Shown here: positions 1-64,000 of the stretch, piece after piece
Layout: each line of letters starts with the position of its first letter
Numbering within the stretch: position 1 is the first letter of the stretch
DNA from: the human T2T-CHM13v2.0 reference genome, Homo sapiens
Direction: 5' to 3' (one strand)
Assembly (NCBI RefSeq): GCF_009914755.1
Contig: NC_060938.1
DNA length: 64,000 nucleotides
The notes under the pieces: generated by a model
Seen by the model: the letters and a program-made list of their open reading frames with translations, nothing else
Databases searched by the model: none
What the model was told of the DNA's origin: nothing
Made by a program: the position numbers and the translations under genes

Positions 1-112
1 TTTCTAATTGTTTTATTTTCAAGCTTGTTCCATACTTGTATCAGTTTATCTCTATAACATGAGGTTAGTTTCCCTAAAGACATAGCAGCATCTAACTCTA
101 GCTGAGCATTTG

Positions 113-476
113 TGATACGGTGTGGCTCTGTGTCTCACCCAAATCTCTTCTCAAATTGTAATCCCCATGTGTTGAGGGAGGGATCTGGTGGGAAGTGATT
201 GGATCATGGAGGTGGCTTCCCCCATGCAGTTTTTATGATAGTAAATGAGTTCTCTCATGAGATCTGATGGTTTAAAAGTGTTTGGCAGTTCCCCTACCCT
301 CTCTCTTGCTGCCATGTAAGACATGCCTTGCTTCACCTTCTGCCATGATTGTAAGTTTCCTGAGACCTTTCCAGCCATGTGGAACTGTGAGTCAATTAAA
401 TCTCTCTTTTTTTAGAAAAAATAAATTACCCAGTCTCAGGTAGTTCTTTAGAGCAGTGTGAAAACAGACTAATACA
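113..476 (+). mobile_element. MaLR solo LTR, THE1D/MSTA-like
   Basis: TGATACGG...ACTAATACA termini, typical THE1/MST body, ATTAAA poly(A) signal, 5-bp TSD ATTTG/ATATG (4/5 match). Confidence 0.9.
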
Positions 477-654
477 ATATGACTGTAATTTAAAGCATAT
501 TTATCCCATTGATGAGAAATTTATTATAGAGATTTGGCAATTGACAGGTAGAAGATAATTGAACAATTATGAATTCATTTAAGAAAAATCCTATGGTTTA
601 TTGTATTTGTTTGGATGGTAAACTCTCATTGGTTCCTCATGTGTTGTCAACCTT

Positions 655-1800
655 AAACAAGTATTTAGCTGTCAGGCACCATGTGAGACACTTGGGATAT
701 GATAGTGTTACAGCATCGTCCCTTATCTCAAGGACTCTCTAGTGTTAAGGGAGAGACAAACAGAAAGGGAATTTTTGTGGAGTGTGATGTTAAACATAGA
801 GTGTGTTAAACATAGAGTACTATGGGAACACAGAAGAGACATCTAGACCTGGTCTGGAGATAGAGAGAGCTTCTGGAGGAAATGACAATTTGAGCTAGCT
901 GAGACCTGAAGGTTGGGTAGGGGTTAAGAGGGCTGAGAATATCATTGCAGCAGAGGGAAGTGTATGTGCAAATATCTGAAGTTTGAGTAGAACATTATTT
1001 TTTTCTTTCTTTTCAGAACTTGGAAGTAGCTATGCATGGCTGGAGTTTAGAGTAAGAAAAACAGAGGGTCAAGAGCTGGAGAAACGAGCAGGGCCTTATA
1101 TGTTGTGCTTGTTTTCGATTTCATCCTGAGTATATAGAGAATAATTTGAAGTGTCTTAAGCAAAAAACAGTAATGTGTCCTATTATAGAAAGAACATTCT
1201 AGATGTAATGTGAGTGAACTGGAAGACCACATGAATAAATGCAGAGATAGCAGTTACGATGTTGACAAGTACTGTATTTCACTAATTTTAAGACATACAA
1301 TTTTCCCCCCACATTTTATTATCTCTAAATCTGGATTCATCTTACCGTTAGTGGCATGTCATAAATTAACAGAAAGCTTTTATTTTCTTTCTCAGTGATA
1401 CAAAGCATAATAATGTAGTTTACAAACAATGGCAACTTAGATTCAAGTAAACAAAGTCAGAAATGATTGCAGCCTTCACTAAAATGGCAGTTGAAGAGAA
1501 GTGAATGTGAAATTAACATGTATTTTGGAGGTCAAATCATAAGAATCTGATGACTGCATTTGGGAACATGAGGTTGAGGAAAAAGTTGATGACTCCTATT
1601 TTTATTTTATTTTATGTTTTTTCATTTGTGCAGTTGGGATGTGGTGGTTCCATTCATTGAGGTAATGAACTCAATTGGGTTTGTGAGGATGAGGTAGGAA
1701 GGTGTGGGACAAGATAGATAAACAGTAAAGTTCTACGCGTAATGGTTATGAGGTTCTAGTGACTATCCAAGTTAGAACATTCCATCAGTGATTGCATCTA
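655..1800 (-). mobile_element. Degenerate L2 fragment(s), interrupted by MER104
   Basis: L2-like purine-rich motifs (e.g. gagacctgaagg, attcattgaggt); highly diverged, boundaries approximate. Confidence 0.55.
1272..1456 (+). mobile_element. MER104-like Tc2/Kanga DNA transposon MITE
   Basis: TA|CTGTATTTCACTAATTTTAAGAC start and CTTAGATTCAAGTAAAC end resemble MER104 TIRs; ~185 bp. Confidence 0.7.
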
Positions 1801-3603
1801 CACTTTTGTTTATGAAAGGAATCTGAAGAGAAGATGTGGGCTCTTCTGAAAGATTTTTTACCAGCAAACCCATAAAGTAACCACAGTTGCCTTGGGCTAC
1901 AAGGGAAGCAGTTTCCATCCAAAGGCTCTTCTATCTTATGTTTCATTCTTGTCCTAAGAATCCCTGAAGTGTGAACTCTGATATTGAAGTCTACATCCTC
2001 TTTATGCCTGGTAAATGTCCCTTAAGAAAAGTCCAGTCTTCTCTTTCCTGCAACCCACATGTCTTCTAGATGGTGCATATTTGAAGAGTAATCTCACTAT
2101 CTTATGGAAAAGCTGAATGTATACTCATTCTGTCTGGGTTTCCAGATTTAAGAGAAATTAGATGGAAAAGGCTTACCTTTGTGACTTTGAAGTCAAGGAT
2201 TGAGGTATAAAACTGTCTGCAGGAATAGTGGAAAGATAAGGAAAAGAGTAGAATATTCTGATCATGACCTTGCCACCTCTCTCTCCATAAGTTTCTCCTG
2301 GACCACCGGTGTCAGGCACCTCCTGGTTAGGTGTCTGCCAAGAACCTTGCCAGGCACTGCTCCTCCTTTCTGAGTGGTGGTGCTCAGAACCTCTGCACAT
2401 GCTGCCAGGGTATGTGTTATGCCTGGTGGGTGATGCAGAGGAGACTCTGGACCTGTCTCTTTGCTTTCCAGGGCTTTATAGTTTTGGAGTGAGGATTGGG
2501 AAATATGATATAGCCATGAGAGGCTTCCCCTATTTCATTTAGACTCATAGTATTTACATTTTATCAGAAGCTTTCTTATACATTACCTTATTTGATCCTC
2601 ATGAGTACTTGATGAACTAGATTAGTTGGGCACTGTTATACCCATTGTATCTCCACTGATGACCTTGTGTTTCAGAAGAGAAGAAGTCCAAAGCTAGACA
2701 TGGATCTGGCAATATTAGAATTTAGTTCTCGTGAATTCCAGTTCAATCCTTTTCTCACTAGACCAGTGAAAAGGAAAAAGATTTCTAAAGGTTTTTTAAG
2801 ATACCTTAGCTGATATTGAATGGAATTCTCTGAGACAAGCCTAATATCTAAGGGTCTTCTAGAAGCTGAGGCTATTTCAGAAAAGCCCAATGTCCCTTAA
2901 AAGTAGTGGTGGTACTGAGGATCTTTGCCACTATTTAATTCAGACCAATAGAGCAGGGAGGTCTCTAAGAGGGGTCTTTTAGGAGTCATGCATATAGAAT
3001 TTGTTTGCTCCCAGAGGCCAGCAAATACCCTGTGGTTTGGCCCTTTTATTTTGATGTTGAACTCAGCACAGTACATGTTTTGCCTGCCCTTTCCTAGGCT
3101 TAGAAAAATATCCAGGTGAAAGAAGGAGAGTATTATTCATTACCCTAGGCAATTTGTGTGGAATGGTTTGGTTCCCAAAAACTGTCACTCCAAAGTGCAA
3201 AGAGTTCAGATCTGGAGTTTTGCAGTTGAGAGTGTGTTGAGCACCTTATGACAGGCAGTTCTGTAAAGTGAGGTTACAGAGTTCAGCAGTGGAATGTATT
3301 AGAAAGGGAAACACTCTCTGGTGTGTAGAAACATGCCCTTCAGCAAATCTGTTAACTTCATTTTAGCCTGGACCTTTTCCTTCTTGAATGTAATAAAGCT
3401 TCTGAAATGACTGCACTTGGTGAGAGGGCCTCTTCTGTCATTTACAGCAGTGGAAAACTCACAGAGTAAGTGAATTACTTTGGTTTTCAATAAAAATGTT
3501 AATATCTACCTTAGATGTGAACAAAGGACATTGCATTTCAATAATGTGATGATCAAATCCACAGGGGCTGAGAGAGAGGGAGTGTATGGAGCTGCCACTC
3601 AGT

Positions 3604-3622
3604 GAGAGAATGAGAGAGAGAG

Positions 3623-3656
<34 letters not shown>
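3604..3656 (+). repeat. (GA)n microsatellite
   Basis: Interrupted GA dinucleotide run. Confidence 0.95.
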
Positions 3657-3658
<2 letters not shown>

Positions 3659-4124
3659 CAGAAGAGAACAAGTGCATGAGTACAAGAAGGAATAATTGGA
3701 GATACACCGTGCTTTAGAGGAGAACTCAAACTATGCCAAATACAATTAAGAAGATGGCAAATCAAACTGCTCTCTTTGAACAATAACAGGTAATGCAGTG
3801 CTTACAATTTTTTCCAGTACTAAAAAGTGACTGCATGTGTTTTTCTTGTTTGACTCAGAGATGTCAGTGGTCATGAGAGAAACTTCAAAAAGTAACATTT
3901 TTTCAACTACATAAAATGCAGGTAGAGTTTAAAGAGGAGCAGCATAATTTTAACACATGGAGAACACTGTTCACACCGATCAGCATTATGTTATTTTGTG
4001 TATTTCAAGACTCAAAACCCCCATCACCAAAAATCACAAAGAAAATTATGCGTGCCTTGTTAAAAAGATAGCACAGACTTGTCTTTACAAGATTCTCACT
4101 GAAACATTTTTTATATAGTGTTAT

Positions 4125-4330
4125 TAATAACAGCTATCATTTAATGAACACTAAGTATGTGCAAGGAATTGCATTAAAATAGTAGTATACAATATCTCTT
4201 TAACTTTGGAGAACTTTAGAGGTTTTATAATTACCCCTATTTTATAGATATGTAAATTGGGGCTCAGAGAAGTTAAGTAACTTGCCCAGGGTCAAAGGGC
4301 TAACTGGGAAGAGTTGAGATTTTAACTTAG
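4125..4330 (-). mobile_element. MIR SINE
   Basis: Core motif ggctcagagaagttaagtaacttgcccagggtca. Confidence 0.8.
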
Positions 4331-5959
4331 TGTGAGGAGGAATCTGTGGAGAAAATTAACTGAAAATGGCATTTTTAGGCAGTGTGCTTCCATTTATCCA
4401 TCTAAGACTCGGGAATAGGCAATTCTAGAGCTTAGGTTCTATTTAAGAATGATTTTAAGATACTCCTGGTGCAGCTAACGTCTTTGCTTTATCTTAGCAT
4501 TTCACTCAAATTTCAATTTCATTTCTCAGTAGTGCAATCTTGTTTTTTAAATGTATAAGTGATTGATCTGAATAATTGAATAGTTCTAGCGATCGGTATT
4601 TATATAAGATGTATCTTCAGACCACAGATATTCTGGGGCCTTTAAAAATCCCTTTCCTCTTTTACTTTGTTCAGTCTCCTATAAATAAAAAGAAAAGCCA
4701 ACTATGGAAGTGTTTTCATTCATGGAAATCTGTGTGTATTCCTCTATCTCTTTACTTAGAATGTTTGGCTTACTTTAGTCTCTGTAGTTCCTGAGGGTAA
4801 CCTATGTAATATTTAAATTATGCCTATAAATAAATACAGATTAACCAGCCTATAATAATTTCCTACAGAAAGCATGGTAATAAGATTAATTTAATATTAT
4901 TTACTATGTTCTATGTAAAATCTGATACTTTTACTGGGAAGATGACTCATCAGGTACTCCAGAGCTCAGTTGAACTCAATAATTCTAATTTATCTCAAAT
5001 AAATGCAGTGATTGGAAAAGAAGGATATCTCTGGGTGACTGTGAAGGAAATAAGGAAGAGATAAGGAGACCTATGACCCTGGATAACCCTATAAGGACCT
5101 ATGACCCTGGATAGCATCTCCCTGACCTACTTCAGAACAGGTGGCTGCCATTTTTTGAATGTCAAAATTTGAAGAAATAACATTTAAAAAAACAAAAACA
5201 AGAATTTCTCTGAGGGATTATATCCAAATGTCAAGTTTGAGTTGCCCCAGAAAATAGATAATTTCTGGAATCATGGCCTTTTTGTGTGTGTTTGCTTAAA
5301 ACTGTTCCTCTGGTATAGGTGAGAAGGCAAAAATCAAAAGTTTATGGAACTCATTACATGGCCATCCAAGTGTTTCTCATCCACAAAAATATTTTAACTT
5401 ACTGATCCTTAACTACCAAGTAGCATGTCAACCAATATCATCACACTGCAGTCTCTGCCAAATGTTGATGCTGCCATCACTTGTAAGTACATCACACTGA
5501 ATTATTTTATATTATCCCTTAAAGCTTTTTCAATGGGCAATAATTCTCAAAAATTCCTGGCATCTGCCAGATGGGATACTGTGGCAGACACTCTACAGTG
5601 ATTCCAATGAGACATATCCTTGTATATCTTCTTTCCCTTGAATGTGGAATGGACCTGTCATTGTTTCTAGCCAATACAATATGGCAAAGGAATGGGATGT
5701 CACTTCCGTGCTTAGGTTATATTATGTGGCAAACGTGATGGGACCTTACTCTTGTGATTATGTCATGTTCCATAAGACTCCTTCTTAGCAGATAAAAGTG
5801 AGATGTTCTGGTGGCCTGCAAGACATAGGCAGAATACTGTGAGATGGCCACTGGAGGGGGCATGTGACAGGGATCTGAGGGTGCCCCTAGGAGCTGAGAA
5901 TAGCCTACAGCCAGTTGCTAGCAAGATAATGGGGCCCTCAATATACAACCACAAGGAAA

Positions 5960-8876
<2,917 letters not shown>

Positions 8877-9445
8877 GAAATACATTTTCCAAACTGAATG
8901 AGCTTGGAAAAGGAACTCTAACTCCAGGTAAGAACACAGCCCAGCTGATACCTTGATTGCAGACTTGTGATGTCCTGAGACAAGGACCCAGTTAAGCTAC
9001 ACCAGAATCCTGGCCCAAGACAACAGTGAGATTATAACTGTGTATTGTTATAAGTGTGTGGCAATTTGTTACACAACAATAGGAAATGCAGATGCTATAG
9101 ACTGCCTATCCTACTCATTTTTCTGTTGAAAAGAACTGCCTGATAACAAAATGTAGAATATTAATATATTTTAAATGGTTTCAACTTTTAAATAGCTTAC
9201 ATAAAATTTCCTGCTAAATAGACCTTTAATTGTATGTAAAAATGAGGGACTAATGAGAGACAAGTCATTTGCCCATTGGATCATGGGATGGATTATAGGA
9301 ATCACATTGTTGAGCCAACAATATGATTGCTTGAGTGTGGCTGAGGACCTATGTTGAGAATCACTGCTTTCTATTTTCGTATTTGCCCTTGCTGAGGAAT
9401 CTCAGCTGCTCCTAAAATTGTCACTGCAAAACACAAAGGTGTTTT

Positions 9446-9592
9446 CTTTTTTCTTTTTTATATTATTATTTTTATAGAGATGCGATCTCACTATGCTGCC
9501 CAGGCTGGTCTTGAACTCTTGGTCTTAAGTGATCCTCCCACCTCAGTTTTCCAAAGCACTGGGATTACAGGTGTGAGCCAATGTGCCCAGTC
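9446..9592 (-). mobile_element. FLAM_C / Alu left monomer
   Basis: Reverse Alu monomer with T-tail; TSD ACAAAGGTGTTTT (9433-9445, 9593-9605). Confidence 0.9.
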
Positions 9593-9891
9593 ACAAAGGT
9601 GTTTTTATGTCACCTTTGCTCTGTTTTCTGGATTAATGATGGGTAATGTAATCAGAAGGGTCATCCTATAGAAGAGATAGAAGAGGGAAGTTGTGGACTG
9701 GGACATTATTCCTGGATGAAGCTGAGAACCATAATTTAATGTGAGGGTCTCCTTAGTTAGCTGCTTGATTCAATTTCTTTTAAAAAACTACCTAGATTTG
9801 TAATTTTAAAAATTAATGTATCCCCAAGGTAAGAATATCAAGCCACATAAAAATATACACTAAAATATCTTTGACTTCTGATCTTGGACCC

Positions 9892-12209
9892 TGTATTAGT
9901 CCATTTTCACGCTGCTGATAAAGACATATCAGTGACTGGGCAATTTACCAAAGAAAGAGGTTTAATAAACTTATAGTTCCATGGGGTTGGGGAGACCTCA
10001 CAATCATGGTGAAGGCAAGGAGGAACAAGTCACATCTTACATAGATGGCAGTAGGCAGAGAGTGAGAGATTGTGCAGGGAAACTCCCATTTTTAAAATCA
10101 TCAGATCTCTTGAGACTTATTCACTGTCATGAGAACAGCATGGAAAAGACTTGCTCCCATGATTCAATTACCTCCCACCAGGTTCCTCCAATGACACCTG
10201 GGAATTGTGGGAGTTACAGTTCAAGATGAGGTTTAGGTGGGGACACAGCCAAACCATATCATTCAACCCCTGGCCCCTCCAAAATCGCATGTCCTCACAT
10301 TTCAAAACCAGTCATGCCTTCCCAACAGTCCCCCAAAGGCTTAACTCATTTCAGTATTAACTCAAAAGTCCACAGTCCAAAGTCTCATCTGAGACAAGGT
10401 AAGTCTTTCTGCTCATGAGCCTGTAAAATCAAAAGAAAGTTAGTTACTTCCTAGATACAATGGGGTTACAGGCACTAGGTAAATACAGCCATTCCAAATG
10501 GGAGAAATTGGCAAAAACAAAGGGACTACAGGCCCCATGCAAGTCTGAAATCCAGCAGAGCAGTCAAATTTTAAAGCTCCAAAATGATCACCTTTGACTC
10601 TGTGTCTCACATCTGCGTCACACTGATGCAAGAGGTGGGTTTCCATGGTCTTGGGCAGCTCTGGCCCTGTGCCTTTGCAGGGTACAGCCTCCCTTCTGGC
10701 TGCTTTCTTGGGCTGGCATTGAGTGTCTGCAGCTTTTCCAGGAGCATGGTGCAAGCTGTTGGTGAGTTCTACCATTCTGGGATCTGGAGGATGGTGGCCC
10801 TTTTCTCACAGCTCCACTAGGTTATGCCCCAGTAGAGACTCTGTGTGGTGGCTCCAACCCCACATTTCCCTTTTGCACTATCTTAGCAGAGGTTATTCAC
10901 GAGGGCCCTGCCCCTGCACCAAACTTCTGCCTGGGCATCCAGGCATTTCCATACATCCTCTGAAATCTAGGTGGAGGTTCCCAAACCTCAATTCTTGACT
11001 TCCACACACCCACAGACTCAAAACCATGTGGAAGCTGCCTCTGGTGCAAGCCCCCTCTGAAGCAGTTGCCAGCCCAAGTTGTACCTGGCCCCTTTTAGCC
11101 ATGGCTGGAGTAGCTGGGATGCAGGGCACCAAGTCCCTGGGCTGCACACAGCAAGGGGGCACAGTGCCTGGCCCATGAAACCATTTTTTCCTTTTAGGTC
11201 TCTGGGGCTGTGATGGGAAGGGCTGCTGTGAAGACCTCCAACGTGCCCTGGAGACATTTTTCCCATTGTCTTGGGGATTAACATTCAGCTTCTCATTACG
11301 CAAATTTCTGCAGCAGGCTTGAATTTCTCGTCAGAAAATGGGTTTTTCTTTTCTATCATATTGTCAGGATGCAAATTTTCTGAACTTTTATGCTCTGTTT
11401 CCCTTTTAAAACTGAATGCCTTTAACAGCACTCAAGTCACTTCTTGAATGCTTTGCTGCTTAGAAATTTCTTCCACCAGATACACTAAATCATCACTCTC
11501 AAGTTCAAAGTTCCACAAATCCTGAGGGCAGGGGCAAAATGCTGCCAGTCTCTCTGCTAAAGCATAATAAGATTCACCTTTGCTGCAGTTCCCAACAAGT
11601 CTCTCATCTCCATCTGAGACCACCTCAGCCTGGATTTCATTGTCTTTATCATTATCGGCATTTTGGTTAAAGGTATTCAAAAAATCTCTAGAAAGTTCCA
11701 GACTTTCTCACATTATCTTTTTTTTTTCCTGAGCCCTCCAAACTGTTCCAACCTCTGCTTGTTACCCAGTTCCAAAGTCGCTTCCACATTTTAGGGTATC
11801 TTTTCAGTAGCACCCCACTCCTGGTACCAATTTATTGTATTAATCCATTTTCACACTGCTGATAAAGACATACCTGAGACTGGGCAATTTACAAAAGAAG
11901 AGGTTTAATGAACTTACAGCTCCATGTGGCTGGGGAGGCCTCACAATCATGGCACAAGGCAAGGAGAAACAAGTCACATCTCACATGGATGGCAGCAGGC
12001 AGAGAGAGAGAGAGAGATTGTGCAGGGAAACTCCCATATTTAAAACTATCAGATCTCAAGAGACTTATTCACTATGATGAGAACAGCATGGGAAAGATTC
12101 CTTCCCATGATTCAATTACCTCCCACCGGGTTCCTCCCATAACATATGGGAATGGTGGGCCTTATAATTCAAGATGAGATTTGGGTGGGAACACAGTCAA
12201 ATCATATCA
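9892..12209 (-). mobile_element. Full-length THE1A/THE1B: 3' LTR 9892-10261, internal 10262-11835, 5' LTR 11836-12209
   Basis: Two ~370-bp LTRs, ~1.57-kb THE1 internal region, perfect 5-bp TSD GACCC (9887-9891, 12210-12214). Confidence 0.96.
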
Positions 12210-12570
12210 GACCCTTTCTACATGGGCAACAACTGTCAAGCAGTTTCATATGTATCTTGTAGGAAAGGTGTATTACCTTTAGTTGCCCATGGATCATTTT
12301 GGAGTTTTATGTGAATACATATCTTTTTGAACATACATGAGAGCACAACCCACTCTGTTATTTGGCTTATTGTTTGAATGTAACAATATATCTCAGAGAT
12401 ACTTCCATATTAAGAATGAATTTTTACTGTTTTAACATAATTTTTTAATATTACACTAGTGTAGATACTTTTACATATGTATACATATATACACGTGTAT
12501 ATGTATGTAATTTATATACACATATACACATATAAATGAGACACATATTGTGTCATAAGCACTTTATATG

Positions 12571-13091
12571 TGTTAAATAAAAATTACAGGAGGTCCTTAT
12601 TTTGGACTGAGCTCCTGCACTAGACCCCAAGAGATCAGACTAAAAACCAGAATGGAGTCCGTCATGCTGAGGTTCTACTCACCACATGGAAACTGAGTTG
12701 TTATGTGTCCTTTCCAGAAATCAGGAGAGAGAGATAACCAAATTTCCCAAATAGGTTAGTTTTAATCTGCATGGCAATGAAATTCCCTCTGCCTTTAATC
12801 CTTACAACAAAAAGTAACCTGGGATTACCTGAAGTTAACTAATGGGTCATTTTTCTATTGTTTTATTTCCCTGTTTGCACCTTACAAGGAAAGTAACTTT
12901 GAAATAACATGTCTGCTTTTTGTTCTTTGTTTCTGCTTTCTTCAGCTCTCTGTCTATAAAGCCAACTTATTCTACTCAGCTCATTGGAACACATATTATA
13001 CTTTATAGAATGAATTGTTGCTGGATTCTGGACTTGCAAATAAAGCCAAGTTAAGATCTTTAAGCTAAAGTGTATTTTTTGCCTTTTGACT
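12571..13091 (+). mobile_element. LTR54-like ERV1 (MER4-group) solo LTR, inserted in a MIR
   Basis: TGTTAAATAAA start, TATAAA and AATAAA motifs, 4-bp TSD TATG (12567-12570, 13092-13095); MIR core continues at 13092-13265. Confidence 0.75.
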
Positions 13092-13784
13092 TATGTGTTC
13101 ACTCATTTACTCTTAACTATCCAATGAAACATGTACAGTATTTCTTTTGGCACAGCTTTACAGATGAGGAACCTGGGGCAAGAGTGCTGAGGAAGCTTGT
13201 TCAGGGTTTCAAAACTAGTAAGTGGTGAAACCACCCAGAAAATAGAGTCTCATGCACTTAACAGTCTAATTATGATTATACTTAGGCTGCTCCCAATGTT
13301 TGTTTATGTATATAACTATGCTTTAAAACATTTTTGTACATTGCAGTTGCACTCATGTGAGTATCGATGGGATACATTCCTCAAAATCAAATTTCTGTGT
13401 TGGAGGATATCCACATTTTTAGTTTTTATGGTTACTGTCAAATTCCCTTCCAAAGAAGTTGTGATAATGTGTACATTCACTGTCTGTGTGTGATAATTCC
13501 TGTTTCCTCACGAACTTGCCAAGGCTGTATACTATCAAACTATTGCCAATTTGGCAGCTAAAAAATACTATCTTTATTTTGCCTTAATTTGCATTTATTT
13601 ATGAGAAGAATTGGGCATCCTTCCATCTGCTTATAAGCCATATGTGTTTATTTTTCTGTGAAATGCCTATTATATTTCTAAAAGATTTGGGGTATTTTTC
13701 TTATTGATTTCTAGAAGTTTTATATATGTGCATATATATAAAACGTATACACATATATAATTTCTACATAAAGCTTTGTGTCAT

Positions 13785-13915
13785 TTTTGTTTTTTGTAGA
13801 GATGGGGGTCTCACTTTGTTGTTAGGGCTGATCGTGAACTCCTGGCTTCAAGTGATCCTCCAACCTCAGCCTTCTGAAGTGTTGGGATTATAGGCATGAG
13901 CCACTTCTCCTAGCC
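13785..13915 (-). mobile_element. FLAM / AluJ left monomer
   Basis: gtagagatgggggtctcac...gggattataggcatgagccac. Confidence 0.85.
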
Positions 13916-14585
13916 TGAGAGTTTTATATTTTAAGGAAAATAGTATTTTATCTTTCAATATATTGCAAATATTCTCTCCCCCACTTTTTAAAAAACTTTT
14001 GTCCTTGTTTATACTATTTGGTTCTAACAACAGAAAAGTTTTAAATCTTCATAGGAACTAATTTATCGACATATATTTATGGGTTGTGGATTTTATAGTT
14101 TTGATTTTAAAAAAGTTCTTTAACTTCAGAATTTTGAAAAATTGGGATATATTCTTTATTACGGTTATGGCTTCATTTTTTTCTTTCAAAATTAATCAGC
14201 TGGAATTTATTTTGGTATAAAGAGTGAGGGAATAATTCAGCTATACTTTTAGTTTAAATTGCTAACTGGTTGTCTCATCAAAATGTATTGAAATATCTTT
14301 CCTTTCTCCATCATTTGCTTATATGGCCATACTCCCTTATCTGTAGTTTCGCTTTCTGCATTTTCAGTTACCCAAGGTCAATCATGGTTTGATAATATTA
14401 AATAGAAATTTCTGGAAATAATGTTTTAGTTGCATGCTGTTCTGAATAGTGTGATAAAATCTCACACTGCCTTGCATTGTCCACACTGGACAAGAATCCT
14501 CCCTTTGTCCAGCGTATCCAGGCTGTCTACCTGCCCTTTAGTCACTCAGTGGCCCTCTTGGTTATCAGATTGACTGCAGCAGTAT

Positions 14586-15218
14586 TCAGGTAGGAGATGA
14601 ACGGGACTTATTTTCCCAGCACCAATCACGAGCCTGATGATCAAAACAGGATGCAGTGAAGAAACCGGTGGAAACCACCACATGGTGACAAAAGTGATCT
14701 CTAGTTGCTCTCACTGCTCATTAGCATAAAGACACTCCCACCAGCACCATGACAGTTTACAAATGCCATGACAACAACCCAGCAGTTATTTTATATGGTT
14801 TTGGAACTCCCTCACCCATTTTCTAGAAAATTCTGAATAATTCACTCCTTAATTAGTATACAGCTAAGAGTGGGTATAAACATAGCTAGCTACCAATCTA
14901 CAGGAACTGCTACTCTGCACTGCTACTGTTGCTGTACGCTGATGCTGCTCCTCCTTCTCCTCCTCCTCCTTTTTGGGACTGCTGCTACTGCTCTGGCCTG
15001 CTCTGCCTATAGAGCAGCCACTTTGCTGTACACTGCTACTCTGGGCAATTCTGCCTATGGGAGAGCCCCGCTCTGTCTATGGACAGCCATTTTGCTGTAC
15101 ACTGTTGTTGTAATCTTTAATAAACTTGCTTTCTTTCACTGCTGTCTCTTGAATTATTTCCTGAATGAAGCCAAGAACCCTCTGGATTGAGCACCAATTT
15201 GGGGGTTTGTCTGCATCA
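14586..15218 (+). mobile_element. MER41-group ERV1 solo LTR
   Basis: gacactcccaccagcaccatgacagtttacaaatgccatg motif, TATAAA, AATAAA, ends GCATCA; 4-bp TSD GTAT/GTGT. Subfamily uncertain. Confidence 0.75.
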
Positions 15219-15222
15219 GTGT

Positions 15223-15674
15223 TGTCATGGGTGATCAGCAACTATTTGAGGCCAGTGGTGTGGCGGTAAGAATAATTTACAAGACAGCTGTAGGTAAAGA
15301 AAGGCAGATTTAATAGAGAAAGTATGGAAATATGTTGCAAGAGTGGTTACAGACAGGTTAGCAAGAGAGGAGCTAACTGCAAAGAGACAAAGGCTTCCTG
15401 GGAATTTTATAGGATGGTGCTTATGCTGTGTGCTGAGGAGGGCTTTGTGCAGTTCTAATAATGCCAAAATTGCAGTATCCTAACTAAGTTTTTTTAAATT
15501 TTAGTCAGCTGAGGATCTGGTGATAGCTGGGTACAGGAAGATTGTGTTATTTGCACAGGAGGGCTACATATCCTGGACCAAGAAGAAAGGCAGACTTAGA
15601 GCTTATCTGCTTTCTCTTTTTGCTTTCCCTCAGTTCCACCAACTTGACTCCCTCTCCTCAATTAAGACTCCACA
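15223..15674 (-). mobile_element. LTR47A-like ERVL solo LTR
   Basis: Minus strand reads TGTGGAGTCTTAATT...CCCATGACA; 5-bp target AGTAT at 15675-15679 and 14581-14585. Confidence 0.8.
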
Positions 15675-18600
15675 AGTATCACGGTGTTTCTATTCAAGTA
15701 ACCCTTACGTTTCTTCGTAATGGCCCCAAAGTGCAAGAGTAGTGATGCTGGTATATTGTATAATTGTTCTTTATTATTATTGTTCTTGTTGTTAATCTCT
15801 TACTTGCCTAATTCAAAAATTAAACTTTATCATAGATATGTTCGAAAAAACATAGTACTGTATTTATAAGGTTTAGTGCTATCCAAGGTTTCAGGCATCT
15901 ACTGAGGTCTTGGAACGTATCCCCCTTAGATAAGGGAGGACTACTGTACTAATTCTCATATCTGCTTATATGTATTTTTGAACTCTTTGTAACCATTCCA
16001 CAGTCTGGACACCTTGGCTTCTCTACACTCTCCTACCTGCCTCTATACACATTTCTATTCATTTTCAGAATGTTCTGGGTATTATCATCACATATTTACT
16101 TTTTTTTCAGTTAAACTGTAAAAATAGTTGGTCTCTTTACAAAAAGTTGTTATTCTAAATGATATTTCACTAAATATTTAGATTAATTTATGGGAAATGG
16201 AAATATTTACTATTGAGTATTCTTAACAAATAATAAGGTGTATATATATATATGTATATATATATATCCATTTATTTATATTTTTCACGTCCCTAAGAAA
16301 ATTGTGATGTTGTTTTCCCCACCACTTCTTGTTTGTTACTTGGTTGTATGTATGTATTTGTGTGTACGTGAGTGTTGGTATTGGTATATAGGATCTTTCC
16401 TTATACTATTTTTGAATTGGTTATAGTTTTTATATAGGAAAGCTACTGGAGTTTTAGTATACAAATTTTGTAGCAGTTAGATGAGTGAATTATTTTGTGG
16501 TTTCTTTTTTTTTTCTGATTCCCTAGGATTTTAAAGATTCACAAGCATACAATTGTATCATCTGTAGATAATTTTGCTAACTCTTTTCCTCTAAAACCTT
16601 TATTTTTTTCTCTTAGATAATTGGATTGATCGGCACTTCCTGAATAGTGTAGATTAAAGCTTTAAAAAAATCTTGTTCTTGACTTTAATAAATAAGTTGT
16701 TGATGTTTAACCATCAACAACTTTTAGTAAATTACCTTTATTAAATGTATACCAATAGAGGGTATTTTCCAGATTTAGTCAGGATTTTTAAAATTTTGCT
16801 GCCTAAATGATACTTTTTAATCTACAGAAATGAAAACTTTCTGCCTTTACTTATTGTTATAGTGAATTATATTAATGATATTCTATTATTGATTTCCATA
16901 GATCATGCTTCTATTTCTGAACAAACCCTACTTATTTGTTTATGATGTATTGATCTTTAAATGTGCTACTGAAATGGGTTAGCTACATTTTATTTAGAAT
17001 GTTTTCATTGTTATTCATTATAAATGAGATGGGTCTGTATTCTTTCTTGTGGGCTATGTTTGTCAAGTTTGGGTGTCAATATTATACTGCTTTAAAAAAG
17101 ACTTGGAGGCTTTCTTTCCCTTGTTCAGTTCTGGAACAATATAAATTAACACTGAAATGATCTATCCTACCTGCAGATATATTCAACTTTTATATTTTTA
17201 AAAACAATTCTGGACTTTTTTCATTAGAGGGTAAGTTCTTATCAGATTCTTATCAGAGCTTGACCAGATGCTTAAGTGTAATCGTACAATTTTATCTTTC
17301 TGGGGCTAATTTTAGTTATTTTTTTAAAGCATTATGACCTCATCCAGATATTTCAAATTTATATTGAGAGCTTTCAACATTTTTTTGCTAATTATTATTC
17401 CCCTATTCATTATTCCTAATTTATTTTATAGAAATAAATTTTACTTTTATTTCTTTTAAAAATACTTTTCATAGGATATTCTTTGCTCTGCATTTACTTT
17501 TTTCTATTTTCTTCACTTACTTTTAATTTTTTTAAATAACATGCAATAAATTCCCACCAACTATTGCTTCAGCTCTATTCCAAAACTTATGATTACTACT
17601 GTTATAAGTATCTTGATTTTCTACAGTAATTTTGGTGTATTATCAACCCTTCTTTGCTTCTCCATATTTTCATGATTATGCTTTTCCTGGGATATAGTCA
17701 AACATTTAAATATCCACAAGTTCCTATATTTGATCATCTTTAGATAGAAGCTATTGGCTCTCCCTTATGACAGATGAGAAAATCTCACTCTTTTTACTCC
17801 TATCTTCCAGAGTTCACTTCCTAAATTTTGTTAAAGTATAACTTTTTATTTTACTTCATACACTGGTATTATTATACTCTGTATCTGTAATTTAGTCTAC
17901 ATTATATGTTTTCAAAATAATTCAGTGTTTACTATCACTTATATAAAAATGGCTTCTCCAATTATTTCTTTTGTAGGATTTTTATAGGATTTTTTAATTT
18001 TGTAGGATTTTTTAATTCTATTTTTCTCCTCAACACACATGAGTGTCTGTCACATTTAAGGTTAAACTATTTTATTCATATAACTTTCTTATGTTTTCTT
18101 TCCTTTCTTTGAGAGTGTACACCACTTTTTTTCTTATTTATCTTTTATGATTTTGCTATTTTATTTTTATTTTTAATAGCATTTTATTTCTACAGAACAA
18201 AACATATGTGTTGCAGAAGTTAGAAAATAAAAATAAGCAAAAACAAAATTAAAAGATCACCATTTGACTCCCAAAGATCCTCACTGCAACATCACTAAAA
18301 GGATATAGTGCATATTATTTAGATATTTTCCATGTACATGAAAATAAACATACACATGCATAATATACAAAATATTTTCCCTGTCATCTAAAACATAACA
18401 GTTTCTGTTAATAAAACCAGGCCAGCCTGCTTGTATACCCCACTTGGCAGCTTGCTTTTTAACCTGAATGGAAGTGCATTCTCAAGCTTGAAAACTAATC
18501 AAATTACCAAACTGTGTTACAGTATCAGCCATTCTATATCATTTTCCCACGAGGACATGTGTGCCCATCTAATTTGCAGATTCAGGGTGTTCTTTATTTA

Positions 18601-19387
18601 TTGTTTTAATATGAGGGTAAAAAAATAGCAGTTCTATGGCTTCAGGTATCTCTGAAAATAATCTTAAACTGCCTTGAACCATGAGAGGAGAACATACTGA
18701 GACCCTCCAAAACATTGGTGGCATTGTCCTTTCAGACCATTTGTAAAGATTATCTCCTAGACCTCTTTATTTATATAATCACAACTTTTATTGAAAGCAT
18801 TACAATTATTTCCATGGTTAGGGAGCACTATCAGTTCTTTTTCAGTTCAGTACATTTATTCAAAAAAGATCATTTCCAGCTCTTTCATTCTCTTTTCACT
18901 TCACAGTTTCTACCATAAACATGAACTAAAACATACTAATTTGTAAGAAATTTTTGTTGTTTTATTTTTGTTCAAATTACTTTTCCTCTTGTCTCGTTTT
19001 CCTATTGCTGTTTCTCTCTTTTTCTATGTGTCTTTCTCTACATGCATGACTACATAAATACACACACATGCATGCATATCCACACAGATACACACATAAA
19101 ATTTTAACCCTCCACTGTTTGTGTCATAAGAGAGGATACAGTCTGAGAACCAATCCCATCACATAAGTGCTGTATATGGATTCAACCCAAATGGATCTCA
19201 GACTCAAGAAACACATTCCTTGAAGTTGTAATGATTTAACAAAAGTCTGTGAGGTAAGTGGATGTTTGAGTTTCTGTTGAAATTTCCCAGGTAAAAGAAG
19301 CAAAGGGTCAAATATAATCCATTGTGTCTAATGATACTCTGCAAATTGTTTTGGGTTTCCTTTTTCTCTCCTCTCATGAAAATATTC

Positions 19388-19524
19388 CAAGGCACTCATC
19401 CCTGTAATTCTACCACTTTGAGAAGCTGAGGTGGGAGGATCACCTGAGCTTGGGAGGTCGGGACTGTAGTGAGCCATGATTGCTCCACTGCACTCCAGCA
19501 TGGGTGACAGAGTGAGACCCTGTC

Positions 19525-19553
<29 letters not shown>
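19388..19553 (+). mobile_element. FRAM / AluJ right-monomer with long pure A-tail
   Basis: gagccatgattgctccactgcactccagc...gagaccctgtc followed by poly(A). Confidence 0.85.
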
Positions 19554-19555
<2 letters not shown>

Positions 19556-21329
19556 GAGGCAATGATGGAACACTCATGACAACATAAGGATATATGGCAG
19601 AGGGTGGAGGGAAAGGATTAAAAGAAGACAAACTGCTTTTATAACCTAACTGTCCTTAGAAGACCAGGCTAATGAAATGCATTTTCCCTCTAATGGCTTT
19701 CATTTCAGAATACTGTGTGGTTTTCCCTGAAAATGTGACGCATTCTCACTTTACAAATCATTTTGATTTCCTCTTGTTGTCACACTCTGTCTAATTTTGC
19801 TGAGTTACTGGCAGGACATTGACTACAGTGATGGAGAGTCACCACCAGTATTACTAAGGATCAGATTTTCTGGTTTTATAACTTGAAATCATATGTTTCA
19901 CTAAGAATTCTGTGACTTAATTTTCCTGAAGATTCATTGACACTAAAAACAAGAAATGACAAGTTTTATAATTCTATAGGCATCACTGTGAAATGCCTGG
20001 TATAGAATACGTTTGTGGTAGGTACTCAGTAAGTATTGATTTGTTATTGAATCAATAAATGGCAGGCAAACAGAATAGAGTGATTTATAAAAATAATCAT
20101 GATGTTTGGGCCCATTAGAATGGACAATTTACAAGTGGCATAATTTAGTAATTTCTTCCCTGGTTATTTGGCCCACATCCAAAATGCAGTCCATACTGTA
20201 GAGATGTACAAATCTCTGCTTCTGAGAGAGAGCAATCCTGTGCTCTTGGATGGTGAAGGTCTTTTTGGACAAAGGTACACACACTCACACCCACATATAC
20301 ACAACTCATTCACACATACAGAAGCATACCCAATACAGAAACATTGTAGCTTAAATGAGTGTTGCTGTTGGTATTATATTATCATGTAGGAAAAATAAGT
20401 GAGAAATGGATCAACTTTCCATTTTATTGTTCATCATTGGCTGACTCAAGTTTAAAACTGAAAAGATTAGCTCTCAGACAGTCCCTTCAAAGTTTGGAGA
20501 TTTATTCAGGGTAAGCATCTGGAAGATTTGATGCTTATCTGTTCTATTTAGTGCTGTCCCACCCAAAATGTGGTTAGAAATATAACAAGATTAAGTCTTT
20601 CCTATGAGAGGAAGTTGGACCTTTATCTTGTCAGCAAAACTAGAACTGTTGGATTTTTTTAAAAACTAAAACCACTTCACAGCTTCTTGTAATCCAGCTG
20701 TATCCAGGAAATAACAATGATAATCAAAGTATCATTCCCATGTTTTCCACTCTCTCCAAAGCCTTCTTTGGGAAATCAGGGGATGATGGAGATATGTGTG
20801 TGTTTCTCATTCCTAATAAATTTAAATGTGATTGGATTGGTTTTGTGGGAAAGAGGGAATTGAATAGCTTGAACTTATCTCCTTTGAAACAAAACAAATA
20901 CTTTTTATTATATCTAGTTTGACCCATAAAAACACTCAGAGGAGTGCAAACCACTTTGGATTTTTGAAGGGAACACTGACAAATGATTTGAGTGATATTT
21001 TCCAGAATAGAGATAATGGGACTCTCTTTTCTGTCATAAACAGAAAGAACTTTGGATGGCCTGAGACCATTCTGGGCCATAGTCATCAGCAAGTCCTGCT
21101 CTGGATATGTGACTTTGGCATGTCATATACAGAGTTCATCTCAGAGGAGCTGCTAATGCAGGTTAATTTAAAAAGCTCAAAATCTTGCAAATCACCCACC
21201 ATGATTTAGGGATTATCCCTCCCCTCATTAGAACTGTAAATTTTAATATAAAAAAAATTGAGATAATCTAATTCATGGTTTTCTTAAAGTTGTAGTGTCT
21301 AACTATGAAATTCTCCAAAGACACTGAAA

Positions 21330-22250
21330 ATTGTAGAAGATAACAATAACATTCATCATCAGTAGTAAGCAGATGGTAACATTTTGTTATACCTAATTCA
21401 GATCTCTTTTTAAAAAATAGAAACAAATATTCCTGATACGACAAACCACCCTTCTTCCAACTCCCAATTCTTTCGCCTATTTTTTTCAGGAGAAGTTATC
21501 TCAACTTTGAAATGCATGCAAGTTAAAAAATACCCCTCCTACAAACGTATTTATTCAATAATGCTATATGGTTTTGTTTCACATATTTTAAAATTCACAT
21601 AAATGGAATCATATGAGTGCCAGCTTGCAATTTGCCTTTTCACTCATTATTGATTTTTGAGAACTATCCATGTTGGTAAATGCAGATGTAGCTTATTTAT
21701 TTTAATTGCTGTATAGTATTCCATTGTATGAATGACATTTGAGAGATGGTAAAGTTATTTCCAGGTTCTCGTTACTTTAAATAGTGCTTCAGTGAACATC
21801 CTTGCATGTGTATCCTTGTGTACACATCCCTTGTGCTTCTCCAAGTTAAAGAACATGAGCCCAGACGTGGAATTTCTTACTCAGAGACTATTCACATTTT
21901 AGATTTTACTGGATTTTGTTCTATTACTCTTCATAATGGTTGTACAAATTTACAGTCACACCAGCAATAGCTAATTGGTTAAGAGTTTGTGCTCTCAGAT
22001 TTATTAATTTGTGGCAAATTTGATGAAATGATATCTCATCATAGTTTATGGTTTTTGTGTCTTCTTTAGGAAATCCCTACCTTTGTCATGGGCATAAAAT
22101 GTTACATGTTTTCTTGTAAAAATGTCATATTACTGATTTTTCTTCTTTAACTCATTTGCATTTTTTCAATGGACATAAAATAATATCTTTTTGTCTTTTT
22201 CCATATGGAGAGCCAATTTTCTAGAAATAGTTATTGAATAGTCCACTCAC
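21330..22250 (-). mobile_element. Old L1ME 3' region
   Basis: ataaatggaatcata, gtatagtattccattgtatgaat, ggttgtacaaatttacagtcacaccagcaa motifs. Confidence 0.7.
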
Positions 22251-22376
22251 AACTCTTGGCCAGTTCTGGTCACATGGTCCTACCCAAACATGAGGGGATT
22301 AAGTAGTGCCCAGAAGTGGCTCCCCACTGAACATATTGGTGAACAGCAATAGTATTAAATAATTACCTACAAGGGA

Positions 22377-22936
22377 TATGATGGTTTTAAAATATGTTCA
22401 CAGATTCTTTGACACTCTTCTTTTCAAAAGATGGAGTCTAATTTCTCTTCTCTTGTGTGTAAGCTGGACCTAGTAACATGTATTCTAGTGCCAGAAGTGA
22501 GGGTGTATGATTTCCAAGATAAAGTTAGAAAAGGTACTGTGGCTTCTGTCTTACTTTCTTTTGGATCACCTGCTCTGGGGAAAGCCAGGTGTTATGTTAG
22601 AGGCTACTTGGGCAGCCTTATGGCAAAACACATGTGGCAAGGAACTGAGGCTTCTTTGTAAAAGGCAGCAGTAATTTGTCAATTATGCAAATAGCCACCA
22701 TGAAAGCAGCTCCTCCCGCTCTAGTCAAGCCTGGAGATGACTGCAGCCTTGGCCACTGGGATCTTCACTGCAAACTGAGGACAAGTCAAGTCCTGAGCCA
22801 GAGTCCTTAGCCACTCAGCTAAGGTGTTCCCAAACTCTCAACCCACTGAAATTCTGTGAGATGATAAGTGTTTATTTTTGTTCTAAGCCAATCAATTTTG
22901 GAGTGATTTGTTTAATGGTAATAAAGGATTAATCCA
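22377..22936 (+). mobile_element. MLT1F-like MaLR solo LTR
   Basis: Typical body (gcaaggaactgagg, gatgactgcagcc) and 3' end aattttggagtgatttgtt...taatcca. Confidence 0.8.
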
Positions 22937-23529
22937 TTGAGTTTCGCTAAATTTGAAGGCAATGTTTATTTCAATATTATTTAAAATATAGGTTATGTGG
23001 CATAAATCACATCTAATTTGGTAGTCCTAGGAGATTATTAACCTCAAAGAAACGATTATTAATTAACCAGAGCAGGTTTATAAACTGATGGACAACCAGA
23101 GGTCTGGAAAGACATTTATATCTATTGAGGTGCTGTGGACAGGAAAAAAAAAAAAAAAAAAAAAAACAGAAACAAAAACCAAAACCTCAAACCAGTCATT
23201 ACTAATAGGAACCACAATAAAAAGTTGTGTTTTGAATTTGAAAGCTCCAAATTGCCGTGACTCATTTGCTATTCGTCTGCTTCTTACATGGACAACTCCA
23301 TAGAACCATGCATCCATGGAATAGGGATTGAGTAGGGATTTAATTAATTATTTATTTTTATTTAATGTCACATGATATTAGAGAATGAAACAAAGGTCCG
23401 TGTAGTCTCTAGCATAAAAATATCATCTGGTTTCCATACTTCATAAAGTTTTGGGAAGGTCAAAGTAAATAATGTGAGAAAAGGCTTTGGGAGCACAAAA
23501 GAACTGTGTTAATGTATCACCAGAATTAT

Positions 23530-24415
23530 GTGTCAGTCAGGAAAAGCTAGGTTTTGCTGTGGTAATGGAAACTCCAAAATCGTAGGGGCTTACAACTTGT
23601 GAGCTTTAGTTTTTGTTTATGTTAGACCACTCCAAGTTGGCCATGGCTCTGTCATGTCATCTTCACTCTGAGACCCAGAAGGCAGAGTAGCCTGTAGCCA
23701 GAGGAGTGACACTTGTCATACCAAAGAGAAAGAGTCATGAAGGACTTCCTGAAAGGGCAGACTTCATGATTTGCTAGAAAGACTCAGAGCACATTACTGT
23801 GTAGTGATGATTTATTACAGCAAAATGATACAAAGTAGAATAAGCAAAGGAAAAGGTACATGGGACAAAGTTTTTTGGAGGAAAACAGGTACAAGATTCC
23901 GAGTCCTTATCCAGTGCAGTAACACAGGATGTGCTTCATTCCTCCAGTGCCAAATCGTAACAATGTGTGAAATGTCATCTACTGGGGAAGTTCACAAGAC
24001 AGACTCAATGCCTAGAGTTTTTACTGAGGGATGATCACAATAGGCATCCTCTGTCCTGCATGTACCCAAATTCTGGACTCCCAGAAAGGGTTCATGGGTT
24101 CAGCATAAGCCTTATTCTTTGCACAAACAGTTTAGGTGCTGTGAGCCATCCTTATCAGGAAATGTGAGACCCTTCCTGAAATTCAAGCTCCCCAATTCCA
24201 GCTGAGGGCCAATCTTGCACACAGGTCTTTCTAAGCCAAGCAGACTCAGACCTTTTATGCTAATTCTTTCTGCAAAAACCCATATCACTCCTGTTCACAT
24301 TTTCTTGCACAGAGGAGGTCACATGGCCAAAACTGACATCAAAGCAGTGAGAAAGTATAATCTTCCCACAGGAAGTGGCAGCCGATATTTTGAACTATAA
24401 TACGATCTACTATAG
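23530..24415 (-). mobile_element. MLT1I/J/K-like LTR interrupted by a MER68-like LTR
   Basis: tgtcagtcagg...ggcttacaac start; resumes after ~24277 with gtcacatggccaaa. Confidence 0.55.
23735..24276 (-). mobile_element. MER68-like ERVL LTR
   Basis: tttattacagcaaaatgatacaaag, caaacagtttagg, gtgagccatccttatcag motifs. Confidence 0.65.
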
Positions 24416-24504
24416 AAACAACATGAAAAAAAGAGAGAAGAAACTGATATCTCCTACACCTATGTATATGCATACTTTATGCATATTTTCATTGTCTTGG
24501 CTCA

Positions 24505-26308
<1,804 letters not shown>

Positions 26309-27749
26309 AAAAAAAAAGAAAAAAAAGAATTATATAATGACAAAAAGAAAAAATGCAATAGCAAGTATTAGAGAGACTCCAAGTACTGATTAATTAAAAA
26401 GTTAGTTACTATTCTTTCCACATTATAAGTCTTTTTTGTTTTTGGAGATCAAGTGGTTCTTTGATTCCTTTTTGAAGGCAAGTGCTTTCATTTTGCTTCT
26501 GACTTTCTCTAAAGCAGTGCTGTATTTGTTAAAGCTCTAATCCTCTCAGGCACTTGTGATTAGACCCCCGAAGAACTGTTTCATGGCCTCTGCTATGTTT
26601 TCTTATCACTGTACCTTTTAAGCTTTCAACTATATTTCAAGTTCTGGCCTGCGTGTGGCCTTCAGCATAAATTTCGCAGGCAAAGTGGTTTGTTCTAATG
26701 CTTTCCTCATCTCTCTCAATTGTTTGCATGCTTCTTTTTATTATCTTTCCATAGCTCTTTGACCTTTTTATTCATTAGCTCAAACCACATGAAATATCAT
26801 TTGGCTAAGGGTTAAGTCAGAAAAATAGGAAAGGTGGTTGGCTTTTGGCATATATATTTACATTTTTGAATTTTCTATTTTTGCATTTTCAGTTTTATTT
26901 TCCTTAAAAAAAACCTTGGGTCCTCACCTCCCCCTTCCTAAAAACACTCATGTTAATTGTATAGAAATAGAAATAAAAATCTTTTTGGTAAAAACAGCAG
27001 GTTTTAACTTCTGATCTCTCCACCAAAAAAAAAAATAGTTATTTAGTAGGAAATTACAATATATTAGAGGGAAGTATATTTGCAGCATAGTTTTAAAAGA
27101 TAACATCTCCGTTTTCAATGAAGGGAGGACTTTATATGGGTCTCTTCTTTATGCTTAGATGGCAGAATGTTTTATTGCTATTTATAAAAGCCTGCATTAA
27201 AAGAATGCAATATTGGTTCTCCCAGAGTGGGATCTATTTGGAAAACTAATTATCTCCAATTGGCTGCAAATTTTCAAGAATCTGCCAAGAAGACAAATCA
27301 GGAATACCATCTAAATGACTTATTACAGTCGGAGGTACTTTGGAGCTCTTGAGACCTTCCCAACAGCTATTTAAAACCCTGGCCACTTGCCTCTAGCTTC
27401 TTTCCTTTCCTCCTCTCGCTTTAACCTCTGCAGGTGAACTCAGCTCTTATTTATTGGAGAAAATAAGGACCAACTAGGGAGAACTTGCCCATTGTCCTGC
27501 CATGCCAACACATTTATCTGCTTTCACAGCTTCCTAATGCCCTTTCCTTCCACCTCAGAGGAGGAGCTTGCTCTGCTCCATCTGAGGCTGATCTTATTAC
27601 ATGGGGTCTTCAAGGTTCTTGCTCCATTAGACAACTCTCCCTCACCTGCAGAGTTACCTCTCCCTCTTTTTTGGCTCTTTCCTTTCAACCTATAGATTTT
27701 TTTTCGAATTTCTTCAGTTGAAACAGTAGCAACTACAACAATACCCCTC

Positions 27750-27808
27750 ACCACAACACACATACACACACACTCCGAAACACACACACACATACACACA
27801 CACACACA
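27750..27808 (+). repeat. Interrupted (CA)n microsatellite
   Basis: CA runs. Confidence 0.9.
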
Positions 27809-28094
27809 CTTGCTCCAGCTTCTTTTCTTGTAATTCAGATACCTGTTACAGAACTATCCAAGCCCTGTCACCTGGCAGGTAGCCATTGTCTGGGTGAGGT
27901 ATCCTGTTGTAATCTGGGTGCAATAGTGGTGAGGGCTCCATTACCACATGACCACTTCTGTTTCCTTTGTAAGCAGAAATGTTTAGCACATTTCGCTTGA
28001 GCTGTGTGTGTGTGTATAAATACATCAGTTAGTACGTGGTTAAACGGCAAAAAAAAAAAAAAAAAAGGCTCTGATGATTTTCTCCCAACTAAGT

Positions 28095-28320
28095 GGTCAG
28101 ATAACATGTACTGAGTACTTACCACATGCCAGGTGCTGAGCTAAGCCTTTCATGTGGATTACTGCACTTTATCCTAATGATCATGAGATAGTACTATCAT
28201 TCCCATTCTCCAAATGAAGAAGTGAAACATCAAATATTGAGTACCTTGCTCAAGCACACAGAACAAGCAGGTGGGATTGACCATTGTTTCCCTGGCAAGA
28301 CTCCAAGAGCATCCACCTTT
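28095..28320 (-). mobile_element. MIR SINE
   Basis: actgagtacttaccacatgccagg...cccattctccaaatgaagaagtgaaac. Confidence 0.75.
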
Positions 28321-29786
28321 GGGGGTAGTAGAGCACATACCTAGAATGCCAACCTTTCAATAACAGAAGTGTCCATTCTCTGCAGTGCTCCTGAGTCCAC
28401 TGAGATACCTCATATATCCTCATGTGTACCTGTTGATTCTCTTACAGTGGTTTTCAATCTAAGTTAAGCATGAGAATTACGCCTGTCCCTAACCCAGACC
28501 AGGTGAATGAAAATATCTGGGGGAAATATGGGTACCTGTGTTTTGCAAAATCTTCCCTGAGTGATTCTGATGTGCAGAAAGGCTCACCGTTTCTCTCTTT
28601 TCTCCAGTATCCTGCTTCCTGCTCCCTTTATTCTTTTGTTATATTCTCTTCTGAATGGAGAGAAACCTTTCATTTTGAATAAATAAGATAGTTTGATAAT
28701 CAGCTCTCTGTGGGTGGTGTTACTGGGAATTATTATAACTGTGTTTTGACTCTTTCATTAAAAGAGAAGTACAACTCATACAGATTGAGTAAATACTTGT
28801 GGTATTGTGAAATGATTTTTAAAAGCTCCATTACTCTGGACACTAGAAACAACATGAATCAGATGTCTTCAAGCTGTTTCTAGTTATAGGTTAACCTGAG
28901 TCTTGGAAACATTCAGTGAATCAGTGTTACCTTTCAGTTCCTCTGCTATAACCACAGTTGTGTATTAGGTATTCTACCGTATAGGCAGTTTTTAAAAAAA
29001 TAATGAATCTACATGGTGTATTTAACACATAACTTATTGAGTTTAATTTCCTTTGTTATTTGGGAAAAAATATATTTGAAATCACCAAGCTACTGAATGT
29101 GTTATATTTAAGGGAAGTAGAAGAGGGTTTTGAATGACTTTTCTGCCATTTTCAATTTAAGTCTTATATTCTGGGAAACTAAATGCCAAAACTAATTTTG
29201 AAAAAAAAAAAGATAAAAATATCTATACCACTTTGTAGAGGGAAAGTAATTATTTTCAAAAAGCATCTCACTTTGCTAATGTTGAGAATAATCTGTGGCT
29301 TGATCCCAGGACTCTCTTATTTTGTCCTGGTGGGGGTAACTGTCAGCAAAAATTACTATACTGCTCTCCAACTATCAGCCTTCATTCTCAGAAAGTGTAT
29401 AGTGTTTCTATGATTTATGACACTAATGGGACTCTCCTGGCAGCAGTGTGATCCATTTTGCTGATATAAAGGAAGCAGACAAACTCTAATCTCCTGTTGC
29501 ACATATCCAAAGACTGAAGAAGAGACTGACATTTTAATTAGCATGGAAACGAGAGATGTGGAAGCCTTCAGCCCCTGAATGAACTAAGTCCTGCAATAGA
29601 GTCATATATAAAAGAAAAAGGCTCAATCATGCTTAAAAAAAAGACTGAAACAAACACTGGCCATTATGTGCTACATCACTTTACCAAAGGACATCAGAAT
29701 ATAAATCTGATTGGAATTTTAAAGGGCAACTTCTATTTTATGAGATAAAGTTTGTGACCTGAAAAATAACCATATTTATAGAATTA

Positions 29787-30265
<479 letters not shown>

Positions 30266-30564
30266 TCACTTTCTATGCTAGACTAGATAACCTCCAAAGA
30301 CTTTTACAACTCAAGCATTTTGTGATTTCAATAGATTTCCCATAGTAGTAGCTAATAAGTGAGCTGGAATTGTAATGAACAAGACTACTCTTCCGTAATA
30401 AAAAGGAACACCTGACTGCAAGTCAAAAAAGCTGCCTTCTACTCCTTGCATCACCAATTAAAAACCATGTGATCTGAGCACGTTCTTAATGCCATTTCCT
30501 TACCTGTAAATTAGGAATGGTGGTATCCCTTTGCATGGACAGGAGTTTTGAATGAAATGACGTG

Positions 30565-30934
30565 TGTATTAGTCTGCTTAGGCTGTCGTAATAAAAATAC
30601 CACAGACTGCATGGCTTAAACACAGAAAAATTTCTGCTCACAGTTCTGGAGGCTAGATGTCCCAGATCAAGGCCTGACATAGTCAGTCTCTGGTGAGGGC
30701 TCTCTTCCTTGCTTGGAGACAGCCATCTTCTCTGTGTCCTCTCACAGTGGAGATAGGAACTCTGATGTCTCTCTTTTTCTTATAAGGGCACCATTGTTAT
30801 CAGATTAGGGCCCCAGCTTTATGACCTCATTTGACATTTATCACATCCTCACAGACTCTATCTTCAAATATAGAAGCATTGGGGTTAGGGAGTCAACATA
30901 TGAATTTTGGAGAAATACAATTTGGTCCATGGCA
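30565..30934 (-). mobile_element. MLT1A-like MaLR solo LTR within a MIR
   Basis: tgtattagtctgcttaggctg...ctcacagttctggaggctag...caacatatgaattttgg. Confidence 0.85.
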
Positions 30935-33579
30935 TATATGAAAATTCTTTGTAAACACATCATTTTCAATTTTGTGTAAACACACAATTTTTATGTCCCA
31001 ATAAAAATTAACAGCATAAGGAGATTGGGCACTTATATCCAATGTTGGCGAGACTACTGCCAACCAGAAGGTCTTTGAAAGACTATTTAGAAATTTCCAC
31101 TAAAATATAAAGTGCTTATGCCTTTTGAGCTACTACTTGCACTTTAAGAATGTATACTTCTGAAGCATTCTTAGAATTGCACAAATATATACATATGGAA
31201 TACTTATTGAAGTACAGTTGAAAAATTGGAAAAAATTAACAAGCAGATAAATAATTTGATACACTATAGTATGTCATACAATGAAATATTTTATATCCAA
31301 TATGTATCTGTAATGTGAAAAATTACATATCCATTAAAACTGTGGTTAATCTGTACATAGTGACATAAACTGATGTCCAGGACCTGTTAGAGGTCTCCCA
31401 AGTAGCTGGGACCACAGGCATGAGCTACTGCACCCAGCCAATTAGTTCTATTTTTGTTGGTGTCACCTCTCCTACATTATCATTCAGAAAGCTAGTAGGT
31501 GGCCGTGTTTGGAAAAATAATGGTTTTGAAATATTAACAGTTTTCTCCTTGTTTTTTCTTTAATTTTTTATCCTTTCCTCTGTTTCAGCAGCTAGATGAT
31601 TCTGTTCTCATTTTTGCAGGTAAAAAACATGACAGCAGATGGGCAGGAAGCAGAGGAGAGGTCTTTTCCTGGGTTTCAAAGGTTATACCCTGAGGCAACA
31701 GAAAGGGCCAATGTCCCCTACTCAGCTTCTCCTGCCAGACTAGAAGTCAGAGGAAAAATGATGAAAGAGAGAAGTCTGTGGTGACTAGAACTGAGGATGC
31801 AGCATGGTTGGTGTTGACTGATGGCCTGTGAGTAATTTGAATCCCCATATCTCAGGGCAAAGCTGACAACTTGCTCCTCAGTCCTGGTGCAAATCTCTTT
31901 TGACAGCAGCTACCACATCATCCCTAGAATGCCCAGGTAAGAGATGCCTGCATCTGTGTAACATTCCCAGCAATGACACAAGAGACTTGTGAACCCCAGA
32001 GAAGGTTGAGGATCTGCATCACTAGCACTTGGTGGTGTTGAATAAAACTAGCTTGAGCTTCTTTATGACTAGGGTTAGCAGCAAATTACAGTTCTCTTAT
32101 AGGGGCAAATGCTTGCGGACAAATTGGATTGTTGTGAAGGCTGTTCATTAAGATTGTTGAATCAATGAGATAGGGAATAAAAATGATAGAAAATTCATAT
32201 AATGGCCCAGTGGAAGGAACACAGAGCATAAATCAGGTAAGTCAGTTACTATGCCTAACTTCTCATCTGTAAAATCTGACAACAAGAGCTTTATACCCCT
32301 TAGAATGGTAGTTTGGTGATGATATACCTAAAAGTATATTGAAAATTTAACAGCAATACAATACTAAGTATCACTTTAGACAGAGATCAAATATGTGTCC
32401 TGTTTACCTATTCTTAATTCAACAAACATAAATAGAGTATAGCCACCAAGTTTGAGCAGAATATCAAAAGCATATTTTCACAAGGAAGCCCATTATTACT
32501 ATTGTAGCATGAGAGAAATTATATCGTTTGCCTCTCCAAGTGATTATGCCTGAGAAAGGTCACTTGAATGCTACATATTCATTCTAAATACTTCTCTGCT
32601 GTTTAATTTGCAATTCAAACCTAGTGCCTACTTGTAAACACTGATTAAGCCCCTGTGAGTACCACAGCAAGCTTGTCACTTACAAAGCAAGTTATGAGAC
32701 CTTGTTCTGTCACCCAAGAGCATTCAATATGACCATGACTGAGTGCAGATTTTAACAGTAGAGGATGTCTACAAGTCTAAACTTGAATAATATTATGATG
32801 CCTCATGGAAGAGTAGACTATACATTTTTAGAAGCAATGGTTCTCATTGAAAAAGAAAGTAGGGAGGAGAGAAATTGCCTTACACAATGATTCCAATAAA
32901 TAAACATTGAAGGAATAAGTAAAATAGAAAATCATCATTAGGCAAATATAATTGCTGCAGGCAAGGCCCAGATGGATGTTAAAATTAATGAGTGTTTGAG
33001 GTGAAACCAGATGTATGCATGATCTTAAAAGGTAAGTTGGGTGAAGTGTGTATGGGGATTCTCTGAACCCTTTTCTTGCAACTTTTATGTAAGTCTGAAG
33101 TCATTTCAAAATTTTAAAAACCCAAAAATATGGATGAAATTTGTTTGTTAAGTTTCCTTATCTAAAACATTTATTCGGTTTTAAAATTCTACTCTTACAC
33201 TTATGCTTCATTCCTAATGTACAGTAGCATTCGACTTCCTTATAAAAATCTTCCAAATAAAAATCTTCCAAAATTATTTCTATCTTTGCTTTCAAGTTTT
33301 CCTCAAGTGCCTTCTAGAACTGTAGAGGACTGTAAGCATTCAGCCAAGAGGTATGTCTTAAGTGACTACCATTTTTATAGAAATATGCTAACAATTGCAA
33401 GGGACCAAAAAAACATGCAGGATCCAGTCCCTCCCTTGGGAAGATAAATATGTTGGGAAGACAAGAGGTACACAGATAAATGAATGAAATAGTGTCTTGT
33501 AAAATTATGTGATGCCATGCTTTATTTTCATAGTATTGGTTATAAGAATTAATGGAGACAGAGAAAAGTGAAACATGAG

Positions 33580-34005
33580 TGCTATAGTTTAGATATTTGA
33601 CCCTCCAAACCTCATATTGAAATTTGATCCCCAATGTTGAAGGCAGGGCCTAGTGGAAGGTGTTTGGGTTGTGGGAGTGGATTGCTCATGAATGGCTTGG
33701 TGCCATCCTCATGGTAATAGTGAGTTCTCACTTTATTAATTCCTGGGAGAATTTCCTGAGAGCTGGTTGTTAAAAAGACCCTGGCCCCTTCCCTCTCTTT
33801 TGTCTTCTCTCTCATCATGGGACCACTGTACACTCTGGCTCCCCTTCATCTTCCATAATGAGTGGAAGCAGCGGAGGCCCTCACCAGAAGCAGATGCTGG
33901 TGCCATGCTTGTTGTACTGCCTGCAGAACTGTGAGCCAAATGAACCTCTTTATCAATTATCCAGCCTCAGGTATTCCTTTATAGCAAAACAAATGGACCA
34001 AGACA
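33580..34005 (+). mobile_element. MSTB-like MaLR solo LTR
   Basis: TGCTATAGTTT...CCAAGACA with perfect TSD ATGAG (33575-33579, 34006-34010). Confidence 0.92.
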
Positions 34006-37000
34006 ATGAGTAAATAAGAGTAAGCTGGACCTAAAAACATATGTAGGTCTTAGATGGTGAGTGGATGCCGGGAGAATCTGTACAGGCTTTATGGGGAATT
34101 AGAGAGGGACGGGAAGCAGTTGTGAGATGCATCTGAGTGGGGTGGAAAGCTTGAGGAGATGAGGAGAATGGGCCCATATAGAGTTGGCCTGGATCACAGA
34201 AGGCTGCAAAAGCCAGACTGAAGAGCCCAAATTTGGTCCAAGTGAAAACAGAGGCTATTTTAAAGGCTGTTAGGGGCAAGTTACTTCTCTGGCACCAATA
34301 TAAACATGCACAATATATCTCAAGCCAAAACCAGCTTCATTTTTGAAAATTTAATGATGGACCTTTCCAAGACCTTTTCTGAAATGTAAATCAGATTGTC
34401 TTCAACTTCTCCACTCCACCCCACCCTCTTTTTGCGTAACATACACTACAAGTCGCCTTTTACTCACAAGATAAAGACCAAAGGCATTAACAGCCTCAGG
34501 ATCCTTCAAGGTTGGATGCTTCCCCATTTATCTGTCCTTCTCTGTACCCTATTCCCCTCAAGGCCTGCCTTCTTTTGTTACTTTCAGCATTCTCTTCTCT
34601 TACCAGGTGTTAGCAAATAATTTTCTCTCTGAATTAAAATTTCTCCTTATCTTTTGACTTGTATACTCCTTTTCATCCCTCTGATGTCAGCTCTCTCCCC
34701 CAATTACCATCTCCAGTGGGGAATTTTTGCTCCCTTCTCTGACCGGATCTACTGACAGCACCAAGAACATCATCTTGTAAAACTTTCCATATACATCATT
34801 GAAGATTATTTGAATTAATTATGTGATTATTTGATTAAGACCTTTTCCCTTTATTAGACTGTAGACTTCTGAGGGCAGATAGTTTATTTGTGTTTCCCAT
34901 TTTTATCTCAATCCCTAGCATATGGTAGATACTCAATAAGGATTTATTGAATAAATTAAAAAATGAAACATTCATTTTCTCCACTCCCAAGACACTATCC
35001 TGTCCCAATGACATGATCTTCTAAATCATAAGAAAAATGTCCTATCTAAACAACAGTATATATAACCTAGTATTTTGTAACTTTTGGAATGTAAGCTGTA
35101 ACAGTAGTATTCAATTTAAGTTTTAAAAGTTTGCTATTTTACTAATGAATCAATTCATTTCGACTTTCTGAATTTTTAAAAACAAAAATAGTATCTAGAA
35201 GATATTTGATAGATGGAATCTGTTAGCATTTGGGGCAATTAAACTGGGTTTCTAAAAAGTGGATCTGATGATTACATCAAACTAAATTAGTAGAGCTTAA
35301 ATAGCACAGGGTGATCAATAGATCAATATCTATGTGCAGGGCACTTTACTTGGCACTTTGACTTATTCTAAGCTAAATAATAGATGGTTCCTGTCTGGCT
35401 TATAATCAAGTAGGGGATGTAGATGTACACAGAACTATGTGTATTCTATGGTAGACTATGAATGCTCTAAGTATTACAGAAATATGAAAGGGGGAGGATT
35501 TATTTTAACTAAAAGAATCTGGCAAAGTTACAGGAAAAAGTAATATTTGAGCCAGGAAAGAAGGAGGTGCTTTTGACAGCCAGACTTTGGGAGGACAAAA
35601 ATTCCAAGAAAATAACAACTAAAAACACAAAGCATGAAAAGGATAAAGTACCATGATAGAAATTCTAGAGGTGGAGCAGGGCTAGACCAAAGGGTGGGTA
35701 GTTGCAAGTATGCTGCGATAAGGAGGAATCTAAGAAAGTCAGGTTGGAACTGATAATAGGCCATGCTGCCTGCACATATTTGATGGGTAATGAACAGTTA
35801 CAAGCATGATGGACAGGGAAGCACTACAATCAAATGTGTGGAGATATGAGGGAACAGATTGCGAGGGTGCTCCAGGGATTAAAGTGGGTAGGATGATTAG
35901 AGGCAAGGGGAAGCAAATTTTGTGAAGGCTGAGGAATGCTAAGGAAGACCTGGGTCAGTAGCAGTGAAATGAGCAGCAGATGAATGAGAGAAGCATCCAG
36001 GAAGTGAACAGAATGTGATTTAATAAGCACTTAACATGAGGACTGAGGAATATAAAGCTGAAAAGTTTTCATTTCATAAATTAACTGAGCATGACTTAAC
36101 TGAGAGCAAAAATAGGAACAGGTTAGTAGCAATAACTCATTTCTCATTGTTTTAGACCTGCTGGTAATAGTAATATTGTTAATGTCATCCACATCTTTTG
36201 ATGATAAAGAATTACATCATTTGCATTTTACATGATCTAATTATACCATTTGCATTTTATATGATTTGATAAGTGTTGATACTTGCCAGCTGTTGAGACT
36301 TCTCTGATTTAAAATGGAGCAGAATTTATTGATATTTATTCTTTTGAGTGCCTCGTCTTCATCTCTTCATTTTTCTAGTTGTCTAATTTTATGTATAGGA
36401 AAACATGGTTATGATTTACATGTGGGTAATTCTTTCTTTCTGTTGACTGTGACTCTCTTGCTTCCATTACTCCCTAAGCAATTCACCTCAACACACACTG
36501 ACTAAATAAATATCTACCCTGTATCCTGGGAGTCTTAGATGATTAATGCACTATCTCCGTCCTCAAGGAACCAATACGGTTGTTGGTAGAACTTAAGCCC
36601 AATTAAATATAACATAATATGGAGAATGTCATGATAATATCAACAACAAAAGCTACCACTTAAATCTCCTGTTCATTCATTCTTTCCTTCCTTTAACAAA
36701 TACTTTGAGAGCCTCTGCTAGATCTTTGCCCAGACGCAGGATTTACAGTGGTGAACAAACCTCATCCATAAAGTGCCCTTTTGGAGCTTATGCTAGTGGA
36801 GGAATCTTACTCTAACCAAATAAAAAAACAAATAAATAGATGTAATTAATGTGTAAATACAATTAATATTATGAAACAATAATAATAACAATAGACATAT
36901 TTAGAGATTAGTATATTCTAAGTCAGGCATTCTGGTTCCAGAGCTGATCACTTGATAATTACATTATGTTACGATTTTAGAAAATGTATTTTCTAAGATG

Positions 37001-37385
37001 GGGGTATCTATATATATAGTGTAATATGCAAAGACTTGTCTAAAAAGATAATGTTTAGCCAAGACTAATGGACAAAAAGGCAAAATATACACAAAGATTC
37101 AGGAACTGAGTATTTCAGGCAGATTAAATAGCACATGTAAAGGTTCTAAGATAGAAAAGAACTTGGCATTTTCTAGAAATAATAAAACAGGTTAGTTTGA
37201 GCTGATCATAGTAAACTGTAAGAGAAAAGGATTTGGAAGATATTGGAGAAATAAACAGGAACCAAACCATTAGTCTTCTAATACTCAAAAAAAAATCTGA
37301 CTTTTATTTTAAAAGAAATAAGAAAGTATCAAGATTGTATAAACAGGAATAGTGATAATATCCTATTTACATTTAAAAAGTATCA

Positions 37386-37762
<377 letters not shown>

Positions 37763-39821
37763 GCTAGTAAGTAACACAATCAGAATTTAGTTTAAAAGCC
37801 CTGTGACTATAAACTCAAGACTTGTACTGCCACATTATGCTGTCCCCTGCATTGTAGTAGATTTTCAAACTTGCAGAGGGGACTGTCCTACCAGATAGCA
37901 GTGATTCATAAGTTGTATCTCTTCTTGTCCCCTCCCTGCCTCTGTGATTCCCACTTGACCCCCACTTGCTCTTTTGTTAGGTCATAGGACAGGAACATAG
38001 TCAAAGGTTTTCATAACAAAAGAAGAAATAAATGATGGATATTAATGTCATTTTTAGTTTATCTTTATGCTCCCTTGAACATGTAGCTTCCCATCTCTAG
38101 TACATTGGCTTATAGTAGTTGTTTTTAAACTATATAACTTAAAGTCATTTTTACTGTACATAATTAAGTACCTCATATGGGGTGGGGTGTTTGATCATAA
38201 TGCAATGCATGGGTGTCACCCCCAGAGATTCTAATTCATTATATCTGAATTGGGGCATTTTAAATAAGTACTTCAGGTAACTCTGAAGCAGATGATCTGA
38301 AGGCTGCAGTTTGCAAGACACTGGTTTACGATGGAGAGCTTTTAGATTCTATCCCAAGCATAGTATGATGACTTGGACATATCTATTCTATCAAAATCAT
38401 CAGCATTAGAAACCATCGATTGCATGTAACCTCAGAATTTAATAGCCTGTATATTTTTTGTAGACTTCTTTCTCCAATGCAATATAATACAATACACAGA
38501 TGATCAATTTGGTCTCTTTCTTAAGGCAAGAGACAAAAGAATTTACGTAAACAATTTCCTGACAGGTCATTCCCAATGTGGGCTAAATATATCATACAGA
38601 TTAATGGTAGAAGGGTTTTTTCAGCTGAGTAGAAACAGAATATTAATACAGTGTTACATATAAAACCCAAATAATTATTGCACAATAACTCTTTTGGAGG
38701 TTGTTTTATAATACGTAAACACTTACAAAAAGGAAATAATAAATGAAAGTGAAACCAAGTTCTTTACTCCGGTTCTTGCACAAAATAATTACTAGCCTTT
38801 GTAAGTGGTTATTTAAAAGGGAATAATAATAGCCAATAAGATAAGTCACAATTATAAATCATTTAAAAAATCAGCACCCTAATTATATTTTGGAATTATG
38901 TTCTAGAGAATACTCTTCAATGTAGTAATCACCCAGCTGGCTTCTTATAGCTGTGCCTTTTATAAGAGTTGAACATATTAGTGATTTTCCTGCCACATCA
39001 AGTCCCCATCTTGGTTAATACTATGCATAATCAGGCCCTAGGATATCTAGTTCTTCTAAAATGTATTGACTTTTTATTTTTTTGCATCTGCCTAAATTAT
39101 TCTGCATCTTGCATTCCCTGAATGAACCAAGTAATGTTCAAGACATGTGTTGTATTTGTTCAATCCAGTTCTAAATTTGTGTCAGCTCCAGTTGGCCTTT
39201 TGAAAAGGGCATTCCCCTCAAAATCCTAATAGTCTCAGATACAACAAGTATGTAATAACTGAAAGACATCTCAGTAATACTCTATAGAGGCAGGATTTTA
39301 TTAATCAAATTTCCATATGATTTCAATAATTATTCCTTTATCTCATAAAATAAGTATTTATTGATCCCCTAATAAGTGCCAGGCTTTGGGGCTGCAGAGG
39401 TAAAAAAGAAAATGTTGTGCTTCTGGAACTTGGAACTTAAACTCTAGAAAGTGAGACTTATACAGAAAAGCAAGTATAACATGATGGACAGATAAGTGCA
39501 ATGCAGAAAAATTAAGAAGAGTAAGGAAATAAAATGTGATAAAGAGTGGTCAGGGATGCCCTCTCTAAAGGTGACAACATATATGCAGACTCTTGAAGTA
39601 AGGGGTGACTTATTCAATTATCTAGGGGTAAAGGACTCCTGACAGAGGAAATAGCAAATTTAAAAGCACTGAATAGGAACAATCATTGGCATATTTGAGG
39701 ATCAGAAAGGAGAACAACAAGAAGGAAATTAATAGAAGATGGGATTGGAGAAACAGCAGGAAGAAGGTTACACAGGGCCTCAAACAGCGTTGGTGAGTAA
39801 GGACTCAGAGTAATATGAGAA

Positions 39822-40390
39822 TGTGGTAGATTAAAAATGGCCAATAATTATTTGTTACTCTTTCCATTGAAAGGTGGCATTTAATTCCCTTTTCTTGAAT
39901 TTGGCATGGCTGTGGTGACTTGTTTAGTCAATAAAATGTGCAAAAGTGATGTTCTGTGGTAATAACGGGTCATAAAAAGCCCTGCAGCTTCTGCCTAGAC
40001 ATGTTGGGATCTACCAACTGCCATGTAAAAAGTGAGTCTACCCTGAGACCACCATGCTATGAGGAAGTCAAAGATATTCATTTAGAGAGCTATATAGAAA
40101 GAGAAACAAAGGTGTCCAGCCAGCCCCAGCTGTTCCATCCATTCCAGCCTAATTGTCAGATATGAGTGAAGAAGTCACTCACGTGGACAATCCAGCATCA
40201 GCAGATATCATATAAAGGAAAGCTCAGACACTAGACATGTATGATCCTAGTAGGGCTATTCCAACTGCTGCTAGTCATTCAAATAACCTCTGCTGAGGCT
40301 CACTGGGGAGCAGAGATGGTTAATCTCCATTGTGCCTTTTATACTTTCTTGATCCACAAACTCATGAGAAGAGTAATGAGTTTGGGGTTT
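39822..40390 (+). mobile_element. MLT1G-like MaLR LTR inside an L2 fragment
   Basis: TGTGGTAGATTAAAAATGGCC start; ctaccctgagaccaccatgct and ccagccagccccagctgttcca motifs. Confidence 0.75.
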
Positions 40391-43300
40391 TTTTAAATTT
40401 ATATCTCTTTATTGAACTTCTCATTTCATTCATATGCTATTCCTTTGATTTTGTTGAGTTGTCTATTTGTGTTCTCTTATCATTTTCTGATATTTCTTAC
40501 CTCTGAGTATTGAGTGATCCATTATGCATCAATGGATAGCCTATAAGAAAAAAATTGAATAGCTGAGAGTAGAATTTAAACCTGAATTATGTTCTAAAAG
40601 GACCACTCTAGCTGCTGGGTTGGGCCTAGCTTTGTAACAGCGCAAGAATAAAGGCAGAATGATCAGTTAATTCAATTAAAAGTCCAGGCAAGAGTAAATA
40701 GTGGCTTGGATTAAAATAGTGGCATAAGAGGAAGTGAGAAATGGTTGAATTTGAGATATACTTTGAAGATAAATGATAACATTTGCTCAAAGTTACAGGT
40801 AATATTTTTATTTCAGTTTCAATTTTGAAAATATATCAATATGTCATATACTATACTCATGCAGAAATGCCTGGAACATATAAACAATGTGAAGACTCTT
40901 AAATAAATGAATGCATACTGAATCTTTCTTTGATTCAGAACCTGTGTTTATGTCTGGCTAGTCATTATGAGCATCAGATAAATATTGTATTTTCATTGTA
41001 GAAATTTGTATTGACTAAGGGCATGCCTAGAGCTTTTGGTATGCCTCTGTTTTTCCACAGAACTTATTTATTATTATTTTTAGCTCTTTTGCCAAATAAT
41101 TATGAAGAATATTCTATAGCTATGTTGCTAGCTGTGAGAAAAAGTTGGCATAGTCTCTTTTGATGAAAGATGGAATTTTCTTATTGAAGGTAGACTTTTA
41201 ACACATAATCACACAAATAACTAGGACAAATGCTACAGCCACAGCAAGGGCTGTAATAGAATTTGATTTAACAAGGATGAAAAAGGTTATCTTGAAGAAA
41301 TTGGGTTAGTTGAGAGTTAATGTAAAGAGAAGTGGAAGAGTACTCTAAGCAGACAAAAAAAGCAAGTGCAAATGCTCTGTAGTGTCTAGAATATGATATA
41401 CTAGTGAAACTCAAAGAAGACCTCTTCCTTCCCACTGTGCAATTTGTTTTCCGTACTGGAACTAGAATGATCTTTTACAAATCTGAACCTGCAAGCTCTC
41501 TCTTGCTTCTAAAAATCCTAGGATGGCTTATCTTCTCAAAGTGTAACACAGATAGTGATTCCATTTACTGTGCAGAAGCACTGGAGAAGATAAGGCTTGG
41601 GAAGAAAAAAAATGAATTAGGTTTTGGACATACTTTGTTTAATGTGCCTTTGAGACATGCTAATGGAGATGCCAAGAAGTGAATTAGATATATTGCTAGG
41701 GAAGTCTGGCTGCAGATGAGTAAGTTATCATTCTATAGGAGGTATTCAAAGCCATGGCATGAATGAGAGCGCTCAAGGACTGATTAAAAATCAGAAGAGA
41801 AAGATAATGAAGTTTAGCCCTTTAGAAACCTCAGGGGAGAAGAATATACATTTATAAAGGAGACAAAGAAGGAGTAGCTGGAGAGATGAGGAAAACCTGG
41901 GGACTATGGTGCCATAAAAGCCATGAGGAGGAGTGATGTCAGTAAGATGGTGATCATCATTCTGTAGAAACATCAATCTTGATGAATACTCGTGAATGAA
42001 AGTACATTTTTGGGACAGTGATAATCCATTGGAGAAGTTCTAGCACACCATTGGAACAAAAAAATTTCAGAATAGATGCATTGAAGAAAGCAAGAAGAAC
42101 AGTTTTATTTTATTTATGTCAACTCTCCTTGAAAGTAGTACAGCTCTGTGCCAAGAGAGAACCCCTTTGCCTGCAGTTTCTCCCATGGGAGAAGGTGAGA
42201 GTGCAATACATGAGGAACCTGCTCCTCCAAACATGTGAATACTGCCCAAAAGGACTAATTCTTTTTTACCTCACCCAGAAAATGGAGATGATTGGCATAG
42301 CTGAGTTGTTGGGAGAGACTAGGATCAGGGAAGAGAGGCCCTAATATCTTCTCCACATACTCCATCATCAAGGAGCCCACCTATAAGTCACTTGGGGTGT
42401 CTCACCTATGGATATTCCTAATTGACCCAAGGGCACTCCAAATGCTATGTGTGCCTCATGCCCCCCTCCACCAAGTGAACTCCCCAATGCTTCCCCATGG
42501 ACAGCGAGTGAAAGCATGCCTCATAAATAGCCAGTTCTACTCTGTGGGACTGAAAGAAAAAACACAAACCTGAGAACTTTGAGGCTCTTTCCAAGGGAAA
42601 ACAAATGTGAGGCTCTGAGCATCTGGCTTGGCTTTGTGAGATTGAGAAAATACATCAAATCTTAAAAATTTAATCACCATCGTAAGAGGAAACAAAGGTA
42701 TAAATCAAGTGCATACATAGAAAATGTCTGAGAGGGTCTCAAAATCCCTAGTCAAGCTGATTGGTGAGGATGTTTCTTTCTTGAAGTCAGTCAGTAAAGT
42801 CAGCAATGCAAGATGTCAAGAAACAGACAGAAACGATCAAAGAAACATAACACCATCAAAAGAACAGTATAGTAGTCTAGTAACCAACTGTGAAGGAAGT
42901 GGAAATCAACAAATTGCCTGACAAAGAGTTCAAAATAATTATTTTAAAGAAACTCAGCAAATGATAAGAGAACACAAATAGACAACTCAACAAAATCAAA
43001 AGAATGGCATATGAATGAAATGAGAAGTTCAATAGAGGGATATAAATTTTAAAAAACCCAAACAGAAATTCGAATCTAGAGAATACAATTAATGAAATGA
43101 AAAAATGAAATAGAAAGCATCAATAGCAGGCCTGTTCAAGCAGAAGAAAGAATCTGTAAACCTGAAGATAAGTCTTTGAAAATACACAGTCAGAGAAGAA
43201 AAAAGAAAAAAAGAATGAAAAGAAATGAATAAAGTCTATGAAATTTATGGGACAGAATCAGATGCATTATAAATGTTTCAAAAGGAGCAGAATGAGAGCT

Positions 43301-43605
43301 AAAGGGAAAGAAAGATTATTTAAAGTAAAAACAGTTAAAAATGTCCCAAATCTGGGGACAGATGAAACCAGTTACCAGACACTCAAAGGTCTCAAATCAG
43401 GTTCAAACCAAAGAAGAATTAATGAACACATATTGTAATCAAATTGTCAAGAATCAAAGAATTTTGACAGAAGCAATATAAAAGAGGCTTACCACATACA
43501 AAGGAACCTAAATAAGACTATCAGTCGATTTCTCAGCAGAAACCATGCAGGCCAAGTGAGAGCAAGACAGTATTTTCAAAGTGCTGAAAGAAAAAAAAAC
43601 TGTCA

Positions 43606-45943
<2,338 letters not shown>

Positions 45944-47462
45944 AAAAAAGAATTAGGGAGAGATACTTTCTCAGATAAACAAAAACTGATAGGATTCATC
46001 ACTAAAACTGCCTTACAAGAAATGCTAGAGTGTTCTTTAAGATCATATGAAATGATGCTAATTAGTAACATTAAAACATACAAAAGTAAAAAACTTGCTG
46101 ATAAAGGTTAAGTGTGTGTGTGTGTATGCATATGTGTGTGTTCCTTTTAAAGTATTCCCCTTTAAAGGAACACTTCCAAACTCATTTTACAATGTCAGTA
46201 TTACCCTGACACCAAAACCAGACAAGTACACTACAATTTTAAAAAGCCAACAATGAACATAAATGCCATAGTCCTCAACAAACTTTAGCAAACAGATTCA
46301 ACAGCACATTAAATGGTCATTCATTATGATTAAGTGGGATTAATCTCTGAGATGCAAGTATAATGGTTCAACATGTGCAAATCAATCAATCAATATGATA
46401 TAACACATTAACAGAATGAAGGATAAAAGTCATATGCTCATTTCAATAGATGCAGCAAAAGCATTTGACAAAACTTAACTATCTTTCATGATAATACCTC
46501 AAAATATCAGGTATAGAAGGAATTCACTTCAACATAATAAAGACCATTCATATAAAACCAACCACAGCTAACATAATACTGAATGGTGAAAATCTGAAAG
46601 CTTTTCCTTAAAAAATAAAAATATGACAATGTTGCACACTCTGGCTGTGTCTGTGCAACACAGTACTGAAAGTCCTAACTGTAGCAATTAGGCAAGAAAA
46701 AAAAATTAAAAGCATCCAAATTGGAAAAGAAGAAGTTAAATACTCCCTGTTTGAAAATGACATGATCTTATATATAGAAAAGTCTAAAGACTCTACCAAA
46801 AAACTGTTAGAACTATAAACAAATTCAGTAAAGTTGAGAAACCCAAAACCAACATGCAAAAACCAGTTGCATTTCTAGACACTGGAAAGGAGCTATCTGA
46901 AAAAGAAGTAAGAAAACAATATCATTTGTAATAGCATCAAAAAGAATAAAATAATTGAGTAAAATTAACCAAGGAGGAAAAACATCTGTATACTGAAAAT
47001 TATTAAACACCAATAAAAGAAATTGAAGACAGAAATAAACAGAAAGATATCTTATCAATAGTATCAAAAATGGGATGCATACTATCCAAAGCAATCTACA
47101 GAGTCAATGCAATCCCTATTAAAATTCCAATCACAGATTTTTCATAGAAGTAGAAAAAACAATCCTAGAATTTGTATGGAATCCCAAAAGATCCTGAATA
47201 GCTGAAACAATCTGGAGCAAGAAGAACAAAGCTGGAAGTATCACACCTCCTGATTTCAAATTCTATTACAAAGCTATAATAATTGAAACATTATGGTACA
47301 AATAGACACATAGACCAATGGAACACAATAAGAAGTCCAGAAATAAACTTACACATATATGGTAAACTAATCTTTGACAAATGAACCAAGAAAACATAAT
47401 GATGAAAGGATAATCTTTTCAATAAACTGTGTTGGGAAAACTGAATATTCACATGCCAAAAA

Positions 47463-47602
47463 ATGAGGGCACCAATCCCATTCACAAAGGCTGCACTCTC
47501 ATGATCTAATAACCTCCCAGAGGTCCCACCTAATATCATCACTTTGAGAGTTAGAATTTCAACACATGAATTTTGAAGGGATGCAAACATTCACATCATA
47601 GA
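47463..47602 (-). mobile_element. Partial MLT1A/MST-type LTR
   Basis: gggcaccaatcccattcac...tttcaacacatgaattttgaagggatgcaaacattc. Confidence 0.7.
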
Positions 47603-47604
47603 AA

Positions 47605-48545
47605 TTACATACCTTTTAGAAGTACTAAAATGGAAAAAACAGCAATAACACCAAATGCTGATAAGGATGAAGAAAAACTGGGTTACTCACATATGTGGTG
47701 GAAATGCAAAATGGTACAGCCAGTCTGGAAAATAGTTTAGCAATTTCTTTGAAACATGCAACTATCTTAAAACCTTGAAATTGTTCTTCTGGCCATTTAT
47801 CTCATATAAACAACTTATGTTCATACAAAAACCTGTACATGAAGTTTTATAGCAGCTTTATTTGAATTATTCCCAAACTGGAAACAACCCAGGTGCCCTT
47901 CGATGAGTGAATGATCAAACTGTGGTACATCTGAATCACGAGAATGCCGTTCATCAGTAAAAAGGAATGAACTATTTATACATGCAACAACTCAGATAAC
48001 TATTCAGAGAATTTTACTTAATCAAAATAGCCAGTCCTGCTGGGCATAATGACTCATGCCTATAATCCCAGCAGCTTGGAAGGCTGAGGTGGTAGGATTG
48101 CTTCAGCCCAAGAGTTCAAGGCTGCCATGAACTGTGGTCATTCCACCGTACTCCAGCCTGGGCAACAGAGTGAGACCCTGTCTCTAAAAATAAATAAATA
48201 AATAAATAAAGAATAGCCAGTTATAAATATACTGTATGATTCTATTTATATAACAGTCTTGAAATGAAAAAATTATAGACATGGAGAACAGTTTAGTGGT
48301 TTAGAGAGGTTAAGGAGGGCGTGAGAGCAAGAAGGAAGTAGGTGTATGAAGGATCATTGTAATGATGGGAAATGTTCTGCATCTTGACTGTATCAATGTC
48401 AACATCCTTTTTGTGATATTGCATTATAGTTTCCCAAGATTGTATCATTGGGAAAACTAGGTACAAGGTCAACAATATCTCTGTATTATTTCTTACAACT
48501 GCATGTGAATCCACAATTAACTCAAAATAAAAGTTTAATTTAAAT
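47605..48545 (+). mobile_element. L1MC-like 3' end interrupted by an Alu monomer (FRAM-like, ~48038-48210)
   Basis: L1MC 3'UTR motifs ending tcttacaactgcatgtgaatccacaatt; monomer TSD AATAGCCAGT. Confidence 0.8.
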
Positions 48546-49032
48546 AAACATGTTTAAGACATTGAGACATGTATAAATATGTCCATGAAAGAGAAACATA
48601 GATAAAATGTTATAGTTTAGAGAGGAATAATGTATTTATATGTGAGGAAACTGAGAACTATTTTATACAACAGATGAGTTGGATTTGGACGTTCAAATCT
48701 AGAGTGTTCAAGCAGAGAAAACCATGTAAGATATCCTTCTAGAAAATGCATGACATATTTGGAAGCCAAGTTCAATTTCACTGGAGTCCCATGCTCTTGT
48801 AGGACAGTAGTGAAATAAGATTGAACAGGTTGTAGAGAGACTGTGGAGAGCTTTAAATACTATTCTGAGGAATTTTTAGTTGTGCATGTAGGCAGATCTA
48901 CTAAGGGGTTTGCGATGGGGTAGAGTATGGCTAGCACTTTGGGCATCTGAATGTTGAAAATGGTTGTGGGGAGGTAAAGATATCAGAGAGGATGGAAATG
49001 ATGGAAAACCACTTAAGAAAGGATGGCAATCA

Positions 49033-49469
<437 letters not shown>

Positions 49470-49649
49470 TTAGGAGTTCAGTGAGTTCAGGAAGGAATAC
49501 AGTGGTGGACATGAGGAAATGGTTCAGAATCCAACCTGTTTTTCAAATGTGTCTTTACCTGTGCTGAACACAGGAATTGAAACACAATAGATGCCTAATA
49601 AATATTTGTTAAACCCAAACATGAGTGGATAAATAATTAAACAAATATA

Positions 49650-50100
49650 GTTTTATATACATATAAATATATATTTATATATTTATACATATAAAATATA
49701 TTTATATATTATATTTATACACATAAAATATATTTATATATTATATTTATACATATAAAATATATTATATATTATATTTATACATATTTATACATATAAA
49801 TATATTATATATTATATTTATATATATTTATACGTATAAATATATATATTTACATTACATATAAATATATATATTTACATTACATATAAATATATATATT
49901 TACATTACATATAAATATATATATTTACATTACATATAAATATATATATTTACATTACATATAAATATATATATTTACATTACATATAAATATATATATT
50001 TACATTACATATAAATATATATATTTACATTACATATAAATATATATATTTACATTACATATAAATATATATATTTACATTACATATAAATATATAAATA
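49650..50100. repeat. AT-rich minisatellite; 10 perfect 25-bp units at 49841-50090
   Basis: Unit TATATATATTTACATTACATATAAA counted directly; degenerate related units upstream. Confidence 0.97.
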
Positions 50101-51083
50101 TACCTATATACTTAATCTTCACAATTCTGTGAGGTAGGGATTATCTGCATTTGAATGAGAAGCCAAAGGAATTTAAAAAGAGAAGTAGCCAAGGCTGTAA
50201 TTTATTTGAGCAACCTTCAGAAGGAAAGTTGAGGAAGTTGCAGAAGAAAAGTTGGAAGACAGCAGAGGTTGGTTTGTTAAGTTTAAGGACAGAAGCCATC
50301 TCCATAACATAAAAGTGAAAGGTGAAGTAGCCAGTGCTGATGTTGTAGCTGCAGCAAGTTAACCAGAAGATCTAGCTAAAGTAATAGATGCAGTTAGCTA
50401 CAATAAACAATGGATGTTCAATGTAAACAAAACAGCATAATAGCATTCTATTAGAAGAAGATGCCATCTAGGATGTTCATAGCTAGAGAGGAGATGTCAA
50501 TGCAAGCCTTCAAAGCTTCAAAGGACAGGCTGACTCTCTTCTTAGGGGATAATGCAGCTAGTGACTTTAAATTTAAGTGAGCCAAGGCTTATTTACCATT
50601 CTGCTAACCTTAGGACCCTTAACAATTATGCTAAATCTACTCTGCTGTGCTCTATCAATAGAGTGACAAAGCCTGGATGACAGCACATATGTTAAGAGCA
50701 TGGTTAACTGATTATTTTAAGTCCCTTGTTGAGACCTGCTGCTCAGAAAAAAAAATAATTCCTTTCAAAATATTACTGCTCACTGACAATGCACCTTGTC
50801 CCCCAGGATCTCTGATGGAGATGTACAAGGAAATTTATCTTGTTTTCATGCCTCCGAACACAATATCCATTCTGCAGCCCATGGATTCAAGGAGTAATTT
50901 TGACTTTCAAGTTTTATTATTTAAGAAATACATTTTATAAGGCTACAGCTGCCATAAATAGTAGTTCCTCTGATAGATATAGGAAAAGTAAATTGAAAAC
51001 CTTCTGGAAAGGATTAATCATTCTAAATGCCATTGAGAATGTTCATGATTTATGGGAGGAGGTCAAAATGTCAACCTTAATAG

Positions 51084-52159
<1,076 letters not shown>

Positions 52160-53871
52160 AAAAGAAGTTTTGAAAAAGTTGGTTTCAGCCCTAATGGATG
52201 ACATGAAGGCATTCAAGACTTCAATGGAGAAAGTAACTGCAGAGTGGTGGAAATAGCAAGAGGACCAGAATTAGAAGTGGAGCCTGAATATGTGTCAGAA
52301 TTGCTTCAATCTCATGATAAAACTTGAATGAATGAAGAGTTGCTTTCTTGCTATGAGCAAAGAAAGTAGTTTCTTGAGATGGAATTTTTCCTGGTGAAGA
52401 TGCTGTGAATATTGTTGAAATGACAACAAAGGATTTAGAATATTCCATAAAATTAGCTGATAAAGCAGAAACAGGGTTTCAGAAGATAGATTCCAAATTT
52501 GAAAGAAGTTCTATTGTGGGTAAAATGCTATCAAACAGTGTCACATGCAACAGAGAAACCTTTCCTGAAAGGTTAAGTCAATTGATGTGTCAAATTTTAT
52601 TGATGCCTTATGATAAGAAATTGCCACAGCCATCCCAATATTCAGCAACAACCACTACCCCGATCAGTGAGCAGCCATCAACATCAAGACAAGATGCTCT
52701 GGGCAACCCTTCTGGGTTCCCATCCACTGCATGGAAGCTTTACTTTCATTTTCACTTACTTTTGCCTTTGCTTTAATAAATCTTGCAGCTGTACACTTTT
52801 TGGGTCTGTGCATTTCTCTACTCGAGCTGTAACACTTGCCACTGTGGCCCACAGCTTCATTCCTTGAAGCCCATGAGACCACGAACCTCTTGATCGAGAA
52901 AAACCTTTGATGGAAGAAGACTTCTCGTCTCCTTTCTGGGAGCCCATCTGGGATTTCTCCAAAGTGGTGAGTAACATTGGACCCCTTTCACTTGCTATTC
53001 TTTCTATCTTCTCACTAGAAATTGGAGGAAAACACAGGGTGCCTGTCAGCCATTTAAAAGCAACAAGTGTGGCTGCCAGACTTAAGACGGGTTTGAGGGT
53101 TTCTGGGAAAGGGCTCTCTAACAACCCCCAGCCCTCTGGTCTGGGAGCATTGGTTTGCCTGGAACCAGTTCCACCTTTCTCTACCTTTCCTGGGAAAAGC
53201 TGAGGGCTGGCTAGAGGTGGAAAACTGTCATCCTGAACTCCCGGCACTGACCTGGTCGAGATCATGGCACAGCAAGAAGCTTCTACTCCACAGCCACCCA
53301 TGTGTGCATTCCCTGCCTATTCTGACCCACGCCTCCTGGGTCCTAACGTCCTCAGAGAAGACTTTCTTGAGGCCCTATCCTCTAGGATCTTTCCTACCTC
53401 TGAGTCTAAGAATATTTTGGCTAGGAGCCTAAGTCGAGTGGGGTGACAATCCAAAGACCCTTGCCCATGGTGCCCCCAGGCTTATTCTTATGCAAATTGG
53501 TATCAATATACTTATACGGGACCTGTCCCTCATAACCTATACCCTAGGCACTACGTGGGACATCAAAAGGCATGTCAGTGGCTGATAGAAGGCCTAGGAC
53601 ATTTTTCCTTTTGTTGCCATAAACTTACTCCAGATTGTAGAGGCTACTTTAATTACCACCTTTCCTGTCTGGGATCAGCAATCAGAACTGTAGAACTTCT
53701 CCACTTTAAGCAGTCAGACTTATGTGCCAAAAACAATATAATAGACAATAGCTCCCCCGATTCAAGTCCAAAGGTCAATGAATATTCTCAGGAGGGCAAA
53801 TAGGGGACAGAAAATTTGGGTACGAAAAGCACTGTTCCAACCTTGGTCCTCCAATTTGCCGCTGCCTACCC

Positions 53872-54268
53872 TAAAAAAAACTTCAGAAGTCTGACTCGTG
53901 TGCTGAGAGAAATTTGGAAACTCTATTGAATTTGGCAGCTTTGGTGTTTTATAATAGGGATCAGGAGAAGCAGGTTGAACGAGATAGACGAGACAAGAGA
54001 AAGGCCATTGCCTTAGTCACGGCCCTCAGGCAGATGAACTTCGGTGACTCTGAAAGAAAGAAGGGCTGGGCAGGCAACCCACCTAACAGGACTTGATATC
54101 AGTGCGGCTCACAGGGGTACTTCAAAAAGGACTGCCCAAACAACAATAAGTCGCACCCTCATCCATGTCGCTTGTGCCAGGGGGAATCACTGGAATGCAC
54201 ACTGCCCCCAAGGGTGAAGGTCCTCTGAGCCAGAGGCCACTAACCAGATGGGCCAACAACAGGACTGA
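53872..54268 (+). pseudogene. gag: ERV gag C-terminal remnant (end of CA plus NC zinc knuckles)
   Basis: ETLLNLAALVFYNRDQE resembles HERV-W Gag; degraded knuckle QCGSQGYFKKDCP; TGA at 54266-54268. Confidence 0.88.
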
Positions 54269-54819
54269 GGGTGCCTGGGGCAGGTGCCAGCCCATGCCAT
54301 CACCCTCACAGAGCCTCGGGTAAGCTTAACCATTGAAGGTCAGGAAACTAACTTCCTCCTGGACACTGGTGAGGCCTTCTCAGTTTTACTCTTCTGCCCT
54401 GGACAACTGTCCTCCAGATCTGTCACCATCAAAGGGGTCCTAGGACAGCCAGTCACTAGGTATTTCTCCCACCCCCTAAGTTGTGACTGGGGAACCTTAT
54501 TTTTCTCACATGCCTTTCTTATTATGCCTGAGAGCCCTACTTCCTTACTAGGGAGGGACATATTAGCTAAAGCAGGGGTCATTATATACTTAAATATAGG
54601 AGAAGGAATACCTGTTTGTGCCCTCTACTCCATGAGGAAGTTAATCCTGAAGTCTGAGCAGAGGAAGGACAATACGGACTAGCAAAAAAATGCTTATCCA
54701 GTTCAAGTTAAATTAAAAGATCCTACCTCCTTTCCTTATCAAAGGCAGTACCCCCTCAGACCAGAAGCCCAACAAGGGTTACAAAAGATCGTCAAAGACC
54801 TAAAAGCACAGGGACTAGT
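54269..54819 (+). pseudogene. pro-pol: ERV protease plus first codons of RT
   Basis: FLLDTGEAFS (DTG at 54362-54370) and LLGRDIL; then RQYPLRPEAQQGLQKIVKDLKAQGLV before truncation. Confidence 0.9.
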
Positions 54820-55959
54820 CACTCACTCCTGCTTGCTAAATTTATTTAATGTCACCCTTACCGAAATTCACAAGGCCTCCAGCCAGAATCCAACTGACTG
54901 CTGGATGTGCCTCCCCTTACGCTTTAAACCATATGTCCCAGTTCCTGTTCCCGAACATTGGAATGCCACCAAACTAAGAACAAACACCACAGGCTTGGTG
55001 GGCCCTTTAGTCTCAAATCTAGAAATAACACATACACCAAATCTCACCTGTGTAAAGTTTAGCACAACCATTGATGCAGCTGCCTTCCAGTGCAAAACAT
55101 GAATTACCCTACCTCCACGACTCTCTTGCTTACCATCAGGAATCTTTTTTTTTGTGGTTCCTCAGCTTACCGCTGCTTAAACGGTTTCTTCAAAAGTCTA
55201 TGCTTTCTCTCCTTTTTGGAGCCCCCTATGACTATCTATACTGATCAGGAGTTACAGAATTTTCTTCTACCCAAATCTTCTACAAATGGGCACAAGTTCT
55301 GCCATTCATTATCAGGGCTGGGATACTAGGAGGACTAGGAACCAGCATTGGAGGCATTACCACCTCCCCCCCAGTTCTATTACAAATTAGCACAAGAGTT
55401 AAATGATGATATGGAATGAGTCGCAGATTTGCTGGTCACCTTACAAAGCCAGCTTAACTCTTTAGCAGCAGTAACCCTTCAAAATCGGAGAGCATTAGAT
55501 TTATTAACAGCCGAAAGAAGTGGAACCTATCTTTTTCTAGGAGAAAATGCTGCTATTTCGTTAATCAATTCGAAATTGTCACTGGGAAAGTTAAGGAGCT
55601 TTGAGACCGGATACAGCGCTGGGCACAAGAGCTCCAAGACACAGGATCTTGGAGTATTGTCAACCAATGGATGTCCTGGCTTCTCCCCTTCTTGGGACCC
55701 TTGGTGGCTATTGCGATGTTGCTTATCTTTGGACCCTGCATTTTTAACCTTCCTGTAAAAATTGTCTCTTCCAGAATAGAATCCATAAAACTGCAAATGG
55801 TTCTATAAATGGAGCGCCAAGTAACCACCACTAGCATCTACTATTGAGGACCCTTAGACCGACCTGCCAACCTGTTCTCGCACCACAAAACTGAAGACTC
55901 CCTTCCCGAGGAAACCTCAACTACAGAGCCCCTTCTACGCCCCAGCAGGAAATAGCTAG
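54820..55959 (+). pseudogene. env: Syncytin-1/HERV-W-related env remnant (C-terminal SU plus TM), disrupted
   Basis: QNPTDCWMCLPL, LVGPLVSNLEITHTPNLTCVKFS, immunosuppressive domain LQNRRALDLLTAERSGT, GPLDRPA tail; stops and frameshifts. Confidence 0.9.
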
Positions 55960-56015
55960 AACGATCTTTGCCCAACTTCCCAACAGCACTTGGCCTTTCC
56001 TGTTGAGAGAGGGGA

Positions 56016-56469
56016 TGAGGGACTAAGTGGCTAAGTTGGCCAAAATGAGTCATAGCTGCAAGCTAAGGGATTGAAACTTCAACCAATGAAAGGGGACTTT
56101 CCCCTAAGCCAAAGTAAGGCATAGCTGCAAGCTAAGGGATTGAAACTTCAACCAATCAAAGGGGACTTTCCCCTAAGCCAAAATGAGTCACAGCTGCAAA
56201 CTAAGGGATTGAAACTCCAACCAATCATATAGGGAGTTTATGCTCTAGCTGCAGCCTAATGTTTTTAACCAATCAGGCCTGCCAACACTAGCAGATAGAA
56301 AATAAGCTAATCCTATAGGACAGAAAAAGGAAAAGGGGAGGAGTCATAAGGGGATATAAGCATAAACATAACACACCCAAGCCAGAAATGGCAACCCCTT
56401 CTGGGTACCCTTCCACTGGGTGGAAGCTTTCCTTTCGCTTTCACTTTAATAAATCTTGCCGCCACACAC
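56016..56469 (+). promoter_or_regulatory. 3' LTR U3-R with 69-bp repeats (NF-kB, AP-1, CCAAT), TATA and AATAAA
   Basis: GGGACTTTCC 56093-56102 and 56162-56171; TGAGTCA 56046-56052 and 56184-56190; CCAAT x4; TATAA 56355-56359; AATAAA 56448-56453. Activity unproven. Confidence 0.75.
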
Positions 56470-59400
56470 ACCCCCACACAAAAGACCCTCCACCAAGAAA
56501 AAGATTACAACTCACTGAATAGTCAGATGATTGTTAGCATTATTTAGCAATACAGTGTTTTAAGTTGTGCACATTTTTAAAAACATAATGCTATTGCACA
56601 CTTAATAGACTACAGCATAGTATAAACATAACTTTTATACGTACTGGGAAACCAAAAAAAAAATTGTGTGACTTATTTTATTGTGATATGTTCTGTATCG
56701 TGTCGGTCTGCAATCAAACCCACAATATCTCAAGGTATGTCTGTATTTTTCTCTCTAAGTTCTGATATTCTGATAGCCTTTGGGTTTGTGTTGGTTATTT
56801 TGTTGTTATTGTTGTTAGTCTCCAGACCATAAGTGAAAATATATTGTGTAAAGGTACATTGTATCCTCAACTTTACAATTGTTTTAGGTGTTTTTTTTTT
56901 AAGATTTTATCCTTTAATATACATATAACCTGAATTATTAACATTTTAAAATGCAAGACTACTTCTAGAAGCTTCTTATAGCACTTTAAATAGTTTTCTG
57001 TTGATTAACATAGAGGCCATTAGTTGAGCTCTCTTTGGTGGAAACGTTGCTAACACTGCATATTGGCATCAGAATCCACAATTCTTGAATATCTTACCAC
57101 TGCCCACAATTTGGCACTTGGAGTTGAGTAAAGTAAATTACTTTTTTACAGTTCATGATATTTTAAAATCATTTTCGATGCCTGGGATTTCAAAATTCAT
57201 ATAAAACTAAAGCATATGTCCTTTTAAAATCCTAGCAATCTGTCATTTAATTGACTTGCTTGTGCTTTTTTTAAGCAAATAATAAAAATGTCTAAAATGA
57301 TTTGAAAGCTCTCGGTAGTATATCACATTCTTTTCTAACATTTAATGGACATGACTGTCTACATATTTTAGGACCTGGTATAATCTTTTAACTTTACTTT
57401 TTCTTTGCTTGTGTAATTAAAGGGTGGAGTTGGTACACAATTTAATAGTGTTCCTTTTTTCTCCTCAGAAATAACAAATTGGGTGACTAAACTTTTTAGC
57501 ATAGTGTACATTGGTCTATAAAATACAACTACAAACCAAATTTTTATGATACTGTATACAAGATGATATGTGTTTTAGATGTAATCTAGATACCATAGCT
57601 GACTTGATGACGACATTACAGTTAGCTATCCCAGGCTCAAAATCATGAGTGAGCCTTCAGGAACGTGCCTGATAGAAAACAGCCCTTAAACATCCAAACT
57701 CTAAGAAAGAGAAGTTCACAGTAAGTTAGCAGTAAACACTCACATTCTCTAAGTCAGCCAAATACAAGAAGCATGAGCATAGAGCCTATGTCCAAACTGT
57801 TTTAGCTAACCATAAGATTCAGTGTAGTGTTTTGAGCCTGATAAACACTAAAATCATGATACGATAAAGTTCTTTCCTTCCATCATTTAACAAAATTCAA
57901 TCCATCAAATGTACAGTGAATGTCCACTATATGTCAGGCTTATGCCAGGCATGAAGATAAGATGAATGACACAGATTCTGCCATCAAAGAGCTCACAATT
58001 TAGGGAAAGAGACAGGCACATAAAAAAATTAACTACAAATATGTGGCATGTAGTCTAAAAGAAGGAGATAAAAAATGTCATAGTTAGTTACCTAGCTAAG
58101 ATAGCAATGGATTTTTATCATCAACGCTACTATCATCACAATCCATGCTCTATATTTAGAAATGAAGATCAAAATATTATAAAATTAGAATATAATTTTT
58201 TAGTTTTTCCAATGCTTATAATATAAAGGTCTACATGCATGTCCAAATACACCAGTGTGTGTATTACTTTATATGTCATTGAACACTGTCTCATGCACCT
58301 CTTGACTAAGTAATGCTATTTGTGGGGGTTATGGCTATGACAACTACAAGTTAAGTGACTAGGGAACCACTTAATATTCTAATTTCATAATGCCAAATGT
58401 CCCTTACTCTACCTGATGCACCATATCACAGAATACTTATCATGACAAATTGAGAAATTATGACTACTCTTCATTCTAGGTTTTACTTATGAGAATGGTA
58501 CAAGAAATATTCACCTATATCTCCAGATATTACATTTCTACTGACTGAAGTTTTAAAAGTGCAAGTAATTAGCCTGGAGCAAGTTTGATTCCATTTTGAC
58601 TAATAATTTTTCAGAGCTCAGTTTTGGATTTTTCATTATTTTACTCTTCTTTCAAGTTTACCATGTACCTTCCAACAGCAATCTGCTTCTGTACCTCCAA
58701 GTGATGAAATTTCATTGAGGATACTTTCACAGCCCGTCATTATCACTCAGGATTAGCTTGGAAGATTTTACAATGGGTGAAAAAATGTTCCTTCTCTCTC
58801 CCTGTCACCCTCCATTATAATTCTAACCACTGTAGAAAACTAAATTTCTCACTTTGATCAGGGAGGAGAAAACTTGGGGCTAGAGGCAGATTAAGAGTCC
58901 CATAAGCAGATTTAGAGCATCATAAGTGGGTGGTAAGGTAGTTAGCATTTAACAAACAGTAAATAGACGCCAGGCACTGTGGTCAGGTATGTGTATATTA
59001 ATAGAATGCATCACTAAAAAAATCTTGTGAGGTTAGAATTTTTGTCTATATTTTAGTAGAAGATGCAAATTGAATCTTAGAAAGTCATTGAGCTATTAAA
59101 TGGTAATATGGGATTCAAATCCAATGGAAGCCTGAATGAATAGCAAGTGCAAAATTGAGGGACGTGGGGTATGACATCATCAGAGATTTGGCTGAAAATC
59201 TTGGCAAGTACAGTGGTAAAGTAAGAAACTGAATTCAAGTAGGTAGAAGTTGGGGAGGGAAGGCACACAGTTCCCACAGTCCTCTATCTAGCTCTCTGAC
59301 TCTTCTTCAAAATTGGATTCATGAGGTTGGTAAGTTAAAGTAGTCAGGGATAACAAGGGAACAATGATGGTTCAGTGTTCTAATGGGTTGGGAATTGGGG

Positions 59401-59689
59401 ATTATGCTTACACAATGTAGAATTAGGAAGATATTTATTAGCTTGAAAAAGAACATCTGTTCATTGAAAACTATTATGAAAACCCTTATGGCTGGCTGGT
59501 GTCAATGCTGCAGTGGGTAACCAAAGCGGGAATTTCAAATGTGTAAGGAATGATCATGCACACCAAGATCTCACAGAAATGGGGTGGCCTTGATACATTG
59601 GATTGGGAACAAAAGGTTGGGTTCTTTATTAATAATTTGCATCACAGACTTTCTAGTGGCCTTATGCAAATCATTCAAACCCCAAAGTA

Positions 59690-60069
59690 CAGTTAATAAT
59701 ATATCACTTAATGATGGAGGGCTCCATTCTGAGAACAGTGTTGTTAAGAATTTCGTTGTTGGGTGAACATTATAGAGCTCATGTACACAAACATAGATGA
59801 TAGCGCCTACTACAAATGTAGGCTATATGGAATAGGCTATTGTTTCTAGGGGCTGTCCTGAATACTGTAGGCAACTGTAACATAATGATAAGTATTTGTG
59901 TATCTAAACATATTTCCACACAGAAAAAGTAACATGTTGCATCATGACATTATGACAGCAATGACATCACTATGCCATAGGAATTTTTAGCTCCACTATA
60001 ATATCATGGGACCACTATCATATATGCAGTATGCTGTTGACCAAAATGTCATTATGTAGCATATGACTG
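59690..60069 (+). mobile_element. Tigger3/MER7A-like MITE inserted in a MIR
   Basis: TA|CAGT...ATGACTG ends; cattctgagaa and catgggaccac motifs. Confidence 0.8.
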
Positions 60070-60374
60070 TGCCGTGTCCTTATCTGTACAATAGAAAAAT
60101 TATTCCTACCACTAATACCTCATTGAGAAGTTGATTTTTCAAAAAAAATAATTGTTTTAGGAGATATTAATATGAAAGAAAGCTTTCATTTGTAAGCCTT
60201 TTGTAGGGTCAATAATTAGTTGAAAGTATATTCCAATGGCTAATGTTTGTAACAATTTGGCTAGTCTGTGGTGATTGGCTGGTCAAACACTAATCTAGCT
60301 ATTACTGTAAAAGAAATTTTAAAGAAGTTATTAACATTTACAATAAGTTGCTTTAAGTAAAGCAAATGCCTTTT

Positions 60375-60655
60375 CCTAACGTGCATGGGCCTCATCCAAT
60401 CAGCTGAAAGCCTTAAGAGCAAAAACTGAGGTTTCCTGAAGAAGAAAGAATTCTGCTTCTAGGCAGCCTGAGTTTCTTGCCTTTGGATTCAAGACTGCAA
60501 CATCAACTTTTACTTCAATTTCCACCCTGTAGCTAGCTGTGTGGATTTCAGACTTCCCAGCACTCACAATCTTGTGAGCCAATTCCTTAAAGTAAATCTC
60601 TAGATAGAATGATAGACAGATAGATATAGATAGATGATAGATGCTAGATATAGAT

Positions 60656-60697
<42 letters not shown>

Positions 60698-60745
60698 GAT
60701 AGATTGACAGATGGATAGAGATCTAAAGCTCTCCTGTTCATATTA
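60375..60745 (+). mobile_element. MLT2-type ERVL LTR fragment containing a GATA repeat
   Basis: gggcctcatccaatcagctgaa and gtgagccaattcctta motifs. Confidence 0.8.
60600..60722 (+). repeat. Compound (TAGA)n STR; 10 perfect units at 60657-60696
   Basis: Counted directly. Confidence 0.95.
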
Positions 60746-61621
60746 TCTCTTTTATTTTGAGTTCTTTGCAGATAGGTATTTTTAACCCCCAGTGCTCTAA
60801 AACTGTTAATATCTTTCCCCCGTGATTTTAAGAGTTTTACTTACGACATTTGTTTATTTCAGTGATTGGCAATTGTTAGGATTATACCTCATTCAAAAGA
60901 CAGTAAATAAGAATATGTAGATCAAAATGGAACATCAATATTTATCACCCATGAATTAATCAAAATTGAAATTCACAGAAACTTATTAAAATATCGAATA
61001 CTTTATCAATTAGATAGGGGAAAGATTGAAAATTTAGTAGTGTGTTAGAAGATAATATGCAAATGATGAATAAATTTCTTTTTGGCAAGTAAAATATTCC
61101 ATAACATTTTTAAATAAAAAGCAATTTTCATTTTTTATTGAATAATGCCTCATATCTAACTGAAGATTTAAATTACTGATGTCTCAAATGCACCAGCAAG
61201 CCTTTTCTTCACTCAAATATTTACATCAACTTGATCAACTTTACTTTCAGCTCCATTCTTCTTTGATTTGGCATATGAAAGGAAAACATCATTTTATTTG
61301 AGTTAAATAAGAACTGATTTCTTTTTCTTCAATTCTCTAGAATTGAAAAGCTATGAAATGAGGTTTATTTGGGCTTAAGTTATTCATTCATTCATTCACT
61401 TCAAAGTTAATATTAAGCATCTACTGCATAGATTGAATCAGAGGATTTTCAACACCAAGGATGGGATGAAAGTTTCTAAGCCTTGGTCACTGCCCTACAT
61501 GTGCTATCACCTCCATGAGGAGACAAAGCACACATACACTCTGATAATGAGGGAAGCTACATTTAACTAAATGCCATGATAAGTGCTACAGTAACTCAGA
61601 GAAAAAAATTAACGTGTGATT

Positions 61622-62465
61622 GATGTGAGAAAGAGAAAAGTAACCTCTCACACCCAGGAGCTGGCCTGGCAGGATCACTCAGGAGTTGGTGGTGGTACTT
61701 GCTATCTTGGCCTTCACAGCCAGATGATGGGGTTCTTCTGCTAAGCATAAACAATTTCATAGAACATTAACATCAGACAAGGCCACTTCAGGGCCTCATC
61801 AAGATGAAAGCAAGACCATTCTGTAAGCATGTCTAAACACAGACAAAACGTGAACTCTGTCCAAGCTGCAAAATGGCCATACATTCCCCCATCCTGGCCA
61901 CTGAGGGTGACTCTTGCTTCCCCTGCCCCCATTTTGCATTTGCAGTTTATTTACTGAAGGAGCTGGGATATTTGTCCTGTAGAGTTTCCCATTCTAGTTA
62001 CCCTGTAAAGCAGGGTTCTCTAATCTTTTGGCTTCCCTGGGTCACATTGGAGGAAGAATAATTGTCTTGGGCCACACATAAAATATACTAACACTAACGA
62101 TACCTGATGAGCTAAAAAATAAATAGCAAAAAAAACCTTATAGTATTTTTTAAAAGTTTAGGAATTTGCATTGGGCTGCATTCAAAGCTATCCTGAGCCT
62201 CATGCAGCCCACAAGCCATGTGCTGGACAAGCTTGCTAAAAAAGAGTGACTGCTGCTGCTTTATCAATCACAGTGCTAGCTTTGATCTAGTTTTTCCTCC
62301 TCCTAGATAAAATTTATTAATATACTCAATCATCCACCCAAATCTTGTAAGTCTTTTCTAACACCTTCACTGAGACACTCCATAACTTACCTCACTGCTA
62401 GAGTAACTAACCTGAATTGTTAGTAAACAATAATTAGCTTAACAATGAAGGTAAGACACTACAGG
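61622..62465 (+). mobile_element. MER67-like ERV1 LTR interrupted at 61921-62243
   Basis: cataaacaatttcatagaacattaacatcagacaaggccac motif; resumes at gagtgactgctgc. Family name tentative. Confidence 0.6.
62011..62235 (+). mobile_element. MER30 hAT MITE
   Basis: CAGGGTTCTCTAATCTTTTGGCTTCCCTGGG...GGACAAGCTTG; full length. Confidence 0.93.
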
Positions 62466-62467
62466 CA

Positions 62468-62839
62468 TGTTGTGTCTCAGGAAATAGGGAGGTCCAGGGA
62501 GAGAGACAGATATGGGGAAACTGCTAGTCTGTGGAGCAGTCAGGACACACATATTTATCAATTAAGTGCACTGTATTTTATGGATGTGGTTTATGGTACC
62601 CCAAAACAAGTACAATAGTAACATCAAAGATCATTTATCATAAATTACCATAACAGATATAACAATAATGAAAAAGTTTGGAATATTGAGAATTACCAAA
62701 ATGTGACATAAAGGCATGAAGTGAGCACATGCTGTTGGAAAAATGGTGCTGATGGACTTGCTTGACACAGGGTTGCTATAAACCTTCAATTTGTAAAAAA
62801 TGCAATAGCTGCAAAGCTCAGTAAAATGAGATATGCCTG
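62468..62839 (-). mobile_element. Tigger1 5' end (~370 bp)
   Basis: Minus strand reads CAGGCATATCTCATTTTACTG...ttacaaattgaaggttt...cctgagacacaac. Confidence 0.88.
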
Positions 62840-63529
62840 TGTAATATCAAATATAGTCTTTCATAACAGTTTAAAAATTTTCAACTACTACCAGACTTTA
62901 GTTTTTAAAATAAGATTTACCAGAGTTAGAGTCACATAAATCATGGATTATAAGGATAAAGGTGAATAAAAGAGAATTTCAGATATCACTGTGTTGTCTT
63001 GAGTCATTGTTGCAGAAACATATTATTGTTTCAATACAAACCAGCCTCTCAATATGTGTCTCTCTGATTTCCCTCCCTCCAAGTTTAGACTGAAAGCTCT
63101 AGAAGGACAATAATTGTTGTCTACATTTTTTCCCCAAATCTCCCAGGTTGTTTTAGTATATCCTTAGAGCTATTTGCCTAACTGAACTGTAGGCAGAGCA
63201 AACTTCCATAGTTTTGATTTAAAAAGGCCTTTATCCACAAATCAACACCTTTAGTCTCATCCACACATTGAAATTGGGTTGCATCAGTTATGTTACATTT
63301 GTAGGTGAAGGACAATAATAAAACAGAGAGTCCTTAAAACTATTTGTGGTATGTGTGAAAAAAGGTGATTCTCTTGTCCATCAAAATATTGGTTTTCATT
63401 CATTCTTCTTTATTTACTGAACCTTTATGTAGCATAGAAAGTCCTGTATTTTCTGGAATAAGATCTTCAACACGAGATAGATGTTTTTTAGTTGCTCATA
63501 TATTCACTCATTTCATTTGCATAAAACAA

Positions 63530-64000
63530 AGTCACAATTAAATGGAAAGACATCTTAGGTTCACAGACTGGAAGACAATATTGTTAAAATGTCAGTCATA
63601 CACAAAGCCATCTATAGGTTCAGTGTAATCCCTACCAAAACCTCAATGACTTTTTTTTAAATAGAAGAACCCATCCTAAAATTCATATGGAATCTCAAGG
63701 GACCCCAAATAGCCAAAACAATCTTCAAAAAGAGCAAAGCTGAAAATCTCACATTTTCTGATTTCATAACTTACTACAAAGCCACAGCAATGAAAACCTT
63801 GTGGAACTGGCATAAAGATGGACATATAAATCAATGGAATAAAATATAGAGCTCAGAAATAAACCCTCACATTACAGGTTCAAATAATTTTTGACAAGGT
63901 TGCTAAGCTCATTCAGTGGGTAAAGAATCTTTCAAAAATGATGGTGTGAAAACTGTATATTCACATGCAAAAGAATGAAGTTGGGTCTATTACTTATACC
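63530..64000 (+). mobile_element. Old L1M ORF2 fragment, runs off the window
   Basis: caatattgttaaaatgtcag, aaaattcatatggaa, ttactacaaagccacagcaat motifs. Confidence 0.85.

What the first reader, a model, noticed from the sequence alone, without database searches (positions are those of the whole stretch)
52691..56490. L1-retroposed mRNA copy of a HERV-W-like but non-LTR17 retrovirus
Seen: the element starts at GGCAACCC, a few nt after the start site predicted from the 3' LTR TATA, so it has no 5' U3. It ends ~16 nt after AATAAA with no U5, followed by a short A/C-rich tail. It is flanked by an imperfect 9-bp duplication of Tigger1 (52691-52699, 56482-56490) rather than a 4-bp integrase TSD. 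Established: R-U5...U3-R-poly(A) processed pseudogenes are characteristic of HERV-W and rare in other HERVs. Here the proteins are HERV-W-like but the U3 differs from LTR17 (tentatively LTR61). Inference: a sister lineage also used L1 machinery, which could help map the cis feature that makes these RNAs L1 substrates.
Basis: partly seen in the sequence, partly recalled or inferred. Interest (0 to 1): 0.8.

Follow-up and report, generated by a model that had tools for sequence, protein, structure and literature searches.

The report
L1-copied transcript of a HERV-W cousin
This stretch is a dead DNA copy of an ancient retrovirus messenger RNA that the L1 jumping gene pasted into the genome, and it shows with six sister copies that a cousin of the HERV-W virus family was copied this way too.

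Summary
The element (window 52701-56469, +) starts at the LTR transcription start with no 5' U3. It ends 16 nt after AATAAA with no U5, followed by a 12-nt A/C tail. It sits between a 9-10-bp duplication of a Tigger-type transposon. This copy's tail and duplication are weak on their own. Six more retrocopies of the same family elsewhere in the genome make the case. Five of five full-length copies start at the same nucleotide. Five sisters carry clean poly(A) or A-rich tails with 9-26-bp duplications. U3-bearing proviral copies instead have TG..CA ends, and two of the three whose ends I read have 4-bp duplications.

The internal sequence is HERV-W-like: 71-79% nucleotide identity to the ERVW-1 provirus. 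TATA and R are homologous to LTR17, but the rest of U3 is not alignable. Published RepeatMasker annotations of sister loci call the LTR LTR12F, not LTR61.

The locus is already listed in print as "HERV-W-like", with orthologs down to rhesus. I found no paper calling these elements processed pseudogenes, and reviews call HERV-W the only HERV group mobilised by L1.

Verdict: real, correctly interpreted, a new member of a known kind, of moderate interest.

The parts
52691..52700 (+). 5' copy of the target-site duplication (AAGATGCTC, then T)
   Evidence: It matches 56482-56491 at 7 of 10. Six of six other Tigger-type copies have this stretch once.
52701..52796 (+). 5' R. Starts GGGCAACCC, with one G more than the LTR has at this point. 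Contains AATAAA at 52775-52780 and a 16-nt extra CTTT-type unit absent from the 3' R.
   Evidence: alignment to 56390-56446. Searches show the same start in 5 of 5 full-length retrocopies; U3-bearing LTRs read ..AAA[CG/TG/CA]GCAACCC.
52797..52932 (+). U5, ending ..CGTCTCC where proviral copies end ..GTCTCA
   Evidence: Solo and proviral LTRs match up to window-equivalent 52931.
52937..52954 (+). Primer-binding-site remnant TGGGAGCCCATCTGGGAT, resembling the tRNA-Pro type
   Evidence: The C6 provirus reads TGGGGGCCTGTCCGGGAT at the same place. The MLV tRNA-Pro PBS is TGGGGGCTCGTCCGGGAT in PMC1769482 (passage). Compared by eye.
52955..53871 (+). Leader and pre-gag region. Broken ORF at 53237-53803 carrying motifs of the MC132-like pre-gag protein.
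   Evidence: translations. 74.7% identity to the ERVW-1 leader over 52958-53408, and no ERVW-1 match for 53409-53860. Motifs compared by eye with the passage of PMC9927554.
53872..53879 (+). A8 run marking a private deletion of about 1.5 kb of gag
   Evidence: Every other internal-bearing copy has 0.7-2.5 kb here. The junction lies between two short A runs and is not GT..AG.
53880..54268 (+). gag C-terminal remnant
   Evidence: 53861-54819 aligns to the ERVW-1 provirus at 78.6%. One search shows a zinc-knuckle-like YQCGSQGYFKKDC.
54269..54682 (+). Protease remnant
   Evidence: Pfam RVP, E 1.9e-10.
54683..54819 (+). First about 45 codons of pol, ending at the pol-env deletion junction 54819/54820
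   Evidence: About 3.4 kb present in the C3 provirus is missing. The Y-chromosome provirus (C24) shares the same junction. It is not GT..AG.
54820..55808 (+). env remnant: SU C-terminal part from the CWMC motif, and TM, with frameshifts and stops
   Evidence: TLV_coat pieces. TM heptad/immunosuppressive region matches syncytin-1 (5ha6, 6rx1), E about 6e-16; 70.8% nucleotide identity to ERVW-1 env.
56005..56015 (+). Polypurine tract GAGAGAGGGGA
   Evidence: It lies directly before the LTR start TGAGGGACTAAG, which is shared with proviral copies.
56016..56389 (+). Complete U3. 69-bp unit x2.7 (56039-56227), each unit with a CCAAT box. GGGACTTTCC at 56093 and 56162. TATAAG at 56355-56360.
   Evidence: Only 54 of 83 positions of one local stretch align to the ERVW-1 LTR.
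56390..56469 (+). 3' R with AATAAA (56448-56453); the transcript end is 16 nt later
56470..56481 (+). Short A/C tail ACCCCCACACAA, taken as a decayed poly(A)
   Evidence: Sister copies have A15-A20 or A-rich tails at the same point.
56482..56491 (+). 3' copy of the target-site duplication (AAGACCCTC, then C)

Best explanation
The element is an L1-made processed pseudogene of a genomic-length retroviral transcript.

1. The source was a defective provirus of the ERV-W-like lineage whose LTRs RepeatMasker calls LTR12F. It already lacked about 3.4 kb of pol-env, like the provirus still present on the Y chromosome.
2. RNA polymerase II started about 30 nt after the LTR TATA box, at the G of CGGCAACCC.
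3. The RNA was cleaved and polyadenylated 14-18 nt after the AATAAA of the 3' LTR.
4. L1 ORF2 protein nicked a Tigger-type transposon at an A-rich site (..GRC/AAGACC..), primed on the poly(A) tail, and copied the whole RNA including one extra G at the capped end.
5. The insertion made a 9-10-bp target duplication.

The copy therefore has R-U5 at the left, U3-R-tail at the right, no promoter at its 5' end and a complete but stranded promoter at its 3' end. It has been decaying for roughly 25-30 million years or more.

Shown here: the two transcript-defined ends, the duplication, and the family pattern. Inferred: the L1 enzyme, the cap origin of the extra G, the tail having been poly(A), and the identity of the source.
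For: (1) Ends. R starts at the same base at both ends. There is no U3 upstream and no U5 downstream, whereas 34 of 40 examined LTR copies continue into U5.

(2) Same 5' start in five independent insertions: W, C12:14093397, C8:129509821, C15:49164901 and C1:154776226 all begin (T)GGG(A)CAACCC. In 39 of 40 U3-bearing LTRs this point reads A[CG/TG/CA]GCAACCC, with at most two G.

(3) Same 3' end in six insertions, 8-16 nt after AATAAATCT, followed by a tail: A15 (C12), A16 (C8), A20 (C1), A-rich (C11, C14:81059745), or the A/C tail here.

(4) TSDs:
- C12: AAAGAATCC, perfect
- C8: AAAAATACAGGGC(C), 13-14 bp, perfect
- C1: A(n)G(G)ATT
- C11: 16 of 17 with a 2-nt indel
- C14b: 25 of 26 with a 1-nt indel
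- W: 7 of 9
All start with AAA(A/G) or AAGA, preceded by TT in C12 and C8.

(5) Two sister copies (C11, C14b) are 5'-truncated, as L1 products often are.

(6) Contrast. Proviral copies C6 and C3 have TG..CA LTR ends and 4-bp TSDs, ATAT and CCAG.

(7) The method recovers the known HERV-W pattern. Of 18 HERV-W loci, 10 start at R, 5 have U3, and 3 start further in.

(8) Lineage.
- The family forms a star-like cluster far from ERVW-1.
- Identity to the ERVW-1 provirus is 74.7% (leader), 78.6% (gag-pro) and 70.8% (env), against 84-92% within the family.
- U3 is not alignable to LTR17 apart from the TATA-proximal part.
- The ERVW-1 reference was verified: 357 of 359 aligned residues are identical to PDB syncytin-1, the two differences falling at positions mutated or truncated in the crystallised construct.

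(9) Age. W's end branch is 0.053-0.067. A rhesus ortholog is listed in PMC5775608 Table S3.
Against: In this copy alone the signature is weak.
- The tail has only 5 A in 12 nt, and would need several A-to-C changes or microsatellite-like drift.
- The TSD has 2 mismatches in 9.
- The target site (GRC/AAGA) is not the canonical TT/AAAA.
- Whether the leading T (52700) is the first base of the RNA or the last base of the TSD cannot be settled. The 3' TSD copies have C there in W, C12 and C8.
- Whether the 1.5-kb gag deletion predates insertion is unknown.
- The LTR12F name rests on published annotation of sister loci matched to T2T coordinates by position, strand and length. It was not tested by a Dfam or RepeatMasker run.
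- I did not see the primate orthologs or an empty site.
- The census is a lower bound. Only 40 of 111 U3-R candidates, 40 of 942 leader candidates and 40 of 455 env-U3 candidates were scored.
Confidence: 0.9

Rival explanations
1. An ordinary integrase-made provirus that later lost its 5' U3 and its 3' U5 through two separate deletions. On this reading the apparent 9-bp duplication is chance similarity within the transposon.
For: The tail is not a real poly(A) and the duplication is imperfect. Deletions are common in this family; three different pol-env deletions were seen.
Against: Two deletions would have to end exactly at the transcription start and at the polyadenylation site. The same two boundaries recur in four other full-length insertions and, for the 3' end, in five others. 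Those have clean tails and long TSDs. Six of six comparator transposon copies carry the duplicated stretch once. Integrase-made copies of this family show 4-bp TSDs.
Confidence: 0.03
2. It is simply one of the known HERV-W (HERV17/LTR17) processed pseudogenes, heavily diverged, so nothing beyond the textbook case.
For: RepeatMasker labels the internal part HERV17 (PMC5775608 Table S3). The env TM is closest to syncytin-1 among solved structures. TATA and R are homologous to LTR17.
Against: Most of U3 does not align to the ERVW-1 LTR, and U5 is about 135 nt against several hundred. Internal identity to ERVW-1 is 71-79%, while 18 true HERV-W loci are 80-89% identical to the ERVW-1 LTR-leader. 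This family's members are 84-92% identical to each other. The family is set well apart from ERVW-1 in the trees, although ERVW-1 was the only outgroup. The HERV-W authors themselves excluded these loci from the 213 HERV-W loci and listed them as HERV-W-like.
Confidence: 0.04
3. The copies were made not by L1 but by the retrovirus's own, or another ERV's, reverse transcriptase acting on polyadenylated RNA without normal strand transfers.
For: Not excluded by sequence alone for this single copy, whose target site is non-canonical.
Against: Poly(A) tails at the junction, 9-26-bp TSDs, A-rich TSD starts preceded by TT in two copies, insertion into an Alu A-tail (C1), and 5' truncation (C11, C14b) are the L1 target-primed pattern. 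No integrase-type 4-bp TSD was seen in any R-to-R copy.
Confidence: 0.02

Closest known systems
HERV-W (HERV17/LTR17) processed pseudogenes (Pavlicek 2002; Costas 2002; Grandi 2016)
   Same: Same architecture: R-U5-internal-U3-R-poly(A), long TSDs, frequent 5' truncation and recurrent internal deletions. The excess of pseudogenes over proviruses is similar: here at least 6 internal-bearing retrocopies against 4 U3-bearing copies, and about 2:1 in HERV-W (PMC5775608 passages). TATA box, R and transcription start are homologous within a few nucleotides. The env TM is syncytin-1-like.
   Different: Most of U3 is unrelated. U5 is much shorter. Internal identity to ERVW-1 is only 71-79%. A longer pre-gag region with an MC132-like ORF remnant has no counterpart in ERVW-1 over 53409-53860. 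The PBS remnant is tRNA-Pro-like (by eye). Pavlicek 2002 (PMC155283) was not held and I did not try to fetch Costas 2002; Grandi 2016 notes that Pavlicek's set may have included HERV9-like sequences.
LTR12F-HERV17-LTR12F proviruses, such as human Yq11.221 (Grandi 2018, 2020)
   Same: Same family. The Y provirus (T2T C24:15247071-15251883) matches the window element at 84-88% and shares its pol-env deletion junction. [quoted passage not shown]
   Different: Those are integrase-made proviruses with two full LTRs. The window element and six sisters are R-to-R retrocopies. The passages I read do not mention this feature for these loci.
Platyrrhini ERV-W-like elements (ERV1-1_CJa)
   Same: Described in print as the closest relatives of the LTR12F-flanked catarrhine elements. 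LTR similarity is 55%, against 34% for canonical HERV-W LTRs (PMC6995185 passage).
   Different: Reported to have no processed pseudogenes at all. I had no New World monkey sequence to compare.
Processed pseudogenes of cellular mRNAs
   Same: Same L1 target-primed mechanism and hallmarks: transcript-defined ends, poly(A), TSD, and an extra 5' G. The last point is recalled knowledge.
   Different: The template is a retroviral genomic RNA, so the copy carries a complete U3 promoter at its 3' end.

Membership tests
L1-mediated processed pseudogene (retrocopy) | 5' end at the transcription start of the source gene (no promoter/U3) | tested here: met
   Starts at GGGCAACCC, 30-35 nt after TATA. Same start in 5 of 5 full-length copies. 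No U3 upstream.
L1-mediated processed pseudogene (retrocopy) | 3' end at the polyadenylation site (no U5) | tested here: met
   Ends 16 nt after AATAAA. 34 of 40 other LTR copies continue into U5; 6 of 40, this one included, stop here.
L1-mediated processed pseudogene (retrocopy) | Poly(A) tail | tested here: inconclusive
   The window copy has only ACCCCCACACAA. Five sister copies have A15-A20 or long A-rich tails.
L1-mediated processed pseudogene (retrocopy) | Target-site duplication of about 7-20 bp | tested here: met
   9-10 bp, 7 of 9 identical. The stretch is single in 6 of 6 comparator transposon copies. Sisters have 9-26 bp.
L1-mediated processed pseudogene (retrocopy) | L1 endonuclease-type target (TT/AAAA-like) | tested here: inconclusive
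   The window site is GRC/AAGACC, which is A-rich but non-canonical. C12 is TT/AAAG, C8 TT/AAAA, C1 TC/AAAA, C11 AT/AAAA.
HERV-W proper (HERV17 with LTR17) | LTR of type LTR17 | tested here: not met
   Against the LTR of the verified ERVW-1 provirus: U3 gives 54 of 83 in one local stretch and nothing else, R gives 51 of 68, U5 gives 65 of 86.
HERV-W proper (HERV17 with LTR17) | Internal sequence clusters with HERV-W copies | tested here: not met
   71-79% to ERVW-1, against 84-92% within its own family. Set well apart from ERVW-1 in the trees, with ERVW-1 as the only outgroup. No HERV17, HERV9 or HERV30 consensus was available here.
LTR12F (Repbase/Dfam LTR family filed with HERV9) | Match to the LTR12F consensus/HMM | not testable with these tools
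   No Dfam or RepeatMasker here. Indirect evidence: sister loci matched by chromosome, position, strand and length are annotated 'LTR12F, HERV17' in PMC5775608 Table S3 (hg19 12:14369478, 8:129390098, 15:51649330). The Y provirus is annotated LTR12F-HERV17-LTR12F in PMC6995185. LTR length of about 500-600 bp agrees with 'about 500 bp (LTR12F)' in PMC11853044.
   No consensus available. A published table pairs LTR61 with HERV3, a different supergroup (PMC5753468 passage). That does not fit an ERV-W-like interior.

The most novel reading that the evidence does not exclude
HERV-W is not the only ERV group that L1 mobilised. The LTR12F-flanked ERV-W-like lineage has a different U3, a short U5 and a tRNA-Pro-like PBS, yet it made retrocopies at about the same rate relative to proviruses (at least 7 retrocopies against 4 U3-bearing internal copies). 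This has not been described. Whatever made these RNAs good L1 templates therefore lies either in what the two lineages share (the R region, leader or internal sequence) or in germline expression during the catarrhine L1 burst. It does not lie in the LTR17-specific parts. A three-way comparison with the pseudogene-free New World monkey relatives could then locate it.
Probability: 0.55. Interest if true: 0.55.

Novelty: new member of a known kind. Interest (0 to 1): 0.45.

Why it matters
Reviews state that HERV-W is the sole HERV group mobilised by L1 (PMC5537654 abstract). The same authors argue that the lack of pseudogenes among the closely related New World monkey elements points to a central role of the LTRs in L1 recognition (PMC5775608 discussion passage), or to low L1 activity there (PMC6995185).

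A second catarrhine lineage with a largely different LTR but the same behaviour is a natural control for that question. It argues against an LTR17-specific U3 or U5 signal. It narrows candidates to the shared R and leader, or to host and timing.

It also corrects annotation practice. U3-less 'truncated LTR12F' fragments can be the 5' ends of retrocopies rather than decayed solo LTRs. One such fragment appears to be the published interferon-responsive enhancer upstream of HERV-K102.

The element itself is non-coding debris with no sign of present function.

Tried and rejected
- Splicing as the cause of the internal deletions: rejected. None of the three junctions inspected in the long C3 provirus is GT..AG. 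The window's pol-env junction is also present in a provirus with two LTRs (C24).
- A single master source for all retrocopies: not supported. The window shares its pol-env deletion with the Y provirus, while C8, C12, C11 and probably C1 share a different one. Trees of three regions are star-like and resolve nothing, except C1+C24 in env-U3 (97/96).
- My first guess that the published LTR12F near HERV-K102 was the 3' U3-R end of the C1 retrocopy was wrong. The HML-2 provirus lies inside the retrocopy. The published 'truncated, TSS-less' fragment fits the 5' R-U5 end.
- Pfam found nothing for the pre-gag ORF pieces.
- Pavlicek 2002 (PMC155283) is not held, so I cannot say whether that data set already contained such copies.
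So I could not fetch the gap in C12 (14095978-14096536), the 3' continuation of C15 and C5, the remaining candidate LTRs, or HERV9/HERV30 proviruses for a wider tree or a test of whether those groups also have retrocopies.
- No structure prediction, complex prediction or large protein search was needed.

Full report
WHAT IS THERE

The element occupies window 52701-56469 on the + strand.

- Left end. It reads GGGCAACCCTTCTGGG.. and aligns from 52702 to the R region of the right-hand LTR from 56390.
- Left LTR part. R (with AATAAA at 52775-52780) runs into U5, which ends at 52932 (..CGTCTCC). A primer-binding-site remnant follows at 52937-52954.
- Right LTR. It starts at 56016 (TGAGGGACTAAG, after a polypurine tract). 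It has a 69-bp unit repeated 2.7 times and TATAAG at 56355. R starts at 56390 and AATAAA is at 56448.
- Right end. The match to the family stops at about 56469. Then come 12 nt, ACCCCCACACAA, and the flank.
- Interior. Between the ends lie a leader and pre-gag region, a gag tail, a protease (Pfam RVP, E 1.9e-10), some 45 codons of pol, and the back half of env (TLV_coat pieces). All are broken.
- The env TM stretch is closest to syncytin-1 among solved structures (5ha6 and 6rx1, E about 6e-16).

THE FLANKS

The host sequence is a pogo/Tigger-type DNA transposon (DDE_1 at 50662-50940). AAGATGCTC (52691-52699) and AAGACCCTC (56482-56490) bracket the insert. Six of six other copies of that transposon read ..CAAGACCCTCCACCAGC.. 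or a near variant once, so 9-10 bp were duplicated on insertion. For this copy alone, though, the tail is poor and the duplication imperfect.

THE FAMILY

I searched the window's own assembly with three parts of the element.

U3-R query. It gave 45 match rows at 83-100% identity. Of 111 candidates, 40 were scored. By my count of overlapping rows, these are 40 distinct LTR copies. I read the 3' side of all 40 (30, 10).
- 34 of 40 continue into U5.
- 6 of 40 stop 8-16 nt after AATAAATCT and carry a tail. These are the window copy, C12:14098475, C8:129504836, C1:154760600, C11:114357110 and C14:81059745.

R-U5-leader query. It found nine loci at 83% or more.
- Five have no U3 and begin at the same place, (T)GGG(A)CAACCC: the window, C12, C8, C15:49164901 and C1.
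- Four have U3: C3, C6, C5 and C24.

env-U3 query. It found no further members. Eight loci were at 84% or more. The other 32 rows were at 70-74%, among them ERVW-1 itself.

Target-site duplications:
- C12: AAAGAATCC, perfect, after A15
- C8: AAAAATACAGGGC(C), perfect, after A16
- C1: A(n)G(G)ATT, after A20, inside an Alu tail
- C11: 16 of 17 with a 2-nt indel; this copy is 5'-truncated in gag
- C14b: 25 of 26 with a 1-nt indel; 5'-truncated inside U3, with a 65-nt A/T-rich tail
- C15: has lost its 3' part

Every duplication starts with AAA(A/G) or AAGA. C12 and C8 are preceded by TT.

By contrast, the C6 and C3 proviruses have TG..CA LTR ends and 4-bp duplications (ATAT, and CCAG within an Alu). 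C24's flanks do not match.

As a control, I applied the same reading to 18 true HERV-W loci picked up. It gave 10 starting at R, 5 with U3, and 3 starting further in. This is the known excess of pseudogenes.

THE 5' START

In 39 of 40 U3-bearing LTRs the U3/R border reads ..CCAGAAA[CG/TG/CA]GCAACCC, about 29-30 nt after the first T of TATAAG. The window's own 3' LTR has 35 nt because of a small private insertion.

The five retrocopy starts have one G more. That fits the extra G which L1 copies from the cap (recalled knowledge, inference).

The T before it may be the first RNA base. Alternatively it may be the last duplicated base changed from C at a newly created CpG; the 3' duplicates have C there in the window, C12 and C8. 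I cannot decide this. The boundary is the same within one base either way.

WHICH VIRUS

I located ERVW-1 by a TLV_coat scan (C7:93710269-93711453, open frame 540 aa). I confirmed it: 357 of 359 aligned residues are identical to PDB syncytin-1, the two differences falling at positions mutated or truncated in the crystallised construct.

Identity of the window element to that provirus:
- Leader: 74.7%
- gag-pro: 78.6%
- env: 70.8%
- R: about 75%
- Window 53409-53860: no match
- U3: no match beyond one TATA-proximal stretch (54 of 83)

Family members are 84-92% identical to the window element. In trees of three regions the family is a star, with end branches of about 0.04-0.10 (the window's are 0.053-0.067). 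ERVW-1 lies far outside.

So the interior is HERV-W-like. The promoter core and R are homologous to LTR17. The LTR as a whole is a different family.

THE NAME

I could not run Dfam, so the name comes from published annotation.

[quoted passage not shown] Orthologs are listed in chimpanzee, gorilla, orangutan, gibbon and rhesus. By chromosome, strand, size and distance to SSTR1 this is the window element. The hg19 position of SSTR1 is recalled.

The same table lists 12:14369478, 8:129390098 and 15:51649330 as 'LTR12F, HERV17'. It also lists 11:114217924, 6:115319550, 5:18742581 and 9:29776755 as 'HERV17'. These fit my C12, C8, C15, C11, C6, C5 and C9 loci by position, strand and length.

INTERNAL DELETIONS (coordinates of the long C3 provirus)

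- The window and the Y provirus share one pol-env deletion (121566806 to 121570239).
- C8, C12, C11 and probably C1 share another (121567101 to 121570719).
- C6 has a third.
- The window alone lacks about 1.5 kb of gag, with the junction in an A8 run.
- None of the junctions is GT..AG.

So these are deletions of source proviruses or later events, not splicing. At least two different defective sources were retrocopied.

IS IT KNOWN

The locus, the family and the LTR12F/HERV17 pairing are in print. The processed-pseudogene mechanism is textbook for HERV-W.

I did not find any statement that the LTR12F-type elements are processed pseudogenes.
- Searches were.
- Only three papers hold both 'LTR12F' and 'processed pseudogene'. 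I read their relevant passages.
- Table S3 has no provirus/pseudogene column, unlike Table S4.
- The 2017 review abstract calls HERV-W the sole HERV group mobilised by L1.
- I could not read Pavlicek 2002 and did not try to fetch Costas 2002.
- Grandi 2016 remarks that Pavlicek's set may have included HERV9-like sequences.

I could not see figures or tree files of the supplements.

VERDICT

The LTR name needs correcting to LTR12F.

The finding is a new member of a known kind. It bears modestly but usefully on why ERV-W RNAs were such good L1 templates, because a lineage with a different U3 and U5 behaved the same way. The simplest alternative to a cis signal is strong germline expression during the catarrhine L1 burst, and that remains open.

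Noticed in passing
G000 C1:154760600-154776226 (-); loci L039, L040, L063: A sister retrocopy at 1q22 is split by an HML-2 provirus. That provirus is the top HERV-K_env_2 hit of the genome, at C1:154767404-154767910 (-), with no stops. The published 'truncated LTR12F that lacks its own TSS' acts as an IFN-gamma/IRF1 enhancer and as the ERVK-7.short promoter region upstream of HERV-K102. It fits the U3-less R-U5 5' end of this retrocopy (about C1:154775991-154776226). If so, it is not a decayed solo LTR. The coordinates were matched by inference only.
   Followed up: partly
window 53237-53803: A broken pre-gag reading frame carries motifs (SDP.LLGPNV, DPC.WCP, GPVPH, GLGHF, VELL). These are also visible in the MC132-like 'immune-suppressing' ERV protein printed in PMC9927554. 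The match here is longer than in ERVW-1, which has no counterpart for 53409-53860. Compared by eye only; Pfam found nothing.
   Followed up: partly
window 56093-56102 and 56162-56171: Two exact GGGACTTTCC (classical NF-kappaB-type) motifs, one in each full 69-bp U3 repeat. These are the only two in the 64-kb window; 0.12 are expected by chance, and 0 of 100 shuffles reached two. Each repeat also has a CCAAT box. This is curious beside a pre-gag ORF related to a poxvirus protein said to act on NF-kappaB (recalled).
   Followed up: partly
window 52735-52775 and 56425-56447; R of all family LTRs: R contains a variable number of CTTTC(A/G)CTTT units (one search shows a period of 11; searches show 2-8 units in different copies). 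Read on the other strand these are GAAA repeats of the AANNGAAA/IRF type, which the LTR12 review names for the HERV-K102 enhancer. Not tested.
   Followed up: no
window 52937-52954; L077 (C6 provirus) after the 5' LTR: The primer-binding-site remnant resembles the tRNA-Pro type. C6 reads TGGGGGCCTGTCCGGGAT, against the MLV sequence TGGGGGCTCGTCCGGGAT (PMC1769482). So this 'W-like' lineage would not be 'W' by the PBS naming rule. The ERVW-1 PBS was not compared.
   Followed up: partly
window 51084-51947: A 287-codon open frame inside the Tigger-type element looks like the C-terminal part of L1 ORF2 (recalled resemblance; no Pfam hit). If so, an older L1 fragment also interrupts the same transposon.
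   Followed up: no
G000 C8:129504240-129504836; L061: The C8 sister retrocopy is inserted antisense into the env TM region of another ERV (TLV_coat hit at C8:129504240-129504818 +, open 221 aa). Its 14-bp TSD is perfect.
   Followed up: no
G000 C3:121564845-121565868; L075: The long C3 provirus carries a private 1-kb insertion ending in an A-rich tail. It sits at the same A-rich gag site where C15 has an Alu and where the window copy has its deletion junction. This looks like a local hot spot for L1-type insertion and rearrangement.
   Followed up: partly
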